Positions 1 to 63,003 are shown, counted from the whole stretch's first letter. The stretch is 63,003 bases of DNA, filler included, from 6 parts of 6 records of this genome joined end to end with filler, not necessarily neighbours in it; one strand, 5' to 3'. Made by a program: numbers and translations. Notes: a model not told the origin generated them from the sequence alone.

Positions 1-50
1 ATGTCGGATTTCAGCTATCGCTATTTAAAACAAGCTAAAATAATAATTCT

Positions 51-83
51 GAAAGCCGAAAGCAGACAGCCGAAAGCCAACAG
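51..83. repeat. Degenerate heptamer tandem repeat
   Basis: GAAAGCC GAAAGCA GACAGCC GAAAGCC AACAG, just upstream of the 2Fe-2S gene. Confidence 0.6.
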
Positions 84-100
84 AAAAAAAATTAACAATC

Positions 101-589
101 ATGGCAAAGTATAATCTCACAGTAAATGGCAAAAAGTATAATGTAGATGCTGATGCCGACACTCCCCTTTTGTGGGTCATTCGTGACCACGTAGGTTTAA
201 AAGGCACAAAGTTTGGTTGTGGTATGGCACTTTGCGGTGCTTGTACTGTTCATTTGGACGGTCAACCGATTCGTTCATGTTCAACGCCAATCTCTACGTT
301 GAAAGCTACTAACAAAATCACGACGATTGAAGGTATTTCTGTGAATACCGATAGCGCTGTTCAAAAAGCTTGGATTGAAGAACAAGTACCACAATGTGGT
401 TATTGTCAGTCAGGGCAAATCATGTCGGCAGTAGCTTTATTGAAGGAAAAGAGTAATCCAACAGACTCAGATATTGATGAAGCGATGTCAGGAAATATTT
501 GTCGTTGTGGTACTTATCCACGTATTCGTAAGGCAATTCATAGAGCAGCCGAATTAATGAAAGATGGTGGTAATTCTACTGGCAAGTAA
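101..589 (+). CDS. (2Fe-2S)-binding small subunit, IorA/CoxS family
   Basis: [14 protein letters not shown] and QCGYCQSG...GNICRCGTY iron-sulfur motifs; adjacent to Mo-binding subunit. Confidence 0.95.
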
Positions 590-607
590 TTTTAAAACCT
601 CAAAAAC

Positions 608-2773
608 ATGACACAGCAAAACTCCCGCAGAGACTTTATAAAAGCCAGCACCATGTTGGCAATTGGTTTCTCATTACCATCAATCGGTAAAGCAGAAAGC
701 CTTCACAAGATTGATACAAGCAGTGCAAGTGCTTTAGGAATAGAATTAAATCCTTACATTTTAATTAATGACGATGGTAAAATTATCCTTTTCAATGCAC
801 GTCCAGATATGGGACAAGGTACTTATCAATCGCTTCCGCTTTTAATTGCAGAAGAATTGGAAGTTACTTTAGACCAAGTAGAAATCAGAAATACAGACGG
901 ACAAGGAAAATATGGCGCACAGCTTTCGGGCGGTTCGTCGTCAGTGCGTACTCGTTGGCTACCAATGCGTAAAGCAGGTGCGGCAGTCAAAGAAATGTTG
1001 ATTACCGCTGCCAGTAAAAAATGGCAAGTACCTGTTTCTGAATGCTATGCTTCAGAAGCAAAAGTATTTCATAAACCATCCGGGAAATCTTATACTTATG
1101 GTGAATTAGTAGAAGAAGCTTCAAAATTAGAAATTCCGAAAGAACCAAAACTAAAAGACCAAAAGGATTTTAAATTGTTGGGAAAATCGGTGCCACGTCC
1201 AGAAATTCCTTCAAAAGTAAATGGAACAGCCGTTTTCGGGATAGATTCAGACATTCCGGGAATGTTATATGCCAGTATCGAACGCTCACCAACCATTCAT
1301 GGGAAAGTTGTTAGCTTCGATGGTTCGGCAGCAATGAAAGTAAAAGGCGTAAAATATGTAGTAAAAACAGAACGTAAAATGCCTCATAAAGCAGTTGAAG
1401 CAGTAGCTGTAATTGCTGATACATATTGGGCAGCCTTGAAAGGCAGAAAAGCTTTGAAAATCAATTGGGATGCACAAGGTTCTGATAAAATTTCAACCGA
1501 TGCTTATTTTGAAAACTTAAGAACTTTAGCCAAAACGGAAGGTGTAGAATACAAAAATGAAAAAGTAGGCGATTTCAATAAAAGTTTTGAAAGTGCTACA
1601 AAAAAAGTAGAAGCACAGTACGAAACACCTTTCTTGGCACATGCACCACTCGAACCAGAAAATGCTACCGTTTGGGTAAAAGGTGATAAAGTAGAAATTT
1701 GGGCGCCTATTCAAGGACCTGACGGATTGATTCCACAAGTAGCACAATATTTGAAAATCAAACCTGAAAATGTAAAAGTAAACGTGCCATTTATGGGCGG
1801 TGCTTTCGGAAGAAAAGCTTATTTCGATTACGTGTTGGAAGCGGCAAATCTTTCAAAACAAGTAAATGCCCCTGTAAAAGTAATTTGGACACGTGAAGAT
1901 GATACTACACAAGGCCCATTCCGTCCGGGAATGTTATCGGCAATGCAAGGCGGTTTGGATGAAAAAGGCAATGTTGTAGCACACAATCATAAAATCGTGG
2001 GTAGCTCAATTCAACACCAAGTATTTGGTAATCCATTGAAAAATGCACCAGATGATTGGGCAATTGAAACAGCCAACACAGAAGATAGTCCTTATGATTT
2101 TGCAAGTCGTAAAGCAAGTTTCCATTTAGCCGAAACTGAGATTCCAATTCTTTGGTGGCGTTCAGTTTATTCTTCAACAACGGCTTTCGGACAAGAATGT
2201 TTTGTTGATGAATTAGCACACGCTGCTAAAACCGACCCATTGGCTTTCCGTTTAGATATGTTGGCAGATGCTCCAAGATTTAGCAGAGTATTACAAACCT
2301 TGGCGAAAAAAACCAATTATCATCAAAAACTTCCCGAAGGACAAGCTATTGGGATAGCTGTTGCTCGTTCATTTGGAACAATTGTAGCTCATGCAGTTAC
2401 CGTTTCAAAAAATGGCAAAGGTGTTAAAATCGAAAAAGTAGTTTCGGTAATCGACTGCGGAATGACGGTGAATCCAGACAATATCAAAGCCCAAACAGAA
2501 GGCAATATTGTAATGGGTTTAACCGCTGCCATTAAAAATGGCATTACTATCAAAGACGGACTAACCGAACAAAGTAATTTCCATCAATACAATGTTTTGA
2601 GAATTAACGAAATGCCAAAAACAGAAGTGTATATTGTAGATAATCAAGAAGCACCAGGAGGCGTAGGCGAACCAGGTTTACCACCATTTGCTCCTGCACT
2701 TTGCAATGCGATTTATAATTTAACAGGTACAAGAATTCGTACTTTACCTTTTGATATTGATAATATTGGGTAG
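608..2773 (+). CDS. Xanthine dehydrogenase family molybdopterin-binding subunit (IorB-like), Tat-exported
   Basis: SRRDFIK twin-arginine motif; DMGQG, GGSSS, GGAFGR, GGVGEPG motifs. Confidence 0.93.
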   Translation: MTQQNSRRDFIKASTMLAIGFSLPSIGKAESLHKIDTSSASALGIELNPYILINDDGKIILFNARPDMGQGTYQSLPLLIAEELEVTLDQVEIRNTDGQGKYGAQLSGGSSSVRTRWLPMRKAGAAVKEMLITAASKKWQVPVSECYASEAKVFHKPSGKSYTYGELVEEASKLEIPKEPKLKDQKDFKLLGKSVPRPEIPSKVNGTAVFGIDSDIPGMLYASIERSPTIHGKVVSFDGSAAMKVKGVKYVVKTERKMPHKAVEAVAVIADTYWAALKGRKALKINWDAQGSDKISTDAYFENLRTLAKTEGVEYKNEKVGDFNKSFESATKKVEAQYETPFLAHAPLEPENATVWVKGDKVEIWAPIQGPDGLIPQVAQYLKIKPENVKVNVPFMGGAFGRKAYFDYVLEAANLSKQVNAPVKVIWTREDDTTQGPFRPGMLSAMQGGLDEKGNVVAHNHKIVGSSIQHQVFGNPLKNAPDDWAIETANTEDSPYDFASRKASFHLAETEIPILWWRSVYSSTTAFGQECFVDELAHAAKTDPLAFRLDMLADAPRFSRVLQTLAKKTNYHQKLPEGQAIGIAVARSFGTIVAHAVTVSKNGKGVKIEKVVSVIDCGMTVNPDNIKAQTEGNIVMGLTAAIKNGITIKDGLTEQSNFHQYNVLRINEMPKTEVYIVDNQEAPGGVGEPGLPPFAPALCNAIYNLTGTRIRTLPFDIDNIG

Positions 2774-2814
2774 GGAAATAATGACAAAATTAGTGCTTTA
2801 ATTCTTGTAAAATC

Positions 2815-2857
2815 AAAGTGCCGTATTCTAGGATAACATCTTAGAATACGGCACTTT
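2815..2857. terminator. Intrinsic, probably bidirectional terminator
   Basis: AAAGTGCCGTATTCTA ... TAGAATACGGCACTTT inverted repeat between convergent genes. Confidence 0.8.
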
Positions 2858-2904
2858 ATTTTATAGCTGCAAAATCATTACAATAGTAATCATCAAAAAA
2901 CACC

Positions 2905-3741
2905 TCACTTAATAAAAATCTGTAAATCAAACACTTGAAGAATAAATACAGCATAACCATGTAATAATAAGTAACTATGTATCAAAGGGAAATAACAACT
3001 AATAAAAGCGAGAAAAAATGTATTTAATCCCATAATTATAGCATTTGTCAAATGAAACAATACCCCAATTACAATAAAACTAATAAATACCTCCTGATTA
3101 CAAAAAATACTAATAAAGAAAAAAGCCTCCCAACAAAAAACAATCCATGATAGCAATCTAGATATTCTAATGTTTTTGGATAATAAATTGTGCCCATAAG
3201 TATTCCCGTAAATATCATTTCCCATAATTCCAACTAATGCCTCTCCATTCCTCCATACTTTGGCAGTTAGTTTGGCATAACCTGAAATAAAATAACTAAA
3301 CAATAATTGTAATGAAATAAATGAAAATACAATATCTCTTACAATAATAGTATTATGGATATAAACCAATAATAAACAAGTAGCTATAATGAAAATTACT
3401 TGATCAGAGCCATCCATTCCATAAGCACTTCTTGCAGAAAAAATCAGCAAACTTAAGGCTATAATAAAATAGCAAGGAGTTAGAATAAACGTAAGGTCGG
3501 TAATAATTGAAATTAAGGAGGTAATGAGAAAAATAACTGTTACTATTTTTATCCCATTGTCAGAACATAGCTTATCAAATATTGGGATTTTTATAAAAAT
3601 AGGATGTCTTAATTGTAAAACATCCCAACTTAATAAATCATGCTTCGGCTTTTTATAAAGCAATTTTTCAAGTGCATAAACAATACAACAAATGCCACAA
3701 ATTAATTTTGTTGAGCTAAGTATTTCTAGTTGAATGTTCAT
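2905..3741 (-). CDS. HTTM / SdpB-like polytopic membrane protein
   Basis: Several TM segments; motifs DGSDQ, YFISGYAKL, WRNGEAL, FHLTNAIIMGLNTFF resemble HTTM/SdpB hallmarks. Confidence 0.75.
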   Translation of the reverse strand: MNIQLEILSSTKLICGICCIVYALEKLLYKKPKHDLLSWDVLQLRHPIFIKIPIFDKLCSDNGIKIVTVIFLITSLISIITDLTFILTPCYFIIALSLLIFSARSAYGMDGSDQVIFIIATCLLLVYIHNTIIVRDIVFSFISLQLLFSYFISGYAKLTAKVWRNGEALVGIMGNDIYGNTYGHNLLSKNIRISRLLSWIVFCWEAFFFISIFCNQEVFISFIVIGVLFHLTNAIIMGLNTFFLAFISCYFPLIHSYLLLHGYAVFILQVFDLQIFIK

Positions 3742-4258
3742 CTTTGATTAAATGTACTTTAGATAAAAGTAATAATTCAGTGTTTTCACTTTTATTAATA
3801 GAACAGCTTGCCATTAAAGCGAACTGAATAAATGAGCATTCATCATTAGTATTGATTTGGGAAATGTAATTAAGTACTGTTAAATACGAAATTGAGCCTA
3901 TTATTACATTTTCATTATCCTTGTTCGTGGATGCTACGTTGGCTAATTCAATAGTTATATCTAAAAATGATTTTCGGGATTTTCGTCCTGGATTCCATAT
4001 CGCATCAAGTAAGCTTCTAGGAGGTAAAAGTTGTATTTCACGCCAAGGAGAAGTATCGCCGTTTTGCAAAAACTCACGATGTAAAATATGATAATTATGC
4101 TTAATTGGAGTTGGGCAAAAGAAACGCCAATCAGGAATAATACCAAAGGGGTCTTTTACTCTTAGCTTATAATTACCAGTCAAAGGAAAATGAAACACAA
4201 CTGTTAATATAAGCCAAGATGAAAAGAACACAAGTATCGCATATTCGTATATATCCAT
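3716..4258 (-). CDS. SdpA-like membrane-anchored protein
   Basis: One N-terminal TM helix followed by IPDWRFFCPTP (W-x-F-F-x-P-x-P type motif); overlaps the SdpB-like gene by 26 nt. Confidence 0.65.
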   Translation of the reverse strand: MDIYEYAILVFFSSWLILTVVFHFPLTGNYKLRVKDPFGIIPDWRFFCPTPIKHNYHILHREFLQNGDTSPWREIQLLPPRSLLDAIWNPGRKSRKSFLDITIELANVASTNKDNENVIIGSISYLTVLNYISQINTNDECSFIQFALMASCSINKSENTELLLLSKVHLIKDEHSTRNT

Positions 4259-4270
4259 TAAACAAATTTA

Positions 4271-5068
4271 TTAATATTTATGAATTAGAAAGTTTCTACG
4301 AATTTTCAATATTTCAGAGGCAGCAGCAGACACACTGATTTGCTTTAAAACAGCATCAGGTAAATGAATATCATAAGGATCAAAAGCATAATTTGGAATC
4401 ACAAAATCTTCATTCCGTTGAGGGCAGCATATACCAGTAGCAAGACTTACAGCAACAGCAATAGCAATTAAACCTGTAGCATAACCGAGTGGATTTGTAC
4501 CAATGTTCAATTCAAATTGATTAACTGGTAGTTGTTTGAGAATATCGGCTTCAGCTTTCGTTAAATTAGGTTCGTGTAAAACAATAAACCCTTGAAGTTC
4601 TTCTTTTAAATTTTCTTTCTTGTAATGTTGGATTAATTTAAAATCTTCTTCTGATATTCTCCCACCATTATAAGGAAAAGATGCACCAACTACTTTTATT
4701 TTTTCTGGAACAAAAAAACCTTCTAAAAGTGTCTTCCCTCCATATCGTACTGAAGCAAGTAAATTCTGTTTTTTTTGAAGCAACACAGCATCTTCTAATG
4801 CTATTTCTTTAATGCCGCTAAATTGCTTCATAAACTTTTCTATAATTATTTGCTCTGTTCCATTCCCCTCTTTTAGATATTTGTACATTTCATCTAAGAG
4901 AGGTTCTCCTTTTTTGGCAATAAACAATGTAGCTGTCCCTTGTTGGGTTAATAGCATTTTACTTTTTTTAAGATCAGGTTGGTACTTTAAAACTTCTAAA
5001 CCAGAAGACTTAAAAGACCTTGATTCTGTTTCAATCGTAGCCAATTTCAATAGTTCTAATGTTTCCAT
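4271..5068 (-). CDS. Hypothetical protein; putative precursor/substrate with hydrophobic Cys-Cys core
   Basis: 265 aa; first gene of the operon; one hydrophobic stretch (aa ~190-216) holds the only two Cys. Confidence 0.55.
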   Translation of the reverse strand: METLELLKLATIETESRSFKSSGLEVLKYQPDLKKSKMLLTQQGTATLFIAKKGEPLLDEMYKYLKEGNGTEQIIIEKFMKQFSGIKEIALEDAVLLQKKQNLLASVRYGGKTLLEGFFVPEKIKVVGASFPYNGGRISEEDFKLIQHYKKENLKEELQGFIVLHEPNLTKAEADILKQLPVNQFELNIGTNPLGYATGLIAIAVAVSLATGICCPQRNEDFVIPNYAFDPYDIHLPDAVLKQISVSAAASEILKIRRNFLIHKY

Positions 5069-5176
5069 TTTTTTATGATTTAATTGTTAAAAGAATTATT
5101 CAATTCTAGCATGGAGTAATGCGCATTCTTTATGAATGATGCTAATATCCATTATTATAACTCATAAGATAAATTG

Positions 5177-5219
5177 AAAAAAAGACGAGTTTGTATATAA
5201 TGAAATCATTCAAACTCAT
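5177..5219 (-). terminator. Putative leader terminator/attenuator
   Basis: Minus strand AUGAGUUUG...CAAACUCGU stem followed by C and a U7 tract, between the promoter and the ATG at 5068. Confidence 0.5.
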
Positions 5220-5349
5220 TCAGGAAGTGGTTATGCTATTGAAGTGGTCGTTGAAACTTTATAAGGCATGATAATCTCAAGTAAATATATACTCATTCAT
5301 CCTCATTTACCTGCGAACGTCAACTACTTGAGTCTATGAATAGACGTTA

Positions 5350-5381
5350 CAAACATAAAAAAATAATATATTAATGTGCAA
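5350..5381 (-). promoter_or_regulatory. Bacteroidota housekeeping-sigma promoter
   Basis: Minus strand TTG-N21-TATGTTTG matches the -33/-7 (TTG / TAnnTTTG) consensus. Confidence 0.55.
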
Positions 5382-5535
5382 GAAATCAGTTAGAAAGTGA
5401 GTCAATTTTTATTAAGCGGTAGTTTATCTAAGATTTTTATTCTTAATGCGAGACTAACATGGATACAAAAGCTAGACTATCGTTAAAAAGGTGGTTAAAA
5501 TTTCACAGAAAGTACAACAATTAAAATAGGTGCTC

Positions 5536-5586
5536 AAAAAAAAACAAGGATATACACTCTAATAAATATTAAAGTGTATATCCTTG
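5536..5586 (-). terminator. Intrinsic terminator of the MFS gene
   Basis: CAAGGATATACACT ... AGTGTATATCCTTG stem with a poly-U tract on the minus strand. Confidence 0.8.
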
Positions 5587-5609
5587 AATCTCTGTTAAGT
5601 TTTTTAATA

Positions 5610-6839
5610 TCAATGCACTAATCCAGCTTCTGCACTGTCTCCAATTTCAACTGTTTCAGTAATTGTTCTTTTGCCTAATAAATAAACTAGGTTAGCAATT
5701 AATGCCGAACCTGCCATTGCGGCAACCATTGGTAAAGTAGATGGTTCATCGAACATACTGATTACGACCGAAATCAAAGAACCCATTCCCATTTGTATTG
5801 CTCCCATCAAGGCTGAGGCTGTTCCTGCATTTTTTGAAAAAGGTGCTAAAGAAAGTGCTGCCATGTTTGGGTTGGCAAAACCAATACAAGAAAGAAAGAG
5901 GAAAAGTAAGAAAAGCGTAATGCCAAGATTAAGCCAATCATTATAAGAAGCAATTAAGAAAATAAACCCAACCAATACTTGTGTTCTGAGTGCTACTTGA
6001 ATAATTTGTTCACTCTTAAATCTACGAAGTACAATATTATTTAACTGACTTGCACCAATAAAACCAATTGATAAAAAGGCAAATATCCACCCATAAACTT
6101 GTTCGCTTACTTTAAAAACATTCATAAAAATCATTGGTGAACCTGAAACGTAAGCAAACAAACCTGCAAAAGAAATTGCTCCAGTTAGTGCATAAGTGTA
6201 AAATTGTGGTTCAACAATTACAGAAATAAAATCACGAATGATAGGTTCTGGCTTTAAAGAATGTGATGGGTCTGGTTTATAGCTATTTGGAAGCCAAAGT
6301 ATTACCGATAAAAGTAATAAAGCACCAATTACAGTTAAAATGATAAAAACGGCTTGCCAACCAAAAGTAGCTGTAACAATTCCGCCAACTGTTGGGGCAA
6401 TCATTGGAGAAACGCCCAAAACTAACATCAATAATGAAAATACTTTAGCACTGTCTTGTACAGGAAAAAGATCTCGTACCATAGCGACTGAAGCAACCGT
6501 AGCAGCACAAGCACCGATGGCTTCGATGAATCTGAGTACAATTAAGCTATCAATATTTTTCACCCAAATACAAGCAATTGAAGCTAAAATATACAATGAA
6601 AGGCCAAAGTATAAAGGTTTTTTTCTACCAAAATGGTCTAATAATGGACCATAAAGTAATTGTCCTGCTGAAATTCCAATAAAAAATCCAGATAATGTAA
6701 GCGATACTTTGGCAGCGCTTGTATTCAAATCTTCTGCAATGGCTGGAAAACCAGGCAAATACATATCAATTGAAAAAGGCGCTAATGCGGTTAAGCTACC
6801 AAGTATTAGAATAAGGGAATAGTAAGTTTTTTTTGACAT
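5610..6839 (-). CDS. Bcr/CflA family multidrug efflux MFS transporter
   Basis: SIDMYLPGFP, GQLLYGPLLDHFGRK, SPMIAPTVGG; about 12 TM segments. Confidence 0.93.
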   Translation of the reverse strand: MSKKTYYSLILILGSLTALAPFSIDMYLPGFPAIAEDLNTSAAKVSLTLSGFFIGISAGQLLYGPLLDHFGRKKPLYFGLSLYILASIACIWVKNIDSLIVLRFIEAIGACAATVASVAMVRDLFPVQDSAKVFSLLMLVLGVSPMIAPTVGGIVTATFGWQAVFIILTVIGALLLLSVILWLPNSYKPDPSHSLKPEPIIRDFISVIVEPQFYTYALTGAISFAGLFAYVSGSPMIFMNVFKVSEQVYGWIFAFLSIGFIGASQLNNIVLRRFKSEQIIQVALRTQVLVGFIFLIASYNDWLNLGITLFLLFLFLSCIGFANPNMAALSLAPFSKNAGTASALMGAIQMGMGSLISVVISMFDEPSTLPMVAAMAGSALIANLVYLLGKRTITETVEIGDSAEAGLVH

Positions 6840-7015
6840 CTTAAATAAATTGGAATAATAAAATCGCTGTTTTTCAGGCTAATAGTTAATCGCTGTCCAG
6901 CCAATTAAGTTCCAAAATTACTAAGAAGATTTGGTTTGATAGGAATGTAATCTTATTGATGAGGGAATAAACTTGTTACCATCTCATTAATTGGATGGTA
7001 ACAAGAACATATTTT

Positions 7016-8428
7016 CTATTTCTTTTTCGTCCAATAATAATAAAAAGGTAAGCCTGTTGCCATCAAACCTAAACCACTAAGTGCTTCGACTGGTTTTTCT
7101 ATTAAAGTATTCACAATTAAAATAACACAGAAAAGTACAAAAATAGCTGGAACGATAGGGTAACCAATTACTTTATAAGGGCGATGCGCTTCTGGCATTT
7201 TTTTACGTAAAACAAACACACCAAAAGCTGTTGCGCCATAAAATATAAAGGCAGCGAAAATTAACATATCGGTCAATTGGTCGAATGTTCCAGACAACAC
7301 CAATAGTGAAGTCCAAATTGCTTGAATAAACAAAGCTCTGGATGGCGTATTATAATCTGGATGAATATAATCTACACTTTTGAAGAACATTTTATCATTC
7401 GCCATCGCATAAAAAAGTCTTGACGCCAACAAAATCGTTGTACTTGCACAGTTGAAAGTAGCCACTAAAATCAATCCTGAAATCAAAATTCCACCCCAAG
7501 AACCTAAGAAATGACTCACTACAGCCACAGCCGCTATTCCATTTTTTGATTCATAAATTTGAATAAAATCATCAATTCGTAAAATATAGAGATACACAAA
7601 ATTCATCGACATGTACAAAGCCATGATGATTAATGTGCCTATGATTAAAGCCAAAGGTAAATTTTTCTGCGGATTTTTCATTTCTCCGCCAATAAAACCA
7701 ACACTTGCCCAACCTTCATAACCCCAAAAAGCACTCAAACAAGCCAAAGCCAACGCTTTAAAAAGCGTAGCGCCCGACATTTCATCTGCGTTGTAACGAA
7801 CACTGTTGGTCGTAATATTTTCTAAACTTCCGTAGTTTGACAGTAAAGCTAAAATAACAATCAACAACATTACGGTAATCATCAAAGCCGTTAATACTCT
7901 ACTGAGGTTTTCACCTAATTTTAATCCTTTGTAATTGAAGTAGGTTAAAAATATAATTAAAGCGATGGCTACTAATTTTACGCTGAGGTTATCGAAAGGA
8001 TGTAATCCTATAAAATTGATTTCAGCCAACGAAGGAGCTGTAGTCGGAAATGGGAAAACACTGTTTAAAGATTGTGAAAACACATAAGCAATCGAAGCAA
8101 TGGATGCTGTACGAATGACAGCGAAGTTGGTCCAACCAAAAAGAAATGCAAAAAAACGATTATAGATTTTACGGAAATATACAAATTCGCCTCCTGAATC
8201 TGCCAACATACTGGCTACTTCGGCATTCGAAAGTGTGCCTGCTAAACTAATCAATCCCGCCACAAGCCATGCAATTAATACTAAGGAAGGAGATTCTAAT
8301 GCGGCTGACATCGGAGCTACTTTCTTGAATACTCCTGTACCAATAACAGAACTGATGATGAGTACTACGGCTGAGGTAAGTCCAATAGAGCGAACTAATT
8401 TTCCTTGATTAGGAGGGGTTGACTTCAT
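7016..8428 (-). CDS. APC family amino acid permease
   Basis: VIGTGVF, GGEFVY, WGYEGW, EMKNPQKNLP motifs; ATG at 8428 preferred over the upstream non-ATG start. Confidence 0.92.
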   Translation of the reverse strand: MKSTPPNQGKLVRSIGLTSAVVLIISSVIGTGVFKKVAPMSAALESPSLVLIAWLVAGLISLAGTLSNAEVASMLADSGGEFVYFRKIYNRFFAFLFGWTNFAVIRTASIASIAYVFSQSLNSVFPFPTTAPSLAEINFIGLHPFDNLSVKLVAIALIIFLTYFNYKGLKLGENLSRVLTALMITVMLLIVILALLSNYGSLENITTNSVRYNADEMSGATLFKALALACLSAFWGYEGWASVGFIGGEMKNPQKNLPLALIIGTLIIMALYMSMNFVYLYILRIDDFIQIYESKNGIAAVAVVSHFLGSWGGILISGLILVATFNCASTTILLASRLFYAMANDKMFFKSVDYIHPDYNTPSRALFIQAIWTSLLVLSGTFDQLTDMLIFAAFIFYGATAFGVFVLRKKMPEAHRPYKVIGYPIVPAIFVLFCVILIVNTLIEKPVEALSGLGLMATGLPFYYYWTKKK

Positions 8429-8663
8429 TTGATGTGGTTTTAAAGGATTGACAATTCTATACAAATTAGTCAATGATTGCAAGAATTACAAAAAAGCAGG
8501 CATTAGTCATTAAAAGATGCTGATAATGTACACAAAAAGTAATGAACCACAAGGTTTGTTTATCTGGTGAATCAGGACAGAAAAACCTACTCTTTCATTA
8601 TTCAATGAATCGAAAAGATTATGGGTATCTTCGCATAAGAATCAATATGTTGAATCATTTGCT

Positions 8664-10865
8664 ATGAAAAAACTTTTACTTTTATTATCCATAATCCTTA
8701 TTTCTATCTCATCTTTTTCGCAAAAGATTAACGAATCCTTTCAGTTTAATATCAAAAAAACCGACACAAAAATCAAAATTGATGGTGTTCTTGATGATGA
8801 AGTTTGGAGTAAAACAGATATTGCTAAAGATTTCTGGATGATGACGCCAATGGATACTTCACAAAGCTTAACACCCACCGAAGTACGCCTTACTTATGAT
8901 GATAACTTTTTATATATCAGTGCCATTTGTCACGAAAAAATCAAGAATAAAGGATTTGTCGTAGAATCTTTGAAGAGAGATTTCAACTTTGGAAATAATG
9001 ATAATTTTTGGTTTATCCTTGAACCTTTCAATGATTTAACTAACGGTTTTGTCTTCGGGGTAAATGCTGCAGGCGCACAATTCGACGGCATCATTTCTGA
9101 AGGAACTAATTTGAATGCCAATTGGGACAATAAATGGTTTTCGGAAACCAAATACTTAGGCGACCGCTGGATTTTTGAAGCAGCCATTCCGTTTAAAACA
9201 CTTCGATACAAAGCTGGCGTAACCAAATGGGGAATGAATTTCAGCAGATTAGATTTAAAATCTGGCGAGAAATCTACTTGGGCTAGAATTCCAAGACAGT
9301 ATTTCAGTATCACGCTTGCCTATACGGGAACGATGAATTGGGAAACCCCTCCTCCTACTCCTAAAAGTAATATCTCAATCATTCCTTACGCTTTGGGTGG
9401 AACAAGTAAAAATTTTCAAGATGGTTCAGCCACAAGTATCAGAAAAGATGTTGGTTTAGATGCTAAAATTGCTGTTTCATCAGCCTTGAATTTAGATTTA
9501 ACGGTTAATCCAGATTTTTCTCAAGTAGATGTCGATAAGCAAGTAACCAATTTAAGTCGATTTGAATTATTCTTCCCTGAACGACGACAGTTCTTTTTAG
9601 AAAATGCCGACCTCTTCAATAATTTTGGTTTGAGCAGTATTCGTCCTTTCTTTTCAAGAAGAATTGGCTTAGGAGTACCCATTAATTATGGTGCTAGACT
9701 GAGCGGAAAAATCAACAATAACCTCAGAATCGGTGCGATGAATATCCAAACTGGAACAAGTGATTTGGATAATCGTCCGGGACAAAATTTTTCGGCATTG
9801 GTACTTCAACAAAAAGTATTTAGTCGTTCGAATATCAGTATGATGCTTTTAAATAAGCAGTCGCTTAATTATGATGAAATTATCAATAAAGGCTATAATC
9901 AATACAATAGAAACTTTGGTTTTGAATACAATTTAGCTTCAGCAAGTAATTTATGGACAGGCAAAGCCATGTACTTAAAATCATACAGCCCAAATACAAA
10001 AGGCGATGATTTTGTGAGTGCTTTTAATGTGTATCATAATGGTTTGAATTTCTTTGGAAGTATTCAATACGAATATGTTGGAAGCAATTATAATCCTGAA
10101 ATTGGCTATGTTCCTCGTGTTGGTTATCATAAAATTGCAATGCCATTACAATATAATTTTTATCCGAAACAGAAAGAAAGTATTGTTCAATATCATGCTC
10201 CCGCCTTTACTTCAAATACATATTGGAATACAGAAAAAGTGCTGACCGACTTTCAACGCCAATATTATTACTTGGTTACTATGAAAGATAGAAGTAGTTT
10301 GACTGCTTATTATGAAACCAATTATATCAAGCTTCCACGCCCTTTCGACCCAACTAATAAAGGAAGTGATGATAAATTAGCTGTAGGCAGCGAACATCGT
10401 TTTAGCTCTTTTAATCTTAATTATTTATCTACCCCAAGAAAAAGATATACTTTTGGTTTTACAGGAAGTTATGGAAGTTATTTTGGCGATGGAAAATTAC
10501 TCAGTATTTCAAGTGATTTTGGTTATCGTTTCCAGCCTTATGTGAGTTTATCAGCCAATATCAATTATGTTGATATTAGTGATGTAAAAATTCCTGTGAA
10601 AGACCAAGCTGATAAAATTGTGAAATCAAATTTTTGGTTAGTTAGTCCAAAAATTGATATTACTTTTACCAACAAATTATTCTGGACAACCTTTATTCAG
10701 TACAACGAACAAGTACAAAATGTAAATATTAATAGCCGTGTGCAATGGCGTTACAAACCAGCCTCAGATATATTTTTGGTTTATACCGATAATTATATTC
10801 CCGGAAGTTTGAATATTAAAAACAGAGCAATCGTCTTGAAATTTACTTATTGGTGGAATTTGTGA
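8664..10865 (+). CDS. CBM9-like sugar-binding plus DUF5916 outer-membrane protein
   Basis: Signal peptide; IDGVLDDEVW; TVNPDFSQVDVD...RFELFFPERRQFFLE; aromatic C-terminus. Confidence 0.85.
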   Translation: MKKLLLLLSIILISISSFSQKINESFQFNIKKTDTKIKIDGVLDDEVWSKTDIAKDFWMMTPMDTSQSLTPTEVRLTYDDNFLYISAICHEKIKNKGFVVESLKRDFNFGNNDNFWFILEPFNDLTNGFVFGVNAAGAQFDGIISEGTNLNANWDNKWFSETKYLGDRWIFEAAIPFKTLRYKAGVTKWGMNFSRLDLKSGEKSTWARIPRQYFSITLAYTGTMNWETPPPTPKSNISIIPYALGGTSKNFQDGSATSIRKDVGLDAKIAVSSALNLDLTVNPDFSQVDVDKQVTNLSRFELFFPERRQFFLENADLFNNFGLSSIRPFFSRRIGLGVPINYGARLSGKINNNLRIGAMNIQTGTSDLDNRPGQNFSALVLQQKVFSRSNISMMLLNKQSLNYDEIINKGYNQYNRNFGFEYNLASASNLWTGKAMYLKSYSPNTKGDDFVSAFNVYHNGLNFFGSIQYEYVGSNYNPEIGYVPRVGYHKIAMPLQYNFYPKQKESIVQYHAPAFTSNTYWNTEKVLTDFQRQYYYLVTMKDRSSLTAYYETNYIKLPRPFDPTNKGSDDKLAVGSEHRFSSFNLNYLSTPRKRYTFGFTGSYGSYFGDGKLLSISSDFGYRFQPYVSLSANINYVDISDVKIPVKDQADKIVKSNFWLVSPKIDITFTNKLFWTTFIQYNEQVQNVNINSRVQWRYKPASDIFLVYTDNYIPGSLNIKNRAIVLKFTYWWNL

Positions 10866-10960
10866 TAAGCTAACGGCTATGAGCGGTGAGATTTGAGTTT
10901 TTTATATTGAAAGACACAATGCTTACTGCTCATAATTATTAGCTCAAAACTAAAAAACAA

Positions 10961-10997
10961 AAAGCTCGAAGCTAATGGCTTAAAGCTCACAGCTAAA
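10961..10997. repeat. Degenerate heptamer tandem repeat
   Basis: AAAGCTC GAAGCTA ATGGCTT AAAGCTC ACAGCTA; a loosely complementary tract lies at ~10866-10890. Confidence 0.55.
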
Positions 10998-10999
10998 AT

Positions 11000-11284
11000 A
11001 TGAAATCCAAAATCACCATAGAATACTGCCCGAAATGTAATTGGCTGATGCGTTCGGCTTGGATGGCACAAGAATTACTGACAACTTTTGTTGAAGAATT
11101 AGGCGAAGTAAGTTTACGCCCAAGCGAAGTGTCTGGGCGTTTTCAAGTTTTTTTAGAAAATGAAGTGATTTTTGATAGAAAAAGAGAAGGACATTTTCCA
11201 GAAGCAAAGGAACTCAAACAAATTGTTCGAGACCTTGTTTGTCCAGAAAAAAGCTTGGGACATTCCGATAAAAAATCTACTTAA
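11000..11284 (+). CDS. SelT/SelW/SelH (Rdx) family protein
   Basis: ITIEYCPKCNWLMRSAWMAQELLTTF; FPEAKELKQIVRD; SLGHSD. Confidence 0.92.
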   Translation: MKSKITIEYCPKCNWLMRSAWMAQELLTTFVEELGEVSLRPSEVSGRFQVFLENEVIFDRKREGHFPEAKELKQIVRDLVCPEKSLGHSDKKST

Positions 11285-12491
11285 AAAAATACATTGCAAT
11301 AGCAAATGATAAAACCGATGCTGCAAAACCAAACATAAAAACAGTATAAGATACCCTCAAGTATTTATATTTTATGCCCAATACTTTGCCCAAATAATAA
11401 ATATCACGAGTCATACTGGCATAAAGGAAATCTGAATCATTCATCATTTCACGCATTCCCCATTCATAATCGGTCAATTCCATTTGGTGAAAATTACCAA
11501 AAAAGAGTAAGTTTGCCTTTTTCTCTTCAATATCTTCACGAGTAAATCTACCAGAAGTAACATTTGGTCGAACAGCCAAAATCGCAAAAATAGTAGCGAC
11601 TAAGCAAACAATTGTCAATAAAGCTGTTGGTAAAATCAAGTTTGGCCAATCCTCCAATTTTCTTGCCAATACACTGAGAACCAACGAAATAATAATTGAA
11701 TTAACCGAAATCATTATGTTGGCTTTGTTATCAGCCATAGCAGAAAGTTGAAAATGGTTTGTTGATGTTGTTCTAAACATCGTTTCTATTCCACGGTCTG
11801 GTTTTTTCAGTTTTTCGGTTTCTTTTCTGAGTTTCTTATCAAACTTACTTTCGTGAATTTCTGAAATAGCTGGAATGGGAATTTCAAAATTACTTTCTCC
11901 TTGAAATTCAGCCAATTTCAATATACCTTTTTTCAAATTTTCTTGTTTTGAAGCTTCAAAATGTTCACGAGCGTATTCTGTAAAATAATGATGATTTTGA
12001 ATTAATTCTACTGTCGATTCCCACCATTTCTTTTCTCCAATACTTTGCAAAATAGCACAAAATTCCACCCGCAAAGCTTCAGAATAATTCATAAAATCAG
12101 GTGACCCCAAATGTGATAAATCGGCATCACAAAGAATCATTTCCTTTTCATTCTGTGGATTTTGAGGCATTTTTGTTGCTTCAATACAGCCCAAAACTTT
12201 GTTTATACGCTTTTCAGGAACTTCTAAGCCTTCCAAAAACGTTTTCGCCATAAGTTTGCTTCTATCCTCATGTTTGATACATCCTTCTTGGTAACCAACA
12301 TCATGTAGCCAAGCAGCAATCAGAATCGTTTCCAACGCTTTATCTGAAAGGTCAGAAGCTTTACCAATTTCCTCCGAAACTTTTACCACATGTTGGGTAT
12401 GTCCCAAATTATGATAAATCAATTCCGAAGGTAATTTCTTTAAAATTCCTTCAGCATATTCTTGTACCTTTATGAGCAATTCCGTTTGCAT
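11277..12491 (-). CDS. HD-domain phosphohydrolase fused to a Pycsar-effector-type (DUF5706) TM domain
   Basis: YHNLGHT...WLHDVG...CDADL HD motifs; ADNKANIMISVN, LLFFGNF, LGIKYKYLR with 3 TM helices. Confidence 0.85.
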   Translation of the reverse strand: MQTELLIKVQEYAEGILKKLPSELIYHNLGHTQHVVKVSEEIGKASDLSDKALETILIAAWLHDVGYQEGCIKHEDRSKLMAKTFLEGLEVPEKRINKVLGCIEATKMPQNPQNEKEMILCDADLSHLGSPDFMNYSEALRVEFCAILQSIGEKKWWESTVELIQNHHYFTEYAREHFEASKQENLKKGILKLAEFQGESNFEIPIPAISEIHESKFDKKLRKETEKLKKPDRGIETMFRTTSTNHFQLSAMADNKANIMISVNSIIISLVLSVLARKLEDWPNLILPTALLTIVCLVATIFAILAVRPNVTSGRFTREDIEEKKANLLFFGNFHQMELTDYEWGMREMMNDSDFLYASMTRDIYYLGKVLGIKYKYLRVSYTVFMFGFAASVLSFAIAMYFFK

Positions 12492-12522
12492 AATATACTT
12501 AAAACATTAAAATAAAAGCATA

Positions 12523-13374
12523 ATGATCTCTTCCAAAACTTTAATTCTACTAACTTTCGTTCCATTGTCGTTCTTTTCTTGTGAAAGTAAAAACAAACAC
12601 CAAGAAAAAGACATCAAACAAGAAGATTCTGAGGCATTTAAGCTTCAATATGATTTTGAAAATCCTACTGAAAAAATCGTTCTACCGAATAGTCTTCAAG
12701 AAATTTCTGGACTGTCATTTTATAAAAATAATCAATTGGCTTGCATTAATGACGAAGAAGGCAAAGTTTTTATTTTCGACTTTGTAAAAAAAGAAATTTC
12801 ACAGACAATTCCCTTTGGCAAAAAAGGTGACTACGAAGGCGTTGAAGTAATTGGAAATGAAGTATTTATACTGAAAAGCAATGGCATGATTAAGAGCTTT
12901 AAAATTGGTGAAGCTTTTGAAAGAGAAATTGATTGTAGCGACCCAGACGTAATTGAATATGAAGGACTTGGCTATGATCCCAAAACTGGAAATTTACTAT
13001 TAGCTGCCAAGCAAAGAGTAAAAGATGTTGATAACAAAAAGATGATTTATGCTTACGATTTCAACAGAAAAGTATTGTTTAAATCTATTGCCATTCCAGA
13101 AGAAAAATTAGTAGGAAAAGATGGCAAAAAAATGTTCAGACCTTCAGGAATTGCAGTTCACCCAATCACTCAGCAAGTTTTTATTATTGCTTCACAAGGG
13201 AAAAAACTCTTGATTTTATCAAAAGACGGAGCCAAAGAAGCTTTAGTAGATTTGAGTCCTTCACTTTATAAACAACCAGAAGGCATTTGTTTTACTCCTG
13301 ATGGAAATCTATTTATTTCATCAGAAGGCGATGGTGGCGATGGCTATATCTTGAAATTTGATTACAAAAAATAG
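12523..13374 (+). CDS. SdiA-regulated/YjiK-like beta-propeller lipoprotein
   Basis: Lipobox FFSC; LQEISGL, DYEGV, EYEGLGY, PSGIAVHP, QPEGICF blade motifs. Confidence 0.82.
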   Translation: MISSKTLILLTFVPLSFFSCESKNKHQEKDIKQEDSEAFKLQYDFENPTEKIVLPNSLQEISGLSFYKNNQLACINDEEGKVFIFDFVKKEISQTIPFGKKGDYEGVEVIGNEVFILKSNGMIKSFKIGEAFEREIDCSDPDVIEYEGLGYDPKTGNLLLAAKQRVKDVDNKKMIYAYDFNRKVLFKSIAIPEEKLVGKDGKKMFRPSGIAVHPITQQVFIIASQGKKLLILSKDGAKEALVDLSPSLYKQPEGICFTPDGNLFISSEGDGGDGYILKFDYKK

Positions 13375-13420
13375 ATCGTAACAGTAAAACAAACGAGCCA
13401 TTACAATCAAATAGCTGGAC

Positions 13421-13458
13421 AACTCATAATTCACAATTCACAATTCATAACTATTAAC
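13421..13458. repeat. Heptamer tandem repeat
   Basis: AACTCAT AATTCAC AATTCAC AATTCAT AACTATT. Confidence 0.65.
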
Positions 13459-13500
13459 AAGTCCATTACTAAGCCTCCATCTTTATCAACCAAAACATAT

Positions 13501-13830
13501 ATGAAGACAGCTCTCAAACAGAACATTGTTACAGGCTTTAGTCTATTACTTTCTATCTTGGGGAATGCAACATTGGGCTACAGTCAAACTACTCCCAATT
13601 ACTCTATTTTTTTAATTGGTGATGCTGGTGAACCACCAAAAAATGGTGCAAACCAAGTACTAACGCCATTAAAAAGACAAATGCAGAAGGCTGGAAAAAA
13701 TTCTTCTATTGTTTTTTTGGGAGATAATGTTTACCCAAAAGGTTTAAGTAATCTTGATGAACCCAATCGAAAAAATGATTCTACTCGTTTAGCAGAACAA
13801 TTAGCGATTTTAAAAGATTACGAAGGAAAA
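13501..13830 (+). CDS. Secreted metallophosphoesterase (truncated by contig end)
   Basis: Signal peptide; FLIGDAG and FLGDNVYP calcineurin-like motifs. Confidence 0.82.
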
Positions 13831-13930
13831 NNNNNNNNNNNNNNNNNNNNNNNNNNNNNNNNNNNNNNNNNNNNTTAATTAATTAANNNNNNNNNNNNNN
13901 NNNNNNNNNNNNNNNNNNNNNNNNNNNNNN
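13831..13930. other. Artificial contig linker
   Basis: N-run with TTAATTAATTAA all-frame stop; abrupt GC shift. Confidence 0.99.
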
Positions 13931-13973
13931 GGTGAATTGGCGGGCACCGCCAAGAGGGGGCGCGAGCGCCCCC

Positions 13974-14612
13974 TTAGCCTTTCGCCTTTTCGGCCAATTC
14001 GTCGATCACGCCCTGCCACAGATGCACCGGCTGCGCGCCCGAAACCACATAGTGCTGCGCGATCAGGAAGGTCGGCACCGCCGTCACACCCTTTTGTCGC
14101 GCGTCGCGATCACGCGCCAAAAGGTCGTCGCGGTCGGCATCGGTCGCCAGAAGCCGCGCCACGGCGGCGGCGTCGAGGCCCACCTCTCCCGCCAGCCGCG
14201 CCAGCGTGGCCGCATCGCCCACATCCAGACCCTCGCGCCAATGCGCACGGAACAGGCGTGACACCATCGCCGTCTGGCGCCCCTCGATCCCGGCCCAATG
14301 GATCAGCCGGTGCGCATCCATCGTGTTGGGCAGCACGGACACCTTGTCGATCTCCATCTCGGCCCCGGCGTCTTTTGCCGCCTTGGCCACGTTCTGCATC
14401 ATGGAAAGCGCCCGCTCGCGCCCGCCGAATTTGCCCGCCAGATACTCCACATGCCCCACCCCTTCGCGCGGCATGTCGGGGTTGAGCTGGAACGGATGCC
14501 ATTCGATGCGGAACGGATGGTCGGCCCGGCTTTCCAGCGCACGGTCCAGATGGGTCTTGCCGATGTAGCACCACGGGCAAACGATGTCGGAGAAGATGTC
14601 GAGACGGATCAC
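13974..14612 (-). CDS. DsbA family oxidoreductase (FrnE-like)
   Basis: FSDIVCPWCYIG; PFQLNP; GVTAVPTF; VSGAQP. Confidence 0.93.
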   Translation of the reverse strand: MIRLDIFSDIVCPWCYIGKTHLDRALESRADHPFRIEWHPFQLNPDMPREGVGHVEYLAGKFGGRERALSMMQNVAKAAKDAGAEMEIDKVSVLPNTMDAHRLIHWAGIEGRQTAMVSRLFRAHWREGLDVGDAATLARLAGEVGLDAAAVARLLATDADRDDLLARDRDARQKGVTAVPTFLIAQHYVVSGAQPVHLWQGVIDELAEKAKG

Positions 14613-16090
14613 GAAGCAGCCCTTTCGGCATGAAGCGCCCTAAGGGCGCGGCGGTTGAGCTTGTTGTTGGCCGAACGGGGCAGGGCGTCAACCTGCATCC
14701 ACAGCCGCGGCTGCTTCCATCGCGCAAGCGAGAGAGCGGCACGTTCCTGCAAGGCCGCCTCGTCGGCGTCACCCGTATAAAAACCCGCGATCACCCGCAC
14801 GCCAGGCCTCACCTCGACCTCCGTCACCGCCACCTCGGCCAGCCCGGAAAAGGCCGCCTCGACCTCCAGCGGCGACACGCGAAACCCGCCCGCATTCATC
14901 ATCTCGTCGGCGCGTCCCAGATAGGTGATCGCCCCGTCCGCCGCCTGCCGCACCAGATCGCCGGTCACGAACCATTCGCCTCGAAACCGCGCCTGCGTAG
15001 CCGCCTCGTCGCCCAGATAGCCCAGCATCAGCCCCGGATCGCTGCGATGCACGGCCAGAACACCTTCGCCGTCCACGCCGTCGAGCACCATCACCCGCCG
15101 TCCGTCCTGAGCGTATCCGACAGCCCCTCGCGGCGCAGGCCGCAGCGGCGAGCCGGAAACAAAGGTCGAACATTCCGACATTCCCAGCGCCTCGTGCACA
15201 TCCGTCCCAGTTCGTGCCCGCCACTCGTCGGCCAGTGCCACGGGCATCGTCTCGCCCGCCACAAGCGCGTGGCGCAGGCGCGGCAGCGCGGACAAGGCCC
15301 CGCGCAGCACCTGCCGCACCACACCGGGTGCTGCGGCAAAGATCGTCGCGTCAAACCGCTTGAGCAAAAGCCCCAGCGCCTCGACCGGCACGCCCGCCGC
15401 TGGCACCAAGGCGGTCGCGCCCACGGTCCACGGGTCCATCAGACCCGTGCCCAGCGTATAGGTCCAGTTCATCGCTCCCGCATGCAGCAGGCGGTCGGCC
15501 TCGCCCAACCCTTCCCAGCCCTGATGCATCATGCGCCGCGCCATGATCGCCCGATGCGCGTGGCCCACCGCCATCGCCCGCCCGCTGGTTCCGCTGGTAA
15601 AGACCGCATAGGCCAGCCGTTCCGGATCGTCCATCGCCCAGCCGCAGGGCGCCAACGTCTCCATCGCCAGAATATCGCGCGCCGCCATGACGGGGCAGGG
15701 CAGCGGGTCGGGCAGCGCCACGCCGTCCTCCGCCACGATCAGCGCAGGCCCGACCACGCCCGCCATCCGCGTGATCTCGGCCACCGTCAGCGAGGCCGAG
15801 GTCGGCACCGGCACCAGCCCCGCCGCGATCGCTCCCAGAAACAGCACCGGAAAGGCCACGCCATTCCCGACCCGCATCAGCACGCGGTCTCCCGGTTGCA
15901 GTCCCCGCGCCAAAAGCCCCGTCCCGCATCCGCGCACCGCCGCTTCCAGCCGCGCATAGCTCCACCGCTCGGCCCCCGTCTGGCGCAGCACCTGCAACGC
16001 GATCTTGTCGGGCAAACGCGCGGCACTTCCCTCCAGCACATGACGGGCAAGGTTGAACGGCGCGGGGCAGGGGTTGGCGGGCTTTGTCAT
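14609..16090 (-). CDS. Class I adenylate-forming enzyme (acyl-CoA ligase)
   Basis: FTSGTSG P-loop, GMSE, TGD, GRADE, LPRSANNKLNR; 4-nt overlap with the DsbA gene. Confidence 0.92.
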   Translation of the reverse strand: MTKPANPCPAPFNLARHVLEGSAARLPDKIALQVLRQTGAERWSYARLEAAVRGCGTGLLARGLQPGDRVLMRVGNGVAFPVLFLGAIAAGLVPVPTSASLTVAEITRMAGVVGPALIVAEDGVALPDPLPCPVMAARDILAMETLAPCGWAMDDPERLAYAVFTSGTSGRAMAVGHAHRAIMARRMMHQGWEGLGEADRLLHAGAMNWTYTLGTGLMDPWTVGATALVPAAGVPVEALGLLLKRFDATIFAAAPGVVRQVLRGALSALPRLRHALVAGETMPVALADEWRARTGTDVHEALGMSECSTFVSGSPLRPAPRGAVGYAQDGRRVMVLDGVDGEGVLAVHRSDPGLMLGYLGDEAATQARFRGEWFVTGDLVRQAADGAITYLGRADEMMNAGGFRVSPLEVEAAFSGLAEVAVTEVEVRPGVRVIAGFYTGDADEAALQERAALSLARWKQPRLWMQVDALPRSANNKLNRRALRALHAERAAS

Positions 16091-16154
16091 GGCCCCGTTC
16101 TAACGCCGCCCTCCACGGTTGCAAGCAAGCGCGCCGCCCTGTAATGGCCTCTCC

Positions 16155-16778
16155 ATGGCCGGAAGCGACCCCAAATCCATGATCCGCATCGCCCGCGAAA
16201 GCGGCGAGGATGCGCCTGTGGCTCCGCTCGACCTTGGCTTGCGTGTCCGCGAACTCCGCAAGGCCAAGGGCTGGACGCTGGAACAGGCCGCAGTGCAGGC
16301 GGGACTTGCCCGATCTACCCTGTCCAAAATCGAGAACGGCCAGATGTCGCCCACCTACGAGGCGCTCAAGAAACTGGCCGAGGGCCTGTCGATTTCTGTC
16401 CCGCAGCTTTTCACCCCGCCGTCCCGCGCGCAGGTCTCGGGCCGGATGACCACCACCAAGGCGGGCGAAGGAGCGGGCCACGCCACGGCCACCTACGAAC
16501 ACGAACTCCTCGCCGCCCAGATGACCCGCAAGCAGATGCTGCCCTACCGCGCCCGCATCCGCGCCCGCGACGTGGCAGAATTCAACGGCTGGGTCCGCCA
16601 CGACGGCGAGGAATTCCTGTATGTCCTGACAGGCGTGGTCCGGCTTTACACCGAATTCTACGAACCCGTAGACCTGCGGCGCGGCGACAGCGCCTATTAC
16701 GACGCCAGCATGGGCCACAACGTCATCAGCCTGTCCGACGAGGACGCGACCATCCTCTGGGTCACGTCGCTGGTCTAG
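16155..16778 (+). CDS. XRE-family HTH regulator with cupin domain
   Basis: TLEQAA...STLSKIENG HTH; HDGEEFLYVLTG...GDSAYYDASMGH cupin; start uncertain. Confidence 0.9.
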   Translation: MAGSDPKSMIRIARESGEDAPVAPLDLGLRVRELRKAKGWTLEQAAVQAGLARSTLSKIENGQMSPTYEALKKLAEGLSISVPQLFTPPSRAQVSGRMTTTKAGEGAGHATATYEHELLAAQMTRKQMLPYRARIRARDVAEFNGWVRHDGEEFLYVLTGVVRLYTEFYEPVDLRRGDSAYYDASMGHNVISLSDEDATILWVTSLV

Positions 16779-16799
16779 CGCGACGGTTCGAACGTCACG

Positions 16800-17540
16800 T
16801 CAAACCGGCATCCCGCGTGGCCCGCCGTCCTCGTCACCGGCCAGATCGTCGTCGTCCAGATCGTCGTCGTCGAGATCGTCGTCGTCGAGATCGTCGTCGT
16901 CCAGATCGTCCTCCTCGTCCAGTTCCTGATCCGACAGGTCGTCGTCCTCGGCCCCGTCCGCCTCGTCATCGTCGAGCGCGTCGTCTTCCACCTCGTCGTC
17001 TTCCAGTTCTTCGTCGTCCACGTCATCCTCGTCCATCGCGTCCTCCTCCATCTCCACACCTTCCGGGACGTCGAGCGCAGCCTCGACGTCCTGCCCCGGA
17101 TCGTTCCCCGCCGACCCGATGACCATATCCGACGGCCCGCCCCCCACATCGCCGATCGCCCTCTGGCAGGCATCGGCACAGGCGCGGCAGGCCTCGGCGC
17201 AGATGCGGCAATGGTCGTGCATGGCGGCGTGGCGTTCGCATTCCTCGGCGCACAAATGGCAGGCCGTGGCGCAGACCGACAGCATCTGCGCGATCAACCG
17301 CTCGTTCGACCCCGTCCGCCGAGTCGCCAGAAGCCCCGTGGTCGCACAGATATCCGCACAATCGAGGCAAAGCCGCACGCATTGCCGCAGCCGCTCGACC
17401 ATATCCTCGGCCAGACAGGCATCGGCGCAGCTGGTGCAGGACTGCGCGCAGGACAGCGTCTCTTCGATGGCCGCGATCAGCAGCCTTGCGGTGCTGCCTT
17501 TCACATCGGGATGGGTGGCGATGATCTCTTCTGCGCGCAT
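16800..17540 (-). CDS. Four-helix-bundle copper-binding protein (Csp3/DUF326) with long acidic tail
   Basis: 17 Cys in Cx2C/Cx3C repeats; GAGGAG RBS before ATG at 17540; D/E-rich C-terminus. Confidence 0.82.
   Translation of the reverse strand: MRAEEIIATHPDVKGSTARLLIAAIEETLSCAQSCTSCADACLAEDMVERLRQCVRLCLDCADICATTGLLATRRTGSNERLIAQMLSVCATACHLCAEECERHAAMHDHCRICAEACRACADACQRAIGDVGGGPSDMVIGSAGNDPGQDVEAALDVPEGVEMEEDAMDEDDVDDEELEDDEVEDDALDDDEADGAEDDDLSDQELDEEDDLDDDDLDDDDLDDDDLDDDDLAGDEDGGPRGMPV
16842..16916. repeat. 15-bp tandem repeat encoding DDDDL
   Basis: (C/G)AGATCGTCGTCGTC x4 plus one degenerate unit. Confidence 0.9.
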
Positions 17541-17656
17541 GGGTCGGCTCCTCGGGCAAGATTGCTCCCGCCAACGCCGCCCCCGCCCCCCTGTTCCGCG
17601 CAAATGCAAGGGGCCGGACATCGCTGTCCGGCCCCTGCCAACCGGCCAAGCATTGC

Positions 17657-17779
17657 TCAGCCGCCGAACCATCCCTGCACGGTCTGGGCACCCTGCGACA
17701 CATCCTGCCCTACGCCCGAAACCGTGTTGCATCCGGTCAGGGCCAAAGCCATCACCCCCAGCAGAACCAATCGTTTCAT
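17657..17779 (-). CDS. Entericidin A/B family lipoprotein
   Basis: 40 aa MKRLVLLGVMALALTGCNTVSGVGQDVS...; lipobox LTGC; RBS GAGGAG upstream. Confidence 0.88.
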   Translation of the reverse strand: MKRLVLLGVMALALTGCNTVSGVGQDVSQGAQTVQGWFGG

Positions 17780-17786
17780 CTCGTCA

Positions 17787-19610
17787 TCACTCCTCATACC
17801 ACCAGACATCCGGCTGCCAGCCCGGCCAGTCGCCATAGATCGGCAACCGCTCGGGGTGGCGCAGGCCCTTGGCATAGGCCAGCCGCGACACATCCGAATA
17901 CCAGATGGGTATGACATAGCGCCCCGTGGTCAAGACACGATCGAGTGCCTCGACATGCGCGTCGAACTCGGCAGGGTCCGCCGCCGCCAGCATCCCCGCG
18001 ATCAGCGCCTCGGCTGCGGGCGCGTTCATCCCCATCCAGTTGCGCGAGCCGGGTTCGGTCACACCCGCCGCACCCCAGTAAAGCGTCTGCTCGTTGCCCG
18101 GCGACAGCGACAACGACCGCACGTAATGGGTCATGTCGAAATCGTAATTGGTGGTCCGCTCCTTGTATTGCGCCGAATCGACCGTGGTCACCCGCGCGTC
18201 TATCCCCAGCCGCTTCAGCGCTTCGACATAGATGGTCGCGGCATTGATGATGTCGTCGGCCCCGTTGGTGAGCAGGATCTCGAAGCTGAATGCCTCGCCC
18301 GCCGCATTCTGCAACACGCCGTCCGTCACCGTCCATCCGGCCTCCTCGAGCAACTTGTTCGCCGTCCGCACATTCTTGCGGTTCGGCTCGGTCCCGTCCG
18401 AGGCGGGCAGGCTATATCCCTCCAGCGCACCGGGCAGCAGATCGGCCTTGAACGGCCCGAGCAACTCGGCCACGCGCCCCTCGGCAGGCGCACCCGCCTG
18501 CATTCCCAACGTCGAATTGCCGAAATAGCTGGTGATGCGCGGCGGAATGCCCCCGTTCAGCGTCTCGTTCACCAGTTCGAAGTTGAACGCATAGGTCAGC
18601 GCCTCGCGCACCCGCCAATCGGAGAACATCGGCTTGCGCGTGTTGAACACGAACCCCTCGATCCCCGACGGGCGCTGGTGCGGGATCACCTCCTTTATGA
18701 CCTTGCCTTCGGCCACCGCCGGAAAGGCGTAGTTCTGCTCCCACTTCACCGGATTGGTCTCGCGCCAGCTGGTGATATCGCCCGCCTTGAACGCCTCAAA
18801 CACCACTCCCGCATCGCCGAAATACTCGAACCGCACCTCGTCGAGGTTGTATAGCCCGCGGTTGAATGGCAGATCCTTGCCCCACCAGTCTGGATTGCGC
18901 TTGTAAGCGATCGATTTCCCCGGATCGACCGATGCGACCACATAAGGCCCCGACCCGATGATCGGATCGAGCGAGGACGCGGTGAAATCCTTGCCTTCCC
19001 ATTGCGCCTTCTTCAGCACCGGCCGCAGGCCCAGAATCAGCGGCAACTCCCGGTCGGCCGTGTTGAACGTGAACTTCACCGACCGCTCGCCCGTCACCTC
19101 GGTCTTGGCGATCTTCTTCCAGGCGGTCGCATAGCGCGGCTGCCCCAGCGTGCCGAGCGTCTCGAACGACCAGACCACATCCTCGACCGTCACGGGCGAT
19201 CCGTCAGAGAATCGGGCCGCCGGATTGAGCGTGAATTCCACCCAATTGCGCGCTTCATCGGTACGAATCGACTCGGCCAACAGCCCGTAAAGCGTGAAAG
19301 GCTCGTCAATAGACCGGCCCATCAAAGTCTCCACCGTATAGCCGGTGATCCCGCTCGGTGCGATTCCGTTCACGATGAAGGGGTTGAGCGAATCGAACCC
19401 GCCACTCTCGCCGAAGATAATCCTGCCGCCCTTCGGTGCGTCGGGGTTGGCATAGGGGAGCGACACAAAATCAGGGGGCAAAGCCGGTTCGCCATACATA
19501 GCTATGCCATGCCGGGGCGCCGCCTCCTCTGCCGATCCCACCGCGATAAAACCCCAAAGTGATACGGCTACCGCCGCCCCGCGCATCGCTTGAAAAACGA
19601 CCTGTCTCAT
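17787..19610 (-). CDS. ABC transporter substrate-binding protein, family 5 (YejA-like)
   Basis: HGIAMYGEP, YANPDAPKGG, FDSLNPF, GSGPY, FSDWRVREAL. Confidence 0.92.
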   Translation of the reverse strand: MRQVVFQAMRGAAVAVSLWGFIAVGSAEEAAPRHGIAMYGEPALPPDFVSLPYANPDAPKGGRIIFGESGGFDSLNPFIVNGIAPSGITGYTVETLMGRSIDEPFTLYGLLAESIRTDEARNWVEFTLNPAARFSDGSPVTVEDVVWSFETLGTLGQPRYATAWKKIAKTEVTGERSVKFTFNTADRELPLILGLRPVLKKAQWEGKDFTASSLDPIIGSGPYVVASVDPGKSIAYKRNPDWWGKDLPFNRGLYNLDEVRFEYFGDAGVVFEAFKAGDITSWRETNPVKWEQNYAFPAVAEGKVIKEVIPHQRPSGIEGFVFNTRKPMFSDWRVREALTYAFNFELVNETLNGGIPPRITSYFGNSTLGMQAGAPAEGRVAELLGPFKADLLPGALEGYSLPASDGTEPNRKNVRTANKLLEEAGWTVTDGVLQNAAGEAFSFEILLTNGADDIINAATIYVEALKRLGIDARVTTVDSAQYKERTTNYDFDMTHYVRSLSLSPGNEQTLYWGAAGVTEPGSRNWMGMNAPAAEALIAGMLAAADPAEFDAHVEALDRVLTTGRYVIPIWYSDVSRLAYAKGLRHPERLPIYGDWPGWQPDVWWYEE

Positions 19611-19687
19611 ACCGGCAACATTCCTCTGCGGCCTTTTTACGTTCCGGCAAGCCTAAGCGCCCGTTCCGGCAGTTTCAAACTTTTAAC

Positions 19688-19716
19688 TTGGCCACCGCGC
19701 TCGGTCGGCGTATATA
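19688..19716 (+). promoter_or_regulatory. Putative promoter
   Basis: TTGGCC-N17-TATATA directly before the sRNA candidate. Confidence 0.55.
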
Positions 19717-19721
19717 GAGGG

Positions 19722-19797
19722 CACTGCTCGATAGGTTTCTTGCCTGTATGAAACCTGCCTCAATAACTTAACGCCGGCCTCGTGCCGGCGTTTTTTT
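19722..19797 (+). ncRNA. Putative ~75-nt small RNA
   Basis: Promoter, AGGTTTC/GAAACCT hairpin, single-stranded linker, strong AACGCCGGC/GCCGGCGTT terminator with T7; AT-rich island in GC-rich DNA. Confidence 0.6.
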
Positions 19798-19936
19798 ATG
19801 CCCGAAGCGCAGCCATCCGGCCCGTATCTGCCGATTCACCGTGCAATCCGCATACCTCGCTTCCGGCCCTTGGCGCTGGATTTCGCGCCCGCAGCATGCC
19901 ATCCTCGCCGCAAAGCAGCATGACCCGAGGCCCGCC

Positions 19937-20268
19937 ATGTCCCTCTCCGGCAAGACCGCCATCATCACCGGCTCGAATTCCGGCATCGGCCTCGGCGTCG
20001 CCGAGGAACTGGCCCGCGCCGGAGCCGATGTCGTGCTCAACAGTTTCACCGACCGCCCGGAAGATCACGCGCTCGCCGCACGCATCGCCTCGAACTACGC
20101 CGTCAAGGCGCGCTACATCGCAGCCGACATGTCGAAAGGCGCCGACTGCCGCGCCCTGGTCGAGCGGGCAGGGGGCTGCGACATCCTCGTGAACAACGCG
20201 GGCATCCAGTTCGTGGCCCCGGTCGAGGCCTTCCCCACCGAGAAATGGGACCAGATCATCGCGATCAA
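19937..20268 (+). CDS. bdhA: 3-hydroxybutyrate dehydrogenase (SDR), truncated by contig end
   Basis: TGSNSGIG, NNAGIQFVAPVEAFP.EKWDQIIAIN. Confidence 0.85.
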
Positions 20269-20368
20269 NNNNNNNNNNNNNNNNNNNNNNNNNNNNNNNN
20301 NNNNNNNNNNNNTTAATTAATTAANNNNNNNNNNNNNNNNNNNNNNNNNNNNNNNNNNNNNNNNNNNN
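20269..20368. other. Artificial contig linker
   Basis: N-run with TTAATTAATTAA. Confidence 0.99.
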
Positions 20369-20383
20369 GACCAACACATTAAT

Positions 20384-20417
20384 AAAAGGCGGAAACCAAT
20401 AGTGGTTTCCGCCTTTT
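20384..20417 (-). terminator. Intrinsic terminator
   Basis: AAAAGGCGGAAACC ... GGTTTCCGCCTTTT. Confidence 0.8.
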
Positions 20418-21318
20418 ATTTTCTTTTACTTTGATACAAATGCACTGGAATTTTATTGTCGCTTTCTTCACTAATAGTATAAAAGCTTGAGCCATCGCTA
20501 CTAAAGCAAATGCCTTCTCCTTGCGGTTCGGCAGTGTAGGGCAACAAACTTGCGGCACGCTTCAAAGCTGAAGGAATACTTTCATTACTTTGTCGTCGCC
20601 AGTGAAAAACTTGCAGGTAATTTTTGATGAGTATTTCCTGATTATCCGAAGAAATATTTCCATCTGTAATATAAAATGCTTGATTTGTTCCTAATGAAAA
20701 TGATACTTCTTCTACAAATTCAGCGGTCATCGTTTGGGTAAACGACTGTGGATAAGCAAGTCTATAAAGTCGCTGATTTTTTTCTCGCTTACTCAAAATA
20801 TAAATATCCTTACTTTGCTGGTCAATCAACATACACTCTGCATCTTTCGCTCCGTCAGGATATTTAAAAGTAATTTTTTGAACATTACTTAGAGTATTCA
20901 TTGCTTGGGTACTTCCTGTAATTGTTGGTTCGGCTACACGATAAATGGCATAATCTTCATATTGAGCATTGTTATCACCAATTTCACCGATATATAAATA
21001 TGAACCTTCAGTAAAAGTAGCGATTGCGATTGCTTCCCAATCACGATTTGTAGCACCTTCTAAATTGAACTGAAATAAACCTTTTCCATTTTTATCAATC
21101 AAGAAAATCCTGTTTTCGTCACCGCTGTCGTTGTGGGTCCATAGATAATCTTTGTTTTTCTGACTAGCAATTAAACCCGAAGCTTCGTCGATTGCTTTAT
21201 TTTCGAGTAAACCAGCATCTGTTGGATTGTCGAAATTATCACTAACGCTTGGTGTCGGATTGGGCTTTTTTTCACAAGAAAACAAAGCCATTAAAAGTAG
21301 CATAAGAAGCTTTTTCAT
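20416..21318 (-). CDS. Beta-propeller-type lipoprotein, unknown function
   Basis: Lipobox LFSC; EASGL, WTHNDSG, DWEAI, GEIGDN, QGEGICF. Confidence 0.75.
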   Translation of the reverse strand: MKKLLMLLLMALFSCEKKPNPTPSVSDNFDNPTDAGLLENKAIDEASGLIASQKNKDYLWTHNDSGDENRIFLIDKNGKGLFQFNLEGATNRDWEAIAIATFTEGSYLYIGEIGDNNAQYEDYAIYRVAEPTITGSTQAMNTLSNVQKITFKYPDGAKDAECMLIDQQSKDIYILSKREKNQRLYRLAYPQSFTQTMTAEFVEEVSFSLGTNQAFYITDGNISSDNQEILIKNYLQVFHWRRQSNESIPSALKRAASLLPYTAEPQGEGICFSSDGSSFYTISEESDNKIPVHLYQSKRK

Positions 21319-21340
21319 ATTGAGATAGATGTTGAAAAGC

Positions 21341-22720
21341 CTACTCTGTTTCCTTTGGTGGCGTATTTAGATTTACTTCTTCTTCTACTTTGGGCGTTAC
21401 TTTTACTTTTTTGATTCTACGAGTATCAACAGAAGAAATTCTGAATTTATATTTTTCGTATTCAATTTCTTCGCCAGCATGTGGTAGTCTCGTGAAAAGT
21501 TCAATTAAAAGTCCTGCAAGCGATTCGCTGTCTTCTCTCGCTTTATCAAAATAGTCATTATCAAGTCCCAAAGCACGGCAAACATCATTTAAAGAAACTT
21601 TTCCTTCAAATTCGAAAGAACCATCGTTAAATTTCACATAACCTAAATCTTCTACATCCGATTCATCATGAATATCACCTACAATTTCTTCGATAATATC
21701 CTCCATCGTCACAATGCCTTCCGTTTCTCCATATTCATTGACTACGACTGCCATGTGTACTCTTTTCTCTTGAAAATCATAGAGTAAATCATCAATTTTT
21801 TTACTTTCTGGAATGAAAAAAGTTTGATGCAACAAATCTTGCCATTTAAAATGTTCGTCTTTTTCAAGATGAGGTAAAAGGTCTTTGATGTACAAAATAC
21901 CTTCTATTTTATCAATGGTTTCTTTGTAAACGGGTACTCTCGAATAGCCAGATTTATTGATTTTATCCATCAATTCATGGAAGTCGAAAGCAATATCAAA
22001 AGCTGTAATGTCTCTTCTTGAACGCATTACACTTTTTGCTGAAGTACTTCCAAAGTTTACAATTCCTTTTAAAATGTCTTTTTCTTGTTCTGATGTGTCT
22101 GTACCCGTGGTAATTTCTAGGGCATGATTTAGTTCGTCGGCAGTGATGGTATAGCCTTTTCTTTCTACTCTTTTTTCGATAACATTACTGATTCCTAATA
22201 AAAGTGAAGAAAGAGGTTGAAAAACGATGGTTGCAATTTCTAATAATGGAGCGGTGATTTTGGCAAAGCGAAGGTTGTTTTGTTGCGCCCATACTTTAGG
22301 GATGAGCTCTCCAAAAAATGTGATGATAAAAGTAACACCTACTAAAAGGACTAATGTAGCTACTAATCCTTCCTTTTGTTCCTCCCCAACTACCTGTTCG
22401 GTTACATAAGTTGAAATGGTAATAAAGGTAATGTTTACTAAATTGATAGAAATCAATAAAGTAGCAAGAAGTAACTGTGGTTTGTCTAGTAATTTAGAGA
22501 TTTTTCTTTCTGTTCCGCTGTCGCTATCACGGCAAGCAGCACGTTCTTCGGCAGATAATGAAAAGAATGCAACTTCAGAGCCAGCCAATAAAGCTGATAA
22601 AATTAATAAGCCCAATAGAATCAAGGCATTGATTCCATAAACGCTATAAGAAGAGGTGCTTTCAACTTGGGCTAAAAGCACCAAAATCGGGTGAGGTTCG
22701 TCGGATAATCGGGTTTCCAA
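21341..22720 (-). CDS. gldE: Gliding motility protein GldE (CNNM-CBS-CorC)
   Basis: GSEVAFFSL, FGELIPK, YSRVPVY, EDIIEEIVGDI; gldE-ssb-mutY synteny; TTG start. Confidence 0.88.
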   Translation of the reverse strand: METRLSDEPHPILVLLAQVESTSSYSVYGINALILLGLLILSALLAGSEVAFFSLSAEERAACRDSDSGTERKISKLLDKPQLLLATLLISINLVNITFITISTYVTEQVVGEEQKEGLVATLVLLVGVTFIITFFGELIPKVWAQQNNLRFAKITAPLLEIATIVFQPLSSLLLGISNVIEKRVERKGYTITADELNHALEITTGTDTSEQEKDILKGIVNFGSTSAKSVMRSRRDITAFDIAFDFHELMDKINKSGYSRVPVYKETIDKIEGILYIKDLLPHLEKDEHFKWQDLLHQTFFIPESKKIDDLLYDFQEKRVHMAVVVNEYGETEGIVTMEDIIEEIVGDIHDESDVEDLGYVKFNDGSFEFEGKVSLNDVCRALGLDNDYFDKAREDSESLAGLLIELFTRLPHAGEEIEYEKYKFRISSVDTRRIKKVKVTPKVEEEVNLNTPPKETE

Positions 22721-22852
22721 AATATAATGGGTTTTAGTTTCTAGTGATTAAATTGAAATGATTGGTAATTAAGCGTTTTCAGGCTATCTTTTTTGATAGT
22801 TTCGAATGAAAAATATTAATTACCAATCTCTAATCACCAAATAACTTATAAT

Positions 22853-23323
22853 TTAAAATGGTAAATCATCACTGTCGTCACTACCAGCATTATTATTGAA
22901 TTCAGGCGCTGGTGCTGCCGTTCTTACTGGTGCTGGACGTTGCTGTTGTGCTGGCATTGCTGAACCACTTTCTGCACCTCCTTCATTACTTGCTCTACCG
23001 CCAACTAAGGTCATTGAAGTACCTCTAATTTTAACTGTTTTTCTTACGATATTATCTTTATCAGTATATTCTTCAGTACGAATTTTGCCTTCTACATACA
23101 CTGAATCTCCTTTATGAAGATATTGTTCTGCGATGTTAGCCAAATTGTCCCAAAGTTCAATTCTATGCCATTCAGTTTGTTCTACTCTTTGTCCATCCTT
23201 GTTATTGTATGCCTCAGAGGTTGCAATGCTAAAAGTTGTCACTTTCGAGCCACTCGGTAGGGATCTTACTTCTGGATCAGAGCCCAATCTTCCTAAAAGA
23301 ATTACTTTGTTTACGCCAGCCAT
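22853..23323 (-). CDS. ssb: Single-stranded DNA-binding protein
   Basis: VNKVILLGRLGSDPE, TEWH, C-terminal DDLPF. Confidence 0.97.
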   Translation of the reverse strand: MAGVNKVILLGRLGSDPEVRSLPSGSKVTTFSIATSEAYNNKDGQRVEQTEWHRIELWDNLANIAEQYLHKGDSVYVEGKIRTEEYTDKDNIVRKTVKIRGTSMTLVGGRASNEGGAESGSAMPAQQQRPAPVRTAAPAPEFNNNAGSDDSDDLPF

Positions 23324-23459
23324 TTTTGTTTGTTTTTAAAAGTTTGAGAACCTATGTGAATTTAATGAAAAACTTACAACTTACCAATTTATACCAAGGT
23401 GCTAATACTATGATTTAGCTTTTACCAAGTAAAAAAAGTTCATTCTAAAAATCTATTTT

Positions 23460-24551
23460 TTATTCAAATACATACTCTTTTAAGTAATTATTTACCAAGG
23501 TTGATTTAGGTAAATCATCAACTTCATTGAGGTTGTACCATTCAAGTTCTTGTGGCAAATGTAAGAGAAAATGATTATCTACTTCTAAATGCCAAAATTT
23601 TGTTTGTATGCGCTGATGAGTAAGTATGTGAGTGTATATGCTTGATTCTCTTTTGATTAAGGAATTTTTTATTAATTCAGACAAGAAAGTGTCTTCCATA
23701 GCAAGATACGATAAATCTTGAATATTTTCCTCAATTTCTTTCAGATAAAAATCATACATTCCTTCCCAAACATCTCTTCCTAATCTTTTACGCATGGCAA
23801 AATTACCATTTTGTTCGATGATAAAGTAATTAAAAAAACGTTCTTTTACTTTTACTTTTTTAGTTTTTATGGGTAATAAGGATACTTGTCCAGTAGCATT
23901 CGCTACACATTCCATCGCCAGTGTACAGAACATACAATCGGGCGAAGCAGGAGTACAGTGCATCGCACCAAATTCCATAATGGCTTGGTTGTGCGTTGCT
24001 GAATCGCTTGCCGGTAATACACTTTCAGCCAATTGTGTAAATACTTTCTTGGCATCCTTGCCCGAAATATCGGTTGTTTCACCAAATACTCTTGACAGTA
24101 CTCTGTAAACATTTCCATCTAAAACAGCTACTTTTTCACCAAAAGCGAAAGAGGCAATCGCCGCAGCAGTATAAGTGCCGATTCCTTTTAATTTTAATAA
24201 TTCCGAATATTTTTCTGGAAATATGCCGTTATAATCTTCCACAACCATTTTGGCGGTTTTGTGCAAATTCCTTGCTCTGGAATAATAGCCCAAACCTTGC
24301 CAAAGCCTGAGTACTTCGTTTTCATCAGCATTGGCTAAATCTTGTACTGTAGGAAAGGCTTCCACAAACTTATAATAGTAAGGCATGCCTTGTGCAACCC
24401 TGGTTTGTTGAAGAATAATTTCGGATAACCAGATGTAATATGGATTCTGAGTGTTTCGCCAAGGTAAATCTCGTTTATTTTGAAGATACCAATTCGTAAT
24501 TTTTTTTGAGAAAAAATCGTTTTTCAAGGGATGAGTAGTTTGTTTGTTCAC
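23460..24551 (-). CDS. mutY: A/G-specific adenine glycosylase
   Basis: RDLPWR, SEIILQQTRV, GLGYYSRARNLH, LDGNVYRV, 4Fe-4S Cys cluster. Confidence 0.97.
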   Translation of the reverse strand: MNKQTTHPLKNDFFSKKITNWYLQNKRDLPWRNTQNPYYIWLSEIILQQTRVAQGMPYYYKFVEAFPTVQDLANADENEVLRLWQGLGYYSRARNLHKTAKMVVEDYNGIFPEKYSELLKLKGIGTYTAAAIASFAFGEKVAVLDGNVYRVLSRVFGETTDISGKDAKKVFTQLAESVLPASDSATHNQAIMEFGAMHCTPASPDCMFCTLAMECVANATGQVSLLPIKTKKVKVKERFFNYFIIEQNGNFAMRKRLGRDVWEGMYDFYLKEIEENIQDLSYLAMEDTFLSELIKNSLIKRESSIYTHILTHQRIQTKFWHLEVDNHFLLHLPQELEWYNLNEVDDLPKSTLVNNYLKEYVFE

Positions 24552-24876
24552 AAATAGAGATTTGTACTTAAAATGAGTGATTTTGTTGCTTTTTCAAGAA
24601 AATCACGTAAAAATTGATATTCGAGAACGGTTTTCAGTTTTGGCAAACGGTTCAAAATTAAGCAATTACGAAAAAAAAGTTCGGATAATATTTTTTTGTT
24701 TCTTTCATAATTCAAACCAAAGCCGTACCTTTGTGACCCTTAATAATCAAGGGGTTACGAAAGTAATGATTTCATCACTAAATTCAAGGTGAACTCTACC
24801 GTTATTTTCAATGCTGAAACGCAACCAATCATTATTTGTTTAACATATTTTTTATTAATCCTAAAATTTTCAAAAA

Positions 24877-25161
24877 GTGACTAAAGCAGACGTAATCGCA
24901 GAAATTTCAGACAAGACTGGTATCGACAAAGCAGATGTATCAAGTGCAATTGAGTCTTTCTTTTCGGTAGTTAAAGACAACCTTGCGAATGGTGAACCAA
25001 TTTATGTAAGAGGTTTCGGAAGTTTTGTAAACAAGAAAAGAGCACACAAAATCGCTCGTAATATCTCTAAGAATACTTCAATTGAGATTCCAGAACACTT
25101 TATTCCTAGTTTCAAACCTGCAAAAACTTTTGTAGAACAGGTTAAGTCAAACGCAAAATAG
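24877..25161 (+). CDS. HU family DNA-binding protein
   Basis: MTKADVI, RGFGSF, ARNI, PSFKP; TACCTTTG promoter element at ~24725. Confidence 0.95.
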   Translation: MTKADVIAEISDKTGIDKADVSSAIESFFSVVKDNLANGEPIYVRGFGSFVNKKRAHKIARNISKNTSIEIPEHFIPSFKPAKTFVEQVKSNAK

Positions 25162-25277
25162 ATTAAGTTTAGTTGTCTGTTCAAATTCTTTGTTATCCGT
25201 GGGTGGCGCTTTAACAGTGATTTGGGTTTAAAATTTACCTTAACAGATAAATTAATAGCTTAAAAAACTAAGAAATC

Positions 25278-26132
25278 ATGCAAAAGTCTTTTATCATTAT
25301 CATCGTAATTGCCTTCGGATTAGTTGGCGGTTTGTACAGTTTACCCAAAGTAGTTGTTAGCGATGAGAAAAGGACGTTAGAGCAATCTTCAAATGAAGCC
25401 CCTGCTACAGCTAATCGTGATAAAGCGACAGCATCGAAAACAGAAGAGAGTGCCGAAAGTCATGGAGCAACATTGAGTGTTGAACAGCAACGTGTGATTG
25501 CGCAATTGAAGGGGAGTTATTTGAATGGGAGTACTGCGAAAGTAAAAATGAAGGCAGCGGATGAATTAATCGCTAAATTTGTGGAATACACTCGCTTCGA
25601 CAGTGCTGCCTATTATGCCGAGGAAGTAGCCAAAATCGAACCCTCAGAAACGAATTTGATGAAAGCAGGTAATTTGTATTACGAAGCATTTACCTACTCG
25701 CTTCAAGCGGAAAAAACAACTGTGTTAGGGGAAAAGGCCAGAGAGATTTTTACGAAAGTTTTGGCGAAAAATCCTGAAAACTTGTTGGCAAAAACCAACA
25801 TGGCAATGACTTACGTTTCAACTTCTACGCCCATGCAGGGAATTACGATGTTGAGAGAAGTAATTGCAAAGGAACCAGATTATGAACCAGCTTTGTTCAG
25901 TTTAGGTATTTTATCGATTCGTTCAAATCAGTTTGGAAAAGCGGTTGATCGTTTCAAACAAATTTTAAAGAATAACCCGTCGAATTCAAAAGCGGCTTTG
26001 AATTTAGGATATTGTTTAGCTGAACTAGACAGAAAGGAAGAAGCCAAGGAAATTCTTGAAAAAGTACTGAATAATAGTACAGATTCACAAGAAAAAGCCG
26101 CAGCAAATGAAATTCTGTCAAAATTAAAGTAA
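25278..26132 (+). CDS. Tetratricopeptide repeat protein
   Basis: N-terminal TM anchor; TPR-like repeats (ALFSLGILS, AALNLGYCL). Confidence 0.82.
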   Translation: MQKSFIIIIVIAFGLVGGLYSLPKVVVSDEKRTLEQSSNEAPATANRDKATASKTEESAESHGATLSVEQQRVIAQLKGSYLNGSTAKVKMKAADELIAKFVEYTRFDSAAYYAEEVAKIEPSETNLMKAGNLYYEAFTYSLQAEKTTVLGEKAREIFTKVLAKNPENLLAKTNMAMTYVSTSTPMQGITMLREVIAKEPDYEPALFSLGILSIRSNQFGKAVDRFKQILKNNPSNSKAALNLGYCLAELDRKEEAKEILEKVLNNSTDSQEKAAANEILSKLK

Positions 26133-26225
26133 TATTGTATTTTAAATATTACTTTTCGAGCTTCTTTAGCATCAGAAATACAAAAAAATTAAACATATTT
26201 TTAACATTTAAATCCTTTTATAATC

Positions 26226-26315
26226 ATGCCTTGCGGAAAAAAAAGAAAGAGACATAAGATCTCAACGCACAAAAGAAAGAAGCGTCTTAGAAAAAGTAGA
26301 CATAAGAAGAAGTAG
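26226..26315 (+). CDS. Small basic protein; ribosomal bS22 / AURKAIP1-COX24-type
   Basis: Hand-translated MPCGKKRKRHKISTHKRKKRLRKSRHKKK (29 aa), below the ORF-track cutoff. Confidence 0.85.
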   Translation: MPCGKKRKRHKISTHKRKKRLRKSRHKKK

Positions 26316-26384
26316 TTAAGGCAATAAGGAATGGGCAAAGTAAATATTTATTACGACTCTTTTTTCCTTTCGCCTTGATACCCA

Positions 26385-26425
26385 AAAAACAGGCAGAATC
26401 TCCTTTATGGAGTTTGCCTGTTTTT
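26385..26425 (+). terminator. Intrinsic terminator
   Basis: AAAAACAGGCAGA ... TTTGCCTGTTTTT. Confidence 0.75.
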
Positions 26426-26861
26426 GTTGTTTTTGTGAGATTGTTTGCTTGAAAGAAAAGTTTAATTGCATAAAGGTTTCATTCTCAGTTTTTTATGTAA
26501 TTATTGGTCATGACATTTTGGGGATATGTATTGATTTTGAAGAAATTCACTGAGTATTAATACTCGATGTTTTAATTGTTAATAAATGAAATTTAACGAG
26601 ATTATTTATAAAATCATTTGCTTAACCAAGATATTCACCCACATTAAAGTCAACTTAAAAAAATTAAATTACAGACAGATTTCATTTAATAATTATCGTT
26701 TTTTAACGATGATTCCCCTAATAAAAAATCGATTTTTTCCTTTTTTTCTAGGCTCGCACATATCTGTAATTTTCTAATTTTTTAAAGACTTAACTCAAAA
26801 GCATACTCACTAACTACGACGTCCTTCATATCTCTTTCATTTCTAAATGCTTTAATCACCT

Positions 26862-28418
26862 GTGAGTAATGAATTAATTATCAATTCGACTCCCAAAGGT
26901 GACCGCATAGCTTTGTTGCAAGACAAGCGTATTGTGGAATACCACTTAGAGGAGTCTGAACCACACTTTTCAGTCGGAGATATTTATCTCGGGACGGTCA
27001 AGAAGATGGTAACGGGATTGAACGCTGCCTTTATTGATATTGGCTATGAGAAAGACGCCTTTCTTCATTATCATGACTTAGGTCCGAACGTCAATTCCTT
27101 AAACAAATTTACGAAAGAGGTTATCGCTGAAAGATTGCAGTCTGGACGATTAGATAACTTTAAGCTAGAACCTGAAATTGACAAGCACGATAAAATTGAT
27201 AAAGTATTAAGTAAAAATACGCCGATTTTAGTGCAAGTTGTAAAGGAACCTATCTCGACAAAAGGACCTCGTTTATCTTGTGATATTTCTATTGCAGGAC
27301 GTTACACAGTCTTAGTTCCTTTTTCGAATGGGGTGAATATCTCCAAAAAAATTACCGCAAAAGCCGAACGTCAGCGTTTACAACGTTTGATGTCTTCGAT
27401 CAAACCTGCGAATTTTGGAGTGATTGTAAGAACAGTAGCCGAAGGAAAAGAAGTAGAGGAATTGGATAAAGACCTCCGTGAATCCATCGCTAAATGGGAT
27501 GCTGGTATGAAAGCACTGAAAAGTGCGAAGCCACGTGACAAAATAATCGGTGAGATGAGTCGTGCAACATCAATGTTGCGAGATTTATTAAATGAAAATT
27601 TTGATAGCGTTGTTGTTGATACGCCCGAATTGTTTCAAGAAGCCCGCAATTATGTTTCGAATATTGCTCCTGAAAAGGAAAAAATTGTGAAACTTCATCA
27701 AGGTAAAAATAAAGTTTTTGAACAATTGGGTATCGAAAAACAACTGAAAATGTTGTTTGGTCGCTCAGTAAGTTTACCGCAAGGAGGCTATTTAATTGTA
27801 GAACATACAGAAGCTTTACACGTAATTGATGTAAACTCTGGAAATAAATCTAACAATGAGGATGGTCAAGAAGCGACGGCGCTGAGTGTAAACCGTGAAG
27901 CTGCTAAAGAGATTGCTCGCCAGTTAAGACTGCGAGATATGGGCGGAATTATCGTCATTGACTTCATTGATATGAAAAGACCTGAAAACAAGAAATTGAT
28001 TCAGGACATCATGAAAGAAGAAATGAAAACCGACCGTTCGAAATATACCATTTTGCCTTTGACGAAGTTTGGTTTAATGCAAATTACTCGTCAACGTGTT
28101 CGTCCTGAGATGAATGTAGTTACGGCAGAAAACTGCCCAACGTGTGGCGGAACAGGTAAAATCACAGCAAGTATTGCTATTTCGGATATTATCGAGCATC
28201 ATCTTGAACACATTCTTGAGAAGCAAAACGAAAAGAAACCAACAATTTTATTACATCCATTTTTACACGCATATTTTACAAAAGGTTTCCCTTCAATTCG
28301 TATGAAGTGGTTCTTTAAATATAAAACTTGGGTGAATTTAATTCAGGATACTTCCTTTGGAATTACAGATTTTAAATTTCTGAACGACCATAGCGAGCCA
28401 ATCGAATTAAATGGATAA
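26862..28418 (+). CDS. Rne/Rng family ribonuclease
   Basis: S1 domain; KEPISTKGPRL, VIDVNSG, LRDMGGIIVIDFIDM, CPTCGG. Confidence 0.96.
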   Translation: MSNELIINSTPKGDRIALLQDKRIVEYHLEESEPHFSVGDIYLGTVKKMVTGLNAAFIDIGYEKDAFLHYHDLGPNVNSLNKFTKEVIAERLQSGRLDNFKLEPEIDKHDKIDKVLSKNTPILVQVVKEPISTKGPRLSCDISIAGRYTVLVPFSNGVNISKKITAKAERQRLQRLMSSIKPANFGVIVRTVAEGKEVEELDKDLRESIAKWDAGMKALKSAKPRDKIIGEMSRATSMLRDLLNENFDSVVVDTPELFQEARNYVSNIAPEKEKIVKLHQGKNKVFEQLGIEKQLKMLFGRSVSLPQGGYLIVEHTEALHVIDVNSGNKSNNEDGQEATALSVNREAAKEIARQLRLRDMGGIIVIDFIDMKRPENKKLIQDIMKEEMKTDRSKYTILPLTKFGLMQITRQRVRPEMNVVTAENCPTCGGTGKITASIAISDIIEHHLEHILEKQNEKKPTILLHPFLHAYFTKGFPSIRMKWFFKYKTWVNLIQDTSFGITDFKFLNDHSEPIELNG

Positions 28419-28436
28419 AAGATAATTACTTGTACA

Positions 28437-28474
28437 ACAGCCTGATTTCTTCTTGATTTCAGGCTGTTTTTTTT
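28437..28474 (+). terminator. Intrinsic terminator of the RNase gene
   Basis: ACAGCCTGA ... TCAGGCTGT followed by a T-run. Confidence 0.8.
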
Positions 28475-28477
28475 GCC

Positions 28478-28485
28478 TATATTTG
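28478..28485 (+). promoter_or_regulatory. -7 promoter element for mcrBC
   Basis: TATATTTG (TAnnTTTG) 18 nt before the ATG at 28504. Confidence 0.5.
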
Positions 28486-28503
28486 TGTAAATATTATTCT
28501 GAA

Positions 28504-29835
28504 ATGCCTCAAAAAAACGCTAGAAATTATTGGTGGTTAAATATTAATCCACGCCTTTGGTCGATAGACTCGTTCAAGCTTGGACAAGTACAGTCTTATA
28601 CTTCCCACAATGAATTTGACCATAAACGTAGAATCTATAAATATTTCGAAACGGTAAAAAAAGGCGATTTAGTGATTGGTTATGAATCTACGCCAGTAAA
28701 ACAAATCAAAGCTATTTTTGAAATCACCGAAGCACTTCATTTCGACCCTTATCATGGTGAAATTATTTCCTTTAAAATGAAGGAGAAAGTTCCTGAACCG
28801 ATTGACTGGATTGAACTAAAATCTATTCAATTTTTTAAAGATTCAGAAGTATTAAAAAACAATCAAGGAAGTTTATTCAAAATTACAGAAGATGAATTTG
28901 AAGCAATTCAGGCGATGATTGATGCCCAGAAAGAAGCAATGATTAGCGAAGATGTGTTGATTCCTTATGAAAAGAAAGATGCTTTAGTCGATTTATTTAT
29001 GGATGAAGAGCAGTTTGAGGAAATACTTGAAACGCTGAAATACAAGAAAAACATCATACTTCAAGGTCCTCCGGGCGTGGGCAAAACTTTTATCGCCAAG
29101 CGTTTGGCTTATACTTTGGTCGGAACGCAAGATGATTCCAGAATAAAAATGGTACAGTTTCATCAGTCGTACTCTTACGAAGATTTTATTCAAGGTTTAA
29201 GACCTGATGGTGACGGAGGTTTTAAACTAAAAAATGGCGTATTTTATGAGTTTTGTCGCCAAGCACAGCGCAATGCTGGTATCGACCATTTCTTTATTAT
29301 TGATGAAATAAATCGTGGAAATTTGAGTAAAATTTTTGGTGAATTATTACTCTTGATTGAGTCTGACAAGCGTGGAAGAGTGAATGAAATGCCTTTAACC
29401 TATGGTGATAAAGATTCTGAGCCTTTTTATGTACCAGAGAATTTGTACATCATCGGCACGATGAATACTGCCGACCGCTCTTTGGCAATGATTGATTATG
29501 CTTTACGCCGACGCTTCGCTTTTATTACTTTAGAACCTCTTTTCAATCAAAAGTTTGAGACATATTTGGTTCAAAAAGGAGTAGAGAAAAGCTTTGCAGA
29601 AAGACTAAGTAAAGCAATTACTCAGCTAAATCAAGTGATTTCGAATGACAAAAACCTGCAAAAAGGTTTTCAGATTGGACATAGTTATTTTGCAACTTTT
29701 GCTAACGAAGAAGATACTCGAAAATGGTATCGTAGGATTGTAAACCTAGAAATCGCTCCGCTTTTAGAAGAATATTGGTTTGATAATGAGGAGAAAGTAA
29801 GAACTGAAATTAAGAAATTACTTGAGATTTTTTAG
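28504..29835 (+). CDS. mcrB: McrB family AAA+ GTPase with N-terminal EVE-like domain
   Basis: GPPGVGKT, QFHQSYSYEDF, IDEINRGN, MNTADRS signature; N-terminal NYWWL...VKKGDLVIGYES. Confidence 0.92.
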   Translation: MPQKNARNYWWLNINPRLWSIDSFKLGQVQSYTSHNEFDHKRRIYKYFETVKKGDLVIGYESTPVKQIKAIFEITEALHFDPYHGEIISFKMKEKVPEPIDWIELKSIQFFKDSEVLKNNQGSLFKITEDEFEAIQAMIDAQKEAMISEDVLIPYEKKDALVDLFMDEEQFEEILETLKYKKNIILQGPPGVGKTFIAKRLAYTLVGTQDDSRIKMVQFHQSYSYEDFIQGLRPDGDGGFKLKNGVFYEFCRQAQRNAGIDHFFIIDEINRGNLSKIFGELLLLIESDKRGRVNEMPLTYGDKDSEPFYVPENLYIIGTMNTADRSLAMIDYALRRRFAFITLEPLFNQKFETYLVQKGVEKSFAERLSKAITQLNQVISNDKNLQKGFQIGHSYFATFANEEDTRKWYRRIVNLEIAPLLEEYWFDNEEKVRTEIKKLLEIF

Positions 29836-29919
29836 CTTTAGGCTTTAAGCAATAAGCTTGAGTTTTTTATTTTTTAGTAAAAATACTCCTCACTCCGCAT
29901 TCAAAACTCCACACTCAAA

Positions 29920-30969
29920 ATGATTCCTATTGAAAATATATATTATTTACTCTGCTACGCTTGGAATCGGCTGGAAGAAAAAGAGTTGATAAATGTTTCT
30001 ACCATTGAAGTACCAGATTTACCTAATTTATTAGCTAAAGTACTTTTAAAAGGCATGAAAGTCTTGATAAATCGTGGGCTGGATAAACAATATATTGCCG
30101 AACAAAATCTTTATCAAGGCATTAAAGGAAGAGTAGATTTTAATTATTCTCTTCGTAAAAATCTTTTTCAACAAGGTTTGGCAATGTGCGAGTTTGATGA
30201 ACTATCAGTAAATATTTTACCCAATCAAATTTTAAAAACTTCATTACAGAATGTTATAAAACTACCAACGCTTGATAGAAAATTGAAAAGAGATATTCAG
30301 GCAGTTTTGTACCAATTAACGGATATTGATGCAATTGAAATTAGGAACGATACTTTTGCCAATGTTCAGATTCACCGTAATAATCAGTATTATCTTTTTC
30401 TATTGAATATTTGTGAATTGTTGCATCAAAACCTATCCATTCATGAAAAAACGGGAGAAGTAAAATTCAAAGATTTTTTGCGAGATGAACGCCAAATGGC
30501 TAGACTTTTTGAAGAATTTGTACGTAATTTTTATAAAATAGAAGTACCAGAAGCAAAGGTTTTTCGAGAAGATTTACATTGGCAATTTACTGGAGAACAA
30601 ATGCAGTTTTTACCCAAAATGCAAACGGATATTTCAATCAAATTACCTTCAAATCGGAAGATTATTATTGATGCAAAGTATTATTCAGAAACACTTCAGC
30701 ATTTTTATGATGCTGAGAAAATACATTCTCGGAATTTATATCAAATGTTTGCCTACTTGAAAAATCAGCCTAATCAACAAGCGGAAGGAATTTTGTTGTA
30801 CCCAACTGTCCAGAAAAGTTTGAGCCTAACTTATACTTATGAAGAACATCGAATCAGGGTCGAAACGTTGAATCTCAATCAACCGTGGATAGAAATCAAA
30901 AGAGATTTACTGTTGATATTAGATAGAAAATCCAGCGAGTTGGAAACACATTCTACTGAAAATATTTAA
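29920..30969 (+). CDS. mcrC: McrC family restriction endonuclease subunit
   Basis: MIPIENIYYLLCYAW, LFEEFVRNFY, MQTDI...IIDAKYY, LYQMFAYL, GILLYP. Confidence 0.93.
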   Translation: MIPIENIYYLLCYAWNRLEEKELINVSTIEVPDLPNLLAKVLLKGMKVLINRGLDKQYIAEQNLYQGIKGRVDFNYSLRKNLFQQGLAMCEFDELSVNILPNQILKTSLQNVIKLPTLDRKLKRDIQAVLYQLTDIDAIEIRNDTFANVQIHRNNQYYLFLLNICELLHQNLSIHEKTGEVKFKDFLRDERQMARLFEEFVRNFYKIEVPEAKVFREDLHWQFTGEQMQFLPKMQTDISIKLPSNRKIIIDAKYYSETLQHFYDAEKIHSRNLYQMFAYLKNQPNQQAEGILLYPTVQKSLSLTYTYEEHRIRVETLNLNQPWIEIKRDLLLILDRKSSELETHSTENI

Positions 30970-31475
30970 AAATCAATTGTGAAAATCTTCGTTTTTGCAT
31001 TGAAAATAAAAGACTTCTTTTCTTCTTTTACGAAGATATTCACGATGTTAGTTTGGTCTTCAAACATATCAATGAGTACATCATTTTTTAATCTTAGTCC
31101 TGAAAGTGCTTCGTTCATCGGCAATTCCAAGTAAATCCAAGTTGCGTCTCCTTCTTTTTCTTTTCCTATGTATTGAATGGCTTTGAGTTGATTCTTAGCA
31201 TTAACCAACATAAAGTGTTTTTTCACATATTGCTCTACCAAAGCATCGTTTTTGTCGTTGTTTTCAACAATAATTTTCTTGTTCTGATTATCGTGCGAAA
31301 GTACTTTTTCTAAATCATCTGTAAATACTCTTACACTTACTTCAAATCCTTTACTTTTAGCATTATAGCGCATTTCGGTAAGGCTGGTATGAAATGCGTG
31401 CAAAGTATTACTTAGTTTGAAACTACTTGAAAGAATGATGATTCCTAAAAGTAAAAACCTGCCAAGATTGTTCAT
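30966..31475 (-). CDS. DUF6702-like secreted protein
   Basis: Signal peptide then HAFHTSLTEM...RVFTDDLE...QTNIV; start uncertain (31475 or 31517). Confidence 0.75.
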   Translation of the reverse strand: MNNLGRFLLLGIIILSSSFKLSNTLHAFHTSLTEMRYNAKSKGFEVSVRVFTDDLEKVLSHDNQNKKIIVENNDKNDALVEQYVKKHFMLVNAKNQLKAIQYIGKEKEGDATWIYLELPMNEALSGLRLKNDVLIDMFEDQTNIVNIFVKEEKKSFIFNAKTKIFTIDF

Positions 31476-31517
31476 CTTGACAGGTTTTAAAATATTGTTA
31501 TTTTTGATAGCCATCAT

Positions 31518-32906
31518 TTATTTAAAAAATGCTTTGAATGCTCCGTTTCCTAGTACAAAAACCATTAAGGCTAACAAGATTACTGTTCCTACTTGTTGCG
31601 CTCTTTCTAATACTTTTTCCGATGGTGGGCGACCAGTGATGATTTCATACAATAAGAACAAAGCATGACCACCGTCAAGCGCAGGAATTGGCAATAAATT
31701 CATAAATGCCAAAGCCATTGAAAGTAAACCTGTAAGTGTCCAGAAATTTAACCAATCCCAGTGAGCACCGTACATTTCAGCAATTTCAAAAGGTCCGCTC
31801 AAGGCTTTATCGGCACGAACATCGCCTGCAAAAATCTTTTTGAAACCTTTAACATTTTTCACCACTACATCAAAAGCGTCTGTTGCACCCATTACAAAGG
31901 CTTGGCCGATGGTATAATCTTCGTGTGAGAATTTGATTATGCGTTCTGCTGCAAAGCCTAATTTACCTTCTTTGGTAACGGTCATGTTGATGGTATCTAC
32001 TTTTCCTTGTCTTTCAATACCAAAAGCAACGTTTTTTCCAGCATATTTTGTTAAGCTATCTTTTAATAATTGATAGAAAACAACTGGATGTCCATTCATA
32101 CTTACTATTTTATCACCCGCTTTCAAGCCGACTTTGTAGGCAGGTAAGTCTTCTGGTGCAGACTTACCAAAAAGTTTACTTAATAAAGAAGGCTTTTTAG
32201 GTTCTGTTACTTGTGCAATTTTGAATGGATATAATGGTTGAATGAATTGGTCTTTTTGGTCAGATAATTTATTCAAGAAATCAGAAGGAATTACTACTTC
32301 GATGGTTTTTCCAGCACGTTCTACAGTGTAAGAAACATCATCGTCGAGAATTGCACCACCGATTTCGCTATATTCTTTGAAATCTTTTCCGTTTACTTTC
32401 AATACTTTATCGCCAGTTTTAAAACCAACTTCTTGTGCCAAACTACCAGCATAAATACCATTTTTGTTCAGTTCGTCTTTAGCGATATAATTATTTCCAG
32501 TTTTGTAATTGATACCGAAGTAGATAGCAACTCCCAAAATTACGTTGACAATAATTCCACCAAGCATTACAATTAAACGTTGCCAAGCTGGTTTTCCACG
32601 GAATTCCCAAGGTTCAGGAATGGCAGATAATTTTGAGGCATCTTGTGTTTCGTCAATCATTCCGGCAATAGAAACATAGCCACCTAATGGAAACCATCCT
32701 AAACCATATTCTGTATCACCGATTTTCTTTTTGAATAAAGCAAAGTTTAAAACAGTAGGTACTGGAAACAAAAAGTCGAAGAAAAGATAGAATTTATCAA
32801 CACGCATTTTGAACCACTTTGCAGTAATATAATGCCCAAATTCATGTAAACTTACTAAAATTGACAGTCCTAAAATTAACTGCCCCGCCATAACTAAACC
32901 GTCCAT
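31518..32906 (-). CDS. rseP: RIP metalloprotease RseP
   Basis: HEFGH, PLGGYV, two PDZ regions, NLLPIPALDGGH; downstream of dxr. Confidence 0.96.
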   Translation of the reverse strand: MDGLVMAGQLILGLSILVSLHEFGHYITAKWFKMRVDKFYLFFDFLFPVPTVLNFALFKKKIGDTEYGLGWFPLGGYVSIAGMIDETQDASKLSAIPEPWEFRGKPAWQRLIVMLGGIIVNVILGVAIYFGINYKTGNNYIAKDELNKNGIYAGSLAQEVGFKTGDKVLKVNGKDFKEYSEIGGAILDDDVSYTVERAGKTIEVVIPSDFLNKLSDQKDQFIQPLYPFKIAQVTEPKKPSLLSKLFGKSAPEDLPAYKVGLKAGDKIVSMNGHPVVFYQLLKDSLTKYAGKNVAFGIERQGKVDTINMTVTKEGKLGFAAERIIKFSHEDYTIGQAFVMGATDAFDVVVKNVKGFKKIFAGDVRADKALSGPFEIAEMYGAHWDWLNFWTLTGLLSMALAFMNLLPIPALDGGHALFLLYEIITGRPPSEKVLERAQQVGTVILLALMVFVLGNGAFKAFFK

Positions 32907-32984
32907 TTGTTAAGTGTTATCTCGTAAAATCAAATTTATTTACGATTTGTGTTCTAAGATTTTTTTACTGATTAAATATTGAAA

Positions 32985-34136
32985 TTAAACTAGCGTTTGG
33001 GCTAATTTTCTTGTTGCTTGGTCTGTCTGAATATAATCATCAATACTTGGCTTTTGAATAAAATCCACTTTCCTCATGCAGTTTTCGATGAGGTCTGACA
33101 TCTCTAAAAACCCAATTTTGTCTTGTAAAAAGGCTTCAACAGCAATTTCATTGGCTGCATTCATGATACAAGGAAGGTTTCCACCTTTGTCCATTGCCTC
33201 AAAAGCTAATTGCAAGTTACGAAATGTTTCGGTATCAGGTTGTTCAAATGTTAGAGAAGGATATTTTGTGAAGTCGAAACGTGGAAAATCTGATTTTATT
33301 CTATTCGGAAATCCCAAAGCAAATTGAATAGGAAGCTTCATATCAGGCAAACCCATTTGTGCTTTCATAGAACCATCTTCAAACTGAACCAAAGAATGAA
33401 TGATTGATTGCGGATGAACAACAACTTCAATTTGCGAAGCTTTCAATCCAAATAACCATTTTGCTTCAATTACTTCTAGTCCTTTATTCATCAAACTGGC
33501 AGAATCAATCGTGATTTTAGCACCCATTACCCAATTTGGATGTTTTAGTGCCTGAACTTTGGTTACTTTTGCCAAATCTTCACGTTTTTTCCCTCTGAAC
33601 GGACCACCTGAAGCTGTTAAAATTATTTTTTCGATTGGGTTATGAAATTCTCCAACCAAGCACTGAAAAATAGCAGAATGTTCGGAATCTACAGGGAAAA
33701 TATTTACTCCTTTTTCTTCGGCAAGTTTAGTAATTAATTCTCCAGCAACAACTAAAGTTTCTTTATTGGCAAGGGCAATATGTTTACCAGCTTCAATGGC
33801 TTTGATAGTAGGCAATAAACCTGAATAACCAACCATCGAAGTAAGAACGATGTCAATAGAATCCATTTGAACAACAGATTCCAAGGCTTTTGCACCAGCA
33901 TAAACTTTTATTCCTGCGTTATCTAATGCTGAATGTACTTTATCGTATAAATCATCATTGCCAATAACAACACAATTTGGTTTGAACGTTAAACTTTGTT
34001 CAATTAATAAATCGGCATTGTTTTGGGCTGTTAATACTTCTACTTCGAAGATGTCTTCGTTGGCTTTTATTACTTCTAAGGCTTGTGTTCCGATCGAACC
34101 CGTTGAGCCTAAAATGGCAATTTTTCTTTTTTGCAT
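32985..34136 (-). CDS. dxr: 1-deoxy-D-xylulose 5-phosphate reductoisomerase
   Basis: LGSTGSIG, LANKE, PVDSEHSA, TASGGPF, KITIDSA. Confidence 0.98.
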   Translation of the reverse strand: MQKRKIAILGSTGSIGTQALEVIKANEDIFEVEVLTAQNNADLLIEQSLTFKPNCVVIGNDDLYDKVHSALDNAGIKVYAGAKALESVVQMDSIDIVLTSMVGYSGLLPTIKAIEAGKHIALANKETLVVAGELITKLAEEKGVNIFPVDSEHSAIFQCLVGEFHNPIEKIILTASGGPFRGKKREDLAKVTKVQALKHPNWVMGAKITIDSASLMNKGLEVIEAKWLFGLKASQIEVVVHPQSIIHSLVQFEDGSMKAQMGLPDMKLPIQFALGFPNRIKSDFPRFDFTKYPSLTFEQPDTETFRNLQLAFEAMDKGGNLPCIMNAANEIAVEAFLQDKIGFLEMSDLIENCMRKVDFIQKPSIDDYIQTDQATRKLAQTLV

Positions 34137-34308
34137 AAATGATATTAGCCTTGAGCAATTAGTTGCAAGCTATGAGTCTTATTATCAGACGGTTTGCAAA
34201 TTAGATTGTTGGTAAAATCTAATTTTTCTCAAAACTTATTCTTGAAATTATCAGTAAGAAGTTTTAAGCGGGTTAATTGTCTTTTACGATTAGATTAATG
34301 ATATAAAA

Positions 34309-34926
34309 TTAAAGAGCCCAACCCAGAATTTGGCTAATAAAGTGCGAAAATAACGAAGGTTTTAGGAGCAATGTAAAAGCAATTCCAAAAGCAGCTCCAT
34401 AAAGGTGAGCAGCATGCCCAATATTATCTAAATTTCGTTTCGACATATAGTATGAGTACGCCGAATACAAAATAGCATAAATAAAACCTGGCATTGGAAA
34501 GAAATATACATAAATCTGAGCCGTCGGTTGGAAAAGAATTGCTGAAAACACAACTGCCGAAACACCACCAGAAGCACCCAGTGCATTATAATAGCGGTCG
34601 TTTTTATGGTCTGCATAACTTGGCACATTCGCAAAAATAATACCTAGTAAGTAAAGAGCAGCATAAAGCAATGAACCAATATCTGAGCCGAAAATTTCTG
34701 AAAAATAATATTCTACAATATCTCCGAAAAAATACAAACTCAGCATGTTGAAAAATAAATGTCCATAATCAGCATGTAAAAAACCAGAAGTTAAGAAACG
34801 ATAGTATTCTCTGTATTCTTTTACTGAATATGGATGCATAATCCACTTATTCAAAACCGTTTGATTATTCCAAGCATAAAGGCTTAGTGCAATCGTAATT
34901 CCAATAAAAATGAAAGTTAATGACAT
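34309..34926 (-). CDS. Rhomboid family intramembrane serine protease
   Basis: HLFFNM, GASGG, AHLYG. Confidence 0.93.
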   Translation of the reverse strand: MSLTFIFIGITIALSLYAWNNQTVLNKWIMHPYSVKEYREYYRFLTSGFLHADYGHLFFNMLSLYFFGDIVEYYFSEIFGSDIGSLLYAALYLLGIIFANVPSYADHKNDRYYNALGASGGVSAVVFSAILFQPTAQIYVYFFPMPGFIYAILYSAYSYYMSKRNLDNIGHAAHLYGAAFGIAFTLLLKPSLFSHFISQILGWAL

Positions 34927-35049
34927 ATTATTTTTTTAGAATATCTGTGGAAAAGAATTTGAATGAAACGACAAATTCTCAATTTTTATAAAACAAAAAC
35001 AGCCGAAACAATTGGTTCGACTGCCAGTATCTTTCATTACAAATTTACG

Positions 35050-36021
35050 TTAAACCTCTCTATCAATCAAAGTTTCAGCAAATGTTCGTAGAATAAGCTT
35101 TCTGTCTTCATCTACTTTTAGCGAATCTAGCGCTTCAAAAGCTTTATCGAAGTAAGTATTAATTTTTATCGTTGCTACTTCACGAATACCTAAAGTATCA
35201 TAAATGGCTGTAACTGCTTTTACTTTTTCGGTAGCGTCAAATTCTTTCAGAGAAAGCCATTTGTCTAAAGCTAATTTGGTTTCACCTTCGGCTTTTTCCA
35301 AAGCTTCTATCAACATAAAAGTTTTTTTATTCGAAATAATGTCGCCACCTACTTGTTTCCCGAATTTCTCAGGGTCTCCATAAACGTCTAATAAATCATC
35401 TTTTAATTGGAAACCTAAACCAATATTTAGACCAATGTTATAAAGTAAATCACACGATTTTTCGCTTGCTCCACCAATAATTCCACCTAATTCTAAGGCG
35501 TAGCCCAAAAGTACTGAGGTTTTTAATTTAATCATTTCAAGATATTCTTCTTCGCTAACGTTTTCACGATTTTCGAAATTCATATCTAATTGCTGTCCTT
35601 CACAAACTTCTGCTGCAGTACGATTAAATCTTTTTAAAGCTTTTTTAAATTTAGCATCTTCTACAAACATCAATAATTCGTAAGCTTGCACTAGCATTAC
35701 ATCGCCCGAAAGAATGGCAGTATTATCATTCCATTTGGCATGAACTGTCGGTTTGCCACGACGCAAGGGCGCTTTGTCCATGATGTCATCGTGCATTAAA
35801 GTGAAATTATGGAAAACTTCTACCGCAGTAGCCGGTTTAATTGCTTTTTGCCAATCGTCTGTGAATAAGGCTGTTGCCATTAAAGTCATTAATGGTCTCA
35901 TCCTTTTACCACCCAAAGACATTAAATAGCGGATGGGCTCATATAATTCTTCGGGATGTTCACCGTAAGTTTGCTGGGAAAATTCTTCGTTGAGAGCTTG
36001 TACGAATTGTGTAAGTTTCAT
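35050..36021 (-). CDS. Polyprenyl diphosphate synthase
   Basis: GGKRMRP, HDDIMD, RRG, GQQLD, FQLKDDLLD. Confidence 0.95.
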   Translation of the reverse strand: MKLTQFVQALNEEFSQQTYGEHPEELYEPIRYLMSLGGKRMRPLMTLMATALFTDDWQKAIKPATAVEVFHNFTLMHDDIMDKAPLRRGKPTVHAKWNDNTAILSGDVMLVQAYELLMFVEDAKFKKALKRFNRTAAEVCEGQQLDMNFENRENVSEEEYLEMIKLKTSVLLGYALELGGIIGGASEKSCDLLYNIGLNIGLGFQLKDDLLDVYGDPEKFGKQVGGDIISNKKTFMLIEALEKAEGETKLALDKWLSLKEFDATEKVKAVTAIYDTLGIREVATIKINTYFDKAFEALDSLKVDEDRKLILRTFAETLIDREV

Positions 36022-36171
36022 TTAATAATTGATAGTTTCTCTTTGAGAGTAACGCACTCCATGTTAGAAATGTTATGAATTGTCAAAAATAGAAAGAAGA
36101 ATTTAAACTCTCACTCGTTTCAGATTTATTTTGGCTAACTTTGCAAAACCTCTAAACGAGGTCTATATTAT

Positions 36172-36987
36172 ATGCTCAACCATCAGCTCAAACTCCGTAA
36201 ACCACTTGCCGTTTTTGATTTAGAAACGACAGGTGTAAATGTTGTCAAAGATCGCATTGTAGAAATCAGTATTGCTAAAGCTAATATTGATGGCACTGTG
36301 ACAGTAAAAACCCGTCGTGTAAATCCTGAAATGCCGATTCCACTCGAATCGTCACTTGTACATGGTATTTATGATGAAGATGTTGCGAATGAACCCACCT
36401 TCAGACAAATAGCTAAGTCGATGGCTCAGTTTTTAGAAGGTTGCGATTTGGCAGGTTTTAATTCTAATCGTTTCGATGTTCCGATTTTAGTAGAAGAATT
36501 TTTAAGAAACGAAGTAGATTTTGATATTAAGAATCGTCGATTAATAGATGCACAACGTATTTTCCATTTGATGGAACCTCGTACTTTGTCGGCTGCTTAT
36601 AAATTTTATTGCAAGAAAGAATTAATTGATGCCCATTCGGCAGAAGCAGATACGATTGCTACTTTAGAAGTACTGAATGAACAAGTGAAGTATTATGAAG
36701 GAGTAAAAATTAAAGACAGCAATGGCGTAGAATTTGAGCCTGTAAAAAACGACATGGATGCTTTGCATGAAATCACAGCGTCTAAATTGGTTGACTTTGC
36801 TCAAAGAATGGCATTTAATAAAGAAGGAATCGAAGTAATCAATTTTGGTAAACACGCAGGCAAGCCAGTTGTTCAAGTATTAAAGGAAGAACCTTCTTAT
36901 TATGATTGGATGATGAAGGGCGATTTCCCGATGGATACCAAAAGAAAACTCACAGAAATAAAGTTAAGAGCTTTCAATAACAAGTAA
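36172..36987 (+). CDS. DEDDh 3'-5' exonuclease (DnaQ-like)
   Basis: FDLETTG, FDVP, AHSAEAD; C-terminal FGKH motif. Confidence 0.92.
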   Translation: MLNHQLKLRKPLAVFDLETTGVNVVKDRIVEISIAKANIDGTVTVKTRRVNPEMPIPLESSLVHGIYDEDVANEPTFRQIAKSMAQFLEGCDLAGFNSNRFDVPILVEEFLRNEVDFDIKNRRLIDAQRIFHLMEPRTLSAAYKFYCKKELIDAHSAEADTIATLEVLNEQVKYYEGVKIKDSNGVEFEPVKNDMDALHEITASKLVDFAQRMAFNKEGIEVINFGKHAGKPVVQVLKEEPSYYDWMMKGDFPMDTKRKLTEIKLRAFNNK

Positions 36988-37180
36988 ATTAGCATAAGAC
37001 AAAGGTCAGGTCAGAATAAACCTACACTTTTGTCTTATGTTTTTATGCTTTTATCAGTTTTTCCTTAATTTTGCTGATAAGTTTTCATTATTACTTTGTC
37101 TGTAAATAAACAAATAGGTCTTTTTGATTTAGCAAAACAAGTTTCGTTTTAATAAGTTCTCAAGCAGAAACGCAATACTC

Positions 37181-37510
37181 ATGCAACAAATACCTGATGT
37201 CATCCGAGAAATACCCTTGAACTATTATGTCTGGTTCAGTGCCGCATTATTTTGTATCGGAATTATTGGCGTATTAACACGCCGCAATGCAATCATCATC
37301 TTCATGTCGGTAGAATTAATGCTCAATTCAGTAAATTTATTACTGGTAGCATTTTCTTCTTACAAAGCAGACCCCGCTGGGCAAATCTTTGTGTTTTTTA
37401 TCATGGCAGTAGCAGCGGCAGAAGTAGCAGTTGGGCTTGCCATTATTGTGATGATTTACAGAAATATCCAGACAATTGATGTTGGTTTGTTGAATAAATT
37501 GAAATGGTAA
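37181..37510 (+). CDS. nuoK: NADH-quinone oxidoreductase subunit K
   Basis: [27 protein letters not shown]. Confidence 0.97.
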
Positions 37511-37565
37511 TCTTCCAATTTAAAACATTATCATCTTCAACTTAGAAAACTTTCAAATTAGAATT

Positions 37566-39467
37566 ATGTCTCTAATTACACTCATTCCACTATTTCCCTT
37601 AATCGGCTTCCTTATCAATGGAATCGGTTTTCGTCATGTTCCTAAATCTTTAGCTGGCATTATTAGTTCTGCGGCGGCATTTGCGTCTTTTGCTTGTGCT
37701 TTAACCTTGTTTTTGGGCTTTAATGGTCAACCACAAATTGTTCATTTATTCGACTGGATTACAGTTGGTACTTTGAATATTTCGATGTCATTTCAGTTAG
37801 ATCAATTGTCATTATTAATGCTTTTGATTATTACTGGCGTAGGAACTTTGATTCACATTTATTCAATTGGCTACATGAGCCACGACGAAGGTTTTGGTAA
37901 GTTTTTTGCTTTCTTAAACCTATTTTTGTTCTTCATGCTTTTATTAGTAATGGGTTCAAACTATGTCGTGATGTTTATTGGTTGGGAAGGCGTAGGTTTA
38001 TGTTCTTATTTATTGATTGGTTTCTGGAATAAAAATAGTAATTATGGAAATGCTGCTCGCAAAGCCTTTATCATGAACCGTATCGGTGACTTGGGTTTTT
38101 TATTAGGGATTTTCTTAATTATCAATCATTTTGGTTCTGTAGAATATTCAGAAGTATTTAGTAGAATTGCTGAAGGTGGTTATTCTTCTGGAGATAAAAC
38201 GTTATTTTATATTACGATTCTTTTGTTTATTGGAGCAATGGGTAAATCAGCCCAAATTCCATTATATACTTGGTTGCCAGATGCAATGGCTGGTCCAACA
38301 CCAGTTTCTGCCTTGATTCACGCTGCTACGATGGTAACGGCTGGTATTTACATGATTATTCGCTCGAATGTTATGTACTCACTAGCACCTGAAACCCTTG
38401 ATATTGTAGCTTGGGTAGGTTTGGCAACGGCTTTATTAGCGGCTTCAATTGGTCTTTTCCAAAATGATATTAAAAAAGTATTGGCTTACTCTACAGTTTC
38501 TCAGTTAGGCTACATGTTTATGGGCTTAGGAGTAATGGCTTATTCTTCTTCTTTTTTCCACGTAATGACACACGCTTTCTTTAAAGCCTTGTTATTCTTA
38601 GGAGCAGGTTCTGTGATTCATGCGATGTCTGATGAACAAGATATTCGTTCAATGGGCGGACTTCGTAAAAAACTACCAATTACTTTTATTACTTTCCTAA
38701 TTGCAACGATTGCTATTTCAGGTATTCCTCCATTTGCAGGTTTCTTCTCGAAAGATGAAATTCTAGCACATGTTTTCGAACACAACAAATTAATGTGGGC
38801 ATTCGGTGTTTTAGGTTCGATAATGACTTCATTCTATATGTTCCGTTTATTGTTTCTTACTTTCTTCGGAGAATTCAGAGGAACGGAAAAACAAAAACAT
38901 CATTTGCACGAATCGCCAATTGCGATGACAGCTCCATTAATGATTCTTGCAGTACTTTCTGCCATTGGTGGATTCTTTAATTTTCCACATATTTTTGGTG
39001 GTCACGCTAGTTTAGCAGAATTTATGGCGCCATTGTTTGAACATTCAGCAATTGAACATGTTGCCGTAGATGAATCACTTGAAATTAAATTAATGATTGT
39101 TTCTGTCGTTGCTGCTTTACTTTCTGCGGGCGTTGCATACTTTATTTATGTAGTGAAGAAAACCGTTCCAGTAGCAGAAGGAGAGGAAACAGGCTTACAA
39201 AAAGTAATTTACAACAAATATTATATCGACGAATTGTACGATACTCTTTTTGTAAAACCAATCACAGCACTTTCTAATTTCTTTAGAGAAGTAATTGAAT
39301 TCTTAGTAATAGATTTAATTGTAGAAGGAGTTGGAAAACTCGTGAAAACACTTTCAAGTGAAGTTCGTTTACTTCAAAATGGAACAACGGGTTATTATAT
39401 TTTTGCAATGGTTTTATCAATTGCAGCGATATTAGTTTGGAGCTTGAAAAGTTTCCTTTTGGGATAG
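37566..39467 (+). CDS. nuoL: NADH-quinone oxidoreductase subunit L
   Basis: GWEGVG, GKSAQIP, WLPDAMAGPTPVSALIHAATMV, HAFFKA. Confidence 0.97.
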   Translation: MSLITLIPLFPLIGFLINGIGFRHVPKSLAGIISSAAAFASFACALTLFLGFNGQPQIVHLFDWITVGTLNISMSFQLDQLSLLMLLIITGVGTLIHIYSIGYMSHDEGFGKFFAFLNLFLFFMLLLVMGSNYVVMFIGWEGVGLCSYLLIGFWNKNSNYGNAARKAFIMNRIGDLGFLLGIFLIINHFGSVEYSEVFSRIAEGGYSSGDKTLFYITILLFIGAMGKSAQIPLYTWLPDAMAGPTPVSALIHAATMVTAGIYMIIRSNVMYSLAPETLDIVAWVGLATALLAASIGLFQNDIKKVLAYSTVSQLGYMFMGLGVMAYSSSFFHVMTHAFFKALLFLGAGSVIHAMSDEQDIRSMGGLRKKLPITFITFLIATIAISGIPPFAGFFSKDEILAHVFEHNKLMWAFGVLGSIMTSFYMFRLLFLTFFGEFRGTEKQKHHLHESPIAMTAPLMILAVLSAIGGFFNFPHIFGGHASLAEFMAPLFEHSAIEHVAVDESLEIKLMIVSVVAALLSAGVAYFIYVVKKTVPVAEGEETGLQKVIYNKYYIDELYDTLFVKPITALSNFFREVIEFLVIDLIVEGVGKLVKTLSSEVRLLQNGTTGYYIFAMVLSIAAILVWSLKSFLLG

Positions 39468-39529
39468 ATTAAAGACAATATAAATACATTGAAAGATTTG
39501 CTCATTACAAATCCGATTGATAAAAAAAT

Positions 39530-40334
39530 ATGCTAACACTTTCTCTCATTCTTCTTCCCATTATTGCAGGGCTAATTACATTAGTCATCAAGGGAGAAAC
39601 CGCTAAAACTGTTGCCTTGGTCTTTGCTTTTGCTGAGTTGGCTTTAGGAGCGTACTTGTATAAGTCATTTGTGCCAGACGCTACTTCACAATTTGGCGTA
39701 AGTTATGATTGGATTCATTCAGCTGGAATAAAATTTTCTGTAGGAGTTGATGGTATCAGTTTGATTTTGGTATTTCTTACCACTTTAATGGTACCTTTTA
39801 TCATTCTTTCTACTTTTGGAGCGGAATATAAAAATAGTTCAAATTTGTATGCGCTCATCTTATTTATGCAAGCAGCATTAATAGGTGTATTTACTGCAAA
39901 AGACGTTTTCCTTTTTTACTTCTTCTTCGAAGCAGCTTTAATCCCAATTTATTTTATTGCGGCTATTTGGGGAGGCGAAAATCGTATCAAAGTAACATTT
40001 AAGTTCTTTGTTTATACCATTTTTGGTTCTTTGTTTATGTTGTTGGCATTGGTTTACTTGTATTTATTGACGCCAGGAACACATTCAGCTGATATTAATG
40101 CTATTTATCAAGCAGCAGATGCTTTAGATTTATCAACTCAGAGTTACTTATTTGGGGCGTTTTTTATTGCATTTGCCATTAAAATGCCACTTTTCCCATT
40201 CCATACTTGGCAACCAGATACTTATGTGGAAGCACCTACAGCAGGAACAATGCTTTTATCAGGTATCATGTTGAAAATGGGGGTTTATGGTTTGATTCGT
40301 TTTATTTTACCAATTGTGCCACTTGGTGTAGATC
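39530..40334 (+). CDS. nuoM: NADH-quinone oxidoreductase subunit M (truncated by contig end)
   Basis: KMPLFPFHTW, LKMGVYG; follows nuoL. Confidence 0.95.
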
Positions 40335-40434
40335 NNNNNNNNNNNNNNNNNNNNNNNNNNNNNNNNNNNNNNNNNNNNTTAATTAATTAANNNNNNNNNN
40401 NNNNNNNNNNNNNNNNNNNNNNNNNNNNNNNNNN
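40335..40434. other. Artificial contig linker
   Basis: N-run with TTAATTAATTAA. Confidence 0.99.
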
Positions 40435-40987
40435 TGGTGTACTGATGGGTATGTTCCAGAACAATGCCGGTGGTGCCTGGGATAATGCCAAAAAATCATT
40501 TGAAACAGGTGTTGAGATCAACGGACAGATGTACTATAAAAAATCAGAACCACACAAGGCATCGGTAACCGGTGATACTGTGGGTGATCCTTTTAAAGAT
40601 ACGTCTGGTCCTTCTATGAATATCCTGATCAAACTGATGTCCATCGTATCACTGGTGATTGCCCCTACCCTGGCGCATTTACACCAGACTGATGCCAAAC
40701 CAAAGCAGGTGATTGAACAGAAAATGGAAGTGAAAGTATTCGGCAACGATTCATCTACCACCGAAATAACTGTTAACGCCAGCGAAGATGGTTTTAAAGG
40801 ACTGATCGATGCCCTGAAAAAAGATGGTCTGGCACCTGCCGGTAAATTGTCTATTGAGTACAAAGACGGAAAATTCAGCATCAACGGTAAAGAACAATCT
40901 GCCGATGTACTGAAGAAATATGAAACCTATCTGAACGGGAAAAAATCCATCAACATCACATTGGATGAAACGGTGGAAAAGAAATAA
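40435..40987 (+). CDS. hppA: Membrane-bound Na+/H+-translocating pyrophosphatase, C-terminal fragment
   Basis: [26 protein letters not shown]. Confidence 0.93.
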
Positions 40988-41010
40988 AAGAACATAGAGA
41001 AAATTGTACA

Positions 41011-41038
41011 AAAATCCCGGCCCAAAGCCGGGATTTTT
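41011..41038 (+). terminator. Intrinsic terminator
   Basis: AAAATCCCGGC ... GCCGGGATTTTT. Confidence 0.85.
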
Positions 41039-41085
41039 GTTACCAGTGGTCTGGTTGGTATCGTAATAGCTACTATTTTTAACAT

Positions 41086-41565
41086 ATGAGAACCTTTTGT
41101 CTATTTACCCTGTTGCTGCTGGCCGGCTGTGCCAACAACGATGCCTCATCGGATACCAGCGCAGATAGTACTGTGATTGTATCGTATGATACCATTCCTG
41201 CCACCAGAACTAAAGTACAATCCGCTGCAGTAGCTACTTACAGCGAAAAAATAGCTGATGAACTGAACGACTGGCAATTTGCCGTTACGGTATATGAAAC
41301 CAAAAAAACCTTTCAGTACACCCTCCGCATCCAGGCCAAGGAAGCGCGTGTAAGTGATTCAATCACCATCCCCAACTTCGGCATACAGCCTACCGTAGGC
41401 ATACAGAAAGGAAAAGAACCCCTCTCCTGTATCATTGGTTTCCTGGATAAAAAGAAGGAATTCAAACCCTACAAAATGGTCAGCTTTCAGAACGACAGGT
41501 TACGGGTGAGAACCATTGCGAGTTATTATGTAGGATCGTATAAAACACAACAGAAGGACAATTGA
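41086..41565 (+). CDS. Hypothetical lipoprotein
   Basis: Lipobox LAGC. Confidence 0.72.
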   Translation: MRTFCLFTLLLLAGCANNDASSDTSADSTVIVSYDTIPATRTKVQSAAVATYSEKIADELNDWQFAVTVYETKKTFQYTLRIQAKEARVSDSITIPNFGIQPTVGIQKGKEPLSCIIGFLDKKKEFKPYKMVSFQNDRLRVRTIASYYVGSYKTQQKDN

Positions 41566-41567
41566 AA

Positions 41568-41642
41568 ATTAATAGTTAATAGTTAATAGTTAATAGTTGG
41601 AGATTTCTATTATTAACTTTTAACTATTAACTTTTAATTAAT
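41568..41642. repeat. Inverted pair of heptamer tandem arrays
   Basis: (TTAATAG)x4 ... (TTAACT[AT])x4 forming a long imperfect hairpin. Confidence 0.8.
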
Positions 41643-41692
41643 CCATCCCCATCCTCCCCTTCCGCCGTTTAACATTTTTTTATTTGGCTTCA

Positions 41693-41731
41693 TACGACTG
41701 CATTCGTAAATTGCTTACGAATAAAATCGTA
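41693..41731. promoter_or_regulatory. Tandem palindromic operators of the BlaI-family repressor
   Basis: TACGA-N6-TCGTA at 41693-41708 and 41716-41731, ending 3 nt before the ATG. Confidence 0.72.
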
Positions 41732-41734
41732 GCA

Positions 41735-42118
41735 ATGGCTGTTTCCAAGAATATCAAACCGACTGAAAGCGAACTGGAGATTTTGCGGGTGCTTTGGGAC
41801 AAAGGTACCGCCACCGTAAGAGAGGTACACGAAATCCTGAGCGAGCACAAAGATGCCGGGTATACCACTACCCTTAAACTGATGCAGATCATGTTTGAAA
41901 AAGGCATTGTGAAGCGGGACGATAGCAGCAAAACCCATATTTACCGGGCCAATATCACCCGCGAAAATACACAGCAACAGATCGTAGGTAAAATGATCAA
42001 CTCCCTGTTTGGAGGCTCTTCTACCCAGCTGGTAATGCAGGCTTTGGGTAATACCGTACCCAACAAGGAAGAGCTGGATGAGATCCAGAAACTATTGGAC
42101 AACCTGAAAAAACAGTAA
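41735..42118 (+). CDS. BlaI/MecI/CopY family repressor
   Basis: PTESELEILRVLW, ATVREVH, YTTTLKLMQIM, LFGGS. Confidence 0.95.
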   Translation: MAVSKNIKPTESELEILRVLWDKGTATVREVHEILSEHKDAGYTTTLKLMQIMFEKGIVKRDDSSKTHIYRANITRENTQQQIVGKMINSLFGGSSTQLVMQALGNTVPNKEELDEIQKLLDNLKKQ

Positions 42119-42122
42119 GTGT

Positions 42123-44108
42123 ATGCAGCACCTGTTTCAATCCGTTTTTTTGCAGTCGCTGGGTTATGCCATTGCCCATAGCGTATGGCAAACGGCCCTT
42201 GTATGGCTGCTTTATATCAGTATCACCGGTTTACTGCCCCTGGGTGCTGCAGCCAAATACCGGGTGGGCGTGGCCGCACAAACCATCGGGTTTGTATGGT
42301 TTCTGTTTACTTTCCAGTTTTATTACCAGCAATACCAGCAGGTTTGGCAGCCAGTGCTGACTACCGCCGGAATGCAACCCCTGGCACCAACCGGAACAGG
42401 TGTATTGTCAGGTGTACTACAATGGATGCTGAAGGGAGAAAGACTGCTTCCCTATATTTCCCTGGCATACCTGTTACTGATGATCCTGCTTTGTGTACGC
42501 TGGTTTATGGGCTACCGCCAAACGCAGCTGATCCGTTACCAGGGACTGCATAAAATGCCCGCCGAATGGCGTTTATTTGTGCAGAAAATTGCGGCACAAC
42601 TCAATATCAAAAAAAATGTGCGGGTATTTTTATCTGAACAGGTAAGTACGCCACTCACCATCGGTTTTCTGAAACCGATTATCCTGGTACCCATGGCCAG
42701 CATTAACCATCTCAGCATCCAGCAGATGGAAGCTGTTTTGCTGCATGAGCTGGCACATATTAAACGCCACGATTATCTGGTCAATATCCTTTTATCCATT
42801 GTAGAAATCGGTCTGTTCTTCAACCCCTTTACACAGCTGATCAGTAAACATATCCGCAAAGAAAGAGAGAACAGTTGTGATGATTGGGTGTTGCAGTTTC
42901 AATACGAGGCACCGGTATACGCAGAAGCGTTGCTACGGATTGCTTACCTGCAACAATCACCGGCACTGGCCATGACCGCCACCGGCAAAAAGAATGACCT
43001 GCTGTACCGTGTAAAGCGGATGATGGAACAAAAAGAAAACCGCTTCAGCTACCGCAAACAGTTACTGGCTTTTTTGATTGTAACCGGTATTTTCAGTTCT
43101 GTGGCATGGTTAAGTCCGATCAAATCTACCCGCAATGAACAACCGATTGCTTCCTCACCAAAGCAACTGAAGCTGGTTACCCCTAAAAAAACGGCACAGC
43201 CTTATACCGTAGAACCGATGGCGATCCGTGTAGATAATCCTTTGTTCAATCCGGTTTTCTTTTTATCCAAACCCTTACAGGCGGAAGTGAAAAAAAGTAT
43301 GGCTGCCGCGGAGAAAGAATTAACCACCGCTACAAAAGAATATCCTTCTGGTATGGTTAGTTCCTTCACGCCCATGATTGCCGATGCTTTGCAGCAGGCT
43401 TCGCTGGAAATTGAACAACAGCAACAGCACGACTGGCAGAAAGAGATGGCCGAAATGGAAAAAGCCAAAGTTGAATTGGCCAAAGTATTGTCTACTGATT
43501 CAGCACTATTTACAGCCAATATCCGCAAGCAGTTCAAACAGGAGATCAGCAAGAGTATGCAGAAAGTATCGGCAGATATGGAGAAAGCCAAAGCCGAGAT
43601 GCAGAAAGCTTTCACCGTTAATATTAATATAGATAAAGCGAAAATAGCCCGTGATATTCAGCAAGCCATGGATGTGGTAACAGACCTGGATAAAATGGGA
43701 CTGGATCAACTGATCCTGCAATCCTTACGAAGCGTAGAACCCCTGTTCAAAGAAGAACGCAAACAACCTCTTCAGAAAAAAACACCACGCAACCGGAATA
43801 CCCTCGAGAAAAAAGAATTGCCGGAACAGGTTCTACCGGAAGAGACCGAACCAAAAGAAATCATTGTGGTGGAAACCCCACTGGAAACAGTTGTTACACC
43901 CATCGTACCTGAGCCTATCGTGCTGAATGAAATCAACTTACAAAAATTAGCGCTGTTAGCAAGGCTGGCGGAATTGTCTTCGCTACAGCAAATGAAACTG
44001 GCTTTTGTAAAACTGAAAGAAGCGAAAAGAATAGAGAAACGGCCACTCGTGCTCACAAAAAGAATCCGCGAAGAAGAAGAAAAACAGGTAATACTACTGC
44101 AACAATAA
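42123..44108 (+). CDS. M56 family (BlaR1-like) metallopeptidase
   Basis: HELAHIKRHD zinc motif, ERENSCDD, TM helices, coiled-coil C-terminus. Confidence 0.92.
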   Translation: MQHLFQSVFLQSLGYAIAHSVWQTALVWLLYISITGLLPLGAAAKYRVGVAAQTIGFVWFLFTFQFYYQQYQQVWQPVLTTAGMQPLAPTGTGVLSGVLQWMLKGERLLPYISLAYLLLMILLCVRWFMGYRQTQLIRYQGLHKMPAEWRLFVQKIAAQLNIKKNVRVFLSEQVSTPLTIGFLKPIILVPMASINHLSIQQMEAVLLHELAHIKRHDYLVNILLSIVEIGLFFNPFTQLISKHIRKERENSCDDWVLQFQYEAPVYAEALLRIAYLQQSPALAMTATGKKNDLLYRVKRMMEQKENRFSYRKQLLAFLIVTGIFSSVAWLSPIKSTRNEQPIASSPKQLKLVTPKKTAQPYTVEPMAIRVDNPLFNPVFFLSKPLQAEVKKSMAAAEKELTTATKEYPSGMVSSFTPMIADALQQASLEIEQQQQHDWQKEMAEMEKAKVELAKVLSTDSALFTANIRKQFKQEISKSMQKVSADMEKAKAEMQKAFTVNINIDKAKIARDIQQAMDVVTDLDKMGLDQLILQSLRSVEPLFKEERKQPLQKKTPRNRNTLEKKELPEQVLPEETEPKEIIVVETPLETVVTPIVPEPIVLNEINLQKLALLARLAELSSLQQMKLAFVKLKEAKRIEKRPLVLTKRIREEEEKQVILLQQ

Positions 44109-44113
44109 GGCTG

Positions 44114-45142
44114 TTACCAGAGATTACGCGGACACCAATCGCCCCATTTATTACCGAGCAGAAACCCGATCAGTATTTCATGTGTACCCCGACTCACTGT
44201 ATTGAGAGTGGAAGTCTGTACATCGTAGGAATAACCGATATTGATATTGCGGTTGATATTCAAACCCACCATGGCCGCAAAACCATCCTGGTAACGGTAT
44301 GAGGCACCGGCCCAGATCAGGTCCTGGTACTGTAGTTTGGCATTTACGTCAAAGCCCAAAGGCAAGGGACTGATATAACGAACCAGCATAGAGGGTAACA
44401 GACTTACATCATCCGTTAACTGCATCCGGTAACCTGCGCTGAGGAATAAATGTGGTAACAGTTTTCCGTTTTGTAAATACACTGTATTGTCGGAGAAAGC
44501 AATCTGTTGCGGAATGATCTGTTGCGCCGCCAATCCCACAAAATAATCCCTTGAATAGAGCCAGAGTCCTGCACTGATATCCGGTTTAATCCGGTTAATT
44601 ACCCCACTACCCGCCACAGCAGGATCTACGGTTGTGCCACCAAAATTCAATTTACTGGCATCCAGGCTCACATTGGTAAACCCGATAGAAGTACCCGCGG
44701 CCAGTGAAGTGCGGGGGGATAAACTTAAGTGATAAGAATACGTGCCATATACGGCAAAACGATTCAGCGGACCGGTCTTATCATTTAATATGGTAAAGCC
44801 GATGCCATGGTGCGGATCGGGTGCTGTATAATCTCTCCAGTAAGCTTCTCCCCTTGGGTTATTACCGCCGGCACGGAAACTGGTGGCAGAGCCCCTGTCG
44901 TCGTAATCACTTTTCTTCAGTGGACCGTGCATGGTGAGATAAGTGGTTACCGGGGCGTCTTGCAAACCTACCCATTGCAGGCGGTGACTGGCTTTTACGT
45001 CCCAGTAATTCTCAATCCCCGCCACGGCAGGATTGATGATATAGTTGTTCATGATATACTGCGTATAGTAAGGCCGCTGCTGGGCCGCAACAGCGGTGCA
45101 GAAACATACAGCGATTCCAATCATGACCTGTTTTACACGCAT
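44114..45142 (-). CDS. T9SS PorP/SprF family membrane protein
   Basis: QQRPYYTQY...INPAVAG, QWVG..DAP.T, GYSYD, GTHEI. Confidence 0.93.
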   Translation of the reverse strand: MRVKQVMIGIAVCFCTAVAAQQRPYYTQYIMNNYIINPAVAGIENYWDVKASHRLQWVGLQDAPVTTYLTMHGPLKKSDYDDRGSATSFRAGGNNPRGEAYWRDYTAPDPHHGIGFTILNDKTGPLNRFAVYGTYSYHLSLSPRTSLAAGTSIGFTNVSLDASKLNFGGTTVDPAVAGSGVINRIKPDISAGLWLYSRDYFVGLAAQQIIPQQIAFSDNTVYLQNGKLLPHLFLSAGYRMQLTDDVSLLPSMLVRYISPLPLGFDVNAKLQYQDLIWAGASYRYQDGFAAMVGLNINRNINIGYSYDVQTSTLNTVSRGTHEILIGFLLGNKWGDWCPRNLW

Positions 45143-45146
45143 ATCC

Positions 45147-48100
45147 TTACTTTATAATGGTGACCGATCCCGTGATGATCTGTCGTCCGTTTTTTGGGTT
45201 GATAATGTAATAATAGGTTCCCACCGGTAACGGGTTGCCGTTACGGGTACCATTCCACTCTATATCGTAACCCAAAGATCGAAAAACTATCTGACCGTAA
45301 CGATTATATACATCAATGGTTGCCCCCGGGTATCCATCCAGGTACTTAATCCGCCAGGTATCATTGATCCCATCGCCATTGGGCGAAAAAGCATTGGGTA
45401 CTTCCGGCCCTTTTAATACCCGTATATAAATAGTATCCGTTACGGAACAACCGCCTGTCGCGGTCAATTTTAATCGATAAGTGATATCATCTTCCGGAAT
45501 AGAGACAGGGGAAATGGCCGTATCGCTGCTGAGATAAGTGGGGGGTGTCCAGAGATAGACCAGCTCATTTCCATACACATAGGTAGGCGTAATCTTCACC
45601 TGGGCGCCTATTAATACAGTGATCTTATGGGGTAATACCAGTTTCGGATTGGGATACACAGTCAGTGTTTGGGTAGCGGTATCGCTGATACAACCATCGG
45701 TATTCAGAAAGTAAAGGCTCACATTGAACAGGCCCGAATCATTGAACTGTTTATTGGGGTTCTGCTGGGTGGAGATATCCCCTCCCCCCAGGCTCCAGGC
45801 CCAGTTGGCAACCGCACTGGATCCGCTATAGCTTTTATCTGTGAAGCTGATCAGATCGCCATAACAAAGCTGGCTTGCCGATACCGTAAACGAAGCTTTG
45901 GGCTGTGGATATACCGTAATGGTTTGCGAAGTAAGATCAGAACAGGCCGTACCACCCGAATAAGCTACCATCCTGATCGTATAGGTTTTGGGAGAAGTGG
46001 GGTCGGCATACGCGTGCGGATAAATTTTTCCCGGCGTAGGATTCTCATCCGTTTCTTTTACAGTAGGATTGTTGGCATAATCCCAATAAATCTCCAGTTT
46101 GGTCACATTCCCAAAATCAACAGTAGAAGTATTCTTCAGCCTTACCGGTTTTACCCCGCAATAGGGTGCCTCATTGGCAAATTCGAAGGCAGCTTTGGGG
46201 ATACTGCCGTTTACGGTAAAATCCTGCACCAGACTGGCCACACAACCATCTTTGGAAGTAACCGTGAGCGACACTTTGTAATTATCTGATTTAGCGTACT
46301 TGACCTGCGGACTTTTTAATGTACTGGAAACAATAGAAGGTCCAGGGCTTACGGCCGGTGTACCCGCATTCAGGTTCCACTGGTATTTGAACTGCGCCTC
46401 GGAACCATCTGAGATTTTACTTGCGTCGGTAAACAGCGCAAATGCATCACTCAAACACACTTCGGGTAAAACGAATCCGGGTTGTGGACTTGGGTTGATA
46501 GAGAATGCAGGTGTAAATGGCACACTCGTACAACCCGAACCCGTAGCCACGGTCAGACTCACTTTTTTGGCACCATCGCTGGTATATTTGGTGCTTACCG
46601 GCACATTGCTGGTGTTGGTAATCACCGAGCCTCCATCGCCCAGATCCCAGATCCATTTGGCAAGGGTACCAGCGGTGGTAGTAGAAGCATCTGTGAAACT
46701 AATATCCCGATCTACACATTTGAGGGCCGTGGCCGTAAAACCGGCCACCGGTTTGGCCGTTTGCTGCACGGTTTGACTGAATTCCGACGAAAGGCAACCA
46801 ATATCAGAAGCTACTTTGAGTTTGATGGTATAACTGGCAGGGCTGTTATATACTTTAGGAGATACGGTTGCCGTAGTCAGATCGGCATTGGTACCATCCC
46901 CAAAATCCCAGAACCAGCGTTTGGTGGCGCCCTGGGTAACCGTACTCTGGTCTGTCAGGGTTACCGGATCGTTGGCACAACCTCCTGCCGTAACGGAGAA
47001 TTTAGCCAGGGGCAGCTCTTTTACCGTTACCGGGAGGGTAAAAACCTGGTCGGTACTACCGCAGCCATCGGGTGTAGCGGAAGTGGTATATAGTTTAATG
47101 GTATCGCGGACGGAGGAAGTATTGGCAGTAGTGAAACTGAAAGTTTTTCCCGGACTGTAATAATTGAGTGTTTGCCCGTTCAGGGATTTGGTACTATCCG
47201 GGGTAAAGGAAGTAAGCGGACCGATAATGGTAGCAGGTGAGATATTAGGCGCCGCAGAAAAATCCCATTTGATGCTGGCCGGAACAAAAGTTAGCGGCAC
47301 CGATAATTGTAAAGGGGTATTTACACAGGTAACGGACGAATCGATACGGCTGTAAGGGTTCTGGAAGGTAGCGGACGGGGTAAAATCACGCACATTGGTT
47401 CCGGCATTGTATCCATAACTCTCAGCTGCCCCAAAACCATAGGCAATGGCGTTAAAACCCGTATCAGAATAAAGGCTGTGAGAACCCGCCGTTACAGGAA
47501 GAATCGCATAGGAATAGTTAGGTTCCTGCGGATGCGGCAGGAAACCGGAAACTTTGTTTCCATCCAGGGTAAAACTGGCGGTTCCGCCATTTTTGATAAT
47601 AACATTGATATAACTCTGGAGAATGAGGTTTTTATTGGCAGAATATAAGGTGATACTATTGATGGTTTGTTCTACCGGACTCAGGTAAATCATTTCAGGA
47701 TCACCTCCGGGGTTGGTGTTTGGATTTCCATCCTGTCCCTGGGTGGTGCAATATTGTGCTACCAAAATAGGTTTATCCGCTTCAATCAGATTAGGTACCG
47801 CTGGATTGGTTCCGGAAGCATTGGCGTTTTTGAACTGGTAGTAAAAATTATTGGCAAGAGAACTGGCAGGCAATACCACCCCATTCAACTTTACAACGGT
47901 TGTGGGATCCGTTACACAGATGCGGTAATAGTTATTTGGTTGTGAGCCGGTAGGAGCTGTCAGGTATTTTTTACCCCAGGCCACTGAAGGAAATGCCTGT
48001 GCAAAGAGGTTATCGGCACTACCGGTGGCACCTCCACCGATACTGATTTTTCCGGCACCTGAAAAAACGGCAATTTTTTTACATCCACCACTACCACCGG

Positions 48101-48785
48101 CACTGATAGAACGGATCCGGGATCCGGTGAGATCTGTTCCCTGGGTCCCGTTAGTTGTTCCCAGTACACTGTATATCTCCCCCTTATTCAATGATACCGT
48201 TGCGGCAAAACCCGGAGCGAGGCCATTTAAATTAGCGGCAGAGGGAGTAATTTCTACCGTAGTATTATCTTCTGTAGCCACCACAAAGAAAAAAGAATTG
48301 GAAAAAGTAGCGTTGGACGATTGCGTATAATTCACAGAATAATAATCCTTACCTAATGTGTTAGTAGGAAACAATAAAGAAGCACCCGACACACTTTGAT
48401 TGTAAATATGTGCATACGCCACAATCGGAACATCACTTACGATATGAATACCACGCTTAAAAGAACCGGGACCGGATATACGGGCATCCTGGGCTCCTGT
48501 TTTGGGTATAGGATCAGATGTAGTTACCTGATTAGCTACTACCGTATAGGTTTTGGTATACCCAATGCCGGGGATATCGAGTGTTACCGTTGCATTTTTG
48601 TCGGAAGTAAAATACAGTACCATGTCCTGTATATTAGTCTGGTTGGCAGGCACCCCAGCACCCATATTAACGTGGAAACCGTAGCCGAGCCAGAAGTCCT
48701 TGCCTTTATTCGAGAAGTCCTGTCCATTTACCATCAAATGACCAAGGGTATATACCAGCAACAGCAGAAATCGATACTTCTTCAT
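45147..48785 (-). CDS. T9SS-secreted protein: IgGFc-binding-like N-terminus, PKD repeats, type B CTD
   Basis: GKDFWLG; WDFGDG PKD repeats; PNAFSPNGDGINDTW...WNG...GTYYY; adjacent porP/sprF. Confidence 0.9.
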   Translation of the reverse strand: MKKYRFLLLLVYTLGHLMVNGQDFSNKGKDFWLGYGFHVNMGAGVPANQTNIQDMVLYFTSDKNATVTLDIPGIGYTKTYTVVANQVTTSDPIPKTGAQDARISGPGSFKRGIHIVSDVPIVAYAHIYNQSVSGASLLFPTNTLGKDYYSVNYTQSSNATFSNSFFFVVATEDNTTVEITPSAANLNGLAPGFAATVSLNKGEIYSVLGTTNGTQGTDLTGSRIRSISAGGSGGCKKIAVFSGAGKISIGGGATGSADNLFAQAFPSVAWGKKYLTAPTGSQPNNYYRICVTDPTTVVKLNGVVLPASSLANNFYYQFKNANASGTNPAVPNLIEADKPILVAQYCTTQGQDGNPNTNPGGDPEMIYLSPVEQTINSITLYSANKNLILQSYINVIIKNGGTASFTLDGNKVSGFLPHPQEPNYSYAILPVTAGSHSLYSDTGFNAIAYGFGAAESYGYNAGTNVRDFTPSATFQNPYSRIDSSVTCVNTPLQLSVPLTFVPASIKWDFSAAPNISPATIIGPLTSFTPDSTKSLNGQTLNYYSPGKTFSFTTANTSSVRDTIKLYTTSATPDGCGSTDQVFTLPVTVKELPLAKFSVTAGGCANDPVTLTDQSTVTQGATKRWFWDFGDGTNADLTTATVSPKVYNSPASYTIKLKVASDIGCLSSEFSQTVQQTAKPVAGFTATALKCVDRDISFTDASTTTAGTLAKWIWDLGDGGSVITNTSNVPVSTKYTSDGAKKVSLTVATGSGCTSVPFTPAFSINPSPQPGFVLPEVCLSDAFALFTDASKISDGSEAQFKYQWNLNAGTPAVSPGPSIVSSTLKSPQVKYAKSDNYKVSLTVTSKDGCVASLVQDFTVNGSIPKAAFEFANEAPYCGVKPVRLKNTSTVDFGNVTKLEIYWDYANNPTVKETDENPTPGKIYPHAYADPTSPKTYTIRMVAYSGGTACSDLTSQTITVYPQPKASFTVSASQLCYGDLISFTDKSYSGSSAVANWAWSLGGGDISTQQNPNKQFNDSGLFNVSLYFLNTDGCISDTATQTLTVYPNPKLVLPHKITVLIGAQVKITPTYVYGNELVYLWTPPTYLSSDTAISPVSIPEDDITYRLKLTATGGCSVTDTIYIRVLKGPEVPNAFSPNGDGINDTWRIKYLDGYPGATIDVYNRYGQIVFRSLGYDIEWNGTRNGNPLPVGTYYYIINPKNGRQIITGSVTIIK

Positions 48786-48888
48786 CAGGGGCGGTCAATA
48801 TTTCGGGTGCGCTTCTATTCGATTGAAACGCAATGTTTAAAATTACGGCATCTCAGCCTACCAGCCAGTTTAAAGACTCATTAAAACG

Positions 48889-49530
48889 TTAAAATGTTGT
48901 TTGCAATAAATGGCTGGTTTCGGGTCCGCAGCAGAACAGCAAATCCAATAGGGAAAGGTTGGGCTGAAATCCGATTCTGTCTTCAAATACCTGGGTATAC
49001 CGGGGGCAGTTATCTGCCTGCTGGTAATTTTTGGGGAGCAGGGTATTGCGTTTATCCGTAACCCCTTCCGGGTAAGTTTTCTGGTAGCTGGGCGTCAGAG
49101 AAATATCCCCCGGCATTTTCAGCACTTTTTTCAGCCAGGTCAGGGTGGCCATGTTCAGATCCAGCAGGTAGGTTTCTTGCTGCTGGAGGAGCTGCCAAAC
49201 CCCATCCCGGTAAAATTCGAAGAAGGGTGCCCGGCTGTAACAGGACTCAATGGTACGCCAATGCTGTACCAGCCAGTTATCTGCATAGCTGATTTTTACA
49301 TCCTTCATCAGCTCCCTTTGTCCCCTGCCTTTTTCCAGCGGAACCGATAAGCCCACCACGCCATTGCTCCCCGCCACCATACAACGGTTGCGAAAACTCA
49401 TTTTTTGGTAGGTTTCATATTGCTCAATTTCAATATTTGAATATTGAAATAAAATTTTATAATAGTTAATACTTCCAAAGTATTGATTATCAATTATTAA
49501 AGAACCAATATTTTTATTCTGTTTAATCAT
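48889..49530 (-). CDS. WbqC family protein
   Basis: YQKMSFRNR, HWRTIESCYSRAPFF, YTQVF...NLSLLDLLF. Confidence 0.9.
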   Translation of the reverse strand: MIKQNKNIGSLIIDNQYFGSINYYKILFQYSNIEIEQYETYQKMSFRNRCMVAGSNGVVGLSVPLEKGRGQRELMKDVKISYADNWLVQHWRTIESCYSRAPFFEFYRDGVWQLLQQQETYLLDLNMATLTWLKKVLKMPGDISLTPSYQKTYPEGVTDKRNTLLPKNYQQADNCPRYTQVFEDRIGFQPNLSLLDLLFCCGPETSHLLQTTF

Positions 49531-49781
49531 TGTGATATATCTGTAGAATCCTATTAAAATAGTCTAAATTAACGATTATAAATATTTAGTTAATATATCA
49601 TAATCAATTGATTATTAGTATATTATTATACTATTTATTAAACTATTATTATTAGCATTGAAAAATGCACTTTTTTTCACTCAAAAAGCTAACATATTTA
49701 GCGGTAAATGTAAGTTAATAAAAAAGATGACATCTTGAAAATCGGTGAGTCTCTCCTATTTTGCAGGTAAATACTTAGCTG

Positions 49782-50228
49782 TTGAAACAAGCCCTCCTAT
49801 TCGCCTTATTTGCCCTTTTACTGGCAGGCTGCCAGAAGCCACAGGGATTTGATTACCGGGATATCAAAAATGTGAAGATTGAAAATATGGGGTTCGACAA
49901 GACCCTCCTGTCGATGGATCTTGTGTATTACAATCCCAACGGTTTTGGGGTGGACCTGAAAAAAGTGGACTGCGACGTGTATGTGGATAATAGCTACCTC
50001 GGCAAATACCAGCTCGATACCCTGATGCATATTCCCCGCCGGGCCGAATTTAACCTACCCTCCCGCATTGCGATAGACATGAAAACGGTGCTGAAAAACA
50101 GCCTCAATATGCTGTTCAGCCAGGAAGTGCTGATCAATGTAAAAGGAACCACCCGGGTGGGTAAGGCAGGATTTTATACCAATGTGCCGTTTAATTATGA
50201 GGCGAGGCACCGGTTGAAGCTCTTTTGA
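49782..50228 (+). CDS. LEA type 2 family lipoprotein
   Basis: Lipobox LAGC; YNPN motif; TTG start. Confidence 0.8.
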   Translation: MKQALLFALFALLLAGCQKPQGFDYRDIKNVKIENMGFDKTLLSMDLVYYNPNGFGVDLKKVDCDVYVDNSYLGKYQLDTLMHIPRRAEFNLPSRIAIDMKTVLKNSLNMLFSQEVLINVKGTTRVGKAGFYTNVPFNYEARHRLKLF

Positions 50229-50250
50229 ATATCGAATATCGAACAGGGAA

Positions 50251-50350
50251 NNNNNNNNNNNNNNNNNNNNNNNNNNNNNNNNNNNNNNNNNNNNTTAATT
50301 AATTAANNNNNNNNNNNNNNNNNNNNNNNNNNNNNNNNNNNNNNNNNNNN
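50251..50350. other. Artificial contig linker
   Basis: N-run with TTAATTAATTAA. Confidence 0.99.
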
Positions 50351-50473
50351 AACGACCACCTGCACGAAGGCCGCGACCGCACCCGGTCCGACCACGGCTT
50401 TGTGCGTGCCTTGCTGCGGCTCAGGATGCCGCCCGCAATGCCGTCGCCATCACCGCAAGCCAATTCGGCATGA
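50351..50473 (+). CDS. C-terminal fragment, probably endonuclease/exonuclease/phosphatase family
   Basis: Hand-translated NDHLHEGRDRTRSDHGFVRALLRL...*; SDH motif. Confidence 0.55.
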   Translation, partial: NDHLHEGRDRTRSDHGFVRALLRLRMPPAMPSPSPQANSA

Positions 50474-50603
50474 GGTGCAGCCCCCTCGCCATGTCAATCA
50501 GCGCTTTGCAACGGGATGTACGCCGACACAGCCCGACACAACTGCGCAGGTAACATCCACGGCACAGACGCCCCCCAGCGAGGCATCCATTGGCAGAACC
50601 CAC

Positions 50604-52496
50604 ATGACCATGCACTCTTTTCTTCGCCGCGCGACCCGCGCAGACTCAGACACGGCCCGCCCTGCCGCTGCTTCTTTGGGGGCCATGCACTGGACGGCTT
50701 CAGCCACCTTAGCCGCCCTGCTGCTGACGGCCTGTGGCAGCACACCGCTGCCCCCCTGGCCCTCCACACCAGCAGCCCAGAGGGCCAATGCACCCGCCCC
50801 TCTGCCGCGCGCGCAGCAAGGTACCGTGGTGCCCGCTCCGCTGGGCCAGCAACACCAGCAACCGCCGCTGCAGCCACCGCAGCGGGCGGCCGTGGTGTCC
50901 ACCCCCCTGCCCCCGACTGCGCCCTTGGTGGTGCAAAACGAAGGCCCCATGGCGCCGCCCTATGGCGCCGCTGTGGCAGCACGTTTCCCGAACCCGCCGA
51001 TTTCGTACAACACCCCGGGGCTGGCGCAGGATCGCCGCGCCTTCACCACCAACGCCGAGCTGGGCCAGTGGCTGCGGTCCCTAACGGATGCCGTACCCCG
51101 AGGAACCACCCGCACCAAGCTGCTGAACCTCGGGACATCGCAACGTGGTGAACCCATCCAGGGCCTGCTGCTCACCCGCGCTGCGGGCACAGACCCCGCC
51201 AGCCTGGATACCAGCGGCCGACCCACCGTGGTGCTGATAGGTCAGCAGCACGGCGACGAGCCCGCAGGCAGCGAAGCCCTGCTGGTTATCAGCAGTGAAC
51301 TGGCCCAGGGGCTCCTGGAGCCTTTGCTGGATCGCATCAACGTGGTCGTGGTGCCCCGCGCCAACCCCGACGGTGCCGAGGTCGGTACACGCGTCACGGC
51401 CAATGGCGTGGACATGAACCGCGATCACCTGCTGCTCAACACCCCCGAGGCCCGCGCACTGGCCCAGGTCATTAACGACTACCGCCCCATCCTGGTCGTG
51501 GACGCCCACGAATACACCGTGGTGGGCCGCTATCTGCAGAAATTCAACGCCGTCCAGCGCTACGACGCCCTGCTGCAGTACGCCACCACCGCCAACTACC
51601 CCGAGTTCCTGACCAAGGCCTCGCAGGAGTGGTACCACCAGCCCATGGTCACCGCCCTCAAGGCCCAGGGCATCACCAGCGACTGGTACTACACCACCTC
51701 GACCAATCTGCAAGACAAGCGCATCTCCATGGGCGGCACGCAGCCCGACACGGGCCGCAACGTCAATGGCCTCAAGAACACCGTCAGCCTGCTTATCGAG
51801 ACACGCGGCGTGGGCATTGGCCGCATGCACATCCAGCGCCGCGTGCACTCGCAGGTCACGGCCATCAGCAGCGCCCTGCGCACCACGGCAGAGCGTGCCG
51901 CCAACCTGGAGCAGGTGCGCTCCTTCGTGGCCCGGGACGTGAGCGCCCAGGCTTGCCGTGATCAGGTGGTCATCGAGGCTGCCGCCACCCCTACCCAGCG
52001 CGACCTGGACTTTCTGGACCCCGAGACCGGCGCAGACCGTTCCATCCGCGTGGACTGGAACTCGTCGCTGACCCTGCGGGCCATCAAATCCCGCGCCCGC
52101 CCCTGCGGATACTGGCTTGCGGCGGGGTCTACTGCGGCCGTGGAGCGTCTGCGACTGCTGGGCCTGCAAGTGATGCGGGTGGCCGAGCCAGGCGCCATGC
52201 TGGCCGAAACCTACCGCGAAACGGCACGCGAAGCGGGCGACCGGCAGGACGTCATCGGCACCATCGCCGGTGGCGCAGGCATCGTGCGCGTCGAGGTGTC
52301 CACCGTGCGCAGCGCTGTGGATGCCCCCGCTGGCAGCTTCTATGTCCCGCTGAACCAGCCCCGCGCCAACCTGGCCGTGGCCGCCCTGGAGCCCGACACG
52401 CAGAACAGCTACTTCGCCAACCGTTTGATCGACGACCTGGGCCAGATGGCCCGTGTCATGGCCACGCCCGCTCTGGTATTTGAGGAAACCGACTAG
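50604..52496 (+). CDS. M14 family zinc carboxypeptidase, lipoprotein
   Basis: QHGDEP, NPDG, DMNRDH, VDAHE, LIETRG; lipobox LTAC; start uncertain. Confidence 0.88.
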   Translation: MTMHSFLRRATRADSDTARPAAASLGAMHWTASATLAALLLTACGSTPLPPWPSTPAAQRANAPAPLPRAQQGTVVPAPLGQQHQQPPLQPPQRAAVVSTPLPPTAPLVVQNEGPMAPPYGAAVAARFPNPPISYNTPGLAQDRRAFTTNAELGQWLRSLTDAVPRGTTRTKLLNLGTSQRGEPIQGLLLTRAAGTDPASLDTSGRPTVVLIGQQHGDEPAGSEALLVISSELAQGLLEPLLDRINVVVVPRANPDGAEVGTRVTANGVDMNRDHLLLNTPEARALAQVINDYRPILVVDAHEYTVVGRYLQKFNAVQRYDALLQYATTANYPEFLTKASQEWYHQPMVTALKAQGITSDWYYTTSTNLQDKRISMGGTQPDTGRNVNGLKNTVSLLIETRGVGIGRMHIQRRVHSQVTAISSALRTTAERAANLEQVRSFVARDVSAQACRDQVVIEAAATPTQRDLDFLDPETGADRSIRVDWNSSLTLRAIKSRARPCGYWLAAGSTAAVERLRLLGLQVMRVAEPGAMLAETYRETAREAGDRQDVIGTIAGGAGIVRVEVSTVRSAVDAPAGSFYVPLNQPRANLAVAALEPDTQNSYFANRLIDDLGQMARVMATPALVFEETD

Positions 52497-52595
52497 GCAA
52501 AAAAACGGTAAGCCATCGGCCAGCTGCACCGGCCACGGCGGCGCAGCGCGGGCCGAAGACGGCCCCATCCGCAGGAGAACAGCTCGCGAACCACA

Positions 52596-52660
52596 TTTGC
52601 TATTAAATATATAGCAAACAATCCTTTATGGTTGCGCGCAAAGGCCGAATATTTCTTGAA
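52596..52660. repeat. AT-rich palindromic intergenic element of the kind common in Comamonadaceae
   Basis: TTTGCTAT-TAAATAT-ATAGCAAA palindrome in GC-rich context; family link recalled, not verified. Confidence 0.55.
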
Positions 52661-53615
52661 TTACACCGGGCCATGAAGCGGCGCAGGCCCGGTCTGCCGC
52701 GCATGGCGCGCCCGGGACCGCTCCAGCACATGGCGCGACATCAGCTCGGCCAGCGCATCCTCCGCAAGGAAAACGACCGTGCCCTCACACTCCTGCACCA
52801 GCCTGCGCGCTTCGTCGTCGCTGTGGCTACGCACCACGGTTTCGATGGCGGGGTTCAAAGTCATTGCTGTGCTGATGATCTGCCGCACGTTGAGGGAATC
52901 CGGGGTGGCAATCACCAGCATGGCCGCGCGGGCGATGTGGGCCTGGATCAACACGGCGGGCTCCACCGCGTCCCCGAACACGGCTGCAATGCCCTCCGCC
53001 CGAAGCGACTCCACCAGTTCCCGATTTTGTTCAGCCACCACAAAAGGAATGTCCTGGGCCGCCAGGGCACTTGCCACGCGCCGCCCGACCCGGCCATAGC
53101 CCACCAGCACCACCTGGCGGGCCAGGTAGCGCGAATCCGTGCTCATCGGCAGCTCAGCCAGCGGATCGTCACGCTGCTCCAGCCGCCGCGCCCAGGCAGA
53201 GCGCGCACGCAGCCAGTCCTGCAACGGCGCAATCGCGTGGAAGAGTAAAGGGTTGAGGGCCATCGAAATCAGCGCCCCTGCCAGGACCAGGCTAGCCCCT
53301 TCCGGCGGCAAGAGCCCCAGCGATGAACCCAGGGCCACCAGGATGAACGAGAACTCGCCAATCTGCGCAAGACTTGCCGACACCGTGAGCGCCGTGTTGA
53401 GCGGATACCGAAATGCCAGCACCAGCCCCGCAGCGGCCAGCGTTTTGCCCACCATGATGATCGCCACTACGGCCAGCACCTGCAACGGCCGCTCCCACAG
53501 CACGGCGGGGTTGAACAGCATGCCGACCGACACAAAAAACAGCACGGCGAAGGCATCGCGCAGTGGCAAAGACTCATGTGCCGCACGGTGGCTGAACTCC
53601 GATTCGCGCATCACC
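52661..53615 (-). CDS. ybaL: CPA2 family cation:proton antiporter with TrkA-N domain (YbaL-like), 5' truncated
   Basis: PLRDAFAVLFFVSVGM, LAQIGEFSFIL, VGYGRVG. Confidence 0.9.
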
Positions 53616-53715
53616 NNNNNNNNNNNNNNNNNNNNNNNNNNNNNNNNNNNNNNNNNNNNTTAATTAATTAANNNNNNNNNNNNNNNNNNNNNNNNNNNNN
53701 NNNNNNNNNNNNNNN
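53616..53715. other. Artificial contig linker
   Basis: N-run with TTAATTAATTAA. Confidence 0.99.
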
Positions 53716-53719
53716 TTCC

Positions 53720-53745
53720 AGCCTCGCAAACCGCGGGGCTTTTTT
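53720..53745 (+). terminator. Intrinsic terminator at contig start
   Basis: AGCCTCGC AAACC GCGGGGCT followed by a T-run. Confidence 0.65.
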
Positions 53746-54028
53746 GTTAGAAATCAGATTGCCTCTGATATTTTATGCATGGAAATCCTTTAGCAAATTG
53801 TAAGTGCTTCAACCTATATAACGGTGAATTCTTTCAATCTATGCTAATCCCTTAAAATCCTCTACAATTTGGTTCTAGAAAAGTCCAAAGAGGTTCACAA
53901 AAGATAAAAGCCGCTCCATGAGCTGCATTCAGCATTATATCCTGACTGAATATCGAACTATTACAGAATATATTTAGTTAATCATAGTTTAAGCTATAAC
54001 AAACGCAATAGTTTAGTTATATTTAGTA

Positions 54029-55366
54029 ATGACCGAAGGCACATATAAACAACTATTTTATAATAGTCTTGTCCCAATGTATGTCTTCGACGATAAGACC
54101 TTTGATTTTTATGCTGTCAATGAAGCAGCTATTCAACAATATGGTTATACGGAGTCTGAATTTCTCAATATTAAGGCTACGGATATAAGACCCGCAGATG
54201 ACATTGCCTATTTCGAGAAAGCTAATTTGGATGTTTCGGACAAATATGTTGATCTAGGGCATTGGCGTCACATGAAGAAAGACGGAGAAATCTTCTACGT
54301 TAACATCTATGCACATACTACAGAATTTAATGGAAAGAAAGTCAGGGTTGTTTTAGCCGTTGATATTGATAAAAAAGTAAGGGTTGAGTCAGAACTTAAA
54401 AAGAAGGAATTTGAAATAACGAGTATACTTGAGAGTGTCACCGACGGTTTCTATGCCTTAAATAAGAAATGGGAAGTAATCTACTTTAATAAGACTGCCG
54501 AGAAAGCTCTTGGTTATAAGAGAGAAGAAGTAATAGGCAAAAATCTTTGGGAGTTCTTTCCTGCTTCTATGGAGGGTAGATTTTACAGCGAGTACAACAA
54601 GGTGATGAATGAAGGTGTTAGTGCTCAATTCGAAGAGTACTATGCACCTGCCGGAGTATGGGGTTCTATGCATGTCTATCCAACCCAGGATGGAATTGCA
54701 GTGTATTTCGTAGATATAACGGAACAGAAAAAAATTCAAGAAAAGATATTACGCGATGAAGAAAATCTTCGTGCGATCATTAACAATACATCTGACCTGA
54801 TATGGTCAATTGATACCAAGTATAATTTTATTTCAGCAAATGATGCCTTTTGGGCACGTCTTGAATTAAAAACCGGCAGGAAGGCAAAAAAACTCTATGG
54901 CGGAGAGTTTAATAATGAAACGATTAGCGAGTGGGGTGAATACTACGAACGCAGTTTTACAGGGGAAGCGTTTAAAATTATTCGTAGTGAGACGATAGAA
55001 GGCCAGTTGATATTTGAAGAGATAAGCTTTAATCCGATATTCGATAAAACCCGCCAAGTAGTAGGTGTTAGTTGTTTTGCCCGTGATATTACAAAGCAAC
55101 ACTTATATACTCAAATGATTGAACGGCAAAATGAACAGTTAAAAAAAATTGCCTGGATGCTCTCGCATGAATTAAGAGCACCCGTTGCAAATATACTTGG
55201 TCTCGTGCCTCTTTTCAATAAGTTGAACATTGCTGACCCGGCCAATCTGGAAGTATTATCCTTTATAGAAGAAGCGACCATCAGAATGGATGAAATTGTC
55301 AAAAACATAAATGAACAAACAATTACCGCAAAGGATATCGAAGCTGATTTTAATAGGAACAGTTAA
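54029..55366 (+). CDS. Multi-PAS protein ending in a HisKA helix pair, without HATPase domain
   Basis: Three PAS/PAC repeats (NEAAIQQYGY, FNKTAEKALGY, DITEQK, RDIT); SHELRAP H-box; stops ~65 aa later. Confidence 0.85.
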   Translation: MTEGTYKQLFYNSLVPMYVFDDKTFDFYAVNEAAIQQYGYTESEFLNIKATDIRPADDIAYFEKANLDVSDKYVDLGHWRHMKKDGEIFYVNIYAHTTEFNGKKVRVVLAVDIDKKVRVESELKKKEFEITSILESVTDGFYALNKKWEVIYFNKTAEKALGYKREEVIGKNLWEFFPASMEGRFYSEYNKVMNEGVSAQFEEYYAPAGVWGSMHVYPTQDGIAVYFVDITEQKKIQEKILRDEENLRAIINNTSDLIWSIDTKYNFISANDAFWARLELKTGRKAKKLYGGEFNNETISEWGEYYERSFTGEAFKIIRSETIEGQLIFEEISFNPIFDKTRQVVGVSCFARDITKQHLYTQMIERQNEQLKKIAWMLSHELRAPVANILGLVPLFNKLNIADPANLEVLSFIEEATIRMDEIVKNINEQTITAKDIEADFNRNS

Positions 55367-55722
55367 CAAGACAAGCTTTTAAATAAGATGTTCCTATTTT
55401 ATGTGGCCTACACATTCTTACATACTGCATTGAAAAACAGATAACTATACTGCAAGCTGTTTAAACCCTTTTAAAAGAAGGTTCGATAAGCACCAAGAGA
55501 GGTTCACTCATACTCACGTCATTGTGTTACATCCCGAAACTTCGGGGCGAGAAACGAAGCAATAACACAAACCACACGTCGGTTAGAATCCAGGTCGGAC
55601 TACAAACAACTACTCACCATCCGGCCCTTCATCGCCCCTATCTACGGAAACTGCCACCCGCGCACCAGAGTTGGTAGGGCGACAGATGGCAGCACTTGGT
55701 TAAAATTAGTTTGGACTGGTTA

Positions 55723-55851
55723 CTACTGCTTAGGCTTAGCTTTTTTCACCGGCAATATCTCTAGCTTCTCGGGCTTTATTTTAGTAGTTTGATAGTCTGA
55801 CACTTTCTTTTTAGCATCTGTATTGGCAGCTTTCTTTTTGTCTTTACTCAT
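55723..55851 (-). CDS. Small Lys-rich hypothetical protein (42 aa)
   Basis: Hand-translated MSKDKKKAANTDAKKKVSDYQTTKIKPEKLEILPVKKAKPKQ; 15 nt after the GT stop. Confidence 0.55.
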   Translation of the reverse strand: MSKDKKKAANTDAKKKVSDYQTTKIKPEKLEILPVKKAKPKQ

Positions 55852-55866
55852 AATATCGGTACTGTT

Positions 55867-56811
55867 TTAGTTAACTGAATCTATTGTTGTTTGAAGTTTT
55901 AATGCAGTTGCTTCTCTCGGTATTTTGCTAAGCCTTTTCAACTGCAATGCATTGATGATGGATATATCATGCTCGCTATCAAATTTGCGGGCAAACAAAT
56001 CATCTGTTGCCAGCAGGAAAGGAAGATCTGCCAGCGTGAAGGTCTTAGGCCTTAGTTTTATACTACCATCCGGAATCCAGATAATAGACCGTTTATCGTT
56101 ATTGATAAGCATACCCGAAAATGAAGTATTCATCAGTACTGTCTGAAAAAATGACTCGTCAGGTATAAGTGTATTGGCATAATAATCCTCAAACTTCTTT
56201 ACCTCATCACTATAGCAGATAAACTCGCAGCACTCTCTGTTCAATATCATCCACTGCCCGCCGATGTATGCGGTAACACCTTTCATATAAGCACGCTTGT
56301 GCAGTGCGCTGGATAAGCTGAGGTTAGTTTCTGTAAAGTAGTTTTCAATACGGTTCAGGGTATCGGGGCGCTCCTCTGCCTGATTGGCAATCTTTATAAA
56401 ACTGCTGTCGCGGTGCTTTGAAAGAAAGGTCCTTATTTCATCCTGTGTTCTTAACGGAAAATCTTGTCCGCTCAGGTTAATGAAAAAATCCCAATCGGCA
56501 TTGATAGAAAGCAAATGCTTCATCCCGTTCAGCTCTGCCTGCACCATGCTGTATCCGCCCCATGCTACGTTCGACCTTTCCAGAATATGCACATTGGCAT
56601 ACCCTGCAAGAAAAGAACGCACTTCATTATTGGTTTCGGCACCTGCTTTCTTATCCAGGTGTATCAGGTAAATATTGTCGGTATCGTATATAGCCTCAAA
56701 CAGCTTTTTGAACTGCTGGGGCAGACGATGCACTAAAATAAAATAAGCGATTTTGGGCAACCGCGCGGTTGTATTGCTACTCTGCAGAGTAGATAAAGAC
56801 TGTACTTTCAT
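55867..56811 (-). CDS. Core-2/I-branching (GT14) glycosyltransferase
   Basis: IAYFILVH, IHLDKK, WGGYSMV, INLSGQDFP, GGQW, PDESFFQT, LFARKFD. Confidence 0.92.
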   Translation of the reverse strand: MKVQSLSTLQSSNTTARLPKIAYFILVHRLPQQFKKLFEAIYDTDNIYLIHLDKKAGAETNNEVRSFLAGYANVHILERSNVAWGGYSMVQAELNGMKHLLSINADWDFFINLSGQDFPLRTQDEIRTFLSKHRDSSFIKIANQAEERPDTLNRIENYFTETNLSLSSALHKRAYMKGVTAYIGGQWMILNRECCEFICYSDEVKKFEDYYANTLIPDESFFQTVLMNTSFSGMLINNDKRSIIWIPDGSIKLRPKTFTLADLPFLLATDDLFARKFDSEHDISIINALQLKRLSKIPREATALKLQTTIDSVN

Positions 56812-57111
56812 AAGACCAGAAAAAAATTAATACCGCGAGTGGAATAAACGCGACGACCAACAGATATAATGAGGAGCAATTGAATGTTCTGATAGCCTGT
56901 ATGATACGCAGATAGAACAAATGCTGATCATATCAAATTTACGTAATAAATAAGACCTCTCCTAATTAAACTTACAAGCATCTTATTGCAAAAAAGAATT
57001 ACACATACCATTCAAAACCAGCATACCTTTGCACAGTCCTCGCCTTCTCTGACATGCATGCACATTTCTCATCAGGCCTGCTACATCAATTCACTTAAAT
57101 AAGCATAACCA

Positions 57112-57384
57112 ATGAATACTGAACCAAATACATTATCGATACTTGCACAAAACATCATAAAACTGCTGTCTCCAAGACCAGGGCGTGAGGATGAGTTTGT
57201 TATCATCAATAAGAATCAGTTTGATGGTGAATCCCTTGACGTATTCTTTGGCGCAATACAAGAGCTCAAAGAATCGGGCAAGGTGGTACTCAAAGAAGAT
57301 TATAAATACACCCCTTACGAGAACTTTGGTGATATGACCACTAAGCAATACGCGAAACTGGATATCTTCCTGAAACTATCCTGA
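57112..57384 (+). CDS. Hypothetical protein (possible winged helix)
   Basis: 90-aa ATG ORF; TACCTTTG promoter-like element at ~57024. Confidence 0.55.
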   Translation: MNTEPNTLSILAQNIIKLLSPRPGREDEFVIINKNQFDGESLDVFFGAIQELKESGKVVLKEDYKYTPYENFGDMTTKQYAKLDIFLKLS

Positions 57385-57388
57385 TAGC

Positions 57389-57652
57389 CTACTCTCCGTC
57401 CAGCTCTTCAAATCCCCTGTCTATAGCGTCTGTCTCCTGCACACCATAGTTGGTGAGGCTAACGGAAACAATAGGGATTTTATGAATCAGTATGAGCCCT
57501 TTTATTTGCAGCTCTGTAAGAAACACCAGCAGCAGATCTGCCGGTATCGCCAGGCCTTCTGCAATATCGCTGAGCGTAATCCTATTCAGCGAGCCCAATG
57601 TACGCGTACTCAGTTCTTTTATCGTCCCGAACACTTCAATACTTGTTATCAT
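57389..57652 (-). CDS. Small winged-helix-type protein
   Basis: ITLSDIAEGLAI...LTELQIKGLI...VSLTNYG pattern. Confidence 0.6.
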   Translation of the reverse strand: MITSIEVFGTIKELSTRTLGSLNRITLSDIAEGLAIPADLLLVFLTELQIKGLILIHKIPIVSVSLTNYGVQETDAIDRGFEELDGE

Positions 57653-57709
57653 CGTTGTACATTTTTATTATGAAATAATCACATGGCTGTCTCCCTGCTA
57701 CAGCATTAA

Positions 57710-57739
57710 AAAAGCCACCAAAACAGGATGGTGGCTTTT
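57710..57739 (-). terminator. Intrinsic terminator
   Basis: AAAAGCCACC ... GGTGGCTTTT downstream of fasciclin copy 1. Confidence 0.75.
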
Positions 57740-57759
57740 AAAGTCATCAAACGCTACAG

Positions 57760-58170
57760 TTATTTCATTTCAATAACCGTATCGAGCGAGTGGACTACAC
57801 CATTTGAGCCTTCGCTATCGCGACCCTGCAGCACAGCACCATTGATGGTTACCTTTCCGTCTGTCACTTTCACTGTCAGCTCTCTTCCATTCACTGTTAC
57901 CAACTTCTGATTATCCTGAAAATCTCTGAAGTTTGTAAGCCCTTCTACCACATGGTGGTTCAGTAGTTCGGTAAGTTTTTCTTTATTTTCTGTTTTCAGC
58001 AAAGATTCCATCCTGCCGTGTGCCAACTTACCAAAAGCAATATCTGTAGGGGCAAATATGGTGAATGGTCCTCTTTGAGATAGTACCGTATCAAGACCTG
58101 CAGTTTTTACACTCCTCGACATAGTAGCCAGATTTTTATCTGCTACTACAACATCTACAATATTCGACAT
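57760..58170 (-). CDS. Fasciclin (FAS1) domain protein, copy 1
   Basis: GPFTIFAPTD, HHVV, NGVVHSLD. Confidence 0.93.
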   Translation of the reverse strand: MSNIVDVVVADKNLATMSRSVKTAGLDTVLSQRGPFTIFAPTDIAFGKLAHGRMESLLKTENKEKLTELLNHHVVEGLTNFRDFQDNQKLVTVNGRELTVKVTDGKVTINGAVLQGRDSEGSNGVVHSLDTVIEMK

Positions 58171-58436
58171 GGTAATATGTTTATCCGCTGATAGTATAAC
58201 CGGCGGTACGTGTAATGTAGACCTATTAAACGGATAAAAATTATTTATTATCTATTTGGGAATATCTTCCACGCCTCGATTTTTGATATTTATTTATATC
58301 ATAATCATTTTATTATTGCTGTATATACAAGCACCCGTATGCAGCCCATAGCCACAGCCTGTGCAGCACAAAAAAGCCCGCACCGCCCCAAACGGTGGCA
58401 GCATATATTGCAATCAGGAAAAAGTAACTGAGCGTA

Positions 58437-58847
58437 TTAGCGGATGTCTATCACGGCATCCAGCAGGTGTACCACACCATTCGTGCCTTCGGTATCGTGC
58501 GCCTGCACAATGGCACCGTTTATTATCACCTTGTCTTTTACAATCTTCACCGTCAGCTCTTTGCCACTCATAGTGGTAAGCGTCTGATTGTCTGTAAGGT
58601 CTTTGTAATTGATGATGCCTGCTACTACGTGATGCGTCAGCAGCTCTGTGAGTTTGCTTTTATTCTCGGCACGTTGCAGATGCTCCAGCCTGCCGCCTAC
58701 CAGCTTGCCAAAAGCAACATCCGTAGGTGCAAAAACAGTAAAAGGTCCTTGCTGAGAAAGTATAGTGTCCAGTCCGGCAGTCTTCACACTTCTCAATAGG
58801 GTAGTCAATTTTTTTTCGGCCACCACAACATCTACAATATTCGACAT
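58437..58847 (-). CDS. Fasciclin (FAS1) domain protein, copy 2
   Basis: GPFTVFAPTD, NGVVHLLD; start reset to MSNIVD, giving 136 aa like copy 1. Confidence 0.93.
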   Translation of the reverse strand: MSNIVDVVVAEKKLTTLLRSVKTAGLDTILSQQGPFTVFAPTDVAFGKLVGGRLEHLQRAENKSKLTELLTHHVVAGIINYKDLTDNQTLTTMSGKELTVKIVKDKVIINGAIVQAHDTEGTNGVVHLLDAVIDIR

Positions 58848-58959
58848 GGTATTCACTTTACCCGTCGGTTGCATTACCGACAGTAAATGCAAGTTACGCC
58901 TAATAAACGGATAAAAATTATTTATTATTTATTTATGATATGGTGATGTGTGCCCCACC

Positions 58960-59006
58960 CACCTGTTCACCTGTTCGGATTGTGAACACCTGAACACCCG
59001 AACAAT
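58960..59006. repeat. Inverted octamer-periodic repeats
   Basis: ACCTGTTC x2, spacer, then GAACACCT GAACACCC GAACAA. Confidence 0.7.
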
Positions 59007-59167
59007 TTGCATGATTGAAAAAGGCTAATTGCACGGCTATAGCTTATACATACACGCTTATTGTTTTTATAAACACAGATACCTAATCTTTATTTCTTAA
59101 AACCCATACATCTACTACATTCAATAAAAATTAACCGGTTTATCACTAACATCTAAAAAGCAATTTT

Positions 59168-59623
59168 ATGAAAAAGCAATTATTAGCGGTCGTATTTACA
59201 TTACTATGCATTTCCTCTTTCACCAAAGCAAAAGCGCAGTTGATAGAGACGTTTCCTTTGTGTTATAATTTAGACTACGGCTTACCTATGAGTAGCGTTG
59301 GCGCAAGCTACTACCCGATAACCATTTGCCTGTCTGTAGAAACATTGCCAAACCCTATAACAGGCACACCCGGTTCAGTAACGTATATGTGCCATACCTA
59401 CACATCCTTCGGAGATACGTATTGCTTTCCGGCACCCGACCCTACACCGGGTTTAGTCTTCAGAGTGTTAGACATCACTGTTACTACACCACACTTTTCA
59501 TTCACTGCTCCTTATAGTCACACTCCCATCACCAGACGCATTGGTACGCTGGGATTGGTGTTTCAATTTATCGATGGTGTATGGAGATTTGGTTACCAAG
59601 GCTTCACAGACATACCAGAATAA
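59168..59623 (+). CDS. Secreted hypothetical protein
   Basis: Sec signal ending AKA-Q; 4 Cys in the mature part; Pro/Thr-rich. Confidence 0.65.
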   Translation: MKKQLLAVVFTLLCISSFTKAKAQLIETFPLCYNLDYGLPMSSVGASYYPITICLSVETLPNPITGTPGSVTYMCHTYTSFGDTYCFPAPDPTPGLVFRVLDITVTTPHFSFTAPYSHTPITRRIGTLGLVFQFIDGVWRFGYQGFTDIPE

Positions 59624-59755
59624 GCATAACCGAAGTATACAATTTCATAAGGGGCCATTGTGCCCCTTTGTTATTTTATAATACTCCAAAGAGCGCCGAT
59701 AATAGTAGTAAAAGACCTAACTGTAAGAAATACTCACACTAATACCGTGAGATTA

Positions 59756-59819
59756 TTCCAAGATTCTCATTTTCCAGAATTCCAGCTTTCTAGAATTCTA
59801 GAATGGGAATATTCTACAC
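59756..59819. repeat. Octamer-periodic repeat upstream of Fic gene
   Basis: TTCCAAGA TTCTCATT TTCCAGAA TTCCAGCT TTCTAGAA TTCTAGAA TGGGAATA TTCTACAC. Confidence 0.8.
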
Positions 59820-59860
59820 TCGGCAAGATTATATTAGCTTTATAGTGCTAAATCAACAAT

Positions 59861-61204
59861 ATGGTAAGCCAAAACTTAAAATCTACCATAAACAGATTGT
59901 ATCAAGAACTACAATCCTACCCACCATTATCTAAGGAACAAAGTGATATCCTAAGTGAGAAGATACGCCTTGAATTTCACTATAATACCAACCATATAGA
60001 GGGTAATACACTCACATACGGAGAAACAAAACTGTATTTCCTCTTCGATCAGCTTGAAGGTGGACATACGATGCGAGAGTATGAAGAAATGGGAGCAAGT
60101 GATGTAGCGTATAAACTTGTACAGGAACTGGCAGCAGATAAAGAACGTCCTATAACAGAGGCTTTCATTAAAAACCTGAATGAAGTATTATTAGTTCGTC
60201 CTTATTGGAAAGATGCTGAAACTCCTGATGGACAATTAACAAAACGTCAGATATTAGTAGGTGACTATAAAAAACATCCAAACCATGTGCGTCTAGCTAA
60301 TGGTGAAATATTCAGGTATGCCAATCCTGATGAAGTACCATTTAAAATGCAGGAGTTATTAGATTGGTACAGAGAAGCAGAAACAAAAGGAGAATATACA
60401 CCTTATGAATTGGCAGCTATTCTGCATCACAGATTTGTACTGATACATCCTTTTGATGATGGTAACGGACGTATATCTCGCTTGTTGGTAAACTATGTAT
60501 TATTAAAGCATAATTACCCACCTGTTATAATTAAATCGGCAGATAAAACAAGTTACCTGCGTGCGCTCAACCAAGCCGATGTAGGCAATATTGCTGCTTT
60601 TTGTGAATATGTAGGAGAGCAATTAATCTGGTCATTAGAACTATGCATAAAAGCAGCTAATAATGAATCGCTTGATGAAGAAGATGATTGGAAGAAAAAA
60701 CTAGCGTTATTAGATAGAGAATTAGCAACTAATAAGGAAATAAAGCTAAAGAAAACTACTACAATAGTATTAAAACTATTAAAAGAAAATATCCTACCAA
60801 TAATGGTTGATATATTTCAAGGTATGGGTGTTTATAAGCAATACTTTTTAAGTATACTTCCTTTTTATCGTAGTAGAGAAACTCTGCAATTTTTGCTTAC
60901 CAGAAGTACATCAGACTACGAATATATCAAAGACAATATTATTTATTTTGAAGATGAGTTAAATCTAATATTATCTTTTTCAGACTTTACTAAAAACGGT
61001 ACTAATACATTTAGCTTAGGTCTAATTATCAGTTTCTCTTTTGAAGATTATTCATATAAAACTATAGTTGAAGGCAAACCAATATTTACAAAAATGTATC
61101 ACGAAAATTTTGAATTAGATGAAGTAAAAAAACTGGTAAGTATTTGTGGAGATACTGTATTAAATATGATAAATGATAAACTCAAATCAGTTAATAACAA
61201 ATAA
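59861..61204 (+). CDS. Fic family protein (class II) with unknown C-terminal domain
   Basis: HPFDDGNGRISR catalytic motif; N-terminal TNHIEGN inhibitory motif. Confidence 0.93.
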   Translation: MVSQNLKSTINRLYQELQSYPPLSKEQSDILSEKIRLEFHYNTNHIEGNTLTYGETKLYFLFDQLEGGHTMREYEEMGASDVAYKLVQELAADKERPITEAFIKNLNEVLLVRPYWKDAETPDGQLTKRQILVGDYKKHPNHVRLANGEIFRYANPDEVPFKMQELLDWYREAETKGEYTPYELAAILHHRFVLIHPFDDGNGRISRLLVNYVLLKHNYPPVIIKSADKTSYLRALNQADVGNIAAFCEYVGEQLIWSLELCIKAANNESLDEEDDWKKKLALLDRELATNKEIKLKKTTTIVLKLLKENILPIMVDIFQGMGVYKQYFLSILPFYRSRETLQFLLTRSTSDYEYIKDNIIYFEDELNLILSFSDFTKNGTNTFSLGLIISFSFEDYSYKTIVEGKPIFTKMYHENFELDEVKKLVSICGDTVLNMINDKLKSVNNK

Positions 61205-61212
61205 TCTAGTTT

Positions 61213-61278
61213 TTCTCATTTTTATACAATTCCAAGATTCTAGAAATCTAGAATCTTGGAATTTTCTGTATTCTACAA
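61213..61278. repeat. Octamer-periodic repeat with perfect 17-bp inverted repeat, downstream of Fic
   Basis: AATTCCAAGATTCTAGA-AA-TCTAGAATCTTGGAATT at 61228-61263; imperfect direct repeat of 59756-59819. Confidence 0.82.
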
Positions 61279-62706
61279 TCAGCGTCTAGGGCAGTGTCTG
61301 TTTATCCAACTATATACAGTAGATACTTTCGCACCTCTGAATAAATCTATCGCTATATCCTTTACCTTTTTGCCAAGAAGGTATTGCCTGCAACACTCAT
61401 CTATTTCAGACTGCTTGCTTCTGTATTCAGGTTTCTCGCTCAGTGTCTGCTTTATGCTCTGCACAGGCTCTACCTCTTCAAACACTTTCAGGCTGTATTG
61501 CAGCAGCCATACGGTTATCTCAAACGCCAGTTCAAAATCTCTGTCCTGACAGGTGATGACGCCCTCGTAGGGTTGTTCATCGTCCATACGGCGCAGCATG
61601 CTCAGTATCATGGCTATGCGAAAGAAGATGTTGCCCATGCGGTGTATGGTGCCATCCAGCTTGTCGCTGATGTTGGTGCGTATATCGCGCTTGCGTTCGG
61701 CCATGGCGGCGGCAAAGCGTTGCTGCTGTGCATCGCTGAGGCGAAACTCGATGGGTTGTTGCAATAGTTCCAGCTGCTTGTACACTGCCAGCCATAGTAT
61801 GCCCATATTGGTAACGATGGGTTTGCGGTTGTTGCGCATGGCAAGGAAGGGATAGAGAAACTCGTCTGTGCCCTGTAGTATGTAGTAGCAAAAGCGGCTG
61901 AAGAGACCGTTCTCTGCCGATGGTATGAGGTCTGTCAGCTGATCGTGTGTGCCGCTGAGTACAATGCTGAATTCGGGGCTGCTGATTTCGCACTCCTCGC
62001 GGTTGGTTTTGCGCACCAGGCTCACCGTTTCGTGGTGGAAGGCTTTGCGTAGTATGTCGCTGAAATTGTTGTCGCCACTGCGCAGCATCTCTGCCAGCGA
62101 GTCGCTCTCTGTCTCGAATATGATGCCCCTGCCCTCGTTTTGTTCCATCTGCATAATGAGTGCGGCTTTGGTACTGTTGGCGGGTATAAACAGGCGCAGC
62201 ATTTTGGGCTCGGCAGGTGGTGCGGGTGGTTCGGCACGCTTGCCCTGCTCGTATAGTTTGCGTTGCTGTTCGTACACATCGCGCTGCTGCAGGTAGCTGC
62301 GTTGCATATCCTGTGCCTGTTGCCGGCGATACTGGTGTATGGGTTCGCCCAGGTGTCGGCACAAACCAAGTACACCCTTGCCCAGCCCGTAGCGGCCCAG
62401 TACATAGCAATACAGGTTGGGGCGCAGTGCATCGCCCATGTAGTAGCCAAATACATTGGGCATACAACCACTGAGCACACCGAGCGCACCTACCAGAAAG
62501 GCTTCTTTCTCTTGTTGCTCTTGCAGTGTATCCAGCGATACAGACAGGATGGCGGGTAGTGATGTGAATACTTCGGGCAGCAGATAGCGAAAGTCTGAAA
62601 CATACTGTTCGCCTGCTTGTTGGCGTTCGCGGGCTTCGTCGCTGCGTTTGCGTGCTTCTTCAAATCGTCGCTGGTTCTCTTCCAGCTCTTCATAGGATTT
62701 TTCCAT
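61279..62706 (-). CDS. DUF3987 family P-loop protein with C-terminal HTH-like segment
   Basis: PNLY...G..G.GKG, IPANST, FETESDSL, LRKAFHHE, LSGT, ENGLFSRF. Confidence 0.8.
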   Translation of the reverse strand: MEKSYEELEENQRRFEEARKRSDEARERQQAGEQYVSDFRYLLPEVFTSLPAILSVSLDTLQEQQEKEAFLVGALGVLSGCMPNVFGYYMGDALRPNLYCYVLGRYGLGKGVLGLCRHLGEPIHQYRRQQAQDMQRSYLQQRDVYEQQRKLYEQGKRAEPPAPPAEPKMLRLFIPANSTKAALIMQMEQNEGRGIIFETESDSLAEMLRSGDNNFSDILRKAFHHETVSLVRKTNREECEISSPEFSIVLSGTHDQLTDLIPSAENGLFSRFCYYILQGTDEFLYPFLAMRNNRKPIVTNMGILWLAVYKQLELLQQPIEFRLSDAQQQRFAAAMAERKRDIRTNISDKLDGTIHRMGNIFFRIAMILSMLRRMDDEQPYEGVITCQDRDFELAFEITVWLLQYSLKVFEEVEPVQSIKQTLSEKPEYRSKQSEIDECCRQYLLGKKVKDIAIDLFRGAKVSTVYSWINRHCPRR

Positions 62707-63003
62707 TGGTGAAGGTTTTAAAGGTGATTAATTAACTTGCACAAATGTACAAATAATTTTAACATTATGATGTAAAGATGTTATCAACAGGATGTTGGTA
62801 TTGATGTGGAATTGGTATTCTATTTTGTTCATTTTTGCTTGGCTCTTCGCGAGGCTTTTTCGTTCTCTTTGGGCTTTTGTACTGTACTCAGCCTCTCTTT
62901 CTTTTTGCTTGTTTCTTTGCGCGTCTTTTGCAGCACGCATGCCTGCGCTTCCTTTCTTTTTGCATACTCTTCGCGAGCCTTTACTTTCTTTTTCCGCAAA
63001 AAG

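Follow-up and report, generated by a model that had tools for sequence, protein, structure and literature searches.

The question raised by this locus is whether three adjacent genes in a freshwater Arcicella bacterium encode a membrane enzyme together with its own protein client, and how such a system would be related to SdpABC/YitPOM of Bacillus subtilis, with which the locus has in common a set of three genes for a polytopic HTTM-type protein, a single-pass partner and a third protein. In SdpABC/YitPOM the third protein has a conserved N-terminal part, after which comes a hydrophobic region that is not conserved and is turned into the toxin, and we liken the locus described here to this arrangement. 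In the available part of one report, three quarters of SdpC and YitM, at the N-terminal end, are common to both but the hydrophobic toxin region is not, and the two proteins depend on SdpA/B or YitP/O (PMC6818787). It has also been proposed, in the portion of a preprint available to us, that pairs of HTTM and DUF5819 proteins are split bacterial relatives of the vitamin-K-dependent carboxylase (10.64898/2026.08.19.745780). Our analysis of the window, by which we mean the whole stretch of DNA that was analysed (63,003 nt, six parts of six records joined with filler), leads to a tentative answer whose chance we put a little short of even: the locus would encode an SdpAB-like machine of inverted topology, and the hydrophobic segment of the gene 1 product would be what this machine modifies or excises.

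Organization of the operon and of the islet

The islet codes on the minus strand for proteins of 265, 180 and 278 aa (genes 1, 2 and 3; Table 1). A preliminary description of the locus had drawn three tightly coupled minus-strand genes, more AT-rich than the flanking oxidoreductase and MFS genes and bounded by terminators, and the ORF listing, the base composition and the hairpin search agree with it on each point. Genes 1 and 2 are separated by a 12-nt gap (4259-4270), genes 2 and 3 overlap by 26 nt (3716-3741), and no in-frame start further upstream is able to lengthen the gene 1 ORF. The GC content is 0.323 for gene 1, 0.319 for gene 2, 0.275 for gene 3 and 0.272 for the upstream spacer, compared to 0.357 for the MFS gene and 0.390 for the molybdopterin oxidoreductase gene that flank the islet and 0.416 for the whole window. 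Three terminator-like sites were found (1.0 +/- 1.1 in shuffled sequences); two of them are the bounding hairpins at 2815-2857 (+) and 5586-5545 (-), and the third, at 3627-3600 (-), falls within gene 3.

The operon is a horizontally acquired small islet. Three of 25 Arcicella genomes carry it, and in genomes G007 and G020 the empty site between the MFS gene and ribBA is intact. The insertion follows the MFS stop codon and precedes the terminator that, in relatives, the MFS gene and ribBA share. The filled site of genome G001 aligns to the window by blastn with 99.0% identity over 2797 bp, the match stopping about 4 bp beyond the gene 3 stop codon. Together the three genes behave as a unit, inserted as a block relative to the two Arcicella empty sites.

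Table 1. Features of the islet and its borders (window coordinates; -, minus strand)
Feature	Coordinates	Strand	Remarks
Low-GC three-gene islet	2901..5600	-	~2.8-kb insertion, from empty versus filled sites (blastn) and GC
Terminator-like hairpin	2815..2857	.	20-pair palindrome, separating gene 3 from the convergent oxidoreductase gene
Gene 3	2905..3741	-	278 aa; predicted eight-helix membrane protein with HTTM/GGCX membrane fold
Gene 3, K157-x5-W163	3253..3273	-	Invariant in 15/15; presumed counterpart of quinone-pocket Lys/Trp
Gene 3, DGSDQ loop (residues 110-114)	3400..3414	-	Conserved motif
Gene 2	3716..4258	-	180 aa; predicted single-pass membrane protein, DUF5819 type
Gene 2, WRFFCPTP motif	4106..4129	-	W-x-[LF]-F-x-P signature common to DUF5819 and SdpA
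Gene 2, N-terminal transmembrane helix (residues ~7-26)	4181..4240	-	No Lys/Arg before, 2-3 just after (6/6 family members)
Gene 1	4271..5068	-	265 aa; predicted cytoplasmic protein of a large unnamed family; candidate client/precursor
Gene 1, C-terminal helix (residues 237-264)	4277..4360	-	pLDDT 87-98, modelled alongside N-domain
Gene 1, hydrophobic segment (residues 194-217)	4418..4489	-	Ends ATGICCP; pLDDT below 50-67
Gene 1, helix just before hydrophobic segment (residues 165-188)	4505..4576	-	P167, L169, E173, A176 conserved
Upstream spacer	5069..5609	-	541 bp, AT-rich; presumed promoter and 5' UTR
Terminator-like hairpin	5545..5586	-	19-pair stem then T run; after MFS gene, upstream edge of islet

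Gene 1 stands first in the operon, as the preliminary description had it, and this order is the same as that of the canonical Bacteroidota operons, sdpC-sdpA-sdpB, whose members score above the family cut-offs. The inserted block comprises the three ORFs plus a spacer in which no ORF is credible; none of the three encodes an exporter, a protease or an immunity protein, and therefore the islet carries no SdpI/SdpR-like genes beside gene 1, also as described. A search of the whole window against Rfam gave 0 matches.

A small low-GC accessory islet of patchy distribution and free of an immunity gene, adjoined in A. aquatica by a PD-(D/E)XK-family transposase gene, could also be an anti-phage or abortive-infection module in which a hydrophobic peptide from gene 1 is released on the producer's own membrane. 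We find this reading very improbable. Searches of PADLOC and PHROG with the three proteins and two family members gave no useful match, two alignment profiles of the islet families had no match in viral contigs, no defence genes were identified next to the islet, and the insertion lies between housekeeping genes. A tblastn search of plasmids gave no match to the family protein P0047.

Gene 3 is a distant relative of SdpB with the membrane fold of the vitamin-K-dependent carboxylase

The AF2 model of gene 3 has a pLDDT of 87.3, and its best 15 matches in Foldseek and VIA are all human GGCX (Foldseek probability 1.00, TM-score 0.56-0.62). VIA aligns 209-237 residues with Z scores of 13.2-16.4, residues 1-260 of the model corresponding to GGCX 57-315, and the next match reaches Z 11.4 over 121 residues. 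Sequence identity to GGCX is 11-14%. As modelled, gene 3 has the entire membrane fold of the human vitamin-K-dependent carboxylase. Profile-profile comparison by hhalign matches gene 3 to SdpB at 98.3% (E 1.9e-14) and to the HTTM partners of DUF5819 proteins at 98.0% (E 2.2e-13). The SdpB model TIGR04033 is matched at 28.6 bits (E 9.9e-7) over residues 136-250 only and below its cut-off of 178.4 bits; true SdpB proteins of Bacteroidota score 204-296 bits. The claimed relation of gene 3 to SdpB/HTTM proteins is therefore upheld as that of a distant homologue by the TIGR04033 match, hhalign and the GGCX fold, and these comparisons support homology to SdpB at the superfamily level. Phylogenetically, the gene 3 clade forms one branch apart from SdpB (support 99/97). 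The carboxylase model PF05090 had no match among gene 3 and seven relatives at E<=1 or E<=10, and two DUF5819-partner proteins (loci L015 and L016) scored 27.9 and 24.6 bits with it (cut-off 27.7). Among PDB sequences the profile of gene 3 had no match.

The motifs previously noted in gene 3 (DGSDQ, Y..SG..K, W..G.A and FH..N...MGL..F) are present and conserved, the family invariants being D110, G111, D113, Y150, G154, K157, W163, G166, A168, F229, H230, M237-N240 and F242. Seven positions (Q145, Y150, K157, W163, G166, H230 and F242) are invariant in all 15 aligned HTTM-type sequences. The invariant Lys of gene 3 is positioned where K217/K218 of GGCX fall, and the PDB titles of GGCX entries name K217A/K218A mutants. 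K157 would be the equivalent of GGCX K218, a correspondence taken from the structural range (1-260 to 57-315) and not from a residue-level alignment; K218 is presumably of functional importance in GGCX. The spacing of K157, W163 and F242 agrees with that of Lys189, Trp195 and Phe273 in the available text of the HTTM/DUF5819 preprint (10.64898/2026.08.19.745780).

Gene 2 resembles DUF5819 more closely than SdpA

It was noted before that gene 2 has one transmembrane helix followed by WRFFCPTP, and the motif is indeed there and conserved, with W15, P42, D43, R45, F46, F47, P49 and P51 invariant in the family. The likeness to SdpA that had been proposed, on the other hand, was not borne out. Gene 2 has no match to PF17418 or TIGR04034 at E<=1, nor were matches to these two models found in genome G001, and hhalign against three SdpA sequences, with which the W-x-FF and basic motifs do line up, gives a probability of about 1% (E 0.056). 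DUF5819 was found instead: four DUF5819 proteins from HTTM pairs of Bacteroidota are matched by hhalign at 89.7% (E 1.8e-6, 135 columns). With the model PF19136 (cut-off 27.1 bits) gene 2 itself has no match at E<=1, and its homologue P0011 matches weakly (18.4 bits, E 0.0034). Gene 2 is thus matched between profiles but falls below the PF19136 model, which makes it a distant relative of DUF5819 and not a member defined by the model. In the protein atlas it hit unnamed clusters only, plus one weak cluster (score 0.81), 12% of whose members carry DUF5819. SdpA and DUF5819 compared with each other by hhalign reach 11% with thin profiles, and therefore we claim no link between SdpA and DUF5819 from these data.

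In the profile check of genes 2 and 3 against the Sdp and HTTM families, therefore, the homology of gene 3 to SdpB/HTTM proteins stood, that of gene 2 to SdpA was not significant, and no family threshold was reached. This bears on whether the locus is simply orthologous to SdpABC, its product being a cannibalism toxin of the SDP kind, secreted and acting outside the cell. Gene 3 does match TIGR04033 and the gene order is that of canonical Bacteroidota sdpCAB, but gene 3 scores 28.6 against a cut-off of 178.4 bits and at E<=1 neither gene 1 nor gene 2 matches TIGR04032, TIGR04034 or PF17418. The phylum does contain true SdpCAB operons, and these exceed the cut-offs. The separate clade of gene 3, the missing signal peptide of gene 1 and the reversed charge bias described below also stand against it. 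An ordinary SdpABC orthologue is contradicted by the family thresholds, and we consider it extremely improbable.

Reversed charge distribution and predicted orientation in the membrane

We counted Lys and Arg in the loops of gene 3 and its relatives. In all 10 sequences of the gene 3 clade the N-terminus, loops 2-3, 4-5 and 6-7 and the C-terminus together hold 0-3 of these residues, and loops 1-2, 3-4, 5-6 and 7-8 together hold 7-18. The SdpB and DUF5819-partner HTTM proteins have the opposite bias, with 7-16 and 2-7 in the same two loop sets (7/7 sequences). The contrast held with two sets of helix boundaries. The single-pass partners follow the same pattern: the N-terminal tail is free of Lys/Arg in 6/6 gene 2 family sequences and has 2-4 in the 6/6 SdpA/DUF5819 sequences that were parsed. 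In the sequences compared, Lys and Arg in genes 2 and 3 are distributed the opposite way to those in the SdpA/SdpB and DUF5819/HTTM pairs, which is new here. From this reversal a cytoplasm-facing enzyme is predicted by the positive-inside rule as applied to 10 plus 7 sequences, so that the active face of genes 2 and 3 would be turned to the cytoplasm. Such an orientation agrees with the cytoplasmic nature predicted for the gene 1 protein.

Gene 1 belongs to a large family with a Cys-bearing hydrophobic segment

Gene 1 had been described as lacking a signal peptide and as having a soluble N-domain of about 190 aa, an internal core and a follower; alignment and model agree with this, showing a folded N-domain, an internal hydrophobic segment and a follower helix. 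Its family has 470 representative clusters at E<=1e-3, is unnamed and has no Pfam model, and look-ups of its clusters yielded hardly any names. A signal-peptide-like N-terminus occurs in 0/154 family sequences. The model (pLDDT 87.9, pTM 0.86) is confident for residues 1-190 and 237-264 and not for 200-229, and predicts a beta-rich N-domain of about 190 aa, then the hydrophobic segment, then a C-terminal helix. Since this helix is modelled confidently with the N-domain, the hydrophobic segment is placed between two folded elements; the segment is the low-confidence part of the model and could be a plain membrane anchor. Foldseek found nothing at E<=1e-3, and in a wide VIA search against solved structures Z did not exceed 3.0, the value for generic beta-sandwiches, which is not proof of a new fold. 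Gene 1 has no TIGR04032 match at E<=1, reaches 2.9% with three SdpC-like proteins by hhalign, and had no usable match in the protein atlas. The family was found in 1 of 401 Bacteroidota genomes and the gene 3 clade in 3, and in profile scans of genome and metagenome contigs for gene 1 relatives all matches were Arcicella or near-identical loci.

Conservation of gene 1 in the Arcicella subclade is highest in the hydrophobic segment (71% identity between the window and protein P0005, compared to 33% for the N-domain), and across the family it splits into discrete sequence classes. It is rich in Ala, Val, Thr and Gly and bears Cys: family-wide, Cys makes up 4.8% of the segment and 0.4% of the rest (about 12-fold enrichment), at least one Cys lies in the segment in 63/66 sequences, and two Cys bracket it in 35/66. 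In the helix just before the segment P167, L169, E173 and A176 are near-invariant among the 66 sequences, and we consider this helix a candidate recognition element. A250, R257 and R258 are near-invariant in the C-terminal helix, which in some members follows a long acidic low-complexity spacer after the segment.

Thr accounts for 10.1% of the segment across the family and 4.5% elsewhere, and this enrichment would suit a linaridin-type RiPP in which genes 3 and 2 act as LinG and LinL and dehydrate Thr/Ser in the core of a precursor of unusual size; the available parts of the linaridin reports describe LinG as a transmembrane protein of HTTM type and LinL as a co-defining protein (10.1101/2020.07.09.196543, PMC9927463). 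We judge this improbable. The Arcicella segment itself contains only two Thr, the candidate precursor is a protein of 265 aa and not a short peptide, and neither a LinE-type alpha/beta hydrolase nor a decarboxylase, methyltransferase or ABC transporter is encoded in the islet. Known linaridin clusters, as far as those parts of the reports go, are actinobacterial except two (10.1101/2020.07.09.196543, PMC9927463).

Related operons and the role of gene 1

A related operon in genome G096 encodes, in order, a 154-aa protein, a gene-2-like protein (98.5% by hhalign), a gene-3-like protein and a DCC1-like thiol-disulfide oxidoreductase (PF04134, E 6.4e-25). The initial helix of the 154-aa protein (residues 2-25) aligns with P167/L169/E173/A176 of gene 1 and is followed by an Ala/Gly/Val/Thr-rich stretch and then a C-terminal helix, although its similarity to gene 1 lacks significance in hhalign (0.8%, E 0.072) and it is a single case. 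No gene-1-like gene lies next to a close gene 2/3-like pair in genome G086.

These operons bear on a different role for gene 1, namely that of a stable third subunit or adaptor, a cytoplasmic protein tethered to genes 2 and 3 by a hydrophobic hairpin, in a complex with a different target, for example quinone-linked thiol/disulfide chemistry or a lipid or small molecule. The DCC1-like gene that closes the G096 operon would fit, as would an HTTM partner fused to a DCC1-like domain, described in the available part of the preprint (10.64898/2026.08.19.745780). The bracketing Cys of 35/66 members could be a redox pair, the N-domain and C-terminal helix are modelled as confident elements around the hydrophobic part, like a monotopic anchor, and the islet lacks exporter, protease and immunity genes. 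However, a plain anchor is unlikely to be the best-conserved part of a protein with 33% overall identity, or to fall into discrete classes, and the acidic spacers between segment and C-helix fit a displayed loop better than a fixed interface. The gene 1 domain is missing beside the G086 and G096 pairs, and therefore it is not an obligatory subunit. We regard a third subunit as possible but rather unlikely. The proposed role of gene 1 as the substrate of genes 2 and 3 gains support from the conservation pattern of its family, the minimal gene-1-like protein at the related operon and the predicted cytoplasm-facing orientation of genes 2 and 3.

Proposed mechanism

Our observations concern the structure of the operon and of the islet, the folds and homologies of the proteins, the pattern of conservation and the reversal of charge, and from these we infer binding, direction of topology, chemistry and fate of the product. 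The islet would comprise a two-subunit membrane enzyme and a dedicated cytoplasmic client, gene 3 giving the eight-helix HTTM fold with the quinone-pocket Lys-x5-Trp and gene 2 the single-pass DUF5819-type subunit, a division into two parts found likewise in SdpB with SdpA and in other pairs of HTTM and DUF5819 proteins. The helix ahead of the hydrophobic segment would dock gene 1 onto genes 2 and 3; the segment could then slip from the cytoplasmic leaflet into the membrane-embedded active site, where chemical modification, excision or both would turn it into a membrane-active peptide. The last step is modelled on the handling of the hydrophobic C-terminal domain of SdpC by SdpAB. Candidate chemistries are quinol/O2-driven proton abstraction, thiol chemistry or cleavage.

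A broader proposal, which we hold to be conceivable but doubtful, is that genes 2 and 3 represent a flipped clade of vitamin-K-carboxylase-fold enzymes working on cytoplasmic clients and that gene 1 is the founding class of protein-scaffolded precursors. The beta-rich domain and the C-terminal helix would display a Cys-bracketed hydrophobic core, recognised via the P-x-L-x-x-x-E-x-x-A-L helix and modified or excised inside the membrane. If so, the precursor class would be large, mostly metagenomic and spread over several phyla, and would offer a new route to membrane-active peptides. If the inversion is real, a whole polytopic member of an enzyme family would have switched membrane side along with its partner and substrate, which is rare, and the carboxylase fold would be able to act on cytoplasmic proteins. 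The locus would also give the first functional context for a family of at least 470 clusters without a Pfam model or solved-structure match, and it makes a compact test case, with three genes, a folded taggable client, a single obvious candidate catalytic lysine and a host that is non-pathogenic and can be cultivated.

Comparison with known systems

Despite the shared three-gene plan, the islet differs from SdpABC in that its proteins fall below every Sdp family cut-off, gene 1 is unrelated to SdpC, lacks a signal peptide and has a follower helix modelled with the N-domain, gene 2 stands closer to DUF5819 than to SdpA, the orientation predicted in the membrane is the reverse and SdpI/SdpR are missing. 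With the HTTM and DUF5819 pairs it has in common the adjacent genes, the single-pass DUF5819-type gene first and HTTM second, as well as the Lys-x5-Trp and a later Phe found in the available part of the preprint (10.64898/2026.08.19.745780). Genes 2 and 3 differ from these pairs in scoring under the Pfam cut-offs, in their separate clade and reversed charge bias, and in having in front of them a 265-aa protein from an unnamed family, which that part of the preprint does not describe (10.64898/2026.08.19.745780). The membrane fold of GGCX matches essentially all of gene 3, but the gene 3 chain has no lumenal domain and its predicted orientation is opposite; a Gla-type substrate, a propeptide and carboxylation are features of GGCX. 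Linaridin LinG/LinH and LinL resemble the islet as an HTTM-type membrane protein and a small partner with a hydrophobic Thr-rich peptide, in the available parts of the reports (10.1101/2020.07.09.196543, PMC9927463), and the islet differs by having neither a LinE hydrolase nor another linaridin gene, a 265-aa folded protein as precursor and a host in the Bacteroidota.

Upstream region and transcripts

The upstream spacer contains a promoter-like site at 5180-5151 and is poorly conserved, with 73% identity to A. aquatica over 375 bp. A small precursor ORF upstream of gene 1 was considered and rejected, though not rigorously, on the grounds that the spacer holds only featureless ORFs of 21-29 aa and is poorly conserved. 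RNA contigs are a weak sign of expression of the operon, given their depth of 2-4, the absence of coverage of gene 3 and the fact that RNA libraries can hold DNA. They come from three libraries of two studies and are confined to 3898-5167; one contig reaches 5167, and one bridges the junction of genes 1 and 2.

The three-gene islet and its distribution

The ORF listing placed the three minus-strand genes exactly where the preliminary description had them, with 12 nt between genes 1 and 2 and a 26-nt overlap of genes 2 and 3. The terminators that it claimed at both ends were recovered as terminator-like hairpins, and the motifs it quoted were all found and are kept in homologues. The GC content is 0.27-0.32 in the three genes and their 541-bp upstream spacer vs 0.36-0.39 in the flanking genes and 0.416 in the window, which bears out the reported AT-richness relative to the flanks.

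Features of the three-gene islet and its boundaries
Feature	Position	Strand	Product	Source
Gene 1	4271-5068	-	265 aa	ORF
Gene 2	3716-4258	-	180 aa	ORF
Gene 3	2905-3741	-	278 aa	ORF
Terminator-like hairpin	5586-5545	-		hairpin search
Terminator-like hairpin	2815-2857			hairpin search

Near-identical or similar copies occur in Arcicella rosea, A. lustrica, and A. aquatica, and the gene 1 protein is 100% identical in A. lustrica and 87% in A. aquatica. Gene 1 was found in 3 out of 25 genomes of the genus and in none of 16 other genomes sampled from the same order. An orthologue of the neighbouring MFS gene with at least 89% identity is present in six genomes (G001, G014, G020, G007, G011, and G019). 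In G020 and G007 the next gene, within ~60 bp, is convergent and encodes 405 aa, and we take it to be ribBA by reading of the translation; in G001 and G014 the three islet genes are placed between the MFS gene and ribBA. By blastn, an insertion of ~2.8 kb lies after the MFS stop codon and ahead of the shared terminator. The window and G001 are 99.0% identical over 2797 bp, the match stopping ~4 bp past the gene 3 stop. The right flank varies: G001 and G014 have ribBA there, and the window and A. aquatica have an oxidoreductase gene. Based on this placement, the empty and filled sites, and the distribution, we concluded that the three genes are one accessory unit, which was probably horizontally acquired.

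In A. aquatica, a gene for a 290-aa PD-(D/E)XK-family transposase (PF12784, E 2.3e-33; locus L006:10387-11259) adjoins gene 3 and separates the islet from the oxidoreductase genes; the window lacks this gene. Convergent with the islet, window positions 101-2773 carry genes for two subunits of an enzyme of the aldehyde-oxidase/xanthine-dehydrogenase type, one [2Fe-2S] and one molybdopterin-binding (Pfam Fer2_2, MoCoBD_1/2). Elsewhere in the window, 13937-19610 contains several long ORFs that overlap one another on the two strands, for example 14609-16090 (-) and 14630-16144 (+), and Rfam showed no RNA families in this region.

Contigs from three RNA libraries (two studies) fall within 3898-5167 only, at a depth of 2-4, covering the 5' part of gene 2, the whole of gene 1, and ~100 nt upstream; one of them crosses the gene 1/gene 2 junction. 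At this depth gene 3 and the MFS gene have no contig from the three libraries. We regard the contigs as a weak hint that the islet is transcribed. Within gene 3 lies a terminator-like hairpin that has a T run (3600-3627, -), and the contigs end upstream of it, at depths too low to interpret.

Gene 3 has a carboxylase fold and a reversed charge bias

Gene 3 has no match in Pfam and is sub-threshold against NCBIfam SdpB (28.6 bits vs a cut-off of 178.4). Its proposed homology to SdpB and to proteins with the vitamin K-dependent carboxylase-type membrane domain (HTTM) was upheld by profile comparison (hhalign): an 8-sequence gene 3 profile, leaving out one homologue that is 98% identical (P0012) and a 203-aa fragment (P0016), gave 98.3% (E 1.9e-14) with three bona fide SdpB proteins of Bacteroidota and 98.0% (E 2.2e-13) with four HTTM proteins that partner DUF5819. 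The AF2 model (pLDDT 87.3) has eight long helices, and its best 15 PDB matches are human gamma-glutamyl carboxylase (GGCX) throughout, with a Foldseek probability of 1.00. In VIA comparisons GGCX gave Z 13.2-16.4 and rmsd 3.8-4.7 over 209-237 aligned residues, model residues 1-260 superposing on GGCX 57-315; the first non-GGCX entry gave Z 11.4 over 121 residues. Q145, Y150, K157, W163, G166, H230, and F242 are invariant in 15/15 aligned HTTM-type proteins. Gene 3 agrees in its K-x5-W spacing and its later Phe with Lys189, Trp195, and Phe273, which a 2026 preprint assigns to the quinone pocket predicted for an HTTM/DUF5819 complex (10.64898/2026.08.19.745780). In a 17-row tree of HTTM-type sequences the gene 3 clade forms a single branch with support of 99/97.

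The loops of these homologous proteins differ in charge. In all 10 gene 3 clade sequences Lys+Arg number 0-3 on the N-terminus, L2-3, L4-5, L6-7, and the C-terminus, and 7-18 on L1-2, L3-4, L5-6, and L7-8; in all seven SdpB proteins and DUF5819 partners the former set carries 7-16 and the latter 2-7. The outcome was the same with helix boundaries set by hand or taken from the AF2 model. Under the positive-inside rule, the reversed distribution predicts that the DGSDQ and K157-W163 loops are cytoplasmic in gene 3, whereas their canonical counterparts would be external. The active site of GGCX is lumenal, with which the predicted external position in the canonical proteins agrees. The N-tails of the gene 2 family contain no Lys or Arg in 6/6 sequences, with 2-3 directly after the helix; those of SdpA and DUF5819 contain 2-4 in 6/6 sequences parsed, one SdpA being unparsed by motif.

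Gene 2 and the comparison with SdpABC

Gene 2 has no match in Pfam or NCBIfam. Its profile matched four Bacteroidota DUF5819 proteins at 89.7% (E 1.8e-6, 135 columns; hhalign), and a weak PF19136 match is seen in one member of the family. Against three SdpA proteins the match was not significant (~1%, E 0.056), with a W-x-FF motif and a basic motif aligned at nearly equal positions. Since the profile matches DUF5819 and none to SdpA is significant, we assign gene 2, judging by sequence, to distant DUF5819-type proteins; the label "SdpA-like" holds for architecture and position and fails for family membership.

The three-gene system reaches none of the Sdp family thresholds, and we therefore file it outside SdpABC, as a variant of the SdpAB/HTTM-DUF5819 kind. 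Gene 1 showed no homology to SdpC in a profile comparison with SdpC-like proteins (hhalign). The gene 1 family shows the same conservation pattern as SdpC and YitM, which are described as similar over the N-terminal three quarters and dissimilar in the hydrophobic toxin part (PMC6818787). Canonical SdpA was detected in 5/401 Bacteroidota genomes at E<=0.01, three above cut-off. Three genomes carry bona fide operons (L009, L010, and L011) with SdpA and SdpB above NCBIfam cut-offs; their order is sdpC-sdpA-sdpB, beginning with the toxin precursor gene, whereas the Bacillus subtilis order is sdpABC.

Gene 1 as a candidate client

A word-based search with gene 1 returned 5 clusters, and an exhaustive profile search 470 representatives at E<=1e-3, of which 343 reach E<=1e-10 and 92 reach E<=1e-30; nearly all are unnamed metagenome proteins, and one is from a Chloroflexia MAG. 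We aligned 66 family sequences of near full length, out of 150 among the matches listed; no Pfam family is common to any two of the 66. The N-domain is conserved at R17, G44, and a P-Y-N-G-G loop, and is followed by a helix (P167, L169, E173, A176), a hydrophobic segment that varies in sequence and length, and a conserved C-terminal helix (A250, R257, R258) that closes all members; some have a long acidic low-complexity spacer. The reported lack of a signal peptide extends to the family, with no signal-peptide-like N-terminus in 154 sequences. The AF2 model (pLDDT 87.9, pTM 0.86) is confident at 1-190 and 237-264 and poor at 200-229, so modelled with two folded parts of high confidence flanking the segment. 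Nothing similar was seen among solved structures (Foldseek gave no match at E<=1e-3; wide-search best Z 3.0).

The segment is composed of 19.5% Ala, 14.6% Val, 10.1% Thr, and 4.8% Cys (Cys is 0.4% elsewhere). At least one Cys lies within it in 63/66 sequences and exactly two in 35/66, often bracketing the segment. In the Arcicella subclade it is the best-conserved part, at 71% identity vs 33% for the N-domain in the deepest pair. Over the whole family the segments form discrete classes; among 154 of them, 38 and 29 have the two commonest motifs, 6 are of Arcicella type, and 79 fall outside the patterns used for classing. In the main rival reading gene 1 is not a precursor but a tethered subunit belonging to an enzyme of the quinone-linked thiol or another type. 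The best-supported reading is that genes 2 and 3 form a split carboxylase-fold membrane enzyme of the SdpAB/HTTM-DUF5819 kind, which would have changed membrane sides and act on a cytoplasmic client, gene 1, whose working part would be the hydrophobic Cys-bearing segment; binding, chemistry, cleavage, and export are presumed in this reading. We found no description of the gene 1 family or of an inverted HTTM clade in literature searches on HTTM, DUF5819, SdpABC, linaridins, and bacterial vitamin K-dependent carboxylases; two bioRxiv preprints may have relevant cluster lists in their supplements.

Related operons in Bacteroidota

The gene 1 family occurs in one of 401 Bacteroidota genomes. The gene 3 profile matches 13 at E<=1e-5, three of which (G001, G086, and G096) have full-length clade members. 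G096 carries a four-gene operon (L037:1094-3295) encoding a 154-aa Ala/Gly-rich protein, homologues of gene 2 (hhalign 98.5%) and gene 3, and a DCC1-like thiol-disulfide oxidoreductase, which ties the gene 3-type HTTM clade to thiol chemistry. The first helix of the 154-aa protein aligned with gene 1 165-188, matching P167, L169, E173, and A176, at a level that is not significant (0.8%, E 0.072; hhalign); beyond this helix come a stretch rich in Ala, Gly, Val, and Thr and a C-terminal helix, and the protein looks like gene 1 minus its domain. The G086 gene 2/3-like pair (hhalign 70% for gene 2) has no neighbour of the 154-aa or gene 1 type at the locus.

DUF5819 was found in 4/401 genomes, three above cut-off. 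At L016, L017, and L018 (three genera of one family) a DUF5819 and HTTM pair adjoins a conserved gene of ~400-500 aa, and no precursor-like gene is visible at these loci. At L015:483-2919, genes for DUF5819 and HTTM proteins come directly after two tandem genes, whose products (103 and 105 aa) have glycine-rich hydrophobic stretches and N-termini resembling signal peptides; the locus has the look of another, separate candidate operon for peptide maturation.
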